Below, piece by piece: positions 1-64,000 of a DNA stretch of 64,000 nt. This DNA is from an uncultured Actinomycetes bacterium (GTDB lineage: Bacteria > Actinomycetota > Thermoleophilia > Gaiellales > JAICJC01). A program made the translations under genes and the position numbers. Under the pieces are notes generated by a model. The model saw only the letters and a program-made list of their open reading frames with translations, did not search any database and had not been told where the DNA came from. The stretch spans positions 25,531 through 89,530 of the forward strand of contig CAVWSF010000001.1 in assembly GCA_963757605.1 (NCBI GenBank), in the 5' to 3' direction. How positions within the stretch are numbered: position 1 is the first letter of the stretch; every line of letters begins with the position of its first letter.

Positions 1-1
1 C

Positions 2-1084
2 GGCGCGATCGGCACCGGCGACCGATGGAAGAAGTACGACCTGATCGGCAAGGCGAAGCTGTGGTTCGCGATCTCCGGCGTGGTCCTCGTCATCGGCGCG
101 ATCGCGATCGCCACGACGGGCCTCAACGAGGGCATCGACTTCACCGGAGGGTCGAAGCTCGACTTCAGCACCAGGAAGGCGGCGACCGTCGCCCAGGTGG
201 CGAACGCCGCCACCACCGCCGGCGTCTCGGACCCGGTGGTGAAGGGGCTCACCTCGACGAACAACGCGCAGGGCAACACGTTCACGCGCTTCGAGGTCGA
301 GTCGCACTTCCTCACCACCTCGCAGTCGAACCGGCTCCAGACCGAGCTGGCGTCGGAGTTCGGCGTCAAGCCGCCGATCGACTCGCGCAGCGTCAGCTCC
401 TCGTTCGGCCAGTCGGTGCTGAACTCGGCCTACCTGGCGATCCTCTTCTCGCTCGTGGCGATCTTCCTCTACGTCTCGTTCCGGTTCGAGTGGAAGTACG
501 CCCTGCCGGTCATGATCGCGCTGGGGCACGACATCCTGCTCACGATCGGCATCTACGCCGTCTCCGGGAGGACGGTCACGGCAGACACCGTCGCCGCGGT
601 CCTGACCGTGCTCGGCTACTCGATGTACGACACCGTGATCGTGTTCGACCGGGTGCGCGAGAACGTCCCCATCCTGCGCCGTATGACCGCCAGCAAGATC
701 GTGAACGAGTCGCTGGCCGAGACGATCACGCGGTCGCTGAACACCTCGCTCGTGACGCTCATCCCCGTCGTCCTGCTCTTCGCGTTCGGCTCCGGATCGC
801 TCAAGGACTTCGCGTTCGCCCTCATCATCGGCATCGCGTCGGGCGCGTACTCGTCGATCTTCATCGCCGCGCCGATCCTCGCGATTCTCATGGAGCGCGA
901 GCCGGGGTTCCAGAAGCGGCGCGCCGATCTCGCCAAGTCGGGCGAGCTCGAGCCCGCCGCGAAACCGGCGGCCGCGGCCGCCCCCGTGCCGGTCGCCGCC
1001 GATCCGGGCGACGGCGCCCCGCCGCCGGCACCGGCGCCGCCCACCCGAAGGCGCCGCCGCCGCGCCCACGGGCGCGCGCGCTGA
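2..1084 (+). CDS. secF: Protein translocase subunit SecF (5' end at or just beyond the window edge)
   Basis: Frame 2 is open from nt 2 (GAIGTGDRWKKYDLIGKAKLWFAISGVVLVIG...). It contains GLNEGIDFTGGSKL, the SecD/F membrane core (YSMYDTVIVFDRVRENV) and a Pro/Ala/Arg-rich tail. Confidence 0.85.
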   Translation, partial: GAIGTGDRWKKYDLIGKAKLWFAISGVVLVIGAIAIATTGLNEGIDFTGGSKLDFSTRKAATVAQVANAATTAGVSDPVVKGLTSTNNAQGNTFTRFEVESHFLTTSQSNRLQTELASEFGVKPPIDSRSVSSSFGQSVLNSAYLAILFSLVAIFLYVSFRFEWKYALPVMIALGHDILLTIGIYAVSGRTVTADTVAAVLTVLGYSMYDTVIVFDRVRENVPILRRMTASKIVNESLAETITRSLNTSLVTLIPVVLLFAFGSGSLKDFAFALIIGIASGAYSSIFIAAPILAILMEREPGFQKRRADLAKSGELEPAAKPAAAAAPVPVAADPGDGAPPPAPAPPTRRRRRRAHGRAR

Positions 1085-1148
1085 CCGCGTTAGGCGCTAG
1101 CGCGTTCCCGTCAAGTTTCGGACGGACCGGCCGATATCTCGAATACCC

Positions 1149-2276
1149 ATGCGTGCCGGGAGAGTTCCTGCTGAGCGCCGTTTTTCGGATTTGATCGCCG
1201 TTATCAAGGCGACCGGTGCACTGCGGTCCGCGGGAGATGCCAGCGAGGCAATGGCGATCTTCGCCCGCGAGCTGACGCTCCTCTTCGACGCGTCGGCGTG
1301 CCTGATCTCGACCTTCAACCCGAAAACGCAGATGGTGACCGACTGGGCGGCGCACGTCATCCCGCCGGCGACGCTGAACATCGCCGCCGAGGACTACCCG
1401 CTCGACGACTACCCGACGACGAAGCGGGTGGTCACCGAGCTCGTCGAGCGGTCGACCACGATCGGCGACGGCGGCGACCCGGCCGAGCATGCCTTCCTCG
1501 AGGACATCGGCTTCCAGGCCAACCTACTCGCGCCGCTCGTCATGGGGACGCACGCCCGCGGCCTCATCGAGCTGCTCGACACGCGCCGGCGCGTGTTCAC
1601 CGCCGAGGAGCGCCAGTTCTGCCGGCTCCTGGCAGACCAGGCCGGCATCGTCCTCGGGGCTGCCCAGATGGCCGATGCGCTCGAGGAGCAGCACGTCGCC
1701 ACCGTGGCCGCGCTCGCGGCCGCCCTCGAGGCGAAAGATGCCTACACCGGCGGGCATGCCCAGACGATCGCCGACTTCGCCGTCCACGTCGGCGAGGAGC
1801 TCGGCCTCTCCGGCCGCGAGCTGAAGGCGGTGAAGATGGGCGCGCTCCTGCACGACGTCGGCAAGATCGGGATCCCCGAGGCCATCCTGAACAAGCCCGG
1901 GCCGCTGACCGACGCGGAGTTCACGGTGATGAAGCGCCACACCGTGATAGGCGCGGACATCATCGCCGGCATCCCGGGGATGGACGAGGTCGTCGCGCTG
2001 GTGCGCTCCTCCCACGAGCGCTGGGACGGGCGCGGCTACCCCGACGGGCTCTGCGGCGCGGACGTCCCGCGCGGCGCCTACGTGATCGCGGTGTGCGACG
2101 CCTACCACGCGATGACCGAGGATCGCGTCTACCGCAAGGCGATGTCGGTCGAGGGCGCGCTCGCCGAGCTGCGCCGCTGCACGGGCACCCAGTTCATGCC
2201 CGCGGCGGTCGAGGCGCTCGAGGCCGTCGTGGCCCGCGGCGGCCGCCGCCGCGTGCGCTTCACCGACGCCGCGTAG
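1149..2276 (+). CDS. GAF domain / HD-GYP domain protein (likely c-di-GMP phosphodiesterase)
   Basis: The C-terminal half has HDVGKIGIPEAILNKPGPLTDAEF...MKRHT...SSHERWDGRGYPDGL, the HD and GYP signatures. The N-terminal ~170 aa look like a GAF domain. Confidence 0.85.
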   Translation: MRAGRVPAERRFSDLIAVIKATGALRSAGDASEAMAIFARELTLLFDASACLISTFNPKTQMVTDWAAHVIPPATLNIAAEDYPLDDYPTTKRVVTELVERSTTIGDGGDPAEHAFLEDIGFQANLLAPLVMGTHARGLIELLDTRRRVFTAEERQFCRLLADQAGIVLGAAQMADALEEQHVATVAALAAALEAKDAYTGGHAQTIADFAVHVGEELGLSGRELKAVKMGALLHDVGKIGIPEAILNKPGPLTDAEFTVMKRHTVIGADIIAGIPGMDEVVALVRSSHERWDGRGYPDGLCGADVPRGAYVIAVCDAYHAMTEDRVYRKAMSVEGALAELRRCTGTQFMPAAVEALEAVVARGGRRRVRFTDAA

Positions 2277-3563
2277 TCAACCGCCCAGCCCGACCGCCTC
2301 GGCGGCCGTGCACAGCCGCCCGCCGCGCTCGCGCACCCATCCCAGCAGGCGGTCGTAGACCCGGTCCCAGCCGCGCGCGTAGGCCGGCTCGAAGCGGTCG
2401 TTGTGCCACAGGACCGAGACGGTGCCGCCCGCCCGGGCCGCCCGCTCGAGGACGGCCGCGGCGCGGTCGAGCCCGGCCTCGGCCGAGAGCCCCAGATAGC
2501 GCTCCTCCGCGAGCGTGGCGTCCATCACGACGAGCGGCAGCTCGAGCAGCGCGAGCGGCCGGTCGGCAGCGACGTTGTAAGGCCGGTACGGGAAGGAGAG
2601 CCCGGCCCGCATGCCGGGCCGGTCGGCGTAGCCGTGGCTCGAGTCGTACGCGAAGCCGAGCCGGTCGAGCTCCGGCAGCGTGGCGTGGGCGTCGTGGCGC
2701 AGGTAGTGGAAGCGCACGCCCCGGATCGCCTGGCCCGCCAGCGACTCCAGCCGCTCGCGCTCCTCGGCGATGAGCGAGAGCCGCTCGGATGCGGTGTAGC
2801 TCGGATGCAGCGCGAGCTCGTCGCCCTGGGCCAGGACCCGCGTGACGACCGCCGGCCGCACGCGGTCGTAGACGCCGGGCGCCGCGCCGTCTGCGGGATG
2901 GTGGTGGCCGGCGAGCACGAAGTAGGTCGACCGGCCGTCGTGCGAGCGCTCGATCTCGACGATCCGCTCGAAGGACCAGTTGGGGTCGGTGCCGCGCGCC
3001 CGGTGGCGGGGGAGGCCGGCCAGCCCGCGCAGCTCGCGGGCCAGCTCCTTCGGCCGGCGGTCGAGGGCGGCCGACTTGGCCCGCGCCGCCGCGCCGGAGA
3101 CGGCGCGCACGCCGCTCCAGCGCCACGGCGTGTCGATGTCGTGGGAGAGGGCGACGGTGAGCGGGCCCGGGGGCCGGGCGCCGGCCATCTCGCGGAACCG
3201 CTCCACCAGCCGGTCGGCCGCCGCCTGCTCGGGGTCGAACAGCGCCGCAGAGGCCGGGAAGCGGCCGCGCTCGTCGCGCGCCGAGCCGGATCGCTCCTCC
3301 CATCGCGAGAGGTGCCAGAAGGCGCTCATCACCAGGTCAGCCACGCCGTCGCCGAAGTCGACGAGGCCGTCCTCGCCGGCCCCCGGCGCCGGAGCGTCCT
3401 CGCCCGCGAAGAGCCGCCAGGCCGCCTCGGAGGCCGGGAGCGCCGATGAGGGATAGGTCGCCGCGGCCGAGGAGCCGACGATGCGCGCCAGCTCCTCGAG
3501 CGCGTAGGTGGCCTTGCCGGCGACGGCCGCGGGCGCGTCGACGGCGATCGCGCCTGCGGTCAC
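2277..3563 (-). CDS. Divergent polysaccharide deacetylase (NodB-homology)-like protein
   Basis: Motifs LSHDIDTPWRW, STYFVLAGHH, ELALHPSY, RFHYLRHD and GFAYDSSHGY fit this family. I set the start at GTG 3563, which overlaps the comA TGA as GTGA. The 537-aa ORF upstream of that is Arg-rich shadow. Confidence 0.6.
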   Translation of the reverse strand: MTAGAIAVDAPAAVAGKATYALEELARIVGSSAAATYPSSALPASEAAWRLFAGEDAPAPGAGEDGLVDFGDGVADLVMSAFWHLSRWEERSGSARDERGRFPASAALFDPEQAAADRLVERFREMAGARPPGPLTVALSHDIDTPWRWSGVRAVSGAAARAKSAALDRRPKELARELRGLAGLPRHRARGTDPNWSFERIVEIERSHDGRSTYFVLAGHHHPADGAAPGVYDRVRPAVVTRVLAQGDELALHPSYTASERLSLIAEERERLESLAGQAIRGVRFHYLRHDAHATLPELDRLGFAYDSSHGYADRPGMRAGLSFPYRPYNVAADRPLALLELPLVVMDATLAEERYLGLSAEAGLDRAAAVLERAARAGGTVSVLWHNDRFEPAYARGWDRVYDRLLGWVRERGGRLCTAAEAVGLGG

Positions 3564-4333
3564 ACGTGCGGCAGGTCGCGGAGCAGGAGGTCGATCATGG
3601 TGTCGGAGCGCAGGCCGAGCCGCAGCGTCTCGAGCGGGATCACCTCGGCGGGAGCGATGTTGCCGAGGTTGACGTCGGCTCCGAAGTGCTTGATGAACCA
3701 GGCCTGCTGCTCCTTCTGAGGCGCCTCGAAGAGCAGCTTTCCGATGGGCACCTCGTGCACGATCTCGTCGATCAGGCCCGAGCGCACCTCGCCCGTCTGG
3801 CGGTAGATGCCCGACGTCCCCGACTCGCGCGCCTCGGTGATCACCATGAACGCGCCGGCCTCGAGCTCCTCCTTGATCCACGCCACCCACTGGTACGGCG
3901 CGTAGATCCGCTCCGAGTCCTTCGTGCCGACCTCCGAGAGGACGACGAAGTCCTTGGCGAGCGACTCGATCAGCTCGACCTTGCGGCCGCGCTCGAGGTC
4001 GATGGTGCCGTCCGAGACCTCGATGTGGGTGAACCCCTGCTCGGACGTCCAGCGCCGGAACTCCTCCAGCCGGTCGCGGGCGATGGCTGCCTCGAGCAGC
4101 GTCCCCCCGCAGACGATCGGGATGCCCGCCTCGCGGTAGAGGCGCAGCTTCTCGGCCAGGTTGGGGGTGACGTAGGACGTGCCCCAGCCGAGCTTCACGA
4201 TGTCGATGTAGTCGCCGGCGAGGTCGAGGATGCCGCCCACCTCGGGCAGGGTGAGGCCCTTGTCGATGACGTGCGTCCAGCCCCGGTCGCGCGGCTTTCC
4301 GGGGCGGCTCGGCAGGCCGAGGAATTCTTGCAT
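3560..4333 (-). CDS. comA: (2R)-phospho-3-sulfolactate synthase (ComA family)
   Basis: MQEFLGLPSRPGKPRDRGWTHVIDKGL...DYIDIVKLGWGTSYV...GIPIVCGGTLLE...FTHIEVSDGTIDL...EVGTKD is colinear with ComA/YitD. The start is ATG 4333, 2 nt after the upstream stop. Confidence 0.85.
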   Translation of the reverse strand: MQEFLGLPSRPGKPRDRGWTHVIDKGLTLPEVGGILDLAGDYIDIVKLGWGTSYVTPNLAEKLRLYREAGIPIVCGGTLLEAAIARDRLEEFRRWTSEQGFTHIEVSDGTIDLERGRKVELIESLAKDFVVLSEVGTKDSERIYAPYQWVAWIKEELEAGAFMVITEARESGTSGIYRQTGEVRSGLIDEIVHEVPIGKLLFEAPQKEQQAWFIKHFGADVNLGNIAPAEVIPLETLRLGLRSDTMIDLLLRDLPHV

Positions 4334-4335
4334 GC

Positions 4336-4923
4336 CTAGATCTTTGCCGAGAGCGACTCGTCGATGCGGCGGCGGGCCTCCGCCTGGACGTCCTCGTAGA
4401 GGCTGCGGCCGTGCGAATCCATCGCGACGATGAGCGGCCCGAAGTCGCAGACCCGGAACCGCCACAGGCACTCCGGCATGAGGTCCTCCCATTCGACCTG
4501 CTCGATCTCGGCGATCTGGGTGGTCTGGAGCGCCGCGGCGCCGCCGACGATGGCCAGGTAGACGCCGCCGTGCTCCTGGAGCGGCGCGAGCGCCTCGGGC
4601 AGGAGCCCGCCCTTGCCCATGATCGCCCGGGCGCCGTGGTCGCGGATGAGCGGCTCGGTGAAGCGGCTCATGCGCGCGCTCGTGGTCGTCCCGATCGAGA
4701 GCGGCTCGTAGCGGCCGTCGGGGAGCTTGCGCACGTTGGGGGCCGTGTGCAGGAGCGCGGCCCCCGCGAGCGACATCGGCGGCTCCTGGCCTTGGTCGAA
4801 GATGCGGATCTGGGTCGCGTCGCGGATGCCGATGATGTGGCCCTGAATGGTGACGGTGTCGCCGGCCTCGAACCCGCGCACGGTCGCCTCGTCGGTCGGG
4901 AAGGTGACCTCGTGGTGGGCCAC
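4336..4923 (-). CDS. Fe-S class I fumarate hydratase / L(+)-tartrate dehydratase, beta subunit (C-terminal domain type)
   Basis: VAHHEVTFP...GDTVTIQGHIIGIRDATQIRIF...LLHTAPNVRK...IGTTTSARM...RAIMGKGG...YLAIVGGAAAL fits this family. The start is GTG 4923, directly after the alpha-subunit stop at 4926. Confidence 0.8.
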   Translation of the reverse strand: MAHHEVTFPTDEATVRGFEAGDTVTIQGHIIGIRDATQIRIFDQGQEPPMSLAGAALLHTAPNVRKLPDGRYEPLSIGTTTSARMSRFTEPLIRDHGARAIMGKGGLLPEALAPLQEHGGVYLAIVGGAAALQTTQIAEIEQVEWEDLMPECLWRFRVCDFGPLIVAMDSHGRSLYEDVQAEARRRIDESLSAKI

Positions 4924-4925
4924 CG

Positions 4926-5825
4926 CTAGGCGTCCCGGTCCAGAAGCACGTCGCCGTCGGCCGAGACGTGGGCAGTCGCCCGGCGCGCGGCCCAGCACTG
5001 GTAGTTCACGGCGACGGGGTTCAGGGTGATGTGGGTGTGGGCCTGCTCGACGTGCACCGAGAGCACGGTGGTGTCGCCGCCGAGCCCCATCGGGCCGACG
5101 CCGGTCTCGTTCAGGAGGTCGAACAGCTCCTGCTCGAGCCGGGCCACGTCGGGGTCGGGGTTGTGCGTGCCGACCGGGCGTGCGATCGCCTCCTTGGCGA
5201 GGTGCATGGCGAGGTCGGCCGAGCCGCCGATCCCGACGCCGACGATCCCCGGCGGGCAGGGCTTCCCGCCGGCGCCGACGACCGCGTCGAGCACGAACCG
5301 CTTGATCGCCTTCACGCCGTCGGCCGGGACGAGCATCTTCAGGAAGCTCATGTTCTCGGAGCCGGAGCCCTTCGGCACGCACTTGATGTCGAGCCCGTCC
5401 CAGTCGGGCACGAACTCCCAGTGAACGTGGGGGATGCGATGCCCGGTGTTGTCGCCCGTGGGCTTGCGCGTGAGCGTGTGGACGGTGTTCGAGCGCAGGG
5501 GATGGTCGAGCGTCGCCCGTCGCGTCCCCTCGCGCAGCGCCTCCTCGATCCGGGCCGGGTGAAGCGGAAAGCGCTCGCCGACCCGGGCGTAGTAGACGGC
5601 GATGCCGGTGTCCTGGCAGACCAGGCGCTTGCCCTCGTCGGCGACGGCGACGTTGGTGTGGATGGTCTCGAGGATGCGGCGGCCCACCTGGTGGGTCTCG
5701 CGCTCGAGCGCGGCGCCGAGCGCGTCTCTGAGGTCGCTGGGGATGTCCTTGAGCGACCAGACGTAGAGCTCCGCCGCCGCATCCTCGACAGCCCGGCGAA
5801 GCGTGGTCTCGATGGTGGCGCTCAT
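4926..5825 (-). CDS. Fe-S class I fumarate hydratase / tartrate dehydratase, alpha subunit
   Basis: Contains LVCQDTGIAVYY, HPLRSNTV, KCVPKGSGSENMS and KPCPPGIVGVGIGGSADL, the Cys-ligand motifs of the Fumerase N-terminal domain. Confidence 0.85.
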   Translation of the reverse strand: MSATIETTLRRAVEDAAAELYVWSLKDIPSDLRDALGAALERETHQVGRRILETIHTNVAVADEGKRLVCQDTGIAVYYARVGERFPLHPARIEEALREGTRRATLDHPLRSNTVHTLTRKPTGDNTGHRIPHVHWEFVPDWDGLDIKCVPKGSGSENMSFLKMLVPADGVKAIKRFVLDAVVGAGGKPCPPGIVGVGIGGSADLAMHLAKEAIARPVGTHNPDPDVARLEQELFDLLNETGVGPMGLGGDTTVLSVHVEQAHTHITLNPVAVNYQCWAARRATAHVSADGDVLLDRDA

Positions 5826-5834
5826 GGCGTCCCC

Positions 5835-7040
5835 TCAGCCCGCCGCGGCGGCGGCCGCGCGCCCGGCTCGGCGGCCGTAGACCGCGCAGTCGAGCAGCGA
5901 GTTCCCCATCATCCGGTTTCGGCCATGGACACCGCCCGTGATCTCGCCGGCCGCGAAGATCCCGGGGACGGTCGTCTGGCCGTCGGCGTCGATGACGAGC
6001 CCGCCGTTCTGGTAGTGGAGCACGGGGTAGGTCAGGATCGGCTCGGCCAGCGGGTCGATGCCGGCAGCCCGGTAGCGGCGCAGCATGTACGGGATCACCT
6101 CGGCCGCGATGTCGGGGTCGATGCGAGTGGTGTCGAGCAGGACGGCCGGGCGGCCGTCGGGCGTCTCGAGCCCCCGGCCCTCGTCGCACTCGCGCACGAT
6201 CGCGGCGGCGACGGTGTCGCGCGGGGCCAGCTCGTCGACGAACCGCTCGCCGGCGCTGTTCAGCAGGAGCGCGCCGTAGGCGCGGGTGGTCTCGGGGATC
6301 GAGTAGCCCTGGAGCGGCGGCGGCCACACGCCGCCGTTGGGATGGTGCTGGAGGGCGTCGAAGTCGCGCACCTCGGCGCCGAGGGCACGGGCCAGCTCGG
6401 TCGCCTCGCCGGTCGCGCCGGGCTGGTTGGTGGTGAGGATGCCGGCCCGGCGGGCCTCGGCGTAGCAGCGCCCACCTGCCGCCAGGATGACGGCGCCCGC
6501 CTCGACGCGGACGCGCTCGCCGCCCTGCTCCAGCTCGACGTCGAAGTGGCCGTTCGTGCGCTCGAGCTCGGCGAGCGCCGTGTGGTCGTGGATGCGGCCG
6601 CCGTCGGCGTCGAGCGCTTTCCGCAGTGCCGTCGCGATCGCGTGCCCGGTGCGGTCACCCACCTGGAGCAGCCGCCGCCGCGATGCGCCGCCGCAGCGGG
6701 CGAGCCGGTAGCCCTCGCCCTCGCGCGAGAAGGCGACGCCGAGCTCCTCGAGCCAGGCGATCGCGCCCGGCGCCTCGTCGGCGAGGACGCCCGCCAGCGC
6801 CGGGTCGGCGGTGTCGTGCGAGGACGCGACGATGTCGGCCGCGTGCTGCTCGGGAGAGTCGTCGTCGCCCATGGCGGCCTGGATCCCGCCCTGGGCCTTG
6901 GCGGTGTTGCAGGACGCCTTGGAGCCCTTGGTGACGTGCAGGACGTCGGCCCCGGACCGGCGCGCCGACCAGGCCGCCGAGAGGCCCGCTCCGCCCGCTC
7001 CGACAACGAGCACATCCGTCGTCCTGCAAAGGTCTGGCAC
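5835..7040 (-). CDS. FAD-dependent oxidoreductase, fumarate reductase/succinate dehydrogenase/L-aspartate oxidase flavoprotein-like (short form)
   Basis: Has the DVLVVGAGGAGLSAA dinucleotide fold, TAKAQGGI, and the C-terminal PGIFAAGEITGGVHGRNRMMGNSLLDCAVYG. At 401 aa it has no capping C-terminal domain. GTG start. Confidence 0.75.
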   Translation of the reverse strand: MPDLCRTTDVLVVGAGGAGLSAAWSARRSGADVLHVTKGSKASCNTAKAQGGIQAAMGDDDSPEQHAADIVASSHDTADPALAGVLADEAPGAIAWLEELGVAFSREGEGYRLARCGGASRRRLLQVGDRTGHAIATALRKALDADGGRIHDHTALAELERTNGHFDVELEQGGERVRVEAGAVILAAGGRCYAEARRAGILTTNQPGATGEATELARALGAEVRDFDALQHHPNGGVWPPPLQGYSIPETTRAYGALLLNSAGERFVDELAPRDTVAAAIVRECDEGRGLETPDGRPAVLLDTTRIDPDIAAEVIPYMLRRYRAAGIDPLAEPILTYPVLHYQNGGLVIDADGQTTVPGIFAAGEITGGVHGRNRMMGNSLLDCAVYGRRAGRAAAAAAG

Positions 7041-7054
7041 GGCGCAAAGTCTAC

Positions 7055-8260
7055 GTGGATCGTGTAAGAACGGCGGCTGTGAGCGCCCTTTCCGAAACCG
7101 TCCGGCGCAAGCTCGCCTCCGCTGCGCAGTCGCCGCGGCCGGCGGCGCTCGTGTTCGAGTGCTCGTATGTGAACGGGCTCTCGGCGATCCGCTCGCTCGA
7201 GGCCATCGACGTCCCGGTCATCGCCCTCGACCACCGTCGCCAGGCCCTGGGCCTGCGTTCGCGCCTGGCGGTCCCCGTCGTCTGCCCGCACCCGCACGAG
7301 CGGCCCGAGGAGCTCGCCGCCCTCGTGGCCGAGATCTGCGAGGCGCTGCCCCACGGCGCGGTCGCGTTCCCGACGCACGACGAGTACCTGGTTGCCGTGA
7401 ACCGTGCCGCGCCGACGTCGCTACGGCTCCCGTTCGGGCCGCGGGAGCTGATCGAGCCGATCCAGGCGAAGCGGTTCCAGTACGACGCCGCCGCGCGAGC
7501 CGGGGTGATGCTCCCGGCCACGTTCCACCCGGCCGACGAGGATGCGGCCGTCCAGGCGGCCGCGATGCTGCGCTACCCGGCGGTGATGAAGCCGTCGGAG
7601 GGGGCGGGGTTCAAGCGCCGGCACGGGATCCCGCTCGTCGTCGCGAACACGCCCGACGAGCTGCTCGAGGCCTACCGGCTGGGCGCCGAGTTCGCCCCGA
7701 TGCTCCAGGAGCAGATCCCCGGCGGCGACGACACCCTGTGGACGGTCGGGAGCTACGTCGATCTCCATGGCGGCGTGCCCGGCATCTTCTGCGGCCGCAA
7801 GCTGCTTCAGGCGCCTGCCGGCGTCGGCACGTGCCGGGTGGGCGTCGCCGAGTGGGACGACGAGGCGGTCGACGGCGCCCGCCGCCTGCTCCACGCGCTC
7901 GGCTTCCACGGGATCTCCCAGGTCGAGTACAAGCGCGACCCCCGCGACGGCACGCTGCGCCTCATGGAGGTGAACGCCCGCCTGTGGCAGTGGCACTCGC
8001 TGGCGGCGGCCTGCGGCGTCGACCTGGTGCAGATGGCCTACCGGGATGCGATCGGCGACCCGGTCGCCGCCCGCACGAGCCGCGGCTCGGACGGCCGCCG
8101 GTGGGTGGCGCTCGTCCGGCACGTGCGCGAGAGCCGCCGCGAGCGGCTGGGCCTGCGCCGCACGCTCGCGCCGCTCCGGCCGCCGTTCACCGAGCCGGTC
8201 TTCTCGCTGCGCGACCCGATGCCCGCGATCCACCAACTGGTGGGCGCCCTCCGCTCCTGA
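7055..8260 (+). CDS. ATP-grasp domain protein (carboxylate-amine ligase type)
   Basis: NGLSAIRSLEAIDVPVIALD, YPAVMKPSEGAGFKRRHG, LQEQIPGGDD and QVEYKRDPRDGTLRLMEVNARLW fit an ATP-grasp fold. The exact start (7055-7140) is uncertain. Confidence 0.7.
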   Translation: MDRVRTAAVSALSETVRRKLASAAQSPRPAALVFECSYVNGLSAIRSLEAIDVPVIALDHRRQALGLRSRLAVPVVCPHPHERPEELAALVAEICEALPHGAVAFPTHDEYLVAVNRAAPTSLRLPFGPRELIEPIQAKRFQYDAAARAGVMLPATFHPADEDAAVQAAAMLRYPAVMKPSEGAGFKRRHGIPLVVANTPDELLEAYRLGAEFAPMLQEQIPGGDDTLWTVGSYVDLHGGVPGIFCGRKLLQAPAGVGTCRVGVAEWDDEAVDGARRLLHALGFHGISQVEYKRDPRDGTLRLMEVNARLWQWHSLAAACGVDLVQMAYRDAIGDPVAARTSRGSDGRRWVALVRHVRESRRERLGLRRTLAPLRPPFTEPVFSLRDPMPAIHQLVGALRS

Positions 8261-8316
8261 AAAATTGGGGTCAGACCCCAAATTTTCATCATGCAACAAT
8301 GGGGTCTGACCCAATG
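8261..8316. terminator. A/T-rich twin palindromes between convergent genes (probable bidirectional terminator)
   Basis: AAAATTGGGGTCAGACCCCAAATTTT (8261-8286) is followed by CAATGGGGTCTGACCCAATG (8297-8316). The core GGGGTC-N-GACCCC occurs in both orientations. Confidence 0.4.
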
Positions 8317-8324
8317 TTGTGCGG

Positions 8325-9938
8325 CTACTCGTAGCCGAGGTCGCGCAGGCGCTCGAGGATGCCGGCCTCCTCGTCCGAGGAGTAGACGTCGGCGTCGCCC
8401 TCCGACGGCTCGGCGGCGACGGTGACCGCCTCGTCGGCCGGGGCGAGGATCGCCTCGATCGGCGGTTCCAGGCCGTCGCTCGAGAGGCCGTGCAGGCGAA
8501 GGACGGTCGCCGCGAGCTGAGCGATCTCGCTGCCTTCTGGCAGCGTGCCGGGGCGGATCCCCGGGCCGGCCGCGGCGATGATCCCCGTGACCCCGTGATG
8601 GCCCGAGTAGCCGTAGAAGTGCTCCGGGTCGAGCGTGTCGTGGTGCATGAAGACGTCGGGCCAGTCGCGCCGCGACGACTCGACGTGGACGCGCTCGTCG
8701 CGCGGGATCAGCACCAGCTCGGGCGCCCGGTCGAGGTGGTCGCCGTGGTAGATCTCGCCCTTCCGCAGCACCTCGAAGAGCGGCTCACCGGTCTCGGGGT
8801 GGGGGATCGCCTCGAGGTCGCGCGCCAGCCGGTCGGCGAAGGCCGCGTCGTGGCGCGCTCCGGTCGCCTCGCCGAGATAGATCTGGCCGCCGGTGGCGAA
8901 GCAGTAGGCGCGGGTGCGGCCGAAGTCGACGTCGGAGAAGGCGCGGACGGCCGCCGGCCGCGGGAGCAGCGGCACGAGGTCGGCCATCCTCCCGTACCAG
9001 GTGGTCGTGCGCGCCAGCCGGCCGTCGGCCAGCGCGAGCTTGCGCAGCCGGCCGCGCAGGAACCGCTGGAGCGACCGGCGCCGGTAGCGCAAATGGCCGG
9101 CGCGCCGCAGCCACTCGTTCGCGTGGAACGTCCAGTAGATCGGCTTCATGCCGTGGTCGGACATGACGATCGCGGTCGGCTCCTCGCCGTAGCGCTCCCG
9201 GGCGGCGTCGATCAGCTCGCCGCAGACCCGGTCGACGGCCTGGTAGACGCGCACCAGCTCGTCTCCGGCCTGGTCGGGGTCGTGGGCCGGGTGGCTCGGG
9301 TCGAGCCGGGCGTAGCCGAGGTGGCCGGCGAAGTCCGTGCTCATGAAATCGACCGCCAGGAGGCCCAGGTCGGGCTCGAGCTCGAAGCAGGTCTTGCAGG
9401 CCGCGCCGATCTCGTCGACGTGCCGGATCAGGGTCGCCGCGTAGCGCTCGAAGTCCTCCCACCAGCGCTCCTTCATGGGGTGGTGGGCGGTGACGAGGCC
9501 GGGAAGGCGGGCCTCGATCTCGCGCGCGGCCGCCTCCGGCAGGATCTGCGGCCGCTCCGGGCCGCCGTAGCCCGAGACGACGACCCCGTCGATCGCCTCG
9601 GCCGGATACGTGAACGGCACCGTGACGAAGGCCGAGCGGACGCCGCCCGCCCCCAGGAGCCGCCACAGCGGCGCCCCCGACCGGCTGGCCGCGCTCTCGA
9701 CGCGCGACCGGCCGCGGTTGGGGTTGGACGAGAAGTTGAAGATGCCGTGGCCGGCCGGGTTGAGGCCCGTCAGGAAGGACGACCACGCGGTGGGCGTCAC
9801 CGCCGGGATCGTCGAGCGCAGCGGCCCGTACGCGCCGTCACGGACGAGCCGGCCGAGCGTGGGGAGCTTCCCCTCGGCCAGCAGACGGTCGACCAGATCG
9901 CGGTCGGCCCCGTCGAGACCGAGGACGAGCACCCGCAT
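8325..9938 (-). CDS. Alkaline-phosphatase-superfamily protein (type I phosphodiesterase/nucleotide pyrophosphatase-like), paralog 1
   Basis: MRVLVLGLDGADRDLV, TIPAVTPTAWSSFLTG (Thr nucleophile region), VMSDHGM and SGHHG fit this superfamily. Confidence 0.75.
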   Translation of the reverse strand: MRVLVLGLDGADRDLVDRLLAEGKLPTLGRLVRDGAYGPLRSTIPAVTPTAWSSFLTGLNPAGHGIFNFSSNPNRGRSRVESAASRSGAPLWRLLGAGGVRSAFVTVPFTYPAEAIDGVVVSGYGGPERPQILPEAAAREIEARLPGLVTAHHPMKERWWEDFERYAATLIRHVDEIGAACKTCFELEPDLGLLAVDFMSTDFAGHLGYARLDPSHPAHDPDQAGDELVRVYQAVDRVCGELIDAARERYGEEPTAIVMSDHGMKPIYWTFHANEWLRRAGHLRYRRRSLQRFLRGRLRKLALADGRLARTTTWYGRMADLVPLLPRPAAVRAFSDVDFGRTRAYCFATGGQIYLGEATGARHDAAFADRLARDLEAIPHPETGEPLFEVLRKGEIYHGDHLDRAPELVLIPRDERVHVESSRRDWPDVFMHHDTLDPEHFYGYSGHHGVTGIIAAAGPGIRPGTLPEGSEIAQLAATVLRLHGLSSDGLEPPIEAILAPADEAVTVAAEPSEGDADVYSSDEEAGILERLRDLGYE

Positions 9939-9952
9939 GGCGGCGATTCTAT

Positions 9953-9977
9953 CGACGGGCCCGTGCCTCGCCCGTCG
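9953..9977. promoter_or_regulatory. Inverted repeat in the 44-nt divergent spacer between the two AP-superfamily paralogs
   Basis: CGACGGGC-N9-GCCCGTCG has perfect 8-bp arms and lies between start codons 9938 (-) and 9983 (+). Confidence 0.3.
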
Positions 9978-9982
9978 GTACC

Positions 9983-11386
9983 ATGCCCGCCGTGCCGACC
10001 GCCGAGAAGCTCATGATCGTGGGCCTGGACTGCGTGCCGCCGGAGATCGTCTTCGACGACATGCGCGACGAGCTGCCCGTGCTGCGCGGCCTCATGGAGC
10101 GCGGAGCGTGGGGGAAGCTCGAGTCCTGCGATCCGCCGATCACCGTCCCCGCGTGGTCGTGCATGATGTCGTCGCGCGACCCCGGCACCCTCGGCTTCTA
10201 CGGGTTCCGAAACCGCAAGGACCACTCCTACGACGGGCTGACGTTCGCCACGTCCGACAAGGTGAAGGTCGACCGCCTGTGGGACATGCTCTCGCGCGAG
10301 GGCAAGCACGTCGTGGCCCTGGGCGTCCCGCAGACGTTCCCGCCGCGGCCGGTGAACGGCGAGATGGTGAGCTGCTTCCTCACGCCCAGCACCGACTCCA
10401 AGTTCACCTATCCCGAGGAGCTGAAGGACGAGGTGCGGCGCGTCGTCGGCGACTACATGGTCGACGTGCCCGACTACCGCACCCCCGAGAAGGACCGGAT
10501 CCTGCGCGACATCAACGAGATGACGCGGCGCCGGTTCGCGCTCGCCCGCCACCTGCGCGACACCCGCCCGTGGGACTTCCTGATGCTGGTCGAGATGGGC
10601 CCCGACCGGCTGCACCACGCGTTCTGGCGCTTTTACGACCACGAGCATCCCGACTACGAGGCCGGGAACCCCTACGAGGAGGGCTTCCGCGAGTACTACC
10701 GCTACCTCGACCGCGAGGTGGGCGGCCTGATCGAGGGCCTCGACGACACCACCGCGCTGCTCGTCGTCTCCGACCACGGTGCCCAGGCGATGCACGGCGG
10801 CATCCAGGTGAACGAGTGGCTGATGCAGGAGGGCTACCTGAGCCTGGTCGACAGGCCGACGACGCCGACGCCGTTCGGCAAGGTGCAGGTCGACTGGCCG
10901 CGCACGCGCGTCTGGGCCGACGGCGGCTACTACTCGCGCATCTTCATGAACGTGAAGGGGCGCGAGCCGGAGGGCACGATCGACCCCGCCGACTACGAGC
11001 CGCTGCGCGACGAGCTCATCGCGAAGCTCGAGGCGCTCGGCGACGAGGACGGGAACTCGATCGGGACGCGGGTCTTCCGGCCGACCGACCTGTACCGCGA
11101 GGTAAACGGGGTCGCACCCGACCTGATCTGCTACTTCGGCAACCTGGCCTGGCGCTCGATCGGGTCGGTCGGCGACGGCCGCGTCCAGGTGCGCGAGAAC
11201 GACACCGGCCCAGACGACGCCAACCACGCCAAGTACGGCATCGCCATCATGCTCGGGCCGGGGATGCCGGACTCGATCCCCTCGGATGCGCATCTCTTCG
11301 ACATCGCGCCGACCCTGCTGACGGCGCTCGGCATGGACGTCCCGGCCGAGATGCGGGGCCGCGCGCTCCAGCGCGTGCCCGTCTGA
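9983..11386 (+). CDS. Alkaline-phosphatase-superfamily protein (type I phosphodiesterase/nucleotide pyrophosphatase-like), paralog 2
   Basis: LMIVGLDCVPPEIV, PPITVPAWSCMMSS, VVSDHGAQAM and GPDDANH share the architecture of the divergent neighbour. Confidence 0.75.
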   Translation: MPAVPTAEKLMIVGLDCVPPEIVFDDMRDELPVLRGLMERGAWGKLESCDPPITVPAWSCMMSSRDPGTLGFYGFRNRKDHSYDGLTFATSDKVKVDRLWDMLSREGKHVVALGVPQTFPPRPVNGEMVSCFLTPSTDSKFTYPEELKDEVRRVVGDYMVDVPDYRTPEKDRILRDINEMTRRRFALARHLRDTRPWDFLMLVEMGPDRLHHAFWRFYDHEHPDYEAGNPYEEGFREYYRYLDREVGGLIEGLDDTTALLVVSDHGAQAMHGGIQVNEWLMQEGYLSLVDRPTTPTPFGKVQVDWPRTRVWADGGYYSRIFMNVKGREPEGTIDPADYEPLRDELIAKLEALGDEDGNSIGTRVFRPTDLYREVNGVAPDLICYFGNLAWRSIGSVGDGRVQVRENDTGPDDANHAKYGIAIMLGPGMPDSIPSDAHLFDIAPTLLTALGMDVPAEMRGRALQRVPV

Positions 11387-11426
11387 GGTTGCGGACGGGC
11401 GGGCGTGCCCGCATACTGGCCCCTCA

Positions 11427-12746
11427 GTGTCCTATACCGACCGCGACACCGCTCACGTTCTCGCCGCACTGATCGTGCTGCTCATCAGCGCGCACACCTG
11501 CGGTTACGTGTTCGCACGGTTTCGCCAGCCACCCGTGATCGGCGAGATCGTCGGCGGGATCCTGCTCGGGCCGACGCTCTTCGAGCGGGTGTCGCCGACG
11601 GCGTACGACTGGCTCTTCCCCTCGACGGGAGCGGTGCCGGCGGTGCTCGGAGCGGCCTACCAGCTGGGCCTCCTGCTCCTGATGTTCACCGCCGGGACGC
11701 AGGTCCGTGGCCTCCTCAGCCGGGAGTCGTCGAAGGTGGTCGGATGGATCGCCTCGCTGGGCCTCGTCATCCCCTTCGTCGCGGGCGTCGTGGCGTTCAC
11801 CGCCATCGACTTCAGCCGCTTCGAGGGCACGGCGCAGAACCGCACCGCCCTCCTGCTCGTCTTTGCGCTTGCGATCGCCGTGACGAGCATCCCGGTGATC
11901 TCGCGGATCATGCTCGACCTGGGTCTCCTGAAGACCCGCTTTGCCCGGATCGTGCTCTCGGTGGCGGTCATCGAGGACGTCGTCGTCTACGTCGTTCTGG
12001 CAGTTGCGGTCGGCATCGTGGCGGGCACCGGCTCGGCGCAGTTCGGCCTCGCCGGCCAGCTCGGCTGGGATCCCGGCTCGACGGCCAACGAGGCCTACCA
12101 CACGGTCGCGACGCTGGCGTTCCTCGCCGTCGCCCTCACGCTTGGCCCGCGTCTCTACGCCGCCGCGCTGCACTCGAAGTTCAACTTCGTGAAGCGGCGC
12201 AGCCACGTCGCCTTCCAGCTCGTGGTCATGATCCTGATGAGCGGGGCGTGCCTGCTGCTCAGCGTCGTGCCGCTGTTCGGCGCGTTCGTCGCCGGCATCG
12301 TTGTCGTCACGGCCTCCGGCGATCGGGCCGAGTTCGCGCGGGAGGAGATCGCGCACTTCTCGCTCGGGTTCTTCATCCCCGTCTACTTCGCGATCGTCGG
12401 CATCCAGCTCAACCTGGTCGACAACTTCGACATCCCGTTCTTCCTCGCGTTCCTGGCGTTCGCCTGTCTCGCCAAGGCCGGCAGCGTCTACGCCGGCGCG
12501 CGCCTTGCGGGTGAGCCGGGGAAGAGCGCGCTCAACCTCGCGGTCGCGATGAACGCCCGCGGCGGCCCGGGGATCGTGCTCGCGTCGGCCGCGTTCGGGG
12601 CGGGGATCATCGACTCCCGGCTCTACACCTCGTTCGTGATGCTCGCGGTCGTGACGTCGCTGGTCGCCGGGACGTGGCTCCAGCGGACGATCGCCGCCGT
12701 CCCGGCGCCGGCGGCCGACGCCGCAGACGCCCTGGCGCGCGGCTGA
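11427..12746 (+). CDS. Cation:proton antiporter (CPA2/Kef-type Na+/H+ exchanger family)
   Basis: A polytopic membrane protein with QPPVIGEIVGGILLGPTLF and about 12 hydrophobic segments. GTG start. Confidence 0.85.
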   Translation: MSYTDRDTAHVLAALIVLLISAHTCGYVFARFRQPPVIGEIVGGILLGPTLFERVSPTAYDWLFPSTGAVPAVLGAAYQLGLLLLMFTAGTQVRGLLSRESSKVVGWIASLGLVIPFVAGVVAFTAIDFSRFEGTAQNRTALLLVFALAIAVTSIPVISRIMLDLGLLKTRFARIVLSVAVIEDVVVYVVLAVAVGIVAGTGSAQFGLAGQLGWDPGSTANEAYHTVATLAFLAVALTLGPRLYAAALHSKFNFVKRRSHVAFQLVVMILMSGACLLLSVVPLFGAFVAGIVVVTASGDRAEFAREEIAHFSLGFFIPVYFAIVGIQLNLVDNFDIPFFLAFLAFACLAKAGSVYAGARLAGEPGKSALNLAVAMNARGGPGIVLASAAFGAGIIDSRLYTSFVMLAVVTSLVAGTWLQRTIAAVPAPAADAADALARG

Positions 12747-12789
12747 ATCACCCTTCTTCCCGGCGCGTTCCTGCCGATAACTGGCAGTG

Positions 12790-12969
12790 ATGATCCGGCA
12801 TCTGAGGACATGGCACGCGGCGGCATTCGGCGCTGCGCTGGCCGGCGTGACGATCGGCCCGCAGCTCCCGCGCGAGCTCGTCGTGCTGATCCCGCCCGTC
12901 CTCGTCGCGGGCTTCGTGCTCGGCTACGCCAGCGCCCTGCGCGAGACGACCCGGAACACGTCTCAGTAG
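12790..12969 (+). CDS. Hypothetical small membrane protein
   Basis: High third-position G+C and two hydrophobic stretches. I recognise no homolog. Its 3' end overlaps the convergent ADH stop. Confidence 0.35.
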   Translation: MIRHLRTWHAAAFGAALAGVTIGPQLPRELVVLIPPVLVAGFVLGYASALRETTRNTSQ

Positions 12970-14024
12970 ACGATCACCGAGCGCACCGCCTCGCCGCGGC
13001 GGATGCGCTCGAAGGCGGCGTTGATGTCGTCGAGCCCGCACCGCTCGATCAGCGGGTCGAGCCGCAGCCGTCCGGCGCGGTAGAGCGAGACCAGCATCGG
13101 GAAGTCGGCCTGTGGGCGGCACGATCCGTACCAGCAGCCCCGGATCGCCTTCTCGTCCATCGTGAGCGAGAGCGCGTCGAAGCTGGGGCGGGCGTCCGGC
13201 GGCGCCATGCCGACCAGGATCGCCTGTCCGCCGCGCGCCGCGAGCGAGATCGCGAGCTCGATGGTCGCGAGCGGGCCGACGGCCTCGAAGCTGTGGTCGA
13301 CCCGCACCGAGTCGGCCGCCTCCTCCGGCGAGCACGTGCGCGTGGCGCCCATCTCACGGGCCAGCTCGTGTTTCGCGGGGCTGGGGTCGACGGCCACGAT
13401 CTCGCCGGCGCCCGCCACGGCCGCGGCCTGCACGATGTTGAGCCCGACCCCGCCGCAGCCGACGACTGCGACCGAGTCGCCGGGCCGCACCTTGGCGGTG
13501 TTCAGGACAGCGCCGAACGCGGTCATGACCGCGCAGCCCATGAGCGCCATCTCCGCCAGCGGCAGGCTGGGGTCGATCGGGATCGCCGTCTGGGCCGGCA
13601 CCACCGTCCGCTCGCCGAACGACGAGGTGGTGGAGTGGTGGATGGCCGTCCCGTTTCGGTGAAAGCGGGTCGTCCCGTCCATCATGAGGCCGGCGTCCGA
13701 CCAGCCCAGGTTCTCGCACACGTTCGGCCGCCCCGCGACGCAGAACCGGCAGCGCCCGCAGTAGGGGAGCCAGCTCAGGAGGGCGTGGTCGCCCACCGCG
13801 ATCCCGGTCACGCCCGGCCCGACCGCCTCGACGACGCCCGCGCCCTCGTGGCCGAGGATCGCCGGCCGCGGGTGGGGATGGATGCCGTCGACGACGTGCA
13901 GATCGGAGTGGCAGACGCCGCTGGCCGCCATCCGGATCGCCACCTCGCCCGCCTGGGGCGGGTCGACCTCGACGTCCTCCACCCGGAGCGGCTCGCCGGC
14001 CTCGTACAGGATCGCAGCCCGCAC
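12963..14024 (-). CDS. Zinc-dependent alcohol dehydrogenase (class III / mycothiol-formaldehyde dehydrogenase-like)
   Basis: Has GVCHSDLH, GHEGAGVVEAVG and the CGRCRFCVAGRPNVC structural-Zn motif. GTG 14024 gives the typical N-terminus (VRAAILYEAG); the ORF also allows 14066. Confidence 0.85.
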   Translation of the reverse strand: MRAAILYEAGEPLRVEDVEVDPPQAGEVAIRMAASGVCHSDLHVVDGIHPHPRPAILGHEGAGVVEAVGPGVTGIAVGDHALLSWLPYCGRCRFCVAGRPNVCENLGWSDAGLMMDGTTRFHRNGTAIHHSTTSSFGERTVVPAQTAIPIDPSLPLAEMALMGCAVMTAFGAVLNTAKVRPGDSVAVVGCGGVGLNIVQAAAVAGAGEIVAVDPSPAKHELAREMGATRTCSPEEAADSVRVDHSFEAVGPLATIELAISLAARGGQAILVGMAPPDARPSFDALSLTMDEKAIRGCWYGSCRPQADFPMLVSLYRAGRLRLDPLIERCGLDDINAAFERIRRGEAVRSVIVY

Positions 14025-14128
14025 GCGCCTACCGTACTGCGTTCGCCGGATCCGGGTGCGGTGCATGCGCGGCGGCGCGGGAACCGGTCACGGATCCGCG
14101 CCGGTTCGATCACAGGGATGAGCCCCGA

Positions 14129-14228
14129 TGAAACACCGGGACCTGGTCAATCTGTTTCACGGATGAAACGCCGGGACCAGGTCCCCGTGTTTCACGCCGT
14201 CGCCGGGACCAGGTCCCCGTGTTTCACG
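14129..14228. repeat. Three tandem ~31-bp palindromic units TGAAAC-N19-GTTTCA with core GGGACC-N-GGTCCC
   Basis: Units span 14129-14159, 14164-14194 and 14196-14226. The 28 nt CGCCGGGACCAGGTCCCCGTGTTTCACG is repeated perfectly at 14169 and 14201. The array lies in the ADH / ABC1-kinase divergent intergenic region. Confidence 0.8.
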
Positions 14229-14266
14229 GCCGTCGCCTGCATCGGCCGCTCGCGTACCATTGCGGC

Positions 14267-15920
14267 ATGGCCAGCCTGTCGGAGCGGCGTCAGACTGTCG
14301 GCCGCCTACGTGAGATCGCCCAGGTCGCGACCCGGCACGGCTTCGGGTTCGTATTCGAGCGGCGGGCGCTTCGGCGGGCGGCGGTCATCGACGACCAGAA
14401 CCTGCCGGCGCTCGGCCGCCACCTGCGCGAGACGCTCGACGAGCTCGGGCCGACCTTCGTCAAGTTCGGCCAGCTGCTCTCGACGCGCCCCGACATCGTC
14501 CCGGCCGAGATCATCGCCGAGCTGCGCCAACTCCAGGACGACGTGCGCCCGTTCCCGTATGCCGAGGTGGAGCGGATGATCGAGGAGGACCTTCACGCGC
14601 CGATCGAGAAGCTCTACACGGCCTTCGACCCGGTGCCGGTGGCAGCGGCGTCGATCGGGCAGGTGCACCTCGCCGAGCTCCCCAGCCGGCGGCTCGTCGC
14701 GGTGAAGGTGCAGCGCCCCGGCGCGGGCCGCCAGATCGAGCGCGACCTGGCTCTGCTCTACCAGGTCGCCCGCATCGTGAAGCGGCGCGTCGACCGGCTC
14801 GACTTCATCGACCCCGTCGCCGTCGTCGACGAGTTCGCCCGCTCGATCCGGCGCGAGCTCGACTACCGGATCGAGGCCCGCACGCGCCGAGATCTTCCGC
14901 CAGAACTTCGCCTCCGACGCCCGCGTCCTCATCCCGAAGGTCTACGGCACCTACTCCAGCGGCCGTGTGCTCACGCTCGAGCGGCTGGAGGGGATCCAGC
15001 TCGCCGACCTCGACCTCGAGACGACGCCGATGGACGAGCGCCGCCGGCTCGCGCTCCTGATCGCGGAGACCTGGCTCGAGATGATCTTCCGCCACGGCCA
15101 CTTCCACGGCGACCCGCACCCGGCCAACATCTTCGTGCTCGACGACGGCCGGCTGGGCCTGGTCGACTTCGGCATGACCGGCTCGCTCTCGGACGGCGAC
15201 ATGCGCCGCCTGACCCGGCTCCTCCTCGACGCGGTGAACGAGAACGTCGACGCGCTCCCGCGCCGGCTCTACGAGCTGGGCGTGCGCTTCAACCGCGAGC
15301 AGGAGGAGGAGCTGCGGATCGAGCTGCGCGAGGTCTACTACCGCTACTACGGCGTCGCGATGGGCCAGATCGACCCGCTTCAGGTCATCCGCGAGGCGTT
15401 CGTCCTGGTCTCGCGCATGCACCTGCGCCTCCCGACCCGGTTCGCGCTCCTCGACAAGGCGCTCGCCACGCTCGGCGGCGTCGGCACCGAGATCTATCCC
15501 GACTTCAACGTGTTCGAGGTGGCCGAGCCGTACGCGGCGGAGCTGGTGCAGCGGCGGTACTCGCCGCGGAGGCTGGCCGAGCGGGGCTGGGAGGAGGCCG
15601 AGAGCTACAGCCGCCTCCTGATGGAGCTGCCCTACCAGGTGCACGACACGCTGGAGCAGTTCCGCGACGGCGAGGTCGAGGTGCAGTTCCGGCACAAGGG
15701 GCTCGACCAGCTCACGAGCCATGCGGACATCGTGATGAACCGGCTCGTGATCGCGATCGTGATGGCGGCGACGATCGTCGGCTCGTCGCTGATCGGGATC
15801 TCGGCCGACGGCGGCTGGCACATCTTCGGCCTCCACGTGCTGGCGCTGGCCGGGTTCCTCGTGGCGTCAGGGCTGGGGTTCGTGCTGGTCGCGTCGATCG
15901 TGCGCTCCGGCCGCCTCTGA
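14267..15920 (+). pseudogene. ABC1/UbiB-family atypical kinase, reading frame broken once (frameshift or sequence error)
   Basis: Frame 2 reads MASLSERR...GPTFVKFGQLLSTRPD...IGQVH...DYRIEAR. The protein continues in frame 3 from ~14886 (AEIFRQNF...HGDPHPANIF...VDFGM...) and ends with two C-terminal TM segments. One extra base sits near 14882-14885. Confidence 0.8.
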
Positions 15921-16739
15921 CGCCCGCCAGAACGCCTCCAGCCGCTCGTTGCACGGCGCCCCCAGGAGCTGCGGCTGGTGCGCGGCGCCCGGGAAGACCG
16001 CCTCCTCGGCGCCGAGCCGCTCGACGAGAACCGAGCAGACCGCCGCGAACGCCGCCCCGGCCAGGTCGCGGGCCGACGGGTCGGTCTCGTCCCAGGCGCC
16101 GCGGGCGACCAGCACCGGGAGGCCCGCCGCCGCCAGCCGGTCGAGCGGCACCTCCGCCTCCCACGGCGGACGCTCGGTCATCGACGAGCGAACGCCGCGC
16201 CGGGCCCGAGGGGCCAGCGTGCGCGGAGACAACTGCTCGAAGCCCCACGCGCGCAGGAAGCCGTCCAGGAACGCCTCCTCCGACAGCGCCTGCCCCTCGG
16301 CGAAGTGCCTGTCGATCCGGGCGACGACCTCCTCGACCGACGGCGTCCCGCGGGCGAGGGCGAACGCCGGCGGCTCGATCACCGCGAGCGAGCGGACGCC
16401 CTCGGGGCGCTTTGCGGCCGCCAGGAGGCAGACGATGCCGCCGTAGGAGTGGCCGACGAGGTGGGCCGGCTCGGCGAGAAGCGCCGCCAGGTCGCGGGCG
16501 TCCTCCTCGAAGTCAACGCGGCCGGCCCGGTCGGGGCTCGTGCCGTACCCGCGCCGGTCGAGCAGCTCGAGCCGGCGCCGCTCCGCCAGCGGCCGCTGCT
16601 CCGAGAAGGCGAGCTCGCCGAAGCTCATGCTGCCGTGGACGAGCACGGCGCGCGGCCCGTCGCCCCAGATCGTCCGGTGAAGGTCGCCTGCGGCGGGCAC
16701 CGCGGCAGGATAGGGCACGTCCGAGGCCCCCCATAGCAT
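15867..16739 (-). CDS. Alpha/beta hydrolase fold protein
   Basis: Has AVLVHGSMSF and the GHSYGG nucleophile elbow near the start of this 291-aa protein. Everything 5' of 16739 in the same 1157-aa ORF is antisense shadow of recJ. Confidence 0.7.
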   Translation of the reverse strand: MLWGASDVPYPAAVPAAGDLHRTIWGDGPRAVLVHGSMSFGELAFSEQRPLAERRRLELLDRRGYGTSPDRAGRVDFEEDARDLAALLAEPAHLVGHSYGGIVCLLAAAKRPEGVRSLAVIEPPAFALARGTPSVEEVVARIDRHFAEGQALSEEAFLDGFLRAWGFEQLSPRTLAPRARRGVRSSMTERPPWEAEVPLDRLAAAGLPVLVARGAWDETDPSARDLAGAAFAAVCSVLVERLGAEEAVFPGAAHQPQLLGAPCNERLEAFWRASEAAGAHDRRDQHEPQP

Positions 16740-16745
16740 GGCCGG

Positions 16746-19079
16746 ATGGCCGCGCCTCCGTCTCCCTGGCTCGTCGAGCCGTGCCCGCCCGAGGAGGCGG
16801 CCGCGCTGGCGGAGGCCCTCGGGATCCGGCGCACGACCGCCGAGGTGCTGATCCGGCGCGGCCACTCCACGCCGGATGCGGCCCGCGCGTTCCTCGAGCA
16901 GGACGGCCCCGCCCACGACCCGATGCTGCTGGGCGACATGGCGGCGGCGTGCGAGCGCATCGAGCGGGCGATCGCGGCCGGTGAGCGGATCTGCGTCCAC
17001 GGCGACTACGACGCGGACGGCATCTGCGCCACGGCGCTCGCTGTCACCGTGCTGCGTGGGCTCGGCGCGAACGTCGAGTCGCACCTGCCGAGCCGGTTCG
17101 AGGAGGGCTATGGCCTGGCGGTCGAGACCGTCGAGCGGCTGGCCGCCGACGGCGTCCGGCTGCTCGTCACCGTCGACTGCGGGATCACCGCCGTCGACGC
17201 CGTGGCGCGCGGCCGCGAGCTGGGGATGGACGTGATCGTGACCGACCATCACCGGCCGGCCGAGGCGCTGCCCGCCTGCACCCGTGTCTGCACGCGCCCG
17301 TCCGACTACCCGTTCCCCGAGCTGTGCGGCACAGGCGTCGTCTTCAAGCTCGCCGAGGCGCTTCACCGGCGGGCCGACCGCGACCCCGCCGAGCTCGAGC
17401 AGCACCTCGACCTGGTCGCGCTCGCGACGGTGGCCGACGTCGTGCCGCTCCGCGACGAGAACCGGGGGCTGGTGCGCGCCGGGTTGCGCCGCCTGCGGCG
17501 GACGTCCAAGCCGGGCCTGCGGGCGCTCATGGCGGTGGCGCGCGTCGACCGGGCGCACGCGTCGTCCACCGATGTCGGCTTCCGGCTCGCGCCCCGCATC
17601 AACGCAGCCGGGCGGCTCTGCCACCCGGACGCGGCCCTCGAGCTGCTCCTGACCGCCGACGAGCAGCGCGCCCGTGCGCTCGCCGAGCGGCTCGAGGCCC
17701 TGAACCGCGAGCGCCAGGCGGTCGAGGACGGCATCACGCGCGAGGCGGTCGACCAGGTCGAGGCCGCCGACGACGCCTGGCGGGCTCGGCGCGCGTACGT
17801 GTTGCACGACCCCGAGTGGCACGAGGGCGTGATCGGGATCGTCGCCTCGAGGCTCGTGGAGCGCTACGGCCGGCCGGTCGTCCTGATCGCCGGCGACGGG
17901 GACGAGGCGAAGGGCTCCGGCCGGAGCATCGCCGCCTACGACCTGCACGCCGGCCTCACCGCCACAGCAGCCCACCTGACCCGCTTCGGCGGCCACCGCG
18001 TCGCCGCCGGTCTCACGATGCGCTCGGAGGACGTCGACGCCTTCGCCGCGGCGCTGGCCGAGCACGCCGGCGGGCACCTCTCGGACGCCGATCTCCAGCG
18101 CACGCAGCGGATCGACGCCGTGCTCGCCCCGGCCGAGACGTCGCTCGAGCTGGCCGACGAGCTCGACCGGCTCGAGCCGTTCGGGCTGGGGAACCCGGGC
18201 GTGATGCTGCTCGCGCCGGCGGCCGCGCTCCACCAGGTGAAGCGGATCGGCGAGGGCCGCCACCTGCGCATGGCGGTCGAGCTGGGCGGGTTCCGCTGCG
18301 GCGCCGTGTGGTTCGGGCGCGGGCCGGCGGCGGACGAGCTGCGAACCGGCGGCCGCTTCGACGTCGCCTACCGGCTCTCGCGCAACGAGTGGAACGGCTC
18401 GGCGTCGGCTCAGATGCTCGTGCGGGCGGTCGCCGCGGTCGTCGAGGGCGCCGATCCGATCCCGCACGTGAACGGCGCCCGCCCCGCCGCGGTCTCCGCC
18501 GGCGTCGAGGATTCCCGCGGAGGTGGCGTGCAGATCGCCACGGTGGCGCGGCTCGTGGCGGCCGGTGAGCCCGTGCTCATCCTCGTCGCCGACGCGCGCC
18601 GCCGGGCGGCCATGCTGCGCAGCGTGCTGCGCGCGGAGCGGCTGGGATCGGGCTGGGTCGAGCTCGCCGAGTACGGGACCGCCGATGCCGACCGCATCGC
18701 CGCCCGCTTCCACCACGTCGTCGCGCTCGACCCTCCCGCCGACGCGGCCTCCGGCGAGCTTCTCGCCGAACTCGGCTCGCGGCTCCACGTCCACCTGGTA
18801 TGGGGTCCGGCGGAGGTCGAGTTCGCGCGCGAGGTCGTGTCGCTGCGGGCGCCGCTGCGTGAAGTTCTGGCGGTCGTCTGGCGAGCCGACCGCGACGGCA
18901 CGGCGCTGACGCTGCCGTCCGAGACGGTCGAGCGCTGCCGGGCGGTGTTGCGCGAGGTCGGCCTGGTGCCGGGCGCCGTGGCCGCGGCGCGCGTCGACCT
19001 CGATTCGTCGCCGACCTACCGGGCCGCGTGCGAGCAGGTGGCCGGTTCGCACGCCTATCTGGAGTCGCAGACGACCTAG
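16746..19079 (+). CDS. recJ: Single-stranded-DNA-specific exonuclease RecJ (long form)
   Basis: Has DHH motifs (VHGDYDADGICATA, VTVDCG, IVTDHH), DHHA1 (GHRVAAG) and a C-terminal extension. Confidence 0.9.
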   Translation: MAAPPSPWLVEPCPPEEAAALAEALGIRRTTAEVLIRRGHSTPDAARAFLEQDGPAHDPMLLGDMAAACERIERAIAAGERICVHGDYDADGICATALAVTVLRGLGANVESHLPSRFEEGYGLAVETVERLAADGVRLLVTVDCGITAVDAVARGRELGMDVIVTDHHRPAEALPACTRVCTRPSDYPFPELCGTGVVFKLAEALHRRADRDPAELEQHLDLVALATVADVVPLRDENRGLVRAGLRRLRRTSKPGLRALMAVARVDRAHASSTDVGFRLAPRINAAGRLCHPDAALELLLTADEQRARALAERLEALNRERQAVEDGITREAVDQVEAADDAWRARRAYVLHDPEWHEGVIGIVASRLVERYGRPVVLIAGDGDEAKGSGRSIAAYDLHAGLTATAAHLTRFGGHRVAAGLTMRSEDVDAFAAALAEHAGGHLSDADLQRTQRIDAVLAPAETSLELADELDRLEPFGLGNPGVMLLAPAAALHQVKRIGEGRHLRMAVELGGFRCGAVWFGRGPAADELRTGGRFDVAYRLSRNEWNGSASAQMLVRAVAAVVEGADPIPHVNGARPAAVSAGVEDSRGGGVQIATVARLVAAGEPVLILVADARRRAAMLRSVLRAERLGSGWVELAEYGTADADRIAARFHHVVALDPPADAASGELLAELGSRLHVHLVWGPAEVEFAREVVSLRAPLREVLAVVWRADRDGTALTLPSETVERCRAVLREVGLVPGAVAAARVDLDSSPTYRAACEQVAGSHAYLESQTT

Positions 19080-19288
19080 AACTCGACGAAGTGGTCGAAC
19101 CGACGCGTGTCCGGCGACCGTGCCGTCCGTAGCACTGCCCAGTGGTGGCGCGGATCGTCGGCGGAGGTCTCCTCGACGGTCCAGGCGAGGCTCGTTGTAC
19201 AGAACGACACTGCCCGTGCGATCGAGCGCAGCTGGTGGTCGTCGACGATCACGATCCCACCTGGCCTCCGGCACCCCTCCACTAACAT
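19076..19288 (-). CDS. Hypothetical 70-aa protein (low confidence)
   Basis: ATG 19288 is 6 nt from the relA ATG, and its stop overlaps the recJ stop as CTAG. Third-position G+C is high. I recognise no domain. Confidence 0.3.
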   Translation of the reverse strand: MLVEGCRRPGGIVIVDDHQLRSIARAVSFCTTSLAWTVEETSADDPRHHWAVLRTARSPDTRRFDHFVEF

Positions 19289-19294
19289 GCGGGT

Positions 19295-21514
19295 ATGGCA
19301 ACGGTGCCTCGCAGTGCCGAAGCCGAGCGGCACGACCCACTGCTCGCCGAGCTGCTCGGCCGGATCGCCGAGTACAACGCGAACGCCGACGCCGACCTGA
19401 TCAGGGCGGCGTTCGACTACTCCTGCGTGCACCACAAGGGCCAGCGGCGCAAGAGCGGGGAGGAGTTCATCCACCATCCCGTGGCGGTCGCCACCATCTG
19501 CGCGGAGCTGAAGCTCGACACCGCGACGATCGCCGCCGCGCTCCTCCACGACGTGGTCGAGGACACCCAGGCCGAGCTCGACGAGGTGCGCGAGCGCTTC
19601 GGCGAGGACGTCGCCGTGCTCGTCGACGGCGTGACCAAGCTGACCCGGATCAGCTTCGCGAGCCGCGAGCAGGCCCAGGTCGAGAACTACCGCAAGATGA
19701 TCGTCGCGATGGCGCGCGACCTGCGTGTCATCCTGATCAAGCTCGCCGACCGGCTCCACAACATGCGCACGATCTCGGCGCTCGGAAAGCAGAAGCAGGT
19801 CGAGACCGCGAAGGAGACGCTCGAGCTCTACGCCCCGCTGGCCCACAGGCTCGGCATCCAGTCGATCAAGTGGGAGCTCGAGGACCTGGCCTTCCACACG
19901 CTCCACCCGCGTCGGTACGCCGAGATCGAGTCGCTCGTGAACCAGGCCGGCGACGAGCGCGAGCGGTTCGCCGACCAGGCCGGGACGATCCTGAACCACG
20001 AGCTCGAGCACGCCTCGATCGAGGCCGACATCTCCGGCCGTGCCAAGCACCTGTACTCGATCTACACCAAGATGGCGCAGGGCGGCAAGGAGTTCAACGA
20101 GATCTACGACCTGACCGCCGTGCGCGTGCTGGTCGACTCGGTCAAGGACTGCTACGGCGCGATCGGCGTCATCCACTCGTTGTGGAAGCCGATGCCGGGC
20201 CGGTTCAAGGACTACGTCGCGATGCCCAAGGTGAACATGTACCAGTCGCTGCATACGACGGTGATCGGGCCGCAGGGAAAGCCGCTCGAGATCCAGGTGC
20301 GAACGCAGGACATGCACCAGACGGCCGAGTACGGGATCGCCGCCCACTGGCTCTACAAGACGAGCCCGCACGGCTCCCGGGACCGGCCCGGCGCGAACGA
20401 GTGGGTCGCGCAGCTCGCCGACTGGCAGGGCGACGCGAACGATCCCAAGGAGTTCATGGACACGCTGCGCGTCGACCTCTTCTCGGACGAGGTGTACGTG
20501 TTCACGCCGAAGGGCGAGGTGAAGAGCCTGCCCGCCGGCGCGACGCCGCTCGACTTCGCCTACGCCGTCCACACCGACGTCGGCCACCGCTGCGTCGGCG
20601 CCAAGGTGAACGGGCGCATCGTGCCGCTGCACTACACGCTCCAGTCCGGCGAGTTCGTCGAGGTGCTGACCTCGAAGCAGGAGCGGGGCCCATCGCGCGA
20701 CTGGATGAACCTCGTGAAGACGTCGCGAGCGCGCAACAAGATCCGGCAGTGGTTCACGCAGCAGGCCCGCGAGGATCTCGAGCAGAAGGGCCGCGAGTCG
20801 CTCCAGCAGGCGCTCAAGTCGAACGGCCTGCCGCACCAGAAGGTGTCGGCGTCGCCGCTCCTGGCCGGGATCATCCGCGAGATGGGGTTCAAGAAGGCCG
20901 ACGACTTCTACGTCGCGATCGGCGGCGGCAAGATCCAGGTCGGCCAGGTCGTGACGAAGCTGATCGGCCGGTTGAAGACCGCCGAGGTGATCTCTCCCGA
21001 GCACGAGCTCACGCCCAGCCGGCGCCCGCAGAAGCGGCCCGCGGCGTCCTCGTCGTTCGGCATCGTGGTCGAGGGGACCACCGACCCCGATGTCCTCGTG
21101 CGCATGGCCAAGTGCTGCACGCCCGTGCCGGGCGACGGGGTGGTGGGCTACATCTCGCTCGGCCGCGGCATCACGATCCATCGCGACGACTGCCCGAACG
21201 TGCGCGCGCTCAAGCGGACGCCGGAGCGGTTCACCGCCGTGAGCTGGGACGACTCGGATGCCGCCACGAGCTCGTTCCGCGTCACGATCGCGCTGCAGTC
21301 CTGGGACCGCCCGCGCCTGCTCGAGGACGTCGCCCGGACATTCGCCGAGCACGGCGCCAACATCGTCGAGTACGGCGGCCACGTCGCCGACCAGATGGCG
21401 CGTAACTGGTACACGGCCGAGGTCGGCGACGTCAAGGAGTTGCGGGCTCTGCTGCAGGCCCTGCGCAACATCGACTCGGTCTTCGACGCCTACCGCGTCA
21501 CGCCCGGCGGGTAG
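19295..21514 (+). CDS. relA: Bifunctional (p)ppGpp synthetase/hydrolase RelA/SpoT homolog
   Basis: Has the HD hydrolase domain (HHPVAVA...LLHDVVEDT), the synthetase domain (YRSLHTTV-like QSLHTTVIGPQGKPLEIQVRT), then TGS and ACT regions. Confidence 0.95.
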   Translation: MATVPRSAEAERHDPLLAELLGRIAEYNANADADLIRAAFDYSCVHHKGQRRKSGEEFIHHPVAVATICAELKLDTATIAAALLHDVVEDTQAELDEVRERFGEDVAVLVDGVTKLTRISFASREQAQVENYRKMIVAMARDLRVILIKLADRLHNMRTISALGKQKQVETAKETLELYAPLAHRLGIQSIKWELEDLAFHTLHPRRYAEIESLVNQAGDERERFADQAGTILNHELEHASIEADISGRAKHLYSIYTKMAQGGKEFNEIYDLTAVRVLVDSVKDCYGAIGVIHSLWKPMPGRFKDYVAMPKVNMYQSLHTTVIGPQGKPLEIQVRTQDMHQTAEYGIAAHWLYKTSPHGSRDRPGANEWVAQLADWQGDANDPKEFMDTLRVDLFSDEVYVFTPKGEVKSLPAGATPLDFAYAVHTDVGHRCVGAKVNGRIVPLHYTLQSGEFVEVLTSKQERGPSRDWMNLVKTSRARNKIRQWFTQQAREDLEQKGRESLQQALKSNGLPHQKVSASPLLAGIIREMGFKKADDFYVAIGGGKIQVGQVVTKLIGRLKTAEVISPEHELTPSRRPQKRPAASSSFGIVVEGTTDPDVLVRMAKCCTPVPGDGVVGYISLGRGITIHRDDCPNVRALKRTPERFTAVSWDDSDAATSSFRVTIALQSWDRPRLLEDVARTFAEHGANIVEYGGHVADQMARNWYTAEVGDVKELRALLQALRNIDSVFDAYRVTPGG

Positions 21515-21544
21515 ATGATCGATTCCTCATGCTCGTGATGCCCA

Positions 21545-21602
21545 GCTTCAAGCCGCCTGCGGCTTGAAGCGGTCGTGAGCGACCTGCTACCCAGCAGGTC
21601 GC
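21545..21602 (+). terminator. Two consecutive perfect hairpins downstream of relA
   Basis: GCTTCAAGCCGC-CT-GCGGCTTGAAGC spans 21545-21570. GCGACCTGCT-ACCC-AGCAGGTCGC spans 21579-21602. There is no U-tract, so this would be a GC-rich I-shaped terminator. Confidence 0.45.
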
Positions 21603-21606
21603 GAAC

Positions 21607-21773
21607 GGGCGAGAACCGAGCGTTGCAAGGACGCAGGGAGCGTCGATATTGCCAATATCGGCGCGACCGAGGACGCCGCGAGGCGAGAGTTCGCAGCCGC
21701 AGCCCCGCCACCGCCGCCACACAGGCCACGGTCGGACGTCCAGGCGCACGAGAATGGGAAATCGATCATCTAG
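21607..21773 (+). promoter_or_regulatory. Conserved leader element, copy A (candidate structured cis-regulatory RNA)
   Basis: Homologous to the reverse complement of 23596-23766. Identical blocks are GCGAGAACC, GCAAGGACGCAGGGAG, CGACCGAGGACGCCGCGA, GTTCGCAGCCGCAGC, CGTCCAGGCGC and CATCTAG. The hairpin is at 21640-21664. The element ends 11 nt before ATG 21785. Confidence 0.55.
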
Positions 21774-21784
21774 GATCCCCGGCC

Positions 21785-22291
21785 ATGAGCGCCGAGGGCG
21801 AGATCACGATCTGGCAGGGGAATCCCAGCTGGAAGTCGATGCTCCTGTTCTACGTCAAGTGGACGCTGGTGTCGCTCCTGGCGCTCGGGGTTTGGGCAGC
21901 GCTGACCGCGGGTGGCCAGGACGTGGGCCCGACGTGGTTCACGGTCGCCACCGGCATCGGCCTCGTGCTCACGTACATCGTCGGGTGGATCCGGCGTCGA
22001 AGCACGCGGTACCTCGTCACCGACCGTCGCATCCACATCCGCACTGGGCTGATGTCCCGCCACGAGCGAACGACGCACGTCGATCGCGTCCAGAACGTGA
22101 ACTTGCGCCAGAGCATCCCTCAGCGACTGCTCGGCATCGGCGACGTCGACTGGGACACGGCGGGCACGGACGCGGCCGACGCCGACTTCACGTTCCGCGG
22201 AGTCGACGACCCGAGCTCGCTGGTGCACGCGGCCGACCGCTACTACGGCGTGGCGGCGGTTCACGAGACGGCGCAGCGCGAGCCCCAGTAA
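21785..22291 (+). CDS. Membrane-anchored bacterial PH-domain protein (bPH_2/YdbS-like)
   Basis: Two TM segments are followed by RYLVTDRRIHIRTGLMSRHERTTHVDRVQNVNLRQSIPQRLLGIGDV. Confidence 0.7.
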   Translation: MSAEGEITIWQGNPSWKSMLLFYVKWTLVSLLALGVWAALTAGGQDVGPTWFTVATGIGLVLTYIVGWIRRRSTRYLVTDRRIHIRTGLMSRHERTTHVDRVQNVNLRQSIPQRLLGIGDVDWDTAGTDAADADFTFRGVDDPSSLVHAADRYYGVAAVHETAQREPQ

Positions 22292-22292
22292 G

Positions 22293-22649
22293 GTGCGGGC
22301 GGTGGACGCCGCCGCCAGCATCCGCTCCTTCGCCCTCTCGTTCCCACAGTCTCGCGAGGACCACCCCTTCGGCCCCGACGCCCACGTCTTCAAGGTCGGC
22401 GGCGGCAGCACGATGTTTGCGATCCTGGGGGACGGGCCGCCCGTCACGGTCACGCTCAAGCTGACCCGCGAGGAGCGCGAGGTGGCGCTCGAGCTGCCGT
22501 TCGTGTCGGAGGCCCGCTACGTCGGCCGCTACGGCTGGATCACCGCGCGGGTCGAGGACGAGGACTGCCTCGAGGCGACGCTCGAGTGGATGCGCGAGAG
22601 CTACTGGCTGAAGGCGCCCGACGACGTGCGCGAAGCGGCCTGGGCTTAG
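22293..22649 (+). CDS. MmcQ/YjbR family protein
   Basis: FALSFPQSREDHPFGPDAHVFKVGG..MFAIL...YVGRYGWITARV fits this family. GTG start 2 nt after the upstream stop. Confidence 0.7.
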   Translation: MRAVDAAASIRSFALSFPQSREDHPFGPDAHVFKVGGGSTMFAILGDGPPVTVTLKLTREEREVALELPFVSEARYVGRYGWITARVEDEDCLEATLEWMRESYWLKAPDDVREAAWA

Positions 22650-23596
22650 CCCTCCACCCGCATCGCCCGCTCGATGCCGTCCGGGCCGACGTCGACCAGG
22701 TAGCCGCGCAGGATGCCGTGGTTGGCCTCGCTGCCGGGGTTGATGCAGAGCGTGCGGCCGATCTTGCGCTCGCCGCCGGACTCGTGGATGTGGCCGTGCA
22801 CGCCGAGCAGCGGCTCGAACCGCTCGATGATCCGCCGGACGGCGTACGAGCCCACCGGCCCGCGCAGGACGTCGCCCGCCGAGATCGTCGGGCGCAGGTT
22901 CTCGTCGAGGATCGGCGCCGTATCGAGGCCCGAGTCGTGCGGCGGCACGTGGATCATGAAGACCGCCCGCCGGGGGTCGCGCACCCGCCCGGCCAGCGCC
23001 TCGAGGCGTGATTCGAGCGCGTCCTCGGGCTCCTCGCGCGGCGTCGCCCACGGCGTGATGTTCGACCATCCTGAGGCGAGCAGCTGCAGCTCGCCCGGCA
23101 TGTCGAGGACGCGCCCGTCGGCGTTCTGCACGAACGCGCCCTCGCGGTTCAGGATCGGGTCGATCCCGAAGTCGTCGTCGTTCCCCGGGATCAGGTAGAG
23201 CGGCACATCCCCGCCGCCGAGGCGCTCGTCGGCGAGGTCCATCCACCGCCCGACCCGCTCGTTCATGAGCTCGTGGAGCAGGCGGTCGCGGGCATCGGCG
23301 TCGGTCGCAAGGCGGTCGGCCTCCTCGGCCGTCGAGACGAACGAGTAGAAGCCGACGTCGGCGATGTCGCGCTCGAGCGTCGCCAGCTCCTCGTCGCTTC
23401 CGGCCCGCCGTCGCACGCCGAAGAGCTCGGCCTCGTAGGCCGCGCCGTTTCGCACGATCGGGACGATCGCCTTGCCCGTCAGATCGCCGGCGACGAGCGC
23501 GACGTCGGCCTTGTAGACGTTGAGGCGGATCGCGTTCAGGAACTTCCGCCACGCCGTCTCGGCCGCGTGGAAGTCGCTTGCGAGGTAGATCCGCAC
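22646..23596 (-). CDS. Metallophosphoesterase (calcineurin-like)
   Basis: Has RIYLASDFH, VALVAGDLTG, LIPGNDD, MIHVPP and GHIHESGG. GTG start at 23596, directly after CATCTA. Confidence 0.8.
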   Translation of the reverse strand: MRIYLASDFHAAETAWRKFLNAIRLNVYKADVALVAGDLTGKAIVPIVRNGAAYEAELFGVRRRAGSDEELATLERDIADVGFYSFVSTAEEADRLATDADARDRLLHELMNERVGRWMDLADERLGGGDVPLYLIPGNDDDFGIDPILNREGAFVQNADGRVLDMPGELQLLASGWSNITPWATPREEPEDALESRLEALAGRVRDPRRAVFMIHVPPHDSGLDTAPILDENLRPTISAGDVLRGPVGSYAVRRIIERFEPLLGVHGHIHESGGERKIGRTLCINPGSEANHGILRGYLVDVGPDGIERAMRVEG

Positions 23597-23766
23597 TAGA
23601 TGGGTAACCCCCGGTTCCCGCGCGCCTGGACGCCCGGATGGATCGACTGGTCGATGACTGGTGGCGCTGCGGCTGCGAACCGGCCCATCGCGGCGTCCTC
23701 GGTCGGGCCGATATCACCCGATATTGGCCCTCCCTGCGTCCTTGCGCTACTTGGTTCTCGCCGCCC
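23597..23766 (-). promoter_or_regulatory. Conserved leader element, copy B (candidate structured cis-regulatory RNA)
   Basis: The minus-strand sequence aligns with copy A block for block. The hairpin at 23705-23730 has a different sequence but the same pairing. The element ends CATCTAG, overlapping the GTG start of the metallophosphoesterase. Confidence 0.55.
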
Positions 23767-23802
23767 ATGACGGCACGGGCACCGGGAGTCACCCATCACC
23801 GA

Positions 23803-25536
23803 CTAGTCCGGCGGGATCTCGGCGAACAGCATGTCGCGATCGACCCCGGCCGACCGCGACCGCCACTGCATCACGACGTAGATGACGACGCCCAGGGCGT
23901 AGAAGATGAGCGCATCGAGGATGCCGTTCGTCTCGAGGTAGGTGAGCTTCGAGACCCCCTCCGCCGTGATGCTGTCCCAGATCGGCTTGATGATCCCGAA
24001 CGCGTACACCCAGACCGGGAACACGAGCCACGCGAGCCCAACCCACGGGAGCGCCTTCGCGAACGGCGCGTTTCGCACCAGATCCGGCCGGCGGACGCGA
24101 ACGAGGATGGCATTCACCCCCGGCATCGTCCACGTGAGGATCGCCATCGTGATCGAGAACCACGCCGTCCCGGCCAGGTTGAGCTTGTTGCCGGTGGTGG
24201 CGAGGAAGTGCGGCAGCGCGTTGTAGCTCTGGAAGAACAGGAAGAGCGCGGTCAGCCCGAGCGTCGCCAGGATCGCGTTCAGCGGCGCGCGCAGCCGCTC
24301 GTTCACCTCGCCGAACCACTCGGGGAGCTGACGGTCGAGGCTCCAGGCGAGCTGCATGCGGCTGATGAAGTTGATGTAGACCGGGCATAGGAGGAGCGGG
24401 AAGATGGCGCCCGCGAAGCTGATGAGGGCCCAGATCGGCCACAGGCTGCCGTTTGCGATCACCCCCAGGAGCGGCATCGCGTTGGGCTGGCCCATCGGCA
24501 GCGCCGAGAGGTTCTCGTTGAACCCCCAGTACGCGGCCCCCCAGCTCACGTTCATGTCGAAGCCGAAGTGGTTCGAGATCAGGTCCACGTAGACCGAGTT
24601 CGCGATCACGCCCACCAGGAGCGCACCGAGCAGCGCGATCAGGACGCCGCGGCGCACGTTCCCGCGCACCTCGCCCGCGATGTAGGCCGAGTACTGGAAC
24701 CCGATGTACTGGAAGAGCAGGATCGACAGCATGATCGGGAAGACCGTGTGCGAGAAGAGGTCGCCCAGGATGTCGGTCGAGTGCCCGGGCAGGAACGTCG
24801 GATGCCCCGAGGCCGCGATCTTGGCCGCCGAGAGCCCGCCGGTGTACTGCGGCAGGTTGTGCTCGAAGTCCGAGCGGTTCGTCGCCAGGAGGCCGAAGAT
24901 GAACATCGCCACGAACGACGCCACGCCGAAGATCGCAAGCGCCGTCACGACCTTGTGGAACGTGCGCGTGGGGAGGAGGACGATGGCCGCGATGACCGCC
25001 AGCACGACGAGCGAGGCGATGAACCCGGGAGTGCCGGTGATCGACCCGGTCGAGTCGGTGAACCAGGTGTTGGCGTCCTGGAAGAAGCTCCCGCCGGCGC
25101 CGATGCCGATGATGCGCGCCGTGATCTGAAGGTTGCGCAGGACGAGCGGCACCTCGAACGCGATGATGAGCACCGACGCGATGACGAGCGTCCACGCCTC
25201 GAGCCAGCCCAAAAACGGGTGCGTGATGCGGCTCGTGAACACGTAGTCGCCGCCGGAGCGCGGCATCACGGAGGTGAGCGACGCGAAGATGATCGCGAGC
25301 AGGACGCAGAAGAGGCCGGTGACGATCGCCGCCCAGCCGTACTCCGAGAACGGGCCCCACTTCCACACCGGGATGAATCCGAGCGAGTAGAAGATCGGAT
25401 AGAGCGTGAGCCCCACCCCGACGAACGCCGCGATGTTGAAGAACAGCGCGTTCGTGACGCTGACGTCACGCACGAGCCCGGACGACTGGCGGACGAAGAG
25501 CCGCGATCCGGTGCTCGAATCGGCCATATCGGTCAT
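23803..25536 (-). CDS. APC-superfamily amino acid/polyamine permease
   Basis: A 577-aa polytopic protein with SVMPRSGGDYVFTSR and 12 or more TM segments. The RBS GAGGGAGGG lies upstream. Confidence 0.8.
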   Translation of the reverse strand: MTDMADSSTGSRLFVRQSSGLVRDVSVTNALFFNIAAFVGVGLTLYPIFYSLGFIPVWKWGPFSEYGWAAIVTGLFCVLLAIIFASLTSVMPRSGGDYVFTSRITHPFLGWLEAWTLVIASVLIIAFEVPLVLRNLQITARIIGIGAGGSFFQDANTWFTDSTGSITGTPGFIASLVVLAVIAAIVLLPTRTFHKVVTALAIFGVASFVAMFIFGLLATNRSDFEHNLPQYTGGLSAAKIAASGHPTFLPGHSTDILGDLFSHTVFPIMLSILLFQYIGFQYSAYIAGEVRGNVRRGVLIALLGALLVGVIANSVYVDLISNHFGFDMNVSWGAAYWGFNENLSALPMGQPNAMPLLGVIANGSLWPIWALISFAGAIFPLLLCPVYINFISRMQLAWSLDRQLPEWFGEVNERLRAPLNAILATLGLTALFLFFQSYNALPHFLATTGNKLNLAGTAWFSITMAILTWTMPGVNAILVRVRRPDLVRNAPFAKALPWVGLAWLVFPVWVYAFGIIKPIWDSITAEGVSKLTYLETNGILDALIFYALGVVIYVVMQWRSRSAGVDRDMLFAEIPPD

Positions 25537-25585
25537 GTCTTGCCCTCCCTCTGGGACCGTCGGCCAGTTCTACCACACGGCGCAG

Positions 25586-26095
25586 TCAGCGCCGGTCCTC
25601 CCAGTTCTCCGGTGCCTCCCATTCGACACCGCCGGTGTCCCAGCCCACGAGGCAGTGCTCGGAGATCGCCGCGGCGACGCGCTCGAGGAACCCCCGGTCA
25701 TCCTCGCCGAACGCGGCCGGCTGGTCGGAGTCGATGTCGATCTCGGCGACGACGAGCGTGTTGTAGATGATCGGCACGACGATCTCGGATCGGGTCGAGA
25801 GGAAGCACGAGAGGTAGCGGTCGTCGGCGTTCACGTCGTCGACGATCTCGGTGCGGCCGCTGGCAGCCGCGGCGCCGCAGATCCCCTGGCCGACCGGGAT
25901 GCGCACGTGCTCGGTGGCCTGCGGTCCGCGCCAGGGCCCGAGCACGAGCTCGTCGCCCTCGACGAAGTAGATCCCGATCCAGGAGTAGGCCTCGAAACGG
26001 TCGTGGAGGAGGTCGACGACCCCCCGCAGGATGTCGTCGGAGTCCTCGCCGCCGGCTGCGATCTGCTCGATCTCGGCGAGCACCGCGGCGCTCAC
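25586..26095 (-). CDS. GAF-domain protein, free methionine-(R)-sulfoxide reductase (MsrC/YebR)-like
   Basis: WIGIYFVEGDELVLGPWRG, GQGICGAAA, YLSCFLSTRSEIVVPI fit this family. GTGA overlap with the next gene. Confidence 0.7.
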   Translation of the reverse strand: MSAAVLAEIEQIAAGGEDSDDILRGVVDLLHDRFEAYSWIGIYFVEGDELVLGPWRGPQATEHVRIPVGQGICGAAAASGRTEIVDDVNADDRYLSCFLSTRSEIVVPIIYNTLVVAEIDIDSDQPAAFGEDDRGFLERVAAAISEHCLVGWDTGGVEWEAPENWEDRR

Positions 26096-26526
26096 GACTC
26101 GACCGCCGTGTCGAACGCGGCGACCGCGCCGCGCATGCCGTCGTCGACCCGCACCGGCCGCCGGTCGGCAACGTAGACGGCGGTCTGGGTCGACGTCGCC
26201 AGGTGCTCGCCGGAGGCGGCGTTCCAGGCCTCGAACTCCCAGGTGACGCTCGTCCGGCCCAACCGGCGCACGCGCACGAACACCTCGAGCTCGTCGTCGA
26301 AGCGGGCCGGCGCGTGGTACTCGACGTGCTGGGCGCGCATCACGAACTCCGCGCCGCCGGACTCGGGCCGCAGCAGGCCCAGGTGGCGCAGGTACTCCAC
26401 GCGGGCGCGGTCGAAGTAGGGCATGTAGCGGCCGTAGTAGACGATGCCCTGGGCGTCGGTCTCGTCGAAGCCCACCCGCGTTCGCACGGCGAAGCGGTAC
26501 GGCGGCCTGCGGTCGGTCACGCTCAC
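26092..26526 (-). CDS. Acyl-CoA thioesterase (4HBT/YbgC hotdog fold)
   Basis: FAVRTRVGFDETDAQGIVYYGRYMPYFDRARVEYLR is the typical YbgC N-terminal region. GTG 26526 overlaps the upstream TGA. Confidence 0.75.
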   Translation of the reverse strand: MSVTDRRPPYRFAVRTRVGFDETDAQGIVYYGRYMPYFDRARVEYLRHLGLLRPESGGAEFVMRAQHVEYHAPARFDDELEVFVRVRRLGRTSVTWEFEAWNAASGEHLATSTQTAVYVADRRPVRVDDGMRGAVAAFDTAVES

Positions 26527-27869
26527 GCCCGGATCAGGTCGAGCACCTCGTCGCGGCGCTGCGCCATCGTGCCGGCGTCGAGCGCCTCCAGGTTGAGGCG
26601 CATGAGCGGCTCGGTGTTGGACGGCCGCACGTTGAAGTGCCAGTCCTCGAACTCGAACGAGATGCCGTCCATGTGCGAGACGCGCACCGCGTCTGCCGAG
26701 TAGCGCTCCTTCAGCTGCTGGAGCTTCACCGGCACGTCGCTCACCGTCGAGTTGATCTCGCCGGAGATGTGATAGCGCTCGCGGAACGGCGCCAGCAGCT
26801 CCGAGAGCGGCTTCCCGGCGCGCGAGACGAGCTCCAGCATGACGAGCGCCGGCACGACGCCGGTGTCGCAGTAGTAGAAGTCGCGGAAGTAGTAGTGGCC
26901 GGAGACCTCGCCGGCGAAGACCGCGTCCTCCTTGCGGATGCGGGCCTTGATGAAGGCGTGCCCGACCCGGTTCTCGAGCGCGATGCCGCCGGCTGCGGCG
27001 ACGGTGTCGCGGACGGCCCACGAGGCGCGCAGGTCGTAGACGATGGTCGAGCCCGGGTGCTTCTCGAGCATCGACCGGGCGATGAGGGCGGTGATGAGAT
27101 CGCCGGGCACGAACTCGCCCGTGTCGTCGACGAAGAAGCACCGGTCGGCGTCGCCGTCCCAGGCGATCCCGAGGTCGGCGCCGTGTTCGCGCACCTTGGC
27201 GATGATGAAGGTGCGGTTCTCCTCGAGTAGCGGATTGGGCTCGTGGTTCGGGAAGCGGCCGTCCGGGTCGAGGCTGTACGGGTGGACGCTCACGGGCAGC
27301 CGGTCCAGGATTGGCGCGATCATCGGCCCCGCCATCCCGTTCGCGCCGTCGAGGACGACCCGGAGGGGCCGGATCGAGCCGGGGTCGACGAACCCCAGCG
27401 CCCGGTCGTGGAAGGCGGCGTAGACGTCGCGCTCTGAGACCTCGCCCCGCGTGGCGGCCGGCTCGGGCGCGCCTCCGAGAGCGCGGTCCTTGATCCGGTC
27501 GAGCCCGGTGTCGCCGCCGACGGGGAGCGCGCCTCGGCGGACGATCTTCATCCCGTTGTAGGCGGCGGGGTTGTGCGAGGCGGTGACCTGGAGGCCGCCC
27601 TCGTAGCCGTACTCGCCGACAGCGAAGTAGAGCATCTCGGTGCCGACCTGGCCCAGGTCGACGACGTCGGCGCCGGAGTCGGCGGCGCCCCTGATCGCGG
27701 CGGCGGCGATGTCGGGCGACGAGAGGCGCATGTCGCGGCCGACGGCCATCACCTTGGGCTCGAAGGCGGCGACGTAGCCGCAAGCGAGGGCGTATGCACC
27801 CTCCGCGTCGAGCTCGTCTGGCACGATGCCGCGCACGTCGTATGCCTTGAACACGGAGGGCGCCAGCAT
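26523..27869 (-). CDS. Phosphomannomutase/phosphoglucomutase (alpha-D-phosphohexomutase)
   Basis: Has FKAYDVRG, the TASHNPAAYNGMK active-site Ser loop, the GIAWDGDADR metal loop and GEVSGH. Confidence 0.9.
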   Translation of the reverse strand: MLAPSVFKAYDVRGIVPDELDAEGAYALACGYVAAFEPKVMAVGRDMRLSSPDIAAAAIRGAADSGADVVDLGQVGTEMLYFAVGEYGYEGGLQVTASHNPAAYNGMKIVRRGALPVGGDTGLDRIKDRALGGAPEPAATRGEVSERDVYAAFHDRALGFVDPGSIRPLRVVLDGANGMAGPMIAPILDRLPVSVHPYSLDPDGRFPNHEPNPLLEENRTFIIAKVREHGADLGIAWDGDADRCFFVDDTGEFVPGDLITALIARSMLEKHPGSTIVYDLRASWAVRDTVAAAGGIALENRVGHAFIKARIRKEDAVFAGEVSGHYYFRDFYYCDTGVVPALVMLELVSRAGKPLSELLAPFRERYHISGEINSTVSDVPVKLQQLKERYSADAVRVSHMDGISFEFEDWHFNVRPSNTEPLMRLNLEALDAGTMAQRRDEVLDLIRA

Positions 27870-27875
27870 CGCGGC

Positions 27876-28403
27876 ATGAGTCTAGTGGGAGTCTCCATCC
27901 GTCCCTTGCAGGTGAGCGACGCCGACACGCTGGCGGCGCTCTACACCCAGAACCGTGCGTTCCTGGAGCCGTTCGACCCGCCCCGGCCAGACGGCTTCGC
28001 CGCGTCCGCGGCGCAGCGGCGCGAGCTGAAGGCGCTCCAGCAGGAGCGCGCCGCCGACCGGCTCGAGCGGTTCCTGATCTCGGCGGACGGCGAGCCGGCC
28101 GGCGTCATCTCCATCTCGCGGATCTCCCGCGGCCCGTTCCAGAACGCCGGCCTCGGCTACTGGGTGGTCGAGCGGCTGAACGGCCGCGGGATCGCGACGA
28201 AGGCGGTCGGCCTGGTGTGCGAGTGGGGGTTCGGCGAGGCCGGCTTCCACCGCCTGGAGGCGGCGACGCTGGTCGACAATACCGGCTCGCAGACGGTGCT
28301 TCGCCGCAACGGGTTCACCGAGATCGGCCTCTCGCCCCGCTACCTCTTCATCAACGGCGCCTGGCGTGACCACATCCTGTTCGCCCGCACCGCCGACGAC
28401 TGA
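27876..28403 (+). CDS. GNAT family N-acetyltransferase (RimJ/RimL-like)
   Basis: GYWVVERLNGRGIATKAV...HRLEAATLVDNTGSQTVLRRNGF fits this family. The ATG is 6 nt from the divergent PMM start. Confidence 0.8.
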   Translation: MSLVGVSIRPLQVSDADTLAALYTQNRAFLEPFDPPRPDGFAASAAQRRELKALQQERAADRLERFLISADGEPAGVISISRISRGPFQNAGLGYWVVERLNGRGIATKAVGLVCEWGFGEAGFHRLEAATLVDNTGSQTVLRRNGFTEIGLSPRYLFINGAWRDHILFARTADD

Positions 28404-28411
28404 CCCGACCA

Positions 28412-28433
28412 CCGGGGCCTGGCCCCCGGGGTT
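28412..28433. terminator. GC hairpin between convergent GNAT and HIT genes
   Basis: CCGGGG-CCTGGC-CCCCGG is followed by GGTTTCA. The U-tract is weak. Confidence 0.35.
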
Positions 28434-28919
28434 TCAGGTGCCCCACGCGGCGCGCAGCTTCGCCGCTGTGCGCGTGAGGTGCTCGGGCATGACCTTGACG
28501 TCGGCCAGGACGGGCATGAAGTTCGTGTCGCCGTTCCAGCGCGGGACGACGTGCAGGTGCAGGTGGTCCTCGACGCCGGCGCCCGCCACCCGGCCGATGT
28601 TGATCCCCGCGTTGAAGCCGTGCGGCGCCATCGCGTCGGCAAGCGCGCCGAGCGCGCGGTCGAGCAGGGCCCACAGCTCGGCCCGCTCGCCGTCGTCGAG
28701 ATCGCCGGGCGCTGCGACGTGCCGGTACGGCGCGACCATCAGGTGCCCGTTGGAGTAGGGGTAGAGGTTCATGAGGACGTACGCCCGCTCGCCGCGATGC
28801 ACGATCAGGTTGGCCTCGTCGTCGTCCGCAGCCGCCTTGTCGCAGAAGATGCACCCGCCCGCGTCCACGCCGCCCTGGATGTACTCCATGCGCCAGGGAG
28901 CCCACAGGCGCTCGGTCAT
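28434..28919 (-). CDS. HIT-family protein (Ap4A phosphorylase/ATP adenylyltransferase-like)
   Basis: Has CIFCD, NLYPYSNGHLMV and the histidine triad HLHLHVVPR. Confidence 0.85.
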   Translation of the reverse strand: MTERLWAPWRMEYIQGGVDAGGCIFCDKAAADDDEANLIVHRGERAYVLMNLYPYSNGHLMVAPYRHVAAPGDLDDGERAELWALLDRALGALADAMAPHGFNAGINIGRVAGAGVEDHLHLHVVPRWNGDTNFMPVLADVKVMPEHLTRTAAKLRAAWGT

Positions 28920-29908
28920 ATCCAGCGCTTGATGCGGAAGAACACGAGCATGACGACGGCGATGGCGAACATGATGGCGACCGTCGCGATGAACCCGTGG
29001 TAGTCGCTCGTGACCGGGATGTGGCGGAAGTTCATCCCGAAGATGCCGCTGATCAGCGTCAGCGGCAGCAGGATGACTGAGAAGATCGTGAGCAGCCGCA
29101 GGATGTCGTTCTGCTTGTGGGCGATGACCGACTCGTTGGTCGCCTCCAGTGCCTCGACGACCTCCTTGTAGTTGTCGAGCTGGTCCCAGATACGCTCGGC
29201 CTTGTCGACGATGTCGTCGAAGTAGACCTCGAGGTCGTCGGGCAGGTAGCGCGTCCGCTCGAGCAGCCGCAGCGTCGAGCGCTCCGGCTTGATGACCTTG
29301 CGGTATGAGACGATCTCGTGCTTCACGTCGGAGATGTCGCGCACGACGTCCTCGGAGCGCCGCTCGGTGAAGATCGCCTCGCGCATGCGGTCGAGCTTGA
29401 ACCCGATCTTGTCGAGGATCGGGAAGCAGTAGTCGAAGAGCTCCGAGAGGATCTCGTAGAGCACGTAGCCCGAGCCCTTGGAGAAGTACTCCTCGCGCCG
29501 CTCCTGGTTGTCCTCGAGCTGCGCGAAGAGGCGGCCGAGCGGCTTCAGCGGCACGTTCGGCAGCGTCACGATGTAGTCGCGCCCGATGAAGACGTTCAGC
29601 TCGGCCGCGTCGAGGCGGGCCCGCTCCTTGTTGTAGTGCGGGACGTGCAGCACGATGAACATGTACTCGTCGTACTCGTCGATCTTGGGCCGCTGTCGGG
29701 TCGAGAGAACGTCCTCGAGATCGAGCTCGTGGAACTCGAAGTTCTGCGCGAGCCAGGCGGTCTCGACGGCGGTGGGCTCTTCCAGCTGAAGCCAGCGCAG
29801 GCCGACGGCCTCGATCTCAGCGATGCGGGGCTCGGAGCGCTCTTCCGGCCGCTGCGGCGCGCGATGGCGCCGTCGTACTGTCCTCGGGATCCGGGGCAGG
29901 TTCGGCAT
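28916..29908 (-). CDS. corA: CorA-family Mg2+/Co2+ transporter
   Basis: The C-terminus has two TM segments with the GIFGMNF (GMN) motif. ATGA overlap with the HIT gene. Confidence 0.9.
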   Translation of the reverse strand: MPNLPRIPRTVRRRHRAPQRPEERSEPRIAEIEAVGLRWLQLEEPTAVETAWLAQNFEFHELDLEDVLSTRQRPKIDEYDEYMFIVLHVPHYNKERARLDAAELNVFIGRDYIVTLPNVPLKPLGRLFAQLEDNQERREEYFSKGSGYVLYEILSELFDYCFPILDKIGFKLDRMREAIFTERRSEDVVRDISDVKHEIVSYRKVIKPERSTLRLLERTRYLPDDLEVYFDDIVDKAERIWDQLDNYKEVVEALEATNESVIAHKQNDILRLLTIFSVILLPLTLISGIFGMNFRHIPVTSDYHGFIATVAIMFAIAVVMLVFFRIKRWI

Positions 29909-30024
29909 CGCGGGTCACCTTCGCGGTCAGGGCGTCCATGCCTGCCATTCTACCGTCCCAAGCGGCCTTCCGCACCCCAGTGGGGCGCGGGCGGCGGCGT
30001 GCCGTGCGGTACCGTTCGGGCGCC

Positions 30025-30762
30025 ATGCTGGACGACGTCCCGGCCCGCCACCGCCCCACCGAGGACGAGCGGCTGCTCGGCCGCCAGGACGCGAGCTTCG
30101 TCCACACGGACCCGTGGCGGATCCACCGGATCACCTCCGAGTTCGTCGCCGGCTTCGACGCCCTCGCAGAGGTGGGGCTGGCCGTCTCGATGTTCGGCTC
30201 GGCCCGCACCAAGCCGGACGACCCCGTCTACGCGGCGGCCGAGGCGACGGCAGCGGCGCTTGCGCGGGCGGGCTACGCGGTCATCACCGGCGGCGGCCCG
30301 GGGATCATGGAGGCGTGCAACAAGGGCGCGCGCGAGGCGGGCGGGATGTCCATCGGCGCGGGGATCGAGCTGCCGCACGAGGAGCACATGAACGACTACC
30401 TCGATCTCTCGCTCGACTTCCGGTACTTCTTCGTGCGAAAGACGATGTTCGTGAAGTACGCGGAGGCGTTCGTCGTCTTCCCGGGCGGGTTCGGCACGCT
30501 CGACGAGATGTTCGAGTCGCTCACGCTGATCCAGACCCGGAAGGTGCGGATGTTCCCGACCGTGCTCTACGGCAAGCGCTACTGGACCGGGCTCGCGGAC
30601 TGGATCCGCGACACCGCCGTCGCAGCGGGCAACGTCTCGGAGGATGACCTCGAGCTGCTCCAGATCGCCGACTCGCCCGAGCAGGCGGTCGAGATGGTGG
30701 TGGCGTGCACGACCGGGACCTGCAGCCACGTCCGCCACCAGCGGCCGCTGCCACTCACCTGA
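30025..30762 (+). CDS. LOG-family protein (TIGR00730; nucleotide 5'-monophosphate nucleosidase/'lysine decarboxylase-like')
   Basis: Has VSMFGSAR, VITGGGPGIMEA and FVVFPGGFGTLDEMFE. The start is 30025 or 29938. Confidence 0.85.
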   Translation: MLDDVPARHRPTEDERLLGRQDASFVHTDPWRIHRITSEFVAGFDALAEVGLAVSMFGSARTKPDDPVYAAAEATAAALARAGYAVITGGGPGIMEACNKGAREAGGMSIGAGIELPHEEHMNDYLDLSLDFRYFFVRKTMFVKYAEAFVVFPGGFGTLDEMFESLTLIQTRKVRMFPTVLYGKRYWTGLADWIRDTAVAAGNVSEDDLELLQIADSPEQAVEMVVACTTGTCSHVRHQRPLPLT

Positions 30763-32407
30763 TCGGGATCTCGAACCTGACCCGGGTGCCGGCGCCGGGC
30801 GACGACTGGATGGTGAGCCGCCCGCCGATGGAGTCCAGCCGCTGCGCCAGCGAGACGAGGCCCAGCCGGGCGGGGTCGTCGAGCACCGACGTCACGTCGA
30901 ACCCGACGCCGTCGTCGGCCACCTCGCCGGCCAGCTCGCCCAGGTGCTCGTGCACCTCCACCCGGATCTTGCGGGCGGCGGCGTGGTCGCGCGCGTTTCG
31001 CAGCAGCTCCTCGACGGTGCGGTAGCAGAGCAGCTCGCCGCTGTTGGCGTGCCGCGTCGTGACGACGTCGACCGTGACGTCGGCCTGCACGCCGAGCGCT
31101 TCCGGGAGCGCCCGCAGCGCGCCGCTCACGCCGCCCTCGGCGAGGAGCGGCGGCACGATCTCGAATGCCAGCCGGCGGGTGCGGTCGATGGCGTCGCTCA
31201 CCATCTTCCGGGCGCCCTCCACGGCCTGCTCCGCGGCGGCCGCGTCGCCCCGCTGCCACGCGGCGGCCAGGCGGTCGATCGTGATCCGCATGGCCGTGAG
31301 GGTCTGGAGCGTGTCGTCGTGGAGCTCGGTCGCCACCCGGACGCGCTCCGCCTCGGCCGCGGCCAGGAGCGCCGCCACTGCCGCCGAGCCACGCGCCTCG
31401 CTCACGCCGACGGCGAGGGCGGGAGCCAGGATCGCGGCCACCGATTGGACGAACGCCACCTCCGCGGAGCCGAACTCGCGCTCGGTGCGCGTCCAGGCGT
31501 CGAGGACGCCGAGCGGCCGGCCGTTGTCCATGATGCGGACGGCCATGCCTCCGACGACGCCGGCGGTCTCGGCGGCGCCGAGCGTCCGAAGACGCGGGTC
31601 GGTCGCCACGTCGCGGGTCACCAGCGGCTCGTGGTGCTGGAGCGCAAAGCCGGCGGGCGTGCCGTCGCCGGCCGTGGCCCGAACGCGGCTCATCCCGCCG
31701 GCGGGCCAGCCGACGCCCGCCCGCAGGACGAGCATCTCGCCGTCGCGGGTGAGGCCGAGCACGCCGACGCGCTCCACCCCCAGCACCGCCGCGACGACCC
31801 GGGACGCCTCAGTGAGCAGCGTCGATCCGTGGGTCTCGAACCCGCGGATGCCGAGCTCCGTCGAGCCGAGCATCGGAAGCGCCGCGATGACCGCCGGCGA
31901 GAGCTCCTCGGCCCGCTCCTTGAGCGCGCCGTGCATGCGCTCGAACCCGAGGCTCGTCCTGTCGATCACCCGGCTGAACAGGCGGACGAGAAAGCCGCGG
32001 TACCAGCCGCGGTGGACGACGCGCGCGCCCGTCTCGGCGGGCGAGATGACGAACGCGTGCTCGCCGGTGAAGAGGCCGAGCGGGAGCGCCCCGCGCCAGC
32101 GCAGCTCGCGCCCGGGGTCGGCGACGACCACCGACGGCGAGACGACGATCGGGCGCCCATCCGGCGGCGCCAGCTCGATGCGCAGCTTGGAGCCGACCTG
32201 CGGCGCGCCGGACACGCTGCGCATGAACGGGTTCCAGCCCGCGTAGGCGTCGAATCCGGTGAGCGCCTCCCACACCTGCTCTGGCGTCGCGTGAATGTCG
32301 ATGGTGTGCTCGAGGACGCGGCGCACGCGGCTCTCAGGGCTCCTACGCAGGATGCTGACGACCCTTGTGCACCGGGCAGGACGACAGATTCTCTCCGGTG
32401 CAAACAC
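30755..32407 (-). CDS. SRPBCC(START-like)-GAF-histidine kinase (HisKA_3/HATPase_c) fusion, no adjacent response regulator
   Basis: The N-terminus is IDIHATPEQVWEALTGFDAYAGWNPF (SRPBCC). The middle is GAF-like. It carries the ELHDDTLQTL H-box and ends ADDGVGF...GGRLTIQSSPGAGT. The start is uncertain (32407-32326). Confidence 0.75.
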   Translation of the reverse strand: MFAPERICRPARCTRVVSILRRSPESRVRRVLEHTIDIHATPEQVWEALTGFDAYAGWNPFMRSVSGAPQVGSKLRIELAPPDGRPIVVSPSVVVADPGRELRWRGALPLGLFTGEHAFVISPAETGARVVHRGWYRGFLVRLFSRVIDRTSLGFERMHGALKERAEELSPAVIAALPMLGSTELGIRGFETHGSTLLTEASRVVAAVLGVERVGVLGLTRDGEMLVLRAGVGWPAGGMSRVRATAGDGTPAGFALQHHEPLVTRDVATDPRLRTLGAAETAGVVGGMAVRIMDNGRPLGVLDAWTRTEREFGSAEVAFVQSVAAILAPALAVGVSEARGSAAVAALLAAAEAERVRVATELHDDTLQTLTAMRITIDRLAAAWQRGDAAAAEQAVEGARKMVSDAIDRTRRLAFEIVPPLLAEGGVSGALRALPEALGVQADVTVDVVTTRHANSGELLCYRTVEELLRNARDHAAARKIRVEVHEHLGELAGEVADDGVGFDVTSVLDDPARLGLVSLAQRLDSIGGRLTIQSSPGAGTRVRFEIPIR

Positions 32408-32475
32408 ATTCTAGGGCGGGTCGGCCGTTCTGGAAATCCCTTTCACGGAAATACATTGCCCGGTGGGTGACGCCG

Positions 32476-33768
32476 CTAGGTGCGCTCCCGCAGGAACGTG
32501 GCCAGCTCGCGATGGCCGCCGAAGTCCGCCCATCCATCGGCCGCCCCGCCGTGGATCTCGTCGCGGATCGTCGGATCGGCACCCAGGTCGAGCAGCGCCC
32601 GCACCGCATCCGTCTGGCCGGCCTGCGCAGCGATGTTGATCGCGGGGACGCCGCCGCCGTGGTCCGGACCGCCCCACGTCCCGAGCCGATCGACCCCGGC
32701 ACCGAGCTCGACGAGCGCCCGCACGGCGTCAACGTGGCCGTTGACGGCGGCCCAGGTGAGCGGCGTTCCCCGGTAGGGGTCGGAGTTCACGTCGGCGCCC
32801 AGGTCCATGAGCGGCCGGAACGCCTCCATGCGGCCGCTCTTCGCGGCCCACGTGAGCGCTTCGTCGAGCACTTCCTGCGGGTCGTCGGACGGCTGCCAGG
32901 CCGGGAACCCGCCGTGAGGCCGGTAGAAGCCGCGGTGGGCACCGGCGGCTGGCGTCCCCGCCAGCTCGGCGATCATGTCGACCAGGCCGAGGCCGGCCGC
33001 GACGCGCAGGTTGTGCGGCTCGAGGCCGAGCAGCGGCGTCACCCTGCGATGGCCCCAGAAGAGCGCGGCGATGAGCGGCGTGCCGCCGTCGCCGCGCGCG
33101 GAGAGGTCGGTGCGGCCGCCGGCGGCCAGCATGACCTCCGCCAACTCGGGCCAGTCCCCGTAGCCCGCCTGGTGGAGCTTCGTCCAGCCGTGGTCGTTGC
33201 CGCGGTTGGGATCGGCGCCGCGGTCGAGCATGAGCCGGGTGATCTCGAGCGAGTTCGCCATCCCGAGCAGGTCGTTGCCGTTCGTCCCGCGGGCCGTCAC
33301 GAGCTCGCGGTGCGCGTCGAGCAGCCGTGCCAGCTCGGCGCTGTCGTCGGCCTCCAGCGCGCGATAGGCGAGCATGAACGGCGGGGGCGGCTCCTCGCCC
33401 GCTGCGAGCTCCACCACGTGCCGGCGCAGGCCGGCCCAGGTCGCGAAGCCATGCCGGCCGGCCAGGTCGCGCCGAGCCTCGGCGATGCTGACGCCCTGCA
33501 CGGTGGAGATCCCGTACGCGCGGCCCTCGTAGTAGTCGATGTCGGTGTGGAACGGCTGCTCGGCGCCGAGCCGCTCGACATACTGCTTGAGCCGCGGCCA
33601 GCTGGCGAAGCCGTGCCGGCGCGCCAGCTCGAGCTGGGCGTCGGACAGCTTCGCCGGCGCCCCTTCGGCCCGACGCTCGCGGGCCAGCTCCTTCGCCTGC
33701 TTGCGGAGCTGCTCGAGGTTGAGCGGTGCGTTCACGGAAGCTCCTTTCCCTGGGCCCGTCGTCCGCAT
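32476..33768 (-). CDS. Ankyrin-repeat protein with duplicated N-terminal HGFASW/HGFATW helical motif
   Basis: Repeats include GNDHGWTKLHQAG, GGTPLIAALFWGH, GTPLTWAAVNGHVDAVRALVELGA and PAINIAAQAGQTDAVRALLDLGADP. Confidence 0.75.
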   Translation of the reverse strand: MRTTGPGKGASVNAPLNLEQLRKQAKELARERRAEGAPAKLSDAQLELARRHGFASWPRLKQYVERLGAEQPFHTDIDYYEGRAYGISTVQGVSIAEARRDLAGRHGFATWAGLRRHVVELAAGEEPPPPFMLAYRALEADDSAELARLLDAHRELVTARGTNGNDLLGMANSLEITRLMLDRGADPNRGNDHGWTKLHQAGYGDWPELAEVMLAAGGRTDLSARGDGGTPLIAALFWGHRRVTPLLGLEPHNLRVAAGLGLVDMIAELAGTPAAGAHRGFYRPHGGFPAWQPSDDPQEVLDEALTWAAKSGRMEAFRPLMDLGADVNSDPYRGTPLTWAAVNGHVDAVRALVELGAGVDRLGTWGGPDHGGGVPAINIAAQAGQTDAVRALLDLGADPTIRDEIHGGAADGWADFGGHRELATFLRERT

Positions 33769-33935
33769 GTCCGGGCGGAAAGAAGCTCGTGTTCAGGGTG
33801 GTGGGGTGGGGTGGGCTCGGCCCTTCCCGCGGACTGGACGCGGCCCCGGCCGCGCCCGCGCAGTCTACGTCAACACCATTCCCAGCCCGTCGGGGACAGT
33901 CCCTGCGGAAACGCCGTGACAAGGCGTCACAGAGA

Positions 33936-34123
33936 TCGGCGTATCCCGAGGTGGTGGAGGCGATGCGCGAGCTGGGCGTCGACCTCTCCGGCCGCACCGC
34001 GCACCGGCTCGCCCGCGACGACATGGAGTGGGCCGACGTCGTCGTGACCATGGGCTGCGCCGCATCCGCGCCGACATCGGGCGGCGCGTGACGGATCTCG
34101 CCGCCGAGCTCCCGGCGGGTTGA
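33936..34123 (+). pseudogene. Remnant of a low-molecular-weight phosphatase/ArsC-type arsenate reductase
   Basis: Only the central and C-terminal pieces remain: AYPEVVEAMRELGVDLSGRTAHRLARDDMEWADVVVTMGC, then RIRADIGRRVTDLAAEL in another frame. There is no CX5R P-loop and no start codon. Confidence 0.45.
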
Positions 34124-34152
34124 TCCGCACGCCATCGGGGTAGGCGTCTCCC

Positions 34153-35568
34153 ATGCGGTCGACGGTCGAGCGTGAGCTGAAGCTCGGTGCCGGAGCGGAG
34201 TTCGCAGGGATCCCGTTCGAAGGTCGCGAGCTGCCGGAAGAGGTGCTGACCTCGACCTACTACGACACGGACGACCTGCGGCTGGCCGAGGGGCGGATCA
34301 CGCTCCGCCGCCGCACCGCCGAGACCCGCGAGCCGGCCTGGCAGCTCAAGCTGCCCGCCGGCGGAGATCGGCTCGAGCTTGAGTGGCCGGCGCCGACGGA
34401 GGCCGTGCCTGCGGAGGTGCGCGATCTGCTCATGGCGCGCACCCGCGGAACGCCGCTCAGCGCGGTCGCGACGCTGCGTACGCGGCGGTCCGGCGTCGTC
34501 GTCCGCGATGCCGGCGGCGATGTGGCTGAGGTCGTGCGCGACTCCGTCGAGGTGCTCGACGGGGGCCGGCCCGTACGAGTCTTCGACGAGATCGAGGCCG
34601 AGCTCGTGGGTGGCGACGCGAAGGCGCTGAGACAGCTCGAGCGGCGCCTGCGCGACGCGGGCGCCTCCGACGGCGACGGCAGGCCGAAGCTGTTTCAGGC
34701 CCTCGACCTGCGTCCACAGAAGCGAGCTTCGGGTGGAAAATCCGCTCGCGCCCGCCTGGCCGCCGCCCTCCAGGAGCAGTATCGGGAGATCCTGACCCAC
34801 GATCCGGGTACCAGGCTCGGCGAGGACCCGGACGCTCTGCACGACCACCGAGTCGCCATTCGGCGGCTGCGGGCGATGTTGCGGGCGGGGCGGCCGATGC
34901 TCGACCGGACGTGGGCGGACGACCTTCGCCGGTCGCTCCGCGACGCAGGGCACGCGCTGGCCCAGGTCCGCGACCTCGACGTGCTGCTCGAACAGTTGCG
35001 GGCTGATGTCGACGAGCTCGACGGGCCGGAGCATGCCGGCGGAGCGCGGATCGTGCGGATCCTGGAGGACCGGCGCGAGCGGGCGCAGGCCGAGCTGGTC
35101 AGCGCGCTTGGTCAGCCCGAGTACGTGAGCCTCCTGAACCGGCTCGAGCATGCGGTGAAGGAGCCGCGGTTCGCCGGATCGGGATCGCTCCGGAAGGCGG
35201 TCTCGAAGGAGCACCGGCGTGTCCGGCGCAAGGCGCGGCGGCTGCCCCGGGACCCCTCGGACGCCGAGCTCCACGACGTGCGAAAGGCGGTCAAGCGCGC
35301 CCGCTACGCGGCGGAGCTTGCGGCCGCGGTCGGGGCCAAGGGGACCGGCAAGTACCTGAAGCGGGCGAAGAGGGTCCAGGATGTGCTGGGCGACCACCAG
35401 GATGCCGTCGTCGCGGCCGCTGTGCTCCGCGAGGTCGGGTCGGGCTCGGCGGTAGCGGCGCTCGTGGCCCGCCAGGACGCCCGCCGGGCCAACGCCCGGG
35501 CGGCGCTTCCGAAGGCGTGGAAGCGGTTCGACAAGCGAGGCCGGAGCCTGAAGCGCACGATCCGTTGA
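34153..35568 (+). CDS. CYTH domain + CHAD domain protein (triphosphate tunnel metalloenzyme family)
   Basis: The N-terminus is VERELKL...FDEIEAEL (CYTH). The C-terminus is HDHRVAIRRLRAMLR...VRDLDVL...HDVRKAVKRARYAAE (CHAD). Confidence 0.85.
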   Translation: MRSTVERELKLGAGAEFAGIPFEGRELPEEVLTSTYYDTDDLRLAEGRITLRRRTAETREPAWQLKLPAGGDRLELEWPAPTEAVPAEVRDLLMARTRGTPLSAVATLRTRRSGVVVRDAGGDVAEVVRDSVEVLDGGRPVRVFDEIEAELVGGDAKALRQLERRLRDAGASDGDGRPKLFQALDLRPQKRASGGKSARARLAAALQEQYREILTHDPGTRLGEDPDALHDHRVAIRRLRAMLRAGRPMLDRTWADDLRRSLRDAGHALAQVRDLDVLLEQLRADVDELDGPEHAGGARIVRILEDRRERAQAELVSALGQPEYVSLLNRLEHAVKEPRFAGSGSLRKAVSKEHRRVRRKARRLPRDPSDAELHDVRKAVKRARYAAELAAAVGAKGTGKYLKRAKRVQDVLGDHQDAVVAAAVLREVGSGSAVAALVARQDARRANARAALPKAWKRFDKRGRSLKRTIR

Positions 35569-35593
35569 CCTGCGCCCCGGCCGTGTCGCGTCG

Positions 35594-37196
35594 TCAGCCG
35601 AGCACCATTCCCTCCGCTGCCGCCGACGGCGTCGGCTCGGGCTCGCGCAGCATGCGGAACGAGTTCAGGAGCCCGAGCAGGGCGGCGATCGTGGGGATGA
35701 GGAGCGCGACCTGCAGCGCTCGGGGCCGGGCATCCGTGTTGATGTCGATGATCTCGGCCTGAACGTCGGCCGGCTGGCCGGCCAACTGCTTCTCGAGCTG
35801 CGTGTTCGTCATCACCTCGGCGTCGTGCTCGAGCGCCTTCGCCACCTGCTGCTGCTGGGCGGGGGCCAGCACGTCGCTCTGCTGGGTCATGTTGGTGAAG
35901 CTGGCGGAGAGCGTCCACAGCATGATGGCGCCGGCGAACGCGAGCCCGAACGACAGCCCGAACGAGCCGGACGCGGAGTTCACGCCCGCCGCCTCGCTGA
36001 TCCGCTTCTCGGAGACCGGTGAGAGCGTGTAGTTGTTGAGCTGGGAGACGAGCAGTCCCAGACCGGCGCCGGCGATGAGCAGCGGCACGACGAGGTACCA
36101 CCCCGACGACGCCCGGGGGATGATCGGGATCAAGAGGACGAGGCCCACGCTCAGAAGGGCGAAGCCGATGCGGATGATCCCGCTGGCCCGGCGCTTGGCC
36201 TTGCGGCGGCCCGCCGCGAGCGCCACGCGCGAACATGCTGAGCGACAGCGGTGCCAGCGACAGGCCCGCTCCCATCGCGGAGTACTCGAGCACCATCTGG
36301 AGGTAGATCGGCAGCGCGATCATCAGCCCGCCGAGCGCGATCTGCTGGAGCATCTGCCCGGACACGCCGTACCGGAAGACCCGCGAGCGGAAGAGGTCGG
36401 GGTCGAGCAGCGCGGGCTTGCCCTCGCGCTTTCGCCGCACGAGCCACCGCGCGAGGAGCACGAGCGAGATGAGGCCCGCGGCGATCAGCGCCGCAACGTA
36501 GTCGCCGCCCTCCTGCCAGACGAGGATCCCCAGGACGACACAGCCCATGCCGACCACCGACAGCACGGAGCCGACGATGTCCACGCCGCGCGGCCCGGTG
36601 TACTCGACGTCGCGCACGAGCTTGATCCCCAGGAGCACCACCAGGATCACGACGTCCTCGAGCGCGAACGCGACCCGCCACGACAGGTAGGTCGTGATGA
36701 ACCCGCCGAGCAGCGGCCCCACCGCCGCGGCGACGGCGGCGGCGGCGCCCACCATCGCGTACGCCTTCTTCTGGGCCTCCCCGGCGAAGTTGCCGTGCAC
36801 CAGCGACTGCATCGCCGGCAGGAGCAGTGACGCGCCCAGCCCGCCGATGACGGCCCAGAAGACGATGACGGCGGTGAGGCTCTGGGCGACCACCATCGCC
36901 GCAGCTCCGGTGGCGTATGCCAGGAGGCCGATGACGTACGCCCGCTTTCGCCCGATCAGGTCGCCCACCTTGCCTCCGATCAGGATGAACGCGGCCGAGA
37001 CGAGCGCCTCGAGCGCGATGGTCCCCTGGACGCCGCTCGCGGTCGCACCGAGGTCGTGGACGACTGCGGAGATCGACACGTTCATGAACGACGTGTCGAC
37101 CACCAGGACGAACATCGCGGCGGCCAGCAGCAGCTGCAGCCGCCGGTCGCCCGAGGCGTCCGGAGCAGGCGGTGCCGGTGTCTCGGCCTCGAGCAT
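35594..37196 (-). pseudogene. MFS drug/H+ antiporter (DHA2/EmrB-like, 14-TMS type), frame broken once
   Basis: The frame from 37196 reads MFS sequence up to ...LSLSMFA. The protein continues from GTG 36226 in another frame (VALAAGRRKAKRRASGIIRIGF...). One extra base sits at ~36227. Confidence 0.75.
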
Positions 37197-37289
37197 GACA
37201 GGGGATCAGACCCGATCCAGCGCGCGCGGACGTCATGCCGATCGGACGACGTGCCAGGCGGTGAGCCTCACGGCTCCTATGGTGCGGGC

Positions 37290-38279
37290 GTGTACAGCGA
37301 GCCGCGCGATCTCGACCGAGCGGCGCTGGCGGACGCGCTCGAGCGCCGTTGGGGCATCGCCGCCACGCGCCTGGACTACCTGCCTGTCGGGTTCGGCAGC
37401 CACCACTGGGAGGCGGTCGACGCACGTGGGACGCGATGGTTCGTGAGCGCAGACGACCTTCGCGCGGGGCGGCACGCCGGCCGGGACGCGGACGACGTCT
37501 ACACGGGGCTCGACCGAGCCTATTGCGCGGCGGCCGCGCTGCGAGACGAGGCGGGATTGGAGTTCGTCCTCGCGCCGGTCGCTTCTGAGGGTGGAGCGGT
37601 CCTGCACCGCCTCGACGAGCGGTATGCGGTCCGCGTGGAGCCGTTCGTGGACGGCGCCGCGACGCAGGACGGCGAGTTCGAGCGCCCCGAGGACCGGCGC
37701 AGGATGGGGACGCTGCTCGGCCGGCTGCATGCCGCGTCGGAGCGGGTGCCGGCCGGCGTTCCAGGCCGGGAGGACTTCGCGCTCGCCGGCCGGGCGGCGC
37801 TCGAGGAGGCGCTCGGCCGGCTCGAGACGCCGTGGGAGTCCGGGCCGCTCGCCGAGCCGGCCAGAGAGCTGCTTCGGGCGCACGCCGGCGAGCTGCGGGA
37901 ACGGCTGCACGCCCACGATCGGCTCGTCGAGCGCGTGCGCGACGCGCCCGGCGCGTGGGTCGTCACGCACGGAGAGCCGCACAGCGCGAACGTCATACGG
38001 GAGCCGGACGGCCGCCTGCGGCTGGCGGATTGGGACACGGCGCTGGTCGGTCCGCGCGAGCGCGACCTGTGGATGACGCTCGACATCGACATGGCGGGCT
38101 GGGAGGAGTACCGCGCGGTGATGGGGGCAGTTCGGCTGAACGAGGAGGCGCTGGGCCTCTATCGGGAGCGATGGGCGCTCGCCGAGATCTGCGCCTACGT
38201 GGCCGAGTTCCGCCAGCCGCACGAGGAGACGGAGGACACGCGCACCTCGTGGAGGGAGCTCGGCGAGTACCTGCCGTAA
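37290..38279 (+). CDS. Aminoglycoside/choline-kinase-like phosphotransferase (APH family)
   Basis: Has THGEPHSANVI (catalytic loop) and LADWDTA (DxD-like), plus an N-terminal nucleotide-binding lobe. The start is 37290 or 37251. Confidence 0.7.
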   Translation: MYSEPRDLDRAALADALERRWGIAATRLDYLPVGFGSHHWEAVDARGTRWFVSADDLRAGRHAGRDADDVYTGLDRAYCAAAALRDEAGLEFVLAPVASEGGAVLHRLDERYAVRVEPFVDGAATQDGEFERPEDRRRMGTLLGRLHAASERVPAGVPGREDFALAGRAALEEALGRLETPWESGPLAEPARELLRAHAGELRERLHAHDRLVERVRDAPGAWVVTHGEPHSANVIREPDGRLRLADWDTALVGPRERDLWMTLDIDMAGWEEYRAVMGAVRLNEEALGLYRERWALAEICAYVAEFRQPHEETEDTRTSWRELGEYLP

Positions 38280-38302
38280 GCGCGATCCCAATCAGCCGTC
38301 CG

Positions 38303-38491
38303 CTATGAGCGAGTCGGCCCTCCCTGTCGGCGCCGGGTGGCGACATCGACGACGAGGAGCGCCAATCCGACGGTGATCGGCGGCAGCCCGACCGTCCACC
38401 CGCTGGTGAAGATGACGACGGCTCCGACGGCGATCAGCAGGAGCGCAAGCGCGCGGAGCACGAGATTGGCTGTCGGGCGGGCGTGGTTCAT
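38303..38491 (-). CDS. Hypothetical small two-TM membrane protein
   Basis: ATG 38491 is preceded by GGAAGGAG. The sequence is MNHARPTANLVLRALALLLIAVGAVVIFTSGWTVGLPPITVGLALLVVDV. Confidence 0.55.
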   Translation of the reverse strand: MNHARPTANLVLRALALLLIAVGAVVIFTSGWTVGLPPITVGLALLVVDVATRRRQGGPTRS

Positions 38492-38540
38492 CCCGCGCTC
38501 CTTCCCGTGACTGCCGGCGGCTAATCCGCCCGCGATGGAA

Positions 38541-38562
38541 ATGCGCCTCGTAGGAATCGAGC
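38541..38562. repeat. Direct repeat of the tRNA-Arg 3' end (att-like scar)
   Basis: ATGCGCCTCGTAGGAATCGAGC matches 39587-39608 (ATGCGCCTGGTAGGAATCGAAC) at 20 of 22 positions, in the same orientation. Confidence 0.7.
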
Positions 38563-38678
38563 ACGCCACCTGTTCACCGATCCGGGCCGCGTTTGCACGT
38601 GAAGGTCAGAGCTGCCCCGCAATCGGGTATGCCACCAGGGAATCTCCGACCGTAATCCCACGTCCCGGAGGCCTTGTC

Positions 38679-39539
38679 ATGCCGGTTGCCACCGCTCCAT
38701 CGTTGACCCTGAATAACGGCGTCGAGATGCCGATCCTCGGCTTTGGCGTCTTCCAGATCCCCGCCGAGCAGACCGAGCAGACCGTCGTCCATGCGCTCGA
38801 GGCCGGCTACCGCGCGCTCGACACTGCCGCGTCATACGGCAACGAGGAGGCAGTCGGCCGAGCAATCGCCAGCAGCGGGATCCCGCGCTCCGAGCTGTTT
38901 GTCACCACAAAACTCTGGATCCAGAGGCAACCAGGCGAGGAGGGCGCCCGGCGGGCGTTCGAGGCCTCGTTGCAGCGCCTGGGCCTTGACCACGTCGACC
39001 TCTACCTCATTCACCAGCCGCTCGGCGACTACTACAGCGCCTGGCGCGCCATGCAGGACATCAATCGAGACGGGCGCGCGAAGGCGATCGGCGTGGCGAA
39101 TTTCTACCCCGACCGGCTCGTCGACCTCGTCGAGCACAACGAGATCACTCCAGCGGTCAACCAGATTGAGACCCACCCGTTCTTCCAGCGCACCGCCGAC
39201 CAAGAGTTGATGCGCGAGCGCGGCATCCAGATCGAATCCTGGGGGCCGTTCGCCGAAGGCAGAAACGACCTCTTTTCCAATCCGTTGCTCAGCGAGATCG
39301 GGGCGGCACACGGCAAGTCCGTCGGTCAGGTCGTCCTCCGGTGGCTGACCCAGCGCGGCGTCATCGTCATACCGAAGTCGGTACGCCCTGAGCGCCAGCG
39401 CGAGAACATCGACATCTTCGACTTCGAGCTCACCGAGGAGCAGATGGCTCGCATCGCTGGTCTCGACACCGGCGCCTCGCTGTTCTTCGACCATCGCGAC
39501 CCCGCCATGGTCACCCGGCTCAACGGCCGCGCCGAGTGA
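38679..39539 (+). CDS. Aldo/keto reductase (2,5-diketo-D-gluconate reductase-like)
   Basis: Has [49 protein letters not shown] and [22 protein letters not shown]. By eye it has more A/T-ending codons than its neighbours. Confidence 0.9.
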
Positions 39540-39587
39540 GCCGGCAGAGCACCCGAGCATTCGCTGCTGCAACGGTGCGGCGGAAGA

Positions 39588-39660
39588 TGCGCCTGGTAGG
39601 AATCGAACCTACGGCCTTGCGCTCCGGAGGCGCACGCTCTATCCCCTGAGCTACAGGCGC
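39588..39660 (-). tRNA. tRNA-Arg (anticodon CCG)
   Basis: The minus strand reads GCGCCTGTAGCTCAGGGGATAGAGCGTGCGCCTCCGGAGCGCAAGGCCGTAGGTTCGATTCCTACCAGGCGCA. It folds as a cloverleaf with anticodon loop CUCCGGA and a GTTCGATTC T-arm. No CCA is encoded. Confidence 0.9.
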
Positions 39661-39712
39661 GTGGGGACGATTCTACCGGCCGAGCGGCGCTCGGTCGGAT
39701 ACGCTGGCGCCG

Positions 39713-40738
39713 ATGCGGCTCCACGCGCGGACGTTCACGCTCGAGTACCTGGAGCCGTTCGTCATCTCGCGGTCGGCCGACACGAGCTCGCAGGTCGTGC
39801 AGGTGGCGATCGAGCACGACGGCGTCGTCGGCTTCGGGGAGGGCGCGCCGGACGACCACTACGACGAGGGGCCCGACACGGCCCGCGACTGGATCCTCGA
39901 CCACGTCGAGCCGCTCCTGGGCGACGACCCGTTCGCCACGGAGGCGATCCTCGGCCGGCTCGCCCAGCTCCCCGGCCAGATGGGGGCCAAGTGCGCCGTC
40001 GACGGTGCGCTCCACGATCTCACGGGCAAGCTGTGCGGCCAGCCGCTGTGGCGCATCCTCGGGCTCGACCGCACGCCGCCGCCCACGAGCTACACCATCT
40101 CGATCGACACGCTCGAGGGCACGGCCGACCGCGCTGCACGGGCCGCCTCGTACAAGGCGCTCAAGATCAAGGTCGGCGGCCCGGGCGACCTGGCGCGCGT
40201 GCGGATCGTGCGCGAGGCCGCCCCGGAGGCGCTCATCCGCGTCGACGCCAACGAGGCGTGGACCGTCGAGTCGACGCGCGAGCTCGTGCCGGAGCTCGTC
40301 TCGCTCGGGGTCGAGCTGGTCGAGCAGCCGCTGCCGGCCGCCGACCGCGACGGCTACGCGGAGCTCCACGCCGCCGGCCTGCCGATCCCGATCGTGGTCG
40401 ACGAGAGCTGCCACACGCTGGCCGACGTGGCTCCGGCCGGGCAGGTCGCGGACGGCATCAACATCAAGCTGACCAAGTCCGGCGGGATCCGCGAGGCGCT
40501 GCGGATGATCCACGCCGCCCGTGCGCTCGACCTGCGCGTCATGCTGGGCTGCATGAACGAGTCGAGCCTCGGGATCGCCGGGGCGGCCCAGATCTCGCCG
40601 CTCGTCGACGTCGTCGACCTCGACGGCCACCTGCTGAACCGAAACGACAGCCACACCGGGCTCGGCTTCGCGGACGGCCGCGTGCTGCCGGGCGACGGGC
40701 CCGGCCTGGGCCTCGACCCGGTGGACGCGTGGCCCTGA
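39713..40738 (+). CDS. Enolase-superfamily dipeptide epimerase / N-acyl amino acid racemase-like
   Basis: Has KIKVG, RVDANEAW, VEQPL, VVDES and INIKLTKSGG, the metal and catalytic-Lys motifs of the MLE subgroup. Confidence 0.8.
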   Translation: MRLHARTFTLEYLEPFVISRSADTSSQVVQVAIEHDGVVGFGEGAPDDHYDEGPDTARDWILDHVEPLLGDDPFATEAILGRLAQLPGQMGAKCAVDGALHDLTGKLCGQPLWRILGLDRTPPPTSYTISIDTLEGTADRAARAASYKALKIKVGGPGDLARVRIVREAAPEALIRVDANEAWTVESTRELVPELVSLGVELVEQPLPAADRDGYAELHAAGLPIPIVVDESCHTLADVAPAGQVADGINIKLTKSGGIREALRMIHAARALDLRVMLGCMNESSLGIAGAAQISPLVDVVDLDGHLLNRNDSHTGLGFADGRVLPGDGPGLGLDPVDAWP

Positions 40739-41778
40739 AGCGCTACGTGATCCTCGCGGAGGGGGCGTTCGACGAGGAGGCCAAGACCGCCACCGGCGTC
40801 ATGCGCTACGCCGAGTCCCCGACCGTTGCGGTCATCGACTCGACCAGGGCGGGCACGGTCGCCGGCGACCACGTCCCGGGCCTCGCGAGTGACGTCCCGG
40901 TCGTGGGGGCGCTCGCCGACGCCATCCCGTTCGAGCCGACCACGCTGCTCGTCGGCGTCGCGCCGGCGGGCGGCAAGCTGCCAGACTCGTACCGGCGCGC
41001 GATCCTCGACGCGCTCCACAACGGCCTCGACGTGGAGAGCGGCCTGCACGACTTCGTGGGCGACGATCCCGAGTTCGACGCGGCCGCCCGGCTCGCCGGC
41101 CGCGAGATCCACGACCTGCGCCGGGCCCCGCACGGCCTGAACGTGCCCACCGGCGCGAACCTTGCGGTCCCGACCCACACCGTGCTCACCGTCGGCTCGG
41201 ACTGCGCGCTCGGCAAGATGACCGTCTGCCTGGAGCTCGACGCCGAGGCCAGGCGGCGCGGGCTTGCGTCGGTGTTCGTCCCGACCGGCCAGACCGGGAT
41301 CGCCATCGCCGGGTGGGGGATCGCGGTCGACGAGGTCATCTCCGACTTCGTGGCCGGGGCGGCCGAGCGGCTCGTGGTGGAGGGCCATGAGCGCGGCGGC
41401 GACGGCGCCATCCTGTGGATCGAGGGGCAGGGCTCGCTCAACCACCCGTTCTACTCAGGCGTCACGCTGGGCCTCCTGCACGGCTCGGCGCCGCACGCGC
41501 TGGTCTTCGTCCACGAGCCGGGCCGCGGGACCATCGACGGCGACGCGCGCTACCCGATCCCGGGGATCGGGGAGCTGATCGACGACCAGGTGCGGATGGC
41601 CCGCCACGTGCGCCGGGCGCCCGTCGTCGCGGTCTCGCTCAAGACGAACCGGCTGGACGAGGACGCGGCTCGGGCGGCGGTCGCCGAGGTGGAGCGGGAG
41701 ACCGCCCTGGTCGCCGACGACCCGGTGCGCTTCGGCGCCGGGCGCCTGCTGGACGCCGTGCTGAGCGCCCGCGGGTAA
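40729..41778 (+). CDS. DUF1611-domain protein (DgcN-like, P-loop/acetyltransferase-type)
   Basis: Has AEGAFDEEAKTATGVMRY, TVGSDCALGKMT and WIEGQGSLNHPFYSGVTLGLLHGS. GTG 40729 overlaps the epimerase stop. Confidence 0.7.
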   Translation: MALKRYVILAEGAFDEEAKTATGVMRYAESPTVAVIDSTRAGTVAGDHVPGLASDVPVVGALADAIPFEPTTLLVGVAPAGGKLPDSYRRAILDALHNGLDVESGLHDFVGDDPEFDAAARLAGREIHDLRRAPHGLNVPTGANLAVPTHTVLTVGSDCALGKMTVCLELDAEARRRGLASVFVPTGQTGIAIAGWGIAVDEVISDFVAGAAERLVVEGHERGGDGAILWIEGQGSLNHPFYSGVTLGLLHGSAPHALVFVHEPGRGTIDGDARYPIPGIGELIDDQVRMARHVRRAPVVAVSLKTNRLDEDAARAAVAEVERETALVADDPVRFGAGRLLDAVLSARG

Positions 41779-41789
41779 CATCCCGCGCC

Positions 41790-42890
41790 GTGCCCGATCC
41801 GCGAGTCACGAGGCTGGCCGAGGTGCTGTGCCGCTACTCGCTCGAGATCGGCCCGGGCGACACGGTGCTGATCGACGGGCCGGCCCTGGCGCAGCCGCTC
41901 TTCGTCGAGGTCGTGAAGGCGGTCACCGACGCCGGTGCCCATCCGATGCTGCGGCCGCGGCTCGACCGGGCCGACGCGGCGCTGCTCGAGGGAGCAGACG
42001 ACGCGCAGATCGCGGCGATCACGAAGCTCGACGAGGTCGAGGTCGAGGCGCCCACGCGCGCGCTCACGATCTGGGCCAACACCAACACCCGCTACATGAG
42101 CGGCGTCCCGTCCGAGACGCAGGCTGCGCGGGCTGCGGCGATGCGGCCGCTGTTCGAGCGGTTCCTGGCGCGGGAGGCGGCCGGCGACGCGCGCTGGTGC
42201 GGCACGGCGTTCCCCTGCCACGCGGCCGCCCAGGACGCGGGCATGTCGCTCTCGGAGTGGGAGGACTTCGTCTACCGCGCCGGCCATCTGGACGACCCCG
42301 ACCCGATCGCCTTCTGGCGCGAGCAGTCCAAGCGCCAGGCGGCCATCGCCGAGCGGTTCACGGGGGTCCGCGAGATCCGCATCCTGGCCGAGGACACCGA
42401 CCTCGTGCTCGACGTCGCCGACCGGATCTGGGACAACGCCGACGGCCACAAGAACTTCCCCGACGGCGAGGTCTACACCAGCCCCGTCGAGAGCTCCACC
42501 CGCGGCCACATCGCGTTCAGCTTCGACGCGACCTACATGGGAAACGACGTCGCCGGCGTACGGCTCAAGTTCGACGGGGGCCGGGTCGTGGAGCACGAGG
42601 CCACCCGCGGCGCCGACTTCCTGGGGCGGATGCTCGACATGGACGCGGGCGCACGCTACCTGGGCGAGCTGGCGTTCGGCATGAACGACGAGATCCAGGT
42701 GCCGACCCGCGACACGCTCTTCGACGAGAAGATCGGCGGCACGTGCCACGTCGCGCTCGGGATGGCGTTCCCGGAGTGCGGCGGCACGAACACGTCGGGC
42801 CTGCACTGGGACCTGGTGTGCGACCTGCGCCGCGGCGGCGAGATCCACGCCGACGGCGAGGTCATCGCGCGCGATGGGAGGTTCGTGTGA
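41790..42890 (+). CDS. M29-family aminopeptidase (AmpS/PepS type), copy 1
   Basis: Has GHKNFPDGEVYTSP, LGELAFGMN, FDEKIGGTCHVALG and GLHWDLV. Confidence 0.8.
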   Translation: MPDPRVTRLAEVLCRYSLEIGPGDTVLIDGPALAQPLFVEVVKAVTDAGAHPMLRPRLDRADAALLEGADDAQIAAITKLDEVEVEAPTRALTIWANTNTRYMSGVPSETQAARAAAMRPLFERFLAREAAGDARWCGTAFPCHAAAQDAGMSLSEWEDFVYRAGHLDDPDPIAFWREQSKRQAAIAERFTGVREIRILAEDTDLVLDVADRIWDNADGHKNFPDGEVYTSPVESSTRGHIAFSFDATYMGNDVAGVRLKFDGGRVVEHEATRGADFLGRMLDMDAGARYLGELAFGMNDEIQVPTRDTLFDEKIGGTCHVALGMAFPECGGTNTSGLHWDLVCDLRRGGEIHADGEVIARDGRFV

Positions 42891-44026
42891 CCGATCCCCG
42901 TATCGAGCGGCTGGCCGACGTGGTCGTGAACTACTCGCTGCCGCTGGCCGAGGGCGACACCGTGCTCATCCAGGGGCCGGCCCTCGCGGAGGAGCTGATC
43001 GTCGAGCTCGTCCGGGCCGCGACCCGCGCGGGGGCGATCGCCCGGGTGCGGGCCACGGTCCAGGGGACGGACGAGGCCTACCTGTCCCGGGCGAGCGAGG
43101 AGCAGCTCGACCACCTGCCGCCGTGGTCGCTCGAGGAGATGAGCGCGATCGACGCCCGCATCTCGGTCGTCGGGGCGTGGAACACGCGCGAGCTGACCGG
43201 CATCGATCCGGCCAAGATGGCACGCCGGTCTCGCGCGGCCCAGCCGCTCATGGCCCAGTTCATGGAGCGCTCGGCGGCCGGCGAGCTGAAGTGGTGCGTC
43301 ACGGCGGCGCCGTGTGAGGCCTTCGCCCAGGATGCCGGGATGTCGCTCGACGCCTACGCCGACTTCGTCTACCGCGCCGGCTGGCTCGACACCAGCGACC
43401 CGGTCGCAGCGTGGAAGACCTACGCGACCCGGCTCTCGAAGCTCGCCGAGAAGCTCGCGTCCGTGAAGACGGTGCGCGTGCTCGCCGACGGCACCGACAT
43501 CACCGTCGGCGTCGAGGGCCGCACCTGGATGGCGTCGAAGGGCACGCACAACTTCCCCGACGGCGAGGTCTTCACCGGGCCGGTCGAGACTCAGACCAAC
43601 GGCGAGGTGCGGTTCAGCTTCCCTGCGATCATGGGCGGGCGCGAGGTGGAGGACGTGCGCCTGCGGTTCGAGGGCGGCCGTGTCGTCGCGAGCGAGGCCC
43701 GAAGCGGCGAGGACTACCTGCGCCAGATGATCGGCATGGACGACGGCGCATCGATCCTGGGCGAGTTCGCGATCGGCACGAACTACGCCGTGGAGGAGTT
43801 CACGCGCCAGATCCTCTTCGACGAGAAGATCGGCGGGACGTGCCACATGGCGCTCGGCGCCGGCTACCCCGACACCGGCTCGACCAACGTCTCGGGCCTG
43901 CACTGGGACATCGTCTGCGACCTGCGCTCCGGCGGTGCCGAGATCCACGCCGACGGCGAGCCGATCTTCCGCGACGGCCAGTTCCTGCCCGAGTTCTTCG
44001 CCGAGGACCTCTCGGTCCCGGCCTGA
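42887..44026 (+). CDS. M29-family aminopeptidase, copy 2 (tandem paralog)
   Basis: Has GTHNFPDGEVFTGP, LGEFAIGTN, FDEKIGGTCHMALG and GLHWDIV. GTGA overlap with copy 1. Confidence 0.8.
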   Translation: MTDPRIERLADVVVNYSLPLAEGDTVLIQGPALAEELIVELVRAATRAGAIARVRATVQGTDEAYLSRASEEQLDHLPPWSLEEMSAIDARISVVGAWNTRELTGIDPAKMARRSRAAQPLMAQFMERSAAGELKWCVTAAPCEAFAQDAGMSLDAYADFVYRAGWLDTSDPVAAWKTYATRLSKLAEKLASVKTVRVLADGTDITVGVEGRTWMASKGTHNFPDGEVFTGPVETQTNGEVRFSFPAIMGGREVEDVRLRFEGGRVVASEARSGEDYLRQMIGMDDGASILGEFAIGTNYAVEEFTRQILFDEKIGGTCHMALGAGYPDTGSTNVSGLHWDIVCDLRSGGAEIHADGEPIFRDGQFLPEFFAEDLSVPA

Positions 44027-44027
44027 C

Positions 44028-44852
44028 TTACTCCCCGGCCCGGATAAGCCAGCCCATCCGGGCGACGCGCGCCATGAACGGCAGGTCGTGCAGCCGCAGC
44101 ACGTCGACGCCCAGGTAGGCGGCGACGGCGACGACGCCGGCGGTGCCCTCGAGCGCGTCTTCCGGGAGGCCGAGCGGCTCGGCCGTCACCTCCTTGTGGG
44201 AGGGTGCGAGCAGGACCGGATAGCCGAGCGCGCGCAGTTCGGGCAGGCGGCGCAGCGTCTCGAGGTCGGTGGCCGTGTCCTTGCCGAAGCCGAGGCCCGG
44301 GTCGACGAGCAGCGCATCTCGGCGGATTCCGGCGGCCAGGGCGCCGTCGGCTCGTTCGGCGAGGTGGGCCGCGATCGATTCGAACGCCACCGAGTGGCGG
44401 CCGTCCTGGACCTGCTTCGGCTCGATGCCGAGGTGGGTGACGACGAGCCCGCCGCCGTGCGCGGCCACCGCCGCAGCCAGGTCGGAGTCGGAGAGGCCGG
44501 TGTGGTCGTTCACGAGGTCCGCGCCGGCGGCGAGCGCGGCGTCGGCGACGGCTGCCCGGTAGGTGTCGACGGCGATCGGGACGTCCGTCGCGCGCCGCAG
44601 GCCGTCGACCACGGGCACGACGCGGTCGATCTCGGCATCGGCCGGGATCGCCTCGCCCGGCTGGGCGGTCATCCCGCCGATGTCGAGCAGATCGGCGCCG
44701 GCCGCCACAAGCTCGAGCCCGCGCTCCACCGCCGCGGCCGGGTCGGCGGTGAGGCCGCGGTCGTAGAAGGAGTCGGGCGTCACGTTGACGATCGCCATGA
44801 TCCGCGGCGGGCCGCCCAGCGCCAGCGACCTGTTGGCGAATCGCACCTCCAC
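44028..44852 (-). CDS. folP: Dihydropteroate synthase
   Basis: Has IMAIVNVTPDSFYD, DIGG, VDTY, NDHTG and DPGLGFGK. GTG 44852 gives the usual ~18-aa lead before the MxIxNVTPDSF motif. The longer ORF to 45062 would run through the SOS boxes. Confidence 0.85.
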   Translation of the reverse strand: MEVRFANRSLALGGPPRIMAIVNVTPDSFYDRGLTADPAAAVERGLELVAAGADLLDIGGMTAQPGEAIPADAEIDRVVPVVDGLRRATDVPIAVDTYRAAVADAALAAGADLVNDHTGLSDSDLAAAVAAHGGGLVVTHLGIEPKQVQDGRHSVAFESIAAHLAERADGALAAGIRRDALLVDPGLGFGKDTATDLETLRRLPELRALGYPVLLAPSHKEVTAEPLGLPEDALEGTAGVVAVAAYLGVDVLRLHDLPFMARVARMGWLIRAGE

Positions 44853-44879
44853 GCGCGGCAGCGTACGCGCCTTGACAAC

Positions 44880-44893
44880 CGAACAGGTGTTCG
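44880..44893. promoter_or_regulatory. LexA (SOS/Cheo) box 1
   Basis: CGAACAGGTGTTCG is a perfect CGAAC-N4-GTTCG palindrome. Confidence 0.75.
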
Positions 44894-44903
44894 CTACCGT
44901 AGA

Positions 44904-44917
44904 CGAACACATGTTCG
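44904..44917. promoter_or_regulatory. LexA (SOS/Cheo) box 2
   Basis: CGAACACATGTTCG is a perfect palindrome 10 bp from box 1. It contains the ATG (44911) of the LysM gene. Confidence 0.75.
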
Positions 44918-45177
44918 CCTCACACTCCACACGCCGCCTCGTTACCGCCCTCGCGGCCCTCGCGTGCGCGGCCGCGTTCCTCCTGGGTGAGGCCATCCCG
45001 TCCCGCGGATCCGCGCCGCCCCGGCACCACACGGTCCACGCCGGCGAGACGCTGTGGGGCATCGCCGAGCACGCCTATCCCGGCTCCGACCCGCGCGAGG
45101 CCGTGTACCGGATCCGCGAAGCGAACGACATCCCCGGTTCGGCGATCGTCACCGGTGAGGAGCTGGTGCTGCCGTGA
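44911..45177 (+). CDS. Small N-terminal-TM + C-terminal LysM protein (YneA/ChiZ-like candidate SOS cell-division inhibitor)
   Basis: The sequence is MFASHSTRRLVTALAALACAAAFLLG (TM), then HTVHAGETLWGIAEHAY...IREANDIPGSAIVTGEELVLP (LysM). In-frame GTG 44887 is an alternative start. Confidence 0.7.
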   Translation: MFASHSTRRLVTALAALACAAAFLLGEAIPSRGSAPPRHHTVHAGETLWGIAEHAYPGSDPREAVYRIREANDIPGSAIVTGEELVLP

Positions 45178-45410
45178 GCCCCGCCACGCATCTGCGCCTC
45201 CTCCCGGCGCCCGATGCCCGCGTCGTCTACCTCGACGAGCGCCGCGCGGCCGATGACGCTCGGCCGCCGGCGCCGGTGCTCCGGCTGGTGCGGTCCGGCG
45301 ACGAGGGCCAGGTCCTGCGGCTCGACGTCTTCCTGCGCCGCGCACGGGCCGTCCTGGCCGAGCGCGACCTCGGGCCGGCCATGGCCGAGATCCCGCCCCG
45401 CATCGCCTAA
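45174..45410 (+). CDS. Hypothetical 78-aa protein, translationally coupled to the LysM gene
   Basis: GTGA start/stop overlap at 45174-45177 and high third-position G+C. I recognise no domain. Confidence 0.45.
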   Translation: MSPATHLRLLPAPDARVVYLDERRAADDARPPAPVLRLVRSGDEGQVLRLDVFLRRARAVLAERDLGPAMAEIPPRIA

Positions 45411-45452
45411 GCCTCAGCCCGAGCACGGGACGGCGGCCCATACAATCGGCCG

Positions 45453-46394
45453 ATGGACATGAGCGTCCTCTTCCTCGGCACCGCCGGCGCGGCGCCGAGC
45501 GCCCATCGCGGCGCCCCCGGACACCTCGTGCGACGGGGCGGCGACCGCATCCTGGTCGACTGCGGCGAGGGCACCCAGCGCCAGCTCCTGCGATCGGGCG
45601 TCGGCCTCGTCGACGTCGACGACATCCTCATCACGCACTGCCATGCCGACCACATCCTCGGCCTGCCCGGCATCCTGAAGACGTTCGCGCTGCGGGCCCG
45701 CCAGGCGCCGCTTCGGCTCTACGGCCCCGCCGGGCTGCCCGAGCTCATGGCGGCGCTGCGGCCGGTCATCGGCCGGCTCACGTACCGCGTCGAGATCGAG
45801 GCGCTGGCGCCGGGCGACGCGTTGGAGCGGGACGGGTACCGCGTCCACGGCTTCGCCACCGACCATCACGTGGCGAGCGTGGGCTACGCGTTCGTCGAGG
45901 ACGAGCGTCCCGGCCGGTTCGACATCGACGCGGCCCGCCAGATGGGGGTGCCCGAGGGGCCGCTGTTCGGGCAGCTCCAGCACGGCGAGGCGGTCACGCT
46001 CGAGAGCGGCGTCACGGTGCCCGCCGACGCCGTGGTGGGGGAGGCCCGTCCCGGGCGCACACTCGTCTTCTCCGGCGACACGCGGCCATGCAAGGAGCTC
46101 TTCCAGGCCTGCCTCGGCGCGGACGTGCTCGTGCACGAGGCGACGTTCCTCGAGGAGGAGGCCGACCGGGCCGCCGAGACCGGCCACACGACGGCGCTCC
46201 AGGCCGGGCGGCTGGCCCGAGAGGCCGGAGTGCGCCTGCTCGCGCTCACGCACATCTCGACCCGCCATCCGGCCCGCGAGATCCTGGCGGAGGCCCGCTC
46301 GGAGTTTCCGGCCGCCGTCCTCCCGCGCGACTTCGACTCGATCGAGGTGCCGCTGGCGGAGCGGGGCGAGCCGCACCTGATCAAGGCGGCGTGA
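45453..46394 (+). CDS. rnz: Ribonuclease Z (tRNA 3' endonuclease, metallo-beta-lactamase fold)
   Basis: Has FLGTAGAAPS, ILVDCGEGTQRQL, ITHCHADHILGLPGIL and the C-terminal HIS..H region. Confidence 0.9.
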   Translation: MDMSVLFLGTAGAAPSAHRGAPGHLVRRGGDRILVDCGEGTQRQLLRSGVGLVDVDDILITHCHADHILGLPGILKTFALRARQAPLRLYGPAGLPELMAALRPVIGRLTYRVEIEALAPGDALERDGYRVHGFATDHHVASVGYAFVEDERPGRFDIDAARQMGVPEGPLFGQLQHGEAVTLESGVTVPADAVVGEARPGRTLVFSGDTRPCKELFQACLGADVLVHEATFLEEEADRAAETGHTTALQAGRLAREAGVRLLALTHISTRHPAREILAEARSEFPAAVLPRDFDSIEVPLAERGEPHLIKAA

Positions 46395-47134
46395 GCCACT
46401 TCGACGCGCTCGCGCCGGACTACGACCGGCTGCGACCGGCCGGCGAGGGATGGCAGGAGCTCGCCGGCCGAACGCTGGCCGCGCTGGAGGGCGCGCGCCG
46501 GCTCCTCGACGTCGGCTGCGGCACCGGCCGCTTCGCCGTGCTGGCGGCCGAGCGGCTGGGCGGACGGGTCTGGGGCGTCGACGCGTCGGACGAGATGTTG
46601 CGCGAGGCCCGCAGCCGGCCCGGGGCGTCGCGGGTGGGGTGGAGGCGGGCGGACGCGGCCGAGCTCCCGTTCAAGACCGGCTGGTTCGACGCCGTCCACA
46701 GCCATCTCGTGCTGCACCTCGTGGCCGATCGCGCAGCCGCCGTCGCCGAGATTGCCCGCGTCCTCGGCCCCGGCGGGCGCGTGGTCGTCGGCACGTTCGC
46801 CCCGGAGCACTTCCGCGAGTTCTTCCTGAATGAGTACTTCCCTTCGATCCCCGCGATCGACCTGGCCCGCTTCCCCGATCCCGACGGCCTCTGCGCCGAG
46901 CTGACCGCGGCCGGGTTCGAGCGGGCCGGCGTGGAGCGGTTTGACCAGCCGGTCGGCGCCGCCGCGGCGGATGTCCTCGAGCGAGTGCGCGGCCGCTACA
47001 TCTCGACGCTGCGGCTGGTCGCTGACGACGAGTACGCCGCCGGCCTCGCCCGGCTCGAGGCAGACGTGGTCGCCGGCCGCGAGGCCTTCGACTACAGGCT
47101 GCGATGGGCGCTCGTCACGGCGCAGCGAGGATAG
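46391..47134 (+). CDS. Class I SAM-dependent methyltransferase
   Basis: Has LLDVGCGTGRF (motif I), VWGVDASDEML and VLGPGGRVVV. GTGA overlap with rnz. Confidence 0.8.
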   Translation: MSHFDALAPDYDRLRPAGEGWQELAGRTLAALEGARRLLDVGCGTGRFAVLAAERLGGRVWGVDASDEMLREARSRPGASRVGWRRADAAELPFKTGWFDAVHSHLVLHLVADRAAAVAEIARVLGPGGRVVVGTFAPEHFREFFLNEYFPSIPAIDLARFPDPDGLCAELTAAGFERAGVERFDQPVGAAAADVLERVRGRYISTLRLVADDEYAAGLARLEADVVAGREAFDYRLRWALVTAQRG

Positions 47135-47714
47135 CCCGCATCCCCTCGCGGAACGCCGGGCCGCCCGCGTTCGCCGGATGGCGGACGTAGGCCGTGCCGG
47201 CCGGGAGCACGGACTCGGCGATCCGCCCGACCGCGACGACTGTGCGCGGCCGGACGAGCTCGACGAGACGCATCGCAAGCGGCGCGCCGGCCTCGACCTC
47301 GGCGGCCGTCGGCCGGCGGTTCGAGAGCGGCTCGCCCGGCCGGTGCGGGTGGGTCGGCACCGTGTTCCAGAGGATGACCCGGTGCTCGGCGCCGAGTTCG
47401 GCGAGCACCTTGTGGACGATCGTCCCGGACGGCTCGCTCCACGTCCGCGCGGCGCACGTCGTCCGGTAGGGAGAGCCCCAGCGCAGGAGGTCGCGCTCCG
47501 ACGTGAACGCGATACCCGACCAGCGCATGCCCTGATACCCGCCCGCCTCGCCCAGGCAGACGACGTCCGCGCCGGGCCGCTCCGCCAGGTAGGCGCGCAG
47601 GTTCTCGAACCGGATCGCCGCCGCCCCCGGCACGTCGTCGGGCCCGGCCTCGGCGTACTGGTTGAACGTGGCGCCGATGCGGAGTCGGGTCAGCTCGGCG
47701 AGGAGGCGCTCCAC
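47115..47714 (-). CDS. Uracil-DNA glycosylase-superfamily protein
   Basis: Has VVCLGEAGGYQGMRWSGIAFTSE (GEAPG-like motif A) and the HPAN region near the C-terminus. Confidence 0.6.
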   Translation of the reverse strand: MERLLAELTRLRIGATFNQYAEAGPDDVPGAAAIRFENLRAYLAERPGADVVCLGEAGGYQGMRWSGIAFTSERDLLRWGSPYRTTCAARTWSEPSGTIVHKVLAELGAEHRVILWNTVPTHPHRPGEPLSNRRPTAAEVEAGAPLAMRLVELVRPRTVVAVGRIAESVLPAGTAYVRHPANAGGPAFREGMRAILAAP

Positions 47715-47749
47715 GCCGCCGAGCTTGACACGGGAGGGCCCGCTGTGGT

Positions 47750-47778
47750 TTAGTCAACTGCCTTAGTCGGATGACTAA
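47750..47778. promoter_or_regulatory. A/T-rich inverted repeats upstream of the TetR gene (probable operator)
   Basis: TTAGTCA lies at 47750-47756. TTAGTC-GGAT-GACTAA spans 47763-47778 and ends 3 nt before ATG 47782. TTGACA lies at 47725-47730. Confidence 0.5.
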
Positions 47779-47781
47779 CAC

Positions 47782-48360
47782 ATGGTCACGAAGCCCGACA
47801 TCAGAACCACGTTCCTCGACGCCGCCGAGCGGCTGCTCATCGAGGAGGGCAGGCGAGGCATCTCGACCCGGCGGCTGGCGCGCGAGGCCGGCCTGAACCA
47901 CGGGCTCGTGCACTACTACTTCGGCAGCGTCGAGAACCTCATGCTGGCGGTGTTCGAGCGCTTCACCGACCGGCTCGTGGAGCGCCAGCGGGCGATGTAC
48001 GCGGCCGACGTCCCGTTCCTCGAGAAGTGGCGCGCCGCGATGGGGTTCATGGAGGAGGATCTCGCCGCCGGCTACGCCAAGGTCTGGGCCGAGCTCCAGG
48101 CCGCGGCGATGAACGACGAGGAGCTCCAGCGCCGCTTCAGCGCGGTGTACGTGAAGTGGCGCTCCGTCCTCACGGACGCGTTCACGGCGGCGGCGCGGGA
48201 GTACGGCGCGAGCGACGCGGCGGTGCCGGCGCTGGTCACGCTCGTCATGACCTTCACGGTCGGCATGTTCAACGAGCGCCTCGTCGGCATCGACGCGGGC
48301 CACGCCGAGCTCCTGGCGTGGTTCGAGGCCGCCGTCCGGTCGATGGAGGCCGCCGCGTGA
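47782..48360 (+). CDS. TetR/AcrR family transcriptional regulator
   Basis: The N-terminal HTH is ISTRRLAREAGLNHGLVHYYFGS. Confidence 0.9.
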   Translation: MVTKPDIRTTFLDAAERLLIEEGRRGISTRRLAREAGLNHGLVHYYFGSVENLMLAVFERFTDRLVERQRAMYAADVPFLEKWRAAMGFMEEDLAAGYAKVWAELQAAAMNDEELQRRFSAVYVKWRSVLTDAFTAAAREYGASDAAVPALVTLVMTFTVGMFNERLVGIDAGHAELLAWFEAAVRSMEAAA

Positions 48361-49253
48361 CCGTCGCCGAGCAGACCCGCGCCCGCTACCCCGACTCGGA
48401 GGGCGACGTGGACCGCGACGGCGTTCGTGTCCACTGGGAGCAGTACGGAGACGGCGCGCCGGCGATCCTCTTCCTGCCGACCTGGTCGATCGCGCCGGCC
48501 CGGTTCTGGAAGGCGCAGATCCCGTACTTCGCTCGCCGCCACCGCGTACTGGCCTTCGATCCGCGCGGGAACGGCCGTTCCGACCGGCCGATCGCAGGCG
48601 ACGCCTACGCCGAGGCGGCGTTCGCCGCCGACGCCGCCGCCGTCCTCGACGCGACAGGGACCGACCGCGCCGTCGTCGTCGGGCTCTCGCTCGGGGCGCA
48701 GCGCGGGCTGCTTCTGGCGACGGAGCGCCCGGACCGCGTGCTCGGGCTCGTGCTGCTCGGGCCTGCGGTCCCGCTTGCGCCGATGCCGCCCAAGCGGGCC
48801 GAGGCCTTCGCGCTCTTCGACCAGGAGCGCAGCGACGAGCGGCCGTGGCACCAGCACAACGCGCACTTCTGGAGGCGTGACTTCCGAGGGTTCCTCGAGT
48901 TCTTCTTCTCGCAGGCGTTCACCGAGCCGCACTCGACCAAGCAGACCGAGGACTGCGTCGGCTGGGGACTCGATTGCGGGGTGGATGCTCTGCTGGCCTC
49001 GGAGGACGGCCCGGGCCTCGGCGACGCGACCGCTGCGACCGCCGCGGCCGTCACCTGCCCGGTGCTCGTGATCCACGGTACGGACGACGCGATCGTCCCC
49101 CACGCGGCCGGAGCCGAGCTGGCCCGCCTGACCGGCGGGTCGCTCGTCACCGTCGCGGGCGGCGGCCACTGCCCGCAGGCCCGCGACCCGGTGCTCGTGA
49201 ACCTCCTCCTCCGCGACTTCGTCGACTCGCTCGACGGGCAGGACGCGGCATGA
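48357..49253 (+). CDS. Alpha/beta hydrolase (Ser nucleophile GLSLG)
   Basis: Has AILFLPTW, FDPRGNGRSD, VVGLSLGAQ, VIHGTDD and GGGHCPQARDP. Confidence 0.8.
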   Translation: MTVAEQTRARYPDSEGDVDRDGVRVHWEQYGDGAPAILFLPTWSIAPARFWKAQIPYFARRHRVLAFDPRGNGRSDRPIAGDAYAEAAFAADAAAVLDATGTDRAVVVGLSLGAQRGLLLATERPDRVLGLVLLGPAVPLAPMPPKRAEAFALFDQERSDERPWHQHNAHFWRRDFRGFLEFFFSQAFTEPHSTKQTEDCVGWGLDCGVDALLASEDGPGLGDATAATAAAVTCPVLVIHGTDDAIVPHAAGAELARLTGGSLVTVAGGGHCPQARDPVLVNLLLRDFVDSLDGQDAA

Positions 49254-51379
49254 GGGGCGCCGAGCAGACCCGAGCCCGCTACCCGGACGCCGACGGCGTC
49301 GTCGAGCGCGACGGTGTGCGGGTCTACTGGGAGCGGTACGGCTCCGGCTCGCCCGCCTATCTGCTCCTCCCGACGTGGGAGGCCCTGCACTCGCGGACGT
49401 GGAAGTGCCAGATCCCGTACCTGGCCCGGTACGGGACCGTGATCACGTTCGACCCGCGCGGGAACGGGCGCTCGGACCGGCCGCGGGATCCCGCCCTCTA
49501 CGCGCGGCGCGAGTACGCGGACGACGCCGTCGCGGTGCTCGACGCCGCCGGGGTGGCTCGCGCGCTCGTGGTGGCCTGGTGCGACCTCGGCGAGTCGCTG
49601 ATCCTCGCGGCGGAGCATCCCGAGCGCGTGACCGGCCTCTTCGAGATCGCCCCGGCCGTCCAGCTCGTCGACATGCCGCCGGAGCTGGTCGCCCACCCCT
49701 TCGACGAGCCTCTCGACACGGACGAGGGCTGGGCCAAGGAGAACCGCCACTACTGGCTGCGCGACTGGCGCGGGTACACGGAGTTCTTCTTCGGCGAGTG
49801 CTTCAGCGAGCCGCATTCGACGAAGCAGCTGGAGGACGCGGTCGGCTGGTCGCTCGAGACCGACCCCGAGACCATGCTCCTGCGCTTCCGCGGCTGGAAC
49901 GACAAGGTGATCGGGCGGGCGGAGGCGACGGCACACGCGGGCCGGATCGCGTGCCCGGGCGTCGTGATCCACGGAACCGAGGACCGGCTCGTGGAGGCCG
50001 GCCGCGGCCGGACGGTGGCCGAGACGCTGGGCTGGGGCCACGTGAGCATCGAGGGCTCCGGCCACGGCCCGCACGCCCGCGATCCCGTGCGCACGAACCT
50101 GCTCCTGCGCACGGCGGGGCGTGAAGCGACTGCCGGCCCCCGGCCGGCCGCCGACCGGCGCTGGACGCGGGCCGTCAAGCGCGCGAAGCGCGCGCTCTAC
50201 ATCTCCTCGCCGATCGGCCTGGGGCACGCCTGGCGCGACGTCGCGATCGCAGACGAGCTGCGCGCGCTGCACCCGGACATCCAGATCGACTGGCTCGCCC
50301 AGGATCCCGTGACGCGCGTCCTCGAGTCGCGCGGCGAGCGCATCCACCCGGCCTCGGCCGACCTGGCGAGCGAGTCGGCCCACATCGCCTCCGAGTCGGC
50401 CGGCCACGACCTGCACGTCTTCCAGGCGATCCGGCGGATGGACGAGATCCTGATCGCGAACTTCATGGTCTTCCACGACCTCGTGGAGCAGGAGGCCTAC
50501 GACGTGTGGATCGCGGACGAGGGCTGGGAGATCGACTACTTCCTGCACGAGAACCCGGAGCTCAAGACGGCGGCGTACTGCTGGCTCACCGACTTCGTCG
50601 GCTGGCTGCCGATGCCCGACGGCGGCGAGCACGAGGCCTACCTGACGGCCGACCTGAACGCCGAGATGATCGAGCACATCGCCCGCTTTCCGCGGATCCG
50701 AGACCGGGCGATCTTCGTCGGGAGCCCGCAGGACATCGTGGCCGACACGTTCGGGCCGGGGCTGCCTGCGATCAGGGCGTGGACCGAGGAGCACTACGAC
50801 TTCTCGGGCTACGTGATCGGGCCGCTGCCCGGCCCCGGGGAGCGGGAGGCGCTGCAGGCCGAGCTCGGCTGCGGGCCGGACGAGCGGGTCTGCATCGCCA
50901 CGGTGGGCGGCTCGGGCGTCGGGGACGCGCTCCTGCGCCGGGTCGTCGACGGCTTCGACGTGGCCCGCCGGGCGATCCCCGACCTGCGGATGATCGCCGT
51001 CGCCGGTCCGCGCATCGACCCGGCCACGTTCCCGCAGCGCGACGGCCTGGAGGTGCGCCCCTACGTCCACGAGCTTCGCCGCCACCTCGCCGTCTGCGAC
51101 CTCGCCGTCGTCCAGGGCGGCCTGGCGACGACGATGGAGCTGACGGCTGCGCGGCGGCCGTTCCTCTACTTCCCGCTCGGCCACCACTTCGAGCAGCGCA
51201 TCCACGTGCGCCACCGGCTCGACCGATACGGCGCCGGCCGCTGCATGGACTTCGACACGGCAACCCCCGACGCGATCGGTGCAGCCATCGCCGAGGAGAT
51301 CGGAAGGGAGGTGGCCTATCGCGACGTCGAGACCGACGGCGCCGCCCGCGCGGCGGCGCTGATTGCAGAGGTGCTGTGA
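49250..51379 (+). CDS. Alpha/beta-hydrolase paralog fused to a GT-B (MurG/GT28-like) glycosyltransferase domain
   Basis: The N-terminal ~290 aa are colinear with the upstream hydrolase, but the elbow reads VVAWCDLGES. The continuous frame then gives ALYISSPIGLGHAWRDVAIADELR...GGSGVG...VVQGGLATTMELTAARRPFLYFPL. ATGA overlap at the start. Confidence 0.65.
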   Translation: MRGAEQTRARYPDADGVVERDGVRVYWERYGSGSPAYLLLPTWEALHSRTWKCQIPYLARYGTVITFDPRGNGRSDRPRDPALYARREYADDAVAVLDAAGVARALVVAWCDLGESLILAAEHPERVTGLFEIAPAVQLVDMPPELVAHPFDEPLDTDEGWAKENRHYWLRDWRGYTEFFFGECFSEPHSTKQLEDAVGWSLETDPETMLLRFRGWNDKVIGRAEATAHAGRIACPGVVIHGTEDRLVEAGRGRTVAETLGWGHVSIEGSGHGPHARDPVRTNLLLRTAGREATAGPRPAADRRWTRAVKRAKRALYISSPIGLGHAWRDVAIADELRALHPDIQIDWLAQDPVTRVLESRGERIHPASADLASESAHIASESAGHDLHVFQAIRRMDEILIANFMVFHDLVEQEAYDVWIADEGWEIDYFLHENPELKTAAYCWLTDFVGWLPMPDGGEHEAYLTADLNAEMIEHIARFPRIRDRAIFVGSPQDIVADTFGPGLPAIRAWTEEHYDFSGYVIGPLPGPGEREALQAELGCGPDERVCIATVGGSGVGDALLRRVVDGFDVARRAIPDLRMIAVAGPRIDPATFPQRDGLEVRPYVHELRRHLAVCDLAVVQGGLATTMELTAARRPFLYFPLGHHFEQRIHVRHRLDRYGAGRCMDFDTATPDAIGAAIAEEIGREVAYRDVETDGAARAAALIAEVL

Positions 51380-51404
51380 AGCAAACAACGACTGGGGGTC
51401 ACAA

Positions 51405-52055
51405 ATGTCTCTTGCTGAGGCCGAATCCCAAGCGACCGAGGTCGTCTACGACCTGACCGGAACGCTTCTCGAGGTGTGCACGTGCGGCGTCCTTTGCCCA
51501 TGCTGGGTCGGGGAGGACCCCGACGGGGGCGATTGCCACTCAGTGCTCTCCTACCACTTCACGGAGGGGACGATCCGGGGGGTCGACGTCTCGGGCCGCA
51601 CCATCGCGAACATCGTCCACATCCCGGGCAACGTGCTCACGCCGGGCACCTGGAAGGTCGCGCAGTTCATCGACGACGAGGCGACCGACGCGCAGTTCGA
51701 GGCGCTCCGCGACGCCTACTCCGGCGCGCTGGGCGGGCCGCTGGCCGACCTGGCCGGGCTGGTCGGGGAGGTGCTCACCTGCGAGCGCGTGCCGATCTCC
51801 CATCAGGTCGTCGAGGGCGTCGGCACGCTCGACGTGGGCGACTTCGCGCACTGCGAGATGGCGCCGTTCCGAGGCGCCGACGGCACCATCACCACGATCC
51901 GCGACTCGGTCTTCTCGACCGTTCCCGGGTCGCCCGCCTACCTCTCCAAGGCGTCCGCGCAGCGGATCAGCCTGCCGCAGTACGGCCTCGAGTGGTCGGA
52001 GGGACAGAACGCGATCCAGGCCGACTACCGGATGACCCACGCGGTCGCCCGGTGA
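51405..52055 (+). CDS. DUF1326-domain protein
   Basis: VCTCGVLCPCWVGEDPDGGDCHSVLSYHF fits this family. The RBS GGGGG lies 7 nt upstream. Confidence 0.75.
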   Translation: MSLAEAESQATEVVYDLTGTLLEVCTCGVLCPCWVGEDPDGGDCHSVLSYHFTEGTIRGVDVSGRTIANIVHIPGNVLTPGTWKVAQFIDDEATDAQFEALRDAYSGALGGPLADLAGLVGEVLTCERVPISHQVVEGVGTLDVGDFAHCEMAPFRGADGTITTIRDSVFSTVPGSPAYLSKASAQRISLPQYGLEWSEGQNAIQADYRMTHAVAR

Positions 52056-52850
52056 GCGCAGTCGGCTCGCGCTCGCGGACGCCCGCCGCCGTCCTCGCCG
52101 CGATCGTCGCGGCCTGGGCGGCGGCGGGCATCGCCGAGGCCGTCGGCCCGGGCGCGGTGCTGCACGGACACGGCGCGCCGCACACCGCCGCCGAGCCGCT
52201 GTGGGTGACGGTGCTCCTGCCGCCGTTCTGGGTCGGGGCGATCGCCTTCCTCCTGGCATGGCAGGTGATGGTGGCGGCGATGATGCTGCCGTCCAGCCTG
52301 CCGATGGTGCGGCTGTTCACGCACGCGGCCCGCCGCCAGGAGGGAGCAAACCGGGTCGTCGCCGCGTTCCTGGGCGGCTACGGCGTCGTGTGGGCGGCGT
52401 GCGGGGCGGCGGCGTTCGCGGCCGACGTCGCGCTGCACCGGGCGGGCGGGACCGTCTCCTGGTTCGACGCCCACCCGTGGGTCGCGCCGGCCGCCGCGCT
52501 GGCCGGTGCGGGCGTCTTCCAGTTCACCGGCTTGAAGGACCGGTGCCTCGACCAGTGCCGCCACCCGGGCCCGTTCCTCATGCGCCACTACCGCCGCGGC
52601 ACCCGGGGCGGGTTCGACCTCGGCCGCCGGCACGGGCTCTTCTGCATCGGCTGCTGCTGGGCGCTCATGGGGCTCATGCTGGTGATGGGCGCGGCCAGCC
52701 TCGTCTGGATGGCGGGGCTGGGCGCCGTCATGTACTACGAGCGGGCCGGCAGGCACGGGCGCAGGCTGACGCCGGTCGTCGGCGTGCTCCTGATCGGATG
52801 GGGCCTGCTCGTGGCCGCGCATCCCGGATGGCTCCCCGAGATCCTCGGAG

Positions 52851-52864
<14 letters not shown>
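52052..52864 (+). CDS. DUF2182-domain integral membrane protein (predicted metal-binding)
   Basis: Has WQVMVAAMMLPSSLPM, KDRCLDQCRHP and FCIGCCWALM. GTGA overlap with the DUF1326 gene. Confidence 0.75.
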
Positions 52865-54060
<1,196 letters not shown>

Positions 54061-54068
<8 letters not shown>

Positions 54069-54477
54069 GGGCTGGGATCCGCCGGAGGTGGGCGCGCGCG
54101 CATCGCGATCGCGTACCGTCACGGCCGAGGACATCGAGCGCTTCACGGCGATCTCCGGCGACCGCAACCCGCTCCACTACGACGAGGCGGCGGCCCGCGT
54201 GTCGCGCTTCGGCGAGATCATCGTCCAGGGCGGGATCACGTCGGCCATCCTGAACGCCGTCGTCGCCGAGGACCTCCCGGGGCCGGGCACCGTCTTCCTC
54301 GAGGTCGCCTGGAAGTTCACCGCCCCGGTGCGCCCCGGCGACACGATCACGGGCGAGGTCGAGGTCACTGCCGCCCGCGCGGACAAGCCGATCACCCACC
54401 TCACGACGACGGTGACGCGCGACGACGGCGTCGTCGCCCTTGAGGGCACGGCCGTCTGCTACACGGTCGCGGTCTAG
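54061..54477 (+). CDS. MaoC-like (R)-specific enoyl-CoA hydratase/dehydratase hotdog protein
   Basis: SGDRNPLHYDEAAA....GEIIVQGG fits this family. Confidence 0.8.
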
Positions 54478-54485
54478 CCACCTCG

Positions 54486-54752
54486 CTACTGCGCCGCGCT
54501 GGCCTCGATCTCGCGCAGCTCGTCCTCGTAGGCCTGCCCCATCTTCTCGAGGAGGGCCAGCGTCTCACGGGCCTCGTGCTCGTCGATGGCCTGGAGCGCG
54601 AACCCGACGTGGATCAGCACCCAGTCGCCGACGCCCGCCTCGGGGCAGAGCGCGGTCGACACGGTCCGCCGGACGCCGGAGATCTCGGCCTTGGCGAGGC
54701 CGGCCTCGGCGTCGACGACCTCGACGATCTGCGCCGGGATCGCTAAGCACAT
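54486..54752 (-). CDS. hypC: [NiFe]-hydrogenase assembly chaperone HypC/HybG
   Basis: MCLAIPAQIVEV...GDWVLIHVGFAL fits HypC. The frame is intact. Confidence 0.9.
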   Translation of the reverse strand: MCLAIPAQIVEVVDAEAGLAKAEISGVRRTVSTALCPEAGVGDWVLIHVGFALQAIDEHEARETLALLEKMGQAYEDELREIEASAAQ

Positions 54753-54843
54753 TGTGGATTCCCGCCCATGGCCGGTATAGGGTACCGCCGAGGCTGGGGG
54801 AGGCCTGAGGAGTTGGACGCGCCTGCCTGACGTCGCATCGACT

Positions 54844-55966
54844 GTGATCGACCCGGAGGCCCTCGACGACCTGCTGCGCGCGCTGGCCGCACACGGGTTT
54901 CGGACGGTCGGCCCGACGGTCCGCGACGGCGCGATCGTCTACGACGACATCGCGTCGGCGGCCGAGCTCCCGATCGGGTGGACGGACGACCAGGACGCCG
55001 GGCCGCTACCGGCTCGAGCGCCGAGACGACGAGGCCCGGTTCGGCTATGCCGTCGGCCCGCACTCGTGGAAGCAGTTCCTGCTGCCCGCCCGGATCCGGC
55101 TCTGGCGAGCGCGCAAGCGGCGAGGACGGCTTCGTCGTCGAGCAGGACGAGCCGGACGGCGCGCCGCTGGCGTTGATCGGGGTGCGCGCGTGCGAGCTGC
55201 ACGGCATCACGATCCAGGACAAGGTGTTCCTGGGCGGGACGTACGCCGACCACGACTACGCCGCCCGCCGCAAGGACGCGTTCATCGTCGCGGTCAACTG
55301 CTTCGAGCCGGCCGTCGACCTGCTTCTGCACGTCGATGGGGACCGGGCCGAAGGCTGAGGCCGGCTACGACCTGGCGCTGACCGAGATCCTGGACGGCGG
55401 CCACCGGCTGCTCGTCGAGGTGGGGACGATGCGGGGCGCCGAGGTGCTCGCCGACGTCCCGACGCGTCCGGCCGAGCCGGCCGACCTGGCCGCAGCGGGC
55501 GCCGCAGTCGACGGCGCCGTCCAGAAGATGGGCCGGCACGTCGACACCACGGACATCCGCGACATGCTGGCCCGAAACCTCGAGAACGAGCGCTGGGACG
55601 AGGTCGCCTCGCGCTGCCTGACCTGTGGGAACTGCACGCTGGTGTGCCCGACCTGCTTCTGCACGTCCGTCGAGGACCTCACCGACCTGGCCGGCGACAG
55701 CCGAGCGCACGCGCGAGTGGGACTCCTGCTTCTCGGTCGACCACTCCTACATCCACGGCGGCAGCATCCGGCCGTCGGGGAAGTCGCGCTACCGGCAGTG
55801 GCTCACCCACAAGTTCGGGACCTGGTACGACCAGTTCGGCAGCTCCGGCTGCGTCGGGTGCGGCCGGTGCATCGCCTGGTGCCCGGTCGGGATCGACGTG
55901 ACCGAGGAGCTGGCCGCCATCCGCTCGACCGATCGACACGAGGGAGCAGGCGATGGAGACGATTGA
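54844..55966 (+). pseudogene. Group-3b-type hydrogenase Fe-S (beta, AsrA-like) subunit, four frame breaks
   Basis: The protein is readable only by switching frames at ~55000, 55121, 55317 and 55699. The pieces are ...GWTDDQDAG|[25 protein letters not shown]...|EDGFVVEQ...IGVRACELH...|[11 protein letters not shown]...[16 protein letters not shown]...|[11 protein letters not shown]...[17 protein letters not shown]. Confidence 0.75.
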
Positions 55967-56421
55967 GGCCGTCCTGCGCGAGGTGCCGCTCTTCGACGGG
56001 CTCTCGCCCGAGCAGCTCGAGACTGATCGCCGGCTGCGGGCACAACGTCCAGTTCCCCGAGGGCGAGCTCCTGTTCAAGCGACCGCGACCCGGCCGAGAG
56101 CTTCTACGTCCTGCGCCACGGGAGCGTCGCCCTGGAGACGTTCGTGCCGACGCGCGGGGCCGTCGTCATCGAGACCCTCGAGGCCGGCGAGGTCGTCGGC
56201 TGGTCGTGGCTCTTCGCCCCGTACCGGTGGCACTTCGACGCCCGCGCGCTCTCGCTCGTCCGCGCGACCAGCTTCGACGGTGCGTGCCTGCGCGGGAAGG
56301 CGGAGAGCGACCCCAAGCTCGGCTACGCGCTCATGTCACGGTTCGCGCAGGTGATGATCGCCGGCTGCAGTGGACGCGCCTGCGGCTCCTCGACGTCTAC
56401 GGCGATGGCAACCGCAGCTGA
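55953..56421 (+). pseudogene. Cyclic-nucleotide-binding-domain protein of the hydrogenase operon, three frame breaks
   Basis: The pieces are [23 protein letters not shown]|LIAGCGHNVQFPEGELLFKR|DPAESFYVLRHGSVALE...RFAQVMI|RLQWTRLRLLDVYG. Breaks are at ~56022, 56083 and 56360. Confidence 0.7.
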
Positions 56422-57260
56422 CGCCCAGACGGTGGCGGGGCCGATGGTGCCCCAGCCCTTCCGCGTCACGAAACGGCGCCGGGAGCTGACCGACACGTGG
56501 ACGCTCGAGCTCGAGCCGGCCGGCGGCGCGCGGGTCGCTGCCCGCGCCCGGCCAGTTCACGATGCTGTATGCTTCGGCGTCGGCGAGGTGCCGGTCTCGG
56601 TGTCCGGCGACGTCGGACGGCGCCGCTCGTCCACACGGTGCGCGCGGTCGGGCGCCGTGACGCAGGCGATCTGCGCGGCCGAGCCGGGCGAGGTGCTCGG
56701 CGTCCGCGGCCCGTTCGGCAATGGGTGGCCGGTCGAGGCCGCGCTCGGCAGCGACGTGGTCGTCGTCGCCGGCGGCATCGGCCTTGCGCCGCTGCGCCCG
56801 GCGATCTACGCCGGTGCTGGCGGCAGCGCGGCGAGTACGGCGACGTCGCGCTGCTCTACGGCAGCCGCAGCCCCGCGGACCTGCTCTACCGCGGCCGAGC
56901 TCGGGCAGCTGCGCGGCCGCTTCGACGTCCAGGTCGACGTCACGGTCGACACCGCCGGGGCGGCTGGCAGGGCAAGGTCGGGGTGGTGCCGAAGCTGATC
57001 GCCGGCGCCCGCTTCGACCCGCGCGACAGGCGGTCGCGTTCGTCTGCGGGCCCGAGATCATGATGCACTTCGCCGCCCGGGCGCTGCTCGACGCGCGGGG
57101 TGCCGCCGGAGCGCATCTACCTGTCGATGGAGCGCAACATGCAGCTGCGGCCTCGGGCCACTGCGGCCACTGCCAGCTCGGGCCGACGATGATCTGCCGC
57201 GACGGGCCGGTCTACCGCTACGACGAGATCGAGCGCCTGATGGCGGTGCGCGAGCTGTGA
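56405..57260 (+). pseudogene. Hydrogenase gamma (FAD/NAD(P)-binding, 2Fe-2S, AsrB-like) subunit, about 10 frame breaks
   Basis: Conserved pieces are scattered over all three frames: PFRVTKRRRELTDTWTLELEP, PGQFTMLYA, FGVGEVPVSVSGD, PLVHTVRAVG, VVVAGGIGLAPLRP, EYGDVALLYGSRSPADLLY, VAFVCGPEIMMHF, PPERIYLSMERNMQ and HCGHCQLGP. Confidence 0.7.
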
Positions 57261-58024
57261 GCAGGCCCGAAAGCCGACGCTGGCCGTGTGGAAGTTCGCC
57301 TCGTGCGACGGCTGCCAGCTGACGCTCCTCGACTGCGAGGACGAGCTGCTCGTCGCTCGCGGGCGAGGTCGAGATCGCCTACTTCCTGGAGGCGACGCGG
57401 GCGACGGCCGACGGGCCCTACGACCTCTCGCTGGTGGAGGGCTCCGTCACGACCCCCACGACGTCGAGCGGATCCGGGAGGTGCGGCGAGGTCTCCAAGG
57501 CGCTCGTGACGATCGGCGCCTGCGCGACGGCGGGCGGCGTCCAGGCGTTGAAGAACTTCGCCGACGTCGACGAGTACGTCTCGGTCGTCTACGCCACGCC
57601 GGACTACATCTCGACGCTCGACTACCTCGACGCCGATCTCCGCCCACGTGCCGGTCGACTTCGAGCTGAACGGGTGCCCGATCAACAAGCGCCAGCTGCT
57701 CGAGGTGATCACGGCCTTCCTGCACGGCCGCCGGCCCGAGCATCCCGACGTCCAGCGTGTGCATGGAGTGCAAGCGGCGCGGGACTGTGTGCGTCATGGT
57801 GGCGCACGGCACGCCGTGCCTCGGCCCGGTCACGCACGCCGGCTGCGGGGCGCTCTGCCCGTCCTACCACCGCGGCTGCTACGGCTGCTTCGGGCCGATG
57901 GAGACGCCGAACACGGCCGCGCTCACCCGCCAGCTCGGCGAGCTCGGCATGGGGGAGAAGCGGTCGACCGGCGTCTTCCGGACGTTCAACGTCGCGCCCG
58001 TTCGAGGAGGCCCGCACCCGGTGA
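57257..58024 (+). pseudogene. [NiFe]-hydrogenase small (delta) subunit, about 7 frame breaks
   Basis: The pieces are [21 protein letters not shown] | [13 protein letters not shown]...LVEGSVTTP | [10 protein letters not shown] | [23 protein letters not shown] | [24 protein letters not shown] | [13 protein letters not shown]...GCYGCFGP | PFEEARTR*. The GTG start overlaps the upstream TGA. Confidence 0.7.
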
Positions 58025-59321
58025 GCACGCCGAAGACGAAGACGATCCGCACCGACGCCCTGGCCCGCGTCGAGGGCGAGGGGGCGATGTACGTGCGCAT
58101 CGCCGGCCGGCGAGGTCGAGGAGGTGAAGCTCAACATCTACGAGCCGCCCCGGTTCTTCGAGGCGTTCCTGCGCGGGCGCGGCTTCACCGAGGCGCCCGA
58201 CATCACCGCCCGGATCTGCGGCATCTGCCCGGTCGCCTACCAGATGAGCTCGGTGCACGCGATGGAGAAGGCCTGCGGCGTCGAGGTCGACGGCCAGCTG
58301 CGCGCGCTGCGCCGGCTCCTGTACTGCGGGGAGTGGATCGAGAGCCACGCCCTGCACGTCTTCATGCTCCATGCCCCCGACTTCCTCGGCTACCCGAGCG
58401 CGATCGAGCTGGCCCGCGACGCGCCCGACGTCGTCGCGAGCGCGCTCGAGATGAAGAAGATCGGAAACGAGCTCATGACCATCGTCGGCGGCCGCGAGGT
58501 GCATCCGATCAACGTCAAGGTGGGCGGCTGGTACCGCGCGCCCCGCAAGCGCGAGCTGGCGCCGCTCGTGCCCAAGCTCGAGCGGGCGCGCGAGATCGCC
58601 CTCGAGGCCGTCCGGATCACCTCCGGGTTCGACTTCCCCGACTACGAGCAGGACTACGAGCTCGTGGCGCTCGACGCAGCCCGGCGAGTACCCGATCGAC
58701 CGCGGCCGGGTCGTCTCGAACCGCGGGCTCGACATCCCGGTCGCCGAGTACGACGACCACTTCGTCGAGGAGCACGTCGAGTGGTCGAACGCCCTCCACT
58801 CGCGGCTCGTCGAGCGCGGCTCGTACCTGTGCGGGCCGCTCGCCCGGTTCGCGCTCGCCGCCGACCGGCTCTCCCCGGTCGCGCGGGACGCGGCTCGCGA
58901 GGCGGGCCTCGAGCCGTCCGAGCGAAATCCCTTCAAGAGCATCGTCGTTCGCTCCGTCGAGCTCGTGTACGCCGCCGACGAGGCGCTGCGGATCATCGCC
59001 GGCTACGAGGAGCCCGACGCGCCCGCCGTCGAGGTGGAGCCGCGGGCCGGCGTCGGCTACGGCTGCACCGAGGCGCCGCGCGGCATCCTCTACCACCGGT
59101 ACGAGATCGACGCCGAGGGCTCGATCCTCGACGCCAAGATCGTGCCGCCCACGTCCCAGAACCAGCGCACGATCGAGGAGGACCTGCGCGGGGTCGTCGA
59201 GCGGTCGCTCGACATGCCCGACGAGGAGCTCACGATCCGCTGCGAGCAGACGATCCGGAACTACGACCCCTGCATCTCCTGCGCGACGCACTTCCTGACG
59301 CTCGACGTCGAGCGCCGGTGA
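58021..59321 (+). pseudogene. [NiFe]-hydrogenase large (alpha) subunit, two frame breaks
   Basis: It begins [29 protein letters not shown]. It carries the N-terminal Ni-ligand motif [11 protein letters not shown] and the C-terminal [18 protein letters not shown]. Frame switches are at ~58112 and ~58683. Confidence 0.8.
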
Positions 59322-59776
59322 CGGCCGCCGTCGTCTGCGTGGGAAACCGGCTTCGAGGTGACGACGCGGTCGGGCTCGAGGTGGCCCGGCATCTGCGCGG
59401 GACGCTGCCCGCCGGCGTCGGGATCACCGAGCGCGAGGGCGAGCCGACCACGCTCATCGACGCCTGGGATGGCGCCGACGCGCTGTGGGTGGTCGACGCG
59501 GTGTCGTCGGGCTCCGCCGCCGGGAAGGTGCACCGCCTGGAGGCCGGCGAGCAGCCGCTGCCGCAGGGACCGTTCCGGGCTTCGACGCACCACGTGAGCC
59601 TGGCGGAGACCGTGGAGCTGGCACGCGTCCTGGGCCGCCTGCCATCGCGGACCGTGGTCTACGGGATCGAGGGCGGGAGCTTCGCGATCGGCGAGCCGCT
59701 CACGCCCGCCGTGGCCGCCGCGGCCATCGCGGTGGCCGACGCCATCCGCGAGGAGGTCGCCACCGGCGCTGGCTGA
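59318..59776 (+). CDS. Hydrogenase maturation endopeptidase (HycI/HoxW family)
   Basis: [19 protein letters not shown]...LWVVDAV...STHHVSLAE fits this family. The frame is intact. GTGA overlap with the large subunit. Confidence 0.85.
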
Positions 59777-59820
59777 CCCTGTCCGTCGCCGCTGGTAGTC
59801 TGTCCGGAGCCACGAGCCAC

Positions 59821-59854
59821 CTTTAATCCGCGCCCTGCGAGGCCGGGAAGGAGC
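59821..59854 (+). promoter_or_regulatory. Putative PyrR-binding leader overlapping the pyrR RBS
   Basis: CUUUAAUCCGCGCCCUGCGAGGCCGGGAAGGAGC resembles the PyrR binding-loop consensus (UUUAAUCC...GAGGCyGrGAAGGA). The terminal loop is expanded. It lies 7 nt upstream of ATG 59861. Confidence 0.4.
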
Positions 59855-59860
59855 ACTCGA

Positions 59861-60421
59861 ATGACCGCAACCGCGACCGAGCGCGTGCTGCTCGACGAGG
59901 AAGCACTCCGGCGAACGCTCCGCCGGATCGCCCACGAGATCGTCGAGAAGCATCCCGATCTCACGGCGCTCGGACTGGTCGGCATCTACACGCGCGGCGC
60001 GACGCTCGCGCAGCGGCTGCGCGACCTGATCGAGGAGTACACGGGCGCGCGCGTCCCCACCGGCGCGCTCGACATTACCTTCTACCGCGACGACGTCACT
60101 CTGCGCGCGGAGCAGCGGGCCCATCCGCAGCCGGTGGTCAAGGCCACCCGGCTCGACTTCCCGCTCGAGGGCAAGTCGGTGGTGGTGGTCGACGACGTCC
60201 TCTACACGGGCCGCACCATCCGCTCGGCGATCGAGGCGATCTTCGACTACGGCCGCCCCGAGCGCGTGCAGCTCGCCGTGCTCGTCGACCGCGGCCACCG
60301 CGAGCTGCCCATCCGGCCCGACTACGTCGGCAAGAACCTCCCAACGGCCCGCTCCGAGCGGGTGAACGTCGAGCTCGTCGAGATCGACGAGGTCGACCGT
60401 GTCGTCCTCATCCATCCCTGA
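59861..60421 (+). CDS. pyrR: Bifunctional pyrimidine operon regulator / uracil phosphoribosyltransferase PyrR
   Basis: Has VVVVDDVLYTGRTIRSA (PRPP motif) and RPDYVGKNLPT. Confidence 0.9.
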   Translation: MTATATERVLLDEEALRRTLRRIAHEIVEKHPDLTALGLVGIYTRGATLAQRLRDLIEEYTGARVPTGALDITFYRDDVTLRAEQRAHPQPVVKATRLDFPLEGKSVVVVDDVLYTGRTIRSAIEAIFDYGRPERVQLAVLVDRGHRELPIRPDYVGKNLPTARSERVNVELVEIDEVDRVVLIHP

Positions 60422-60433
60422 CCTGGAGCGCGC

Positions 60434-61443
60434 GTGGACGCAATTCCCCCAAGAGCAGCGCAAAGCGCCGGCACCTGATCTCGATCACCGACCTGCGCCG
60501 GGCCGACATCGAGCGGATCCTCCAGACCGCCGAGGGATTCGAGAGCGTGATGCGGCGCGACATGAAGAAGGTGCCCACGCTGCGCGGGCGCACCGTCATG
60601 ACGGTCTTCTTCGAGGCCTCGACGCGCACGAGCTCCTCGTTCGAGCTCGCCGCCAAGCGGCTCTCGGCCGACACGATCAGCCTGAAGGCGGCCGGCTCGA
60701 GCGTCGACAAGGGCGAGTCGCTGCGCGACACCGTCCAGACCCTCTCGGCCTACGACCCCGACGTGATCGTGATCCGGCACTCCGCGGTGGGGGCCGCCGG
60801 GATGATCACGGCCTGGACCGACGCCCACGTCGTGAACGCCGGCGACGGCACGCACCAGCACCCGACGCAGTGCCTGCTCGACCTCTACACGATGCAGGCC
60901 GCGCTGGGCGGGATCGAAGGCCTGCACGTCGCCATCGTCGGCGACGTCCTGCACTCGCGCGTCGCGCGCTCGAACATCCTCGGCCTTCGCACGATGGGCG
61001 CCCACGTCACCCTGGTCGGGCCGCCGACGCTCATCCCGCGCGACGCTGCGGCCCTCGGCGCCGAGGTGTCGCACTCGATGGACGCGCTCGAGGCGGCCGA
61101 CGTCGTCTACGTCCTTCGCATGCAGCGCGAGCGGATGGCCGCGGGAGCCTCGTACGTCCCCAGCGTGAGCGAGTACGCGGCGGTGTGGGGCGTGACGCCG
61201 GCGCGCCTGCGGCCCAGCCAGCTGGTCATGCACCCGGGCCCGATCAACCGCGGCGTCGAGATCGCTCCCGAGGTGGCCGACTCGGCCGCCTCGCGCATCG
61301 TCGACCAGGTGCGGGCCGGGCTCGTCGTCCGGATGGCCGTCCTCTACGACCTCCTGGCCGGCCCCGGCAGGTCCGAGCCCGAGGCCGCCCTTCGCATCGT
61401 CTCGCCCGACGTCGTCTCGGCCGCCGGCCAGGAGGTGGCCTGA
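60434..61443 (+). CDS. pyrB: Aspartate carbamoyltransferase catalytic subunit, apparent 1-nt deletion near the 5' end
   Basis: The conserved sequence RHLISITDL...FFEASTRTSSSFE...HPTQ...HPGPINRG is in frame 1, which has no canonical start. GTG 60434 has GGAG 5 nt upstream but is in frame 2. One extra C in the C5 run at 60446-60450 would join the two frames. Confidence 0.8.
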
Positions 61444-62768
61444 TGGAGCGGCTCTCCTGTGCGCCCGCGCCTCCCGCCGACCTGCTCATCGCCGGCGCCC
61501 GCGTCGTCGACCCCGGCTCGGGGCTCGACGGGGCGGCCCTCGACGTCCGCATCCACGAGGGCGTGATCGCCGAGATCGGCCCCGACCTGCCGCGGACGGA
61601 GATCGAGACGATCGACGCCGAGGGGCTCGTGCTGCTGCCGGGGCTCGTCGACCCGCACGTCCACCTGCGCACGCCCGGCGACGAGGACGAGGAGGACGTC
61701 GCATCGGGCACCCGCGCGGCGGCGGCCGGCGGCTTCACGGCGATCCTGGCGATGCCGAACACCCACCCCGTGGTCGACACGCCGGTGGTCCTGGGCGGGC
61801 TCGTCGAGCGGGCCGGCCGTGAGGCCCTCGTCCCCACCGGCTTCATGGCCGCGATCACCGCCGGCCAGGAGGGCGAGCGGCTGGCCGAGATGGTCGCGCT
61901 CGCCGAGGCCGGCGCCGTCGCCTTCTCCGACGACGGTCGCCCGGTCGAGCGGGCCGCGATCCTGCGCCGCGCCTTCCAGTACGCATCGGTCACCGGCCTG
62001 CGCCTGGCGCTGCACGAGGAGGACCTGTCGCTCTCCGGAGGGGCGGACATGCACGAGGGCGCCGTCTCGGCCGAGCTCGGCCTGCGGGGCTATCCCTCGA
62101 TCGCCGAGAGCGTCATGGTCGGCCGCGACCTGGCGATCGCACGCTACGAGGGCGCTCCGGTGCACGTCTGCCACGTATCGGCCGCGGAGTCGGTGGCCGA
62201 GATCCGGCGGGCGCGCGAGCTGGGCGTCGAGGTGACCGCCGAGGTGACGCCGCACCACCTGTGCCTGACCGACGAGCACGTCAGGAGCCTCGATGCCGGC
62301 CGGGCCAAGATGAGCCCGCCGCTTCGGGCCGCCACCGACCGGGCGGCGCTGATCGAGGCGCTCGCCGACGGGACGCTCGACTGCATCGGCACCGACCACG
62401 CGCCGCATCGTGGCCACGAGAAGGAGCAGCCGTTCGCGCAGGCGCCCAACGGCGTCATCGGGCTCGAGACGGCGTTCCCGGCGGTCTACACCCACCTCGT
62501 GGAGCCGGGCCTCGTTCCGCTCGCAGCGATCGTCGAGCGCATGTCCGCCGGGCCGGCGGCCGCCTTCGGGCTCCAGCGGCCGGCGGTGCGCAAGGGCGAG
62601 CGGGCCGACCTGTGCCTGTGGGACCTGGCGGCGAGCTGGCTCGCCCAGCCGCCGTACGCGTCGCGCTCGCAGAACTGCGCGTTCGCCGGCCAGACACTGC
62701 GGGCCCGCTGCCATCTCACGATCGCGGCCGGCGTCGTCGCCCACCGGCTGATCGAGGCGGTTGCGTAG
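61443..62768 (+). CDS. pyrC: Dihydroorotase
   Basis: Has LPGLVDPHVHLRTPG, the metal-ligand motifs HVCHVS and GTDHAPH. The ATG overlaps the pyrB TGA. Confidence 0.9.
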   Translation: MERLSCAPAPPADLLIAGARVVDPGSGLDGAALDVRIHEGVIAEIGPDLPRTEIETIDAEGLVLLPGLVDPHVHLRTPGDEDEEDVASGTRAAAAGGFTAILAMPNTHPVVDTPVVLGGLVERAGREALVPTGFMAAITAGQEGERLAEMVALAEAGAVAFSDDGRPVERAAILRRAFQYASVTGLRLALHEEDLSLSGGADMHEGAVSAELGLRGYPSIAESVMVGRDLAIARYEGAPVHVCHVSAAESVAEIRRARELGVEVTAEVTPHHLCLTDEHVRSLDAGRAKMSPPLRAATDRAALIEALADGTLDCIGTDHAPHRGHEKEQPFAQAPNGVIGLETAFPAVYTHLVEPGLVPLAAIVERMSAGPAAAFGLQRPAVRKGERADLCLWDLAASWLAQPPYASRSQNCAFAGQTLRARCHLTIAAGVVAHRLIEAVA

Positions 62769-63880
62769 TGCCGGCCTTCCTGGTGCTCGAGGACGGCACG
62801 GTCTACCGCGGCCGCCCGTACGCGGGCCACGGGATCGCGGTCGGCGAGCTCGTCTTCACGACGTCGATGACCGGCTACCAGGAGGTCGTGACCGACCCCA
62901 GCTTCGCCGGGCAGCTCGTCACGTTCACCCAGCCGATGATCGGCAACTACGGCGTCGAGCCGGACGCCTCGGAGTCGGCCGCGCCGCACGCGCGCGCGGT
63001 GATCGTGCGCGAGGGCCGAAACGCCGCCCCCGGCAGCCGCGCCGGCTTCGCCGACTGGCTCTCGGAGCACGGCGTGGTCGGCCTCCAGGGCATCGACACG
63101 CGCGCGATCACGCGCCGGCTGCGCGACGGCGGCGCCATCCGCGCGGCCGTCTCGACCGGGACGGCGACCGTCGAGGAGGTGCTGGCCGCTGTGCACGCGG
63201 CGCCGGAGATGGCCGGGCAGGCGCTGGCGGCGGGCGTGTCGCGGTCTGCACCCGAGACGTTCCCGGCCGAGGGTCGCGAGCGGGCCCACGTGGTCCTCCT
63301 CGACTACGGCGTCAAGGGCTCGATCGTGCGCCTCCTGTGCGAGGCCGGTGCGCGGGTGACGGCGATGCCCTGGGACGCCTCCGCCGCCGACGTCCTCGCC
63401 ACGGCCCCCGACGGCATCCTGCTCGCCAACGGCCCGGGCGACCCGGCCGCGCTCCCGGCCTGCGTCGCGGAGGTGCGGGCCATGCTCGAGGCCCGGCCGG
63501 TCTTCGGGATCTGCCTCGGCCATCAGCTGCTCGGCCGGGCGCTCGGCCTCGAGACCTACAAGCTCCGGTTCGGCCACCGCGGCGCGAACCACCCGGTGCT
63601 CCAGCTCGACTCCGGCCGGGTGCTCGTGACCGCGCAGAACCACGGGTTCGCCGTGCGCGGCCCCGAGTCCGGGCGCGAGTTCGAGACCGCCTACGGGCCC
63701 GCGATCGTGACGCACACCTCGCTCTACGACGGCACCATCGAGGGGCTCGCCCTGCGCGACCGCGACGTCTCCTCGCTCCAGTTCCACCCCGAGGCCAGCC
63801 CCGGGCCGCACGACGCCCGCGACGCGCTGGCAGGGTTCGTCGACCGTATCGCCTCCGCCGAGCGGGCCGCCGTTGCCTAG
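62768..63880 (+). CDS. carA: Carbamoyl-phosphate synthase small (glutaminase) subunit
   Basis: Has [29 protein letters not shown] (Cys nucleophile), and HGFAV and FHPE near the C-terminus. Confidence 0.9.
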
Positions 63881-64000
63881 GCGCCGCGACATCCACGCGG
63901 TGGCGGTCATCGGCTCGGGCCCGATCGTGATCGGGCAGGCGTGCGAGTTCGACTACTCGGGGAGCCAGGCGCTGCGCGTGCTGCGCGCGGAGGGCATGCG
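63873..64000 (+). CDS. carB: Carbamoyl-phosphate synthase large subunit (5' fragment, runs off the window)
   Basis: TTG start gives (M)[41 protein letters not shown], colinear with CarB N-termini. Confidence 0.85.

Follow-up and report, generated by a model that had tools for sequence, protein, structure and literature searches.

The described systems that come closest to the elements considered here are the MITEs of the IS630/Tc1-mariner kind, together with the REP/REPIN repeats and the intercistronic MIRU (mycobacterial interspersed repetitive units) and ERIC/IRU repeats. In ordinary MITEs it is the ends that are conserved and not the interior. Correia and ERIC elements are processed by RNases when they are co-transcribed, whilst MIRUs carry a reading frame that runs from just past the stop codon of the upstream gene to a stop overlapping the start of the downstream one. 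REP termini, for their part, supply TAG stop codons to the open reading frames on either side of them (Di Nocera et al. 2013, PMC3733652). The window, by which we mean the whole stretch of 64,000 nucleotides analysed here, from an uncultured member of the Gaiellales, holds two related segments that we regard as likely to be independent insertions of a mobile repeat of MITE/REP-like kind: non-autonomous, non-coding and hairpin-forming (foldback). Copy A entered the spacer between a relA homologue and a PH-domain gene, and copy B that between an amino-acid permease and a metallophosphoesterase (MPE) gene, each within an operon.

An earlier note on this DNA had described the two segments as homologous leaders in inverted orientation, each abutting a start codon, and had proposed that they were cis-regulatory RNA. 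Their similarity is real. In an alignment of positions 21607-21790 (+) with 23590-23766 (-) the mean column identity is 81%, and every identical block listed at the time is recovered. No inverted repeat in the window is stronger than this pair, which also accounts for the longest ones there (I1, 56 nt at 86%; I8, 42 nt at 81%), and the block sequences occur at only these two places within the 64 kb. A covariance model made from unrelated family members matches both copies, with no other convincing match across the 64 kb. The hairpin noticed in both, with differing sequence and preserved pairing, is likewise genuine, and both copies end in CATCTAG as reported, before the ATG at 21785 in A and overlapping the GTG at 23596 in B. 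The judgement that the similarity is not coding also stands, with indels that are not multiples of three among four full-length members of the subfamily. As to extent, the segments align as claimed but had been drawn too short, and their left arms, which differ in length between the two copies, were missed. The features, in order along the window, are as follows.

19295-21514, + strand: relA/spoT homologue (Pfam HD_4, RelA_SpoT, TGS, ACT)
21514-21770, + strand: copy A, full element, 257 nt, with TA at 21512-21513 and 21771-21772 on either side
21514-21524, + strand: left terminal inverted repeat of copy A, GATGATCGATT, a perfect reverse complement of 21760-21770 (11/11 nt)
21545-21570 and 21579-21602, + strand: two extra left-arm hairpins confined to the copy A sub-type, the first also in L025
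21606-21699, + strand: conserved central module of copy A (family alignment; covariance-model match of 52.4 bits, E = 2e-9)
21627-21640, 21641-21663 and 21664-21677, + strand: 5' loop (AAGGACGCAGGGAG), apical hairpin and 3' loop (CGACCGAGGACGCC) of that module
21760-21770, + strand: right terminal inverted repeat of copy A, AATCGATCATC, followed by TA and then G
21785-22291, + strand: bPH_2 (bacterial PH domain) gene downstream of copy A, which in relatives starts 11 nt past the relA stop
22646-23596, - strand: MPE gene downstream of copy B, which in relatives starts 4-9 nt past the permease stop
23596-23799, - strand: 67-codon open frame through copy B, its GTG 4 nt past the permease stop and its TAG overlapping the MPE GTG (TAGTG)
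23599-23797, - strand: copy B, full element, 199 nt, with the TA at 23597-23598 adjoining the MPE start codon
23599-23614, - strand: right-end inverted repeat of copy B, CCGGGGGTTACCCATC, pairing with 23782-23797 (14/16 nt, two mismatches)
23663-23774, - strand: conserved central module of copy B (covariance-model match of 51.7 bits, E = 2.8e-9)
23745-23730, 23729-23706 and 23705-23688, - strand: 5' loop, apical hairpin and 3' loop of that module
23782-23797, - strand: left-end inverted repeat of copy B, GATGGGTGACTCCCGG, partner of 23599-23614
23803-25536, - strand: amino-acid permease gene upstream of copy B

It is the relA stop codon (TAG, at 21512-21514) that supplies copy A with its insertion-site TA, and the PH gene keeps its native ribosome-binding context, TAGGA, beyond the right repeat; the left junction of copy B is degenerate, with GT rather than TA at 23798-23799. 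Evidence for insertion comes from relatives that have the gene order of the window and neither segment (L128, L126, L005/L006 and L002-L004). Their MPE genes are 94.6, 92.1, 88.0, 82.6 and 79.3% identical to that of the window at the nucleotide level, the closest empty allele for copy B being L128 at 94.6%, and a covariance-model search of these empty loci gave no match. The relA-PH spacer of such relatives measures 11 nt, and 4-9 nt separate permease stop from MPE start in L128, L126, L005 and L006. It is because the elements landed in operon spacers this short that CATCTAG, which is simply the terminal inverted repeat plus the insertion-site TA, stands next to a start codon in both copies. 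Being absent at 94.6% identity, the family is, judged by sequence, a mark of recent mobility.

At site A the empty alleles of L005 and L126 read GGGTAGGATCC and the filled allele of the window GGGTAG[ATGATCG...GATCATCTAG]GATCC, a gain of 259 nt; with TA on both sides, the comparison fits duplication of TA and insertion between T and A equally. The two models are again equivalent in sequence at L152, where the native uvrA C-terminus and stop codon show that the target held TA(G). A short-type member of the family is also insertional, at gcvPB/ligD (filled in L026, empty in L130 and L131), and members of this type have no visible target duplication, partly by inspection. That only the core was inserted, into pre-existing terminator hairpins, was considered and rejected: the empty gcvPB/ligD alleles have just an unrelated 8-bp hairpin or another spacer, and native sequence makes up no more than the outermost ~7 bp of the arms. 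The elements may have been moved in trans by a transposase of the IS630/Tc1-mariner or IS5/IS427 kind, with TA or CTAG as its target.

Further homologues and a covariance-model search of relatives had been proposed in the earlier note, and both proved productive, with copies turning up in varied gene contexts. The ~75-nt core occurs at 119 loci at least in Thermoleophilia MAGs, and the subfamily to which the window belongs at no fewer than 120 soil-metagenome loci (at least 113 distinct sites, counted by their flanks); the covariance model adds ~15 more diverged copies in 745 kb around known ones. The family is confined, as far as sampled, to this actinobacterial class, where complete chromosomes with the element include OY969915.1, OY969117.1 and OY970203.1. 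Copies occur singly (1-3 per 8 kb), and identical arms are found in unrelated flanks, so the arms move as part of the element. Neither window copy is the other's nearest kin (they come 82nd and 84th of 89 when relatives are ranked), and their nearest sampled relatives are only ~85% identical, with no recent source copy among them. Units of 95-260 nt end in CTAG, CTGA or CTAA located within the stem itself, and the termini differ from one subfamily to another, AGATGRTTGAT...ATCAAYCATCT and the GGAGGGCTTGGCGGAAC type being among them. In the window's subfamily the consensus from 93 full copies is (T)AGATGRTTGAT...ATCAAYCATCT(A), where AGATG...CATCT never varies in its inner A...T and only ~55-75% of copies have the outer T...A, L155 and L199 being examples with other flanks. 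The elements have terminal inverted repeats, and are small, non-coding and dispersed in many copies with presence/absence polymorphism, as MITEs are.

Searches for a known identity or a partner returned little. The elements are unclassified in Rfam, as the earlier note had supposed, with no family at the gathering threshold or at E<=10 for the window copies; tRNAs alone passed gathering when the window and 15 loci of the family were scanned, and at E<=10 nothing credible fell on the elements. Viral contigs gave 0 matches and plasmids none. The core sequences were absent, in any relevant context, from the 8 million papers covered, and no paper on Thermoleophilia repeats turned up. Within 1.5 Mb of family-locus sequence there was no autonomous IS or transposase with matching ends and no TA-flanked pair of long inverted repeats with these ends, and translations of the ORFs between closely paired copies (L088, L090, L050, L094 and L030), read by eye, held no recognisable transposase.

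Every gene orientation is seen among the subfamily's sites, convergent 3' ends being the commonest (23 convergent, 13 antisense tandem, 12 sense tandem and 6 divergent), and in the family as a whole 30 contexts are convergent, 24 antisense tandem, 10 sense tandem and 1 divergent. Ten genes lying downstream in the sense direction belong to ten unrelated Pfam families. The orientation of elements has no association with GC skew or with the direction of the distal gene, and an orientation linked to replication was accordingly discarded.

What distinguishes the family lies at its centre. In the central module, common to all members, two purine-rich loops that hardly vary (AAGGACGCAGGGAG and CGACCGAGGACGCC, both containing AGGACGC) break up a helix and flank a covarying apical hairpin. 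The module scarcely changes across orders and the helices flanking its loops covary strongly; the arms pair almost perfectly yet vary among subfamilies. Entire elements fold into long rods, with free energies down to -130 kcal/mol and strong covariation. Compensatory change, inferred at the outset from the two window copies, is borne out by the 85.3% of cells that are paired, as against 27-44% in slid register, and by 227 double-change cells as against 91 in shuffles. The folding energies of the window copies themselves are no better than those of shuffles (z = -0.2 and -0.6). The GCGUCC block, for which alternative pairings with GGACGC had been suggested, does pair, but its partner by inspection is CCTGGGCG within the arm and not necessarily the GGACGC of the core. 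Non-Watson-Crick stem positions favour, on one strand, the G:T type over the A:C type by 21 to 2 in the apical hairpin, 57 to 14 in the arms and 59 to 23 in the subfamily termini, counts that are not phylogenetically independent; the strand seemingly selected to fold carries AAGGACGC.

An invariant interior with free ends and a wobble bias on one strand are not explained by standard MITE biology. It is the interior that is conserved rather than the ends, and therefore something beyond simple parasitism acts; the invariance of a core so unusually conserved, and so far undescribed, implies a specific protein or nucleic-acid partner. We tentatively suggest that the central module may function as a folded domain of nucleic acid that has its own dedicated partner, either as a recognition structure for a new kind of single-strand-specific mobilisation or as a captured RNA processing or binding module spread through Thermoleophilia by several unrelated foldback lineages, and that the arms may be kept perfectly paired by arm-to-arm templated correction and extended into flanking stop codons.

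The proposal from which the analysis set out, a riboswitch-like, gene-specific leader controlling the PH-domain and MPE genes, draws on the sense orientation of both window copies directly upstream of a start codon and on a conserved structure with no Rfam match. It did not survive comparison with other genomes. The same junctions lack the elements in relatives at 79-95% nucleotide identity, the contexts of the family lie mostly at 3' ends, sense and antisense tandem sites of the subfamily are about balanced at 12 and 13, the genes downstream have no function in common, and the elements end in terminal inverted repeats at TA; such a leader is now highly improbable. A local inverted duplication of recent date is barely credible, and so is a small gene for a protein or a leader peptide, even though the 3' 38 codons of both copies align ungapped to the same terminal TAG and copy B has its 67-codon frame. 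The shared frame is broken by indels of -2 in L025 and +1 in L093 and has no start codon in copy A, and the longer frame of copy B, conserved in neither of these two loci, is of a length that we estimate to arise by chance at the given GC content with a probability of ~0.27; it may reflect preserved translational coupling or chance. Duplication in place, like a composite transposon, is contradicted by the distance between the copies within their subfamily, by their unequal left arms, and by a gene order between them that is as in relatives, with no inversion.

Two further readings were weighed. In one, which we consider rather unlikely, the core is an RNA module useful to the host (serving, for instance, in RNase III-type processing or stability, in factor binding or in place of a terminator) that rides on, or was captured by, several foldback lineages, so that the window copies would be intercistronic RNA elements. 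The near-invariance of the core beside free arms and the covariation next to its loops agree with this, as do the clustering at gene 3' ends, the avoidance of divergent promoter regions (1/105 elements) and the placing of the stop codons of both flanking genes within the outermost stem pairs. Against it, the short type lies antisense to the abutting gene in 47/55 cases, though the strand seemingly selected for folding is the one that carries AAGGACGC; there is no U-tract and no terminator-like site in 21300-24100; the window copies fold no better than shuffles; and close relatives do without elements at these junctions. No sigma-70-like site was found that could serve as an outward promoter. 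The other reading, also unlikely, is of a REP/REPIN-like element that an HUH enzyme (Y1, RAYT/TIRYT or IS200/IS605-type) would move in the form of folded single-stranded DNA, recognising the hairpin and loops of the core and not the ends, with TA as cleavage or target site rather than a duplication. The one-strand wobble bias speaks for this, subject to the dependence of its counts on phylogeny, as do a core conserved while the ends vary among subfamilies, the short type without target duplication, and the TAG stop codons that the elements supply to flanking ORFs in the manner of REP termini (PMC3733652). Elements of 100-260 nt rather than 20-40 nt, the absence of a GTAG or CGTC tag at the hairpin foot, the want of any Y1 transposase gene between or beside paired copies (read by eye) and the lack of a link between orientation and GC skew or distal gene direction all weigh the other way.

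Insertion of a MITE/REP-like foldback repeat thus remains our preferred account of both segments, and it has consequences for the genes around them. Since both copies have the sense orientation within an operon, the transcripts probably include them as long RNA rods, which could be processed by, stabilise or insulate the flanking cistrons. The family sits exactly on the stop/start junctions of operons, that of relA included, and may alter operon expression. Members of the Thermoleophilia abound in soil, and hardly any genetics has been done on them; for annotation, the two apparent leaders in this Gaiellales genome are insertions, and a single covariance model is now enough to label hundreds of similar intergenic hairpins in Thermoleophilia MAGs that might otherwise pass for candidate riboswitches. 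The inverted pattern of conservation and the one-strand bias of wobble-type mismatches point to a partner worth seeking.

Set beside known systems, the elements resemble the IS630/Tc1-mariner MITEs that duplicate TA, such as Correia/NEMIS of Neisseria and RUP of Streptococcus pneumoniae, in their 100-260 nt, their lack of coding capacity, their terminal repeats flanked by TA, their dispersal through intergenic DNA and operons, their presence or absence between close strains and the long hairpin they form when transcribed; they differ in having no matching autonomous IS within the 1.5 Mb searched, a near-invariant interior of ~75 nt, variable termini and a short type without TA duplication. With REP/REPIN and the terminal-inverted-repeat (TIR) repeats of TIRYT genes they share a palindromic, extragenic nature near gene 3' ends, the donation of TAG and an apparently strand-specific folding, whereas they are much longer than the 20-40-nt units of REP, have no GTAG/CGTC tag beside a short stem, conserve internal loops and not the stem, and are associated with no RAYT or TIRYT gene in the sequence examined. 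MIRU and ERIC/IRU, of actinobacteria or enterobacteria, are likewise intercistronic repeats in operons, and the frame of copy B is as in MIRU, but copy A has no such frame, the subfamily does not conserve it, and these are single foldback units rather than tandem ones of 40-100 bp. Riboswitches and other leaders offer conserved loops in covarying helices, as found here, and the 5'-proximal place seen in the window; here, in contrast, position varies, orthologous loci lack the element, the genes downstream are incoherent and the ends are those of a mobile element. Integron attC sites, with conserved R/L boxes at the base of the stem and a variable apex, have the opposite pattern, for here the apex is conserved and the base variable, in solitary copies rather than cassette arrays.

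Both segments of the window are inserted elements that have inverted ends and lie at a TA, and they are dispersed and polymorphic. Copy A (21514-21770, +) and copy B (23599-23797, -) each occupy a junction in the following stretch of genes:

19295-21514, + strand, relA/spoT
21785-22291, + strand, bPH_2 protein (the PH gene)
22293-22649, + strand, YjbR
22646-23596, - strand, metallophosphoesterase (MPE)
23803-25536, - strand, amino-acid permease

Homologues of the MPE place the organism in Gaiellales (class Thermoleophilia) and provided orthologous loci from other genomes (L128, L126, L005/L006, L002 and L003/L004), in which the MPE gene has 94.6%, 92.1%, 88.0%, 82.6% and 79.3% nucleotide identity to that of the window, respectively. 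All have the same gene order without the spacers: the permease stop lies 4-9 nt from the MPE start and the relA stop 11 nt from the PH start, and the family covariance model finds no match in any of them. Copies A and B recur at these junctions in two short contigs from public data (L001 and L210), which presumably represent the window's own lineage. A short-type member of the family from a different genome (L074 6420-6541) sits right on the relA stop codon (…AYRITPS*), at the same gene junction as copy A and with a different element type; elements may have landed at the relA junction repeatedly.

Empty alleles of site A have the sequence ...CCCGGCGGGTAGGATCCCCG... and the window reads ...GGGTAG ATGATCGATT...AATCGATCATCTAG GATCCCC..., which is 259 nt longer. 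Copy A is a 257-nt element with perfect 11-nt inverted ends and a TA on each side, or equivalently AGATG...CATCT inserted so as to split the TA of the relA stop codon; its right-hand TAG-GATCC retains the native upstream context of the PH gene. Copy B has 16-nt inverted ends with 2 mismatches, a right junction CATC/TA/GTG, in which GTG is the MPE start, and GT in place of TA at its left junction. A 67-codon frame runs through copy B from a GTG 4 nt past the permease stop to a TAG overlapping the MPE GTG and could keep translational coupling; we estimate the chance of accidental openness at about one in four, and the frame is not conserved. At the termini of the window's subfamily, A...T at the inner position is invariant, and T...A at the outer position is found in ~55-75% of copies. 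At locus L152 the conserved uvrA C-terminus (...ALAG*) shows that the native TAG was in the target, the far-side TAG copy having since mutated, which supports a TA target; sequence alone fits a true duplication and insertion between T and A equally well.

Column identity is 81% between 21607-21790 read on the + strand and 23590-23766 read on the - strand, and every identical block listed in the earlier note is recovered. The strong hairpin it described is present in each copy, with sequence differing between A and B; the GCGUCC block, proposed there for alternative pairings, is present too and was found opposite CCTGGGCG in the arm. No real inverted repeat of the window is longer than the two formed by this pair (I1 and I8), and the identical blocks have no other occurrence in the 64 kb. 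Whole-segment folding energy is no better than that of shuffled sequence (z = -0.2 for A, -0.6 for B). Neither copy matches a known Rfam family: at gathering threshold the sole match in the window is a tRNA gene elsewhere (39588-39660, -), and at E ≤ 10 nothing credible falls on either copy. A weak cmscan match to atpB RNA over extra left-arm hairpins of copy A (21545-21629, +; 17.5 bits, where the gathering score is 37.4; E = 0.63) was judged to be chance. The window also holds tandem paralogous units, three at 40752-43935 (period ~1097-1133 nt) and two at 48347-49857 (period ~885-893 nt), which at 66-73% identity are probably duplicated genes.

Copies A and B belong to an apparently new and undescribed foldback repeat family of Thermoleophilia, on which a literature search found nothing relevant. 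Its exact two-block core pattern (AAGGACGCAGGGAG, then 15-40 nt, then GACCGAGGACGCC) occurs at at least 119 loci in one-genome-per-species contigs; among the matches listed, all are from Solirubrobacterales, Gaiellales, Thermoleophilaceae, Miltoncostaeaceae or unclassified Actinomycetota MAGs. Searches of viral contigs and plasmids gave no matches, and Rfam matched no family on 15 member loci. The folded members are rods that measure 95-190 nt or more and reach free energies of -130 kcal/mol. Going inwards, the rod consists of an outer arm, helix P2 (often (Y)TGACC...GGTCA), helix P3, an internal loop that has AAGGACGCAGGGAG on its 5' side and CGACCGAGGACGCC on its 3' side, and finally an apical hairpin. 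This rod is conserved and covarying. With a hand-drawn structure on 35 gap-free short-type copies, 85.3% of cells are paired, against 27-44% with the register slid, compensatory cells number 227 (91 in shuffles), and double changes occur in 17 of the 18 arm pairs; P3 has GC, AU and CG in comparable numbers. R1, a covariance model from short-type members, recovers both window copies at E ~1e-9; in the 745 kb surrounding known copies it also picks up ~15 more that are diverged, with single-base differences in their cores. Variants with an enlarged, branched apical domain occur at L088 7778-7919 and L018 6280-6427; the latter and the copy at L033 6785-6907 adjoin tRNA genes, and at L094 ~5900-6100 partial repeats of the core lie in tandem beside a full copy.

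Long types (160-260 nt) form subfamilies with arms common to unrelated flanks and different genomes, and the arms therefore travel with the element; their ends are CTAG, ~10 nt, CGGnAA, or TAGGAGGGCTTGGCGGAAC, among others. The window copies group with L025 (A-like) and L093 (B-like) in one subfamily, for which a metagenome scan gave at least 120 loci with 113 distinct flanks and the consensus is (CTA)GATGATTGATTCCAC...GTGATGTCCTGGGCGGCGAGAACC...core...GGTTCGCAGCCGCAGC...~35 variable nt...CGTCCAGGCGCGCGGGA...GTGGAATCAATCATC(TAG). Copies A and B are each more similar to elements elsewhere (~83-85% identity over 200 nt) than to one another, and the other window copy comes 82nd and 84th of 89; judged by sequence, the two are independent of each other.

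Short types (~100-110 nt) have site-specific arms, with a few related pairs, and no visible duplication, and are also insertional. The gcvPB/ligD junction, which holds a short-type element in L026 (1837-1958), is 12 nt in L131 (region 2345-2375) and an unrelated spacer in L130 (region 2230-2325). The convergent gcvPB and ligD of L026 both end GCTCTGA, forming the outermost stem, against GCTCTAG and GCTGTAG in the empty alleles, a pattern suggestive of templated correction or selection that 'perfects' arms into the sequence beside them; synonymous and stop-codon changes appear to have carried the stem into the coding part of the genes. The L130 spacer is a different palindrome of ~85 nt (2236-2320; GCTGTCGTC...GACGACAGC), which R1 does not match. 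In two pairs from different species (L020 199-320 and L028 2272-2393; L103 499-620 and L122 3042-3163), elements at orthologous positions just past the same gene's stop have the same cores and completely different arms, reflecting either a hot spot that was hit repeatedly or arms that evolve quickly in concert.

With coding strand called from GC3 phase, 105 family members include 30 in convergent, 24 in antisense-tandem, 10 in sense-tandem and only 1 in divergent contexts, and the window's subfamily 23, 13, 12 and 6, respectively; outermost stem pairs contain stop codons of the flanking genes. Ten sense-downstream genes (EamA transporter, EF-G-like GTPase, GNAT acetyltransferase, M20 peptidase, acyl-CoA dehydrogenase, isocitrate/isopropylmalate dehydrogenase, exonuclease III-like protein, adenylosuccinate synthetase, aldo-keto reductase and ECF sigma factor) are not a regulon. 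Both window copies are sense-oriented inside former operon junctions and are likely co-transcribed with their neighbours. The earlier note, which took the segments for a cis-regulatory leader RNA of the PH and MPE genes, thus identified a true and well-described sequence feature and misread its role, since the segments are without counterpart in the orthologous loci of relatives and the downstream genes share no regulon.

We infer that the elements would be mobilised in trans by a DDE transposase targeting TA/CTAG. Elements of the IS630/Tc1-mariner kind duplicate TA, with a preference for CTAG; duplications in the IS5/IS427 groups cover 2-4 bp at YTAR. Mobilisation by a single-strand (HUH) system is the alternative, and would better fit both the conserved interior and the strand bias. 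When G:U was disallowed in folding, so that G:U and A:C were both scored as 1x1 mismatches, the AAGGACGC strand had more mismatches of the G:T than of the A:C type, with ratios of 21:2 in the apical hairpin, 57:14 in the arms, 12:4 at internal positions of the short-type alignment and 59:23 in subfamily termini; these phylogenetically non-independent counts point with moderate strength to that strand as the one that folds. However, 47 of 55 short-type copies have antisense orientation relative to the gene they abut, in conflict with this bias, and orientation has no link with GC skew or distal gene direction. For the DDE transposase as for its rival, a search of 1.5 Mb of sequence and inspection by eye of the translated ORFs between paired copies found no mobilising partner. 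One of the loci compared holds a 768-nt segment (L074 1604-2371) whose 16-nt inverted ends (TCGCCGGGAGTTCCCG) are perfect and each flanked by TA; this segment may be another small mobile element. In kind, the family is ordinary and akin to MITE and REP elements; it is unusual in that the Thermoleophilia copies conserve their interior rather than their ends.
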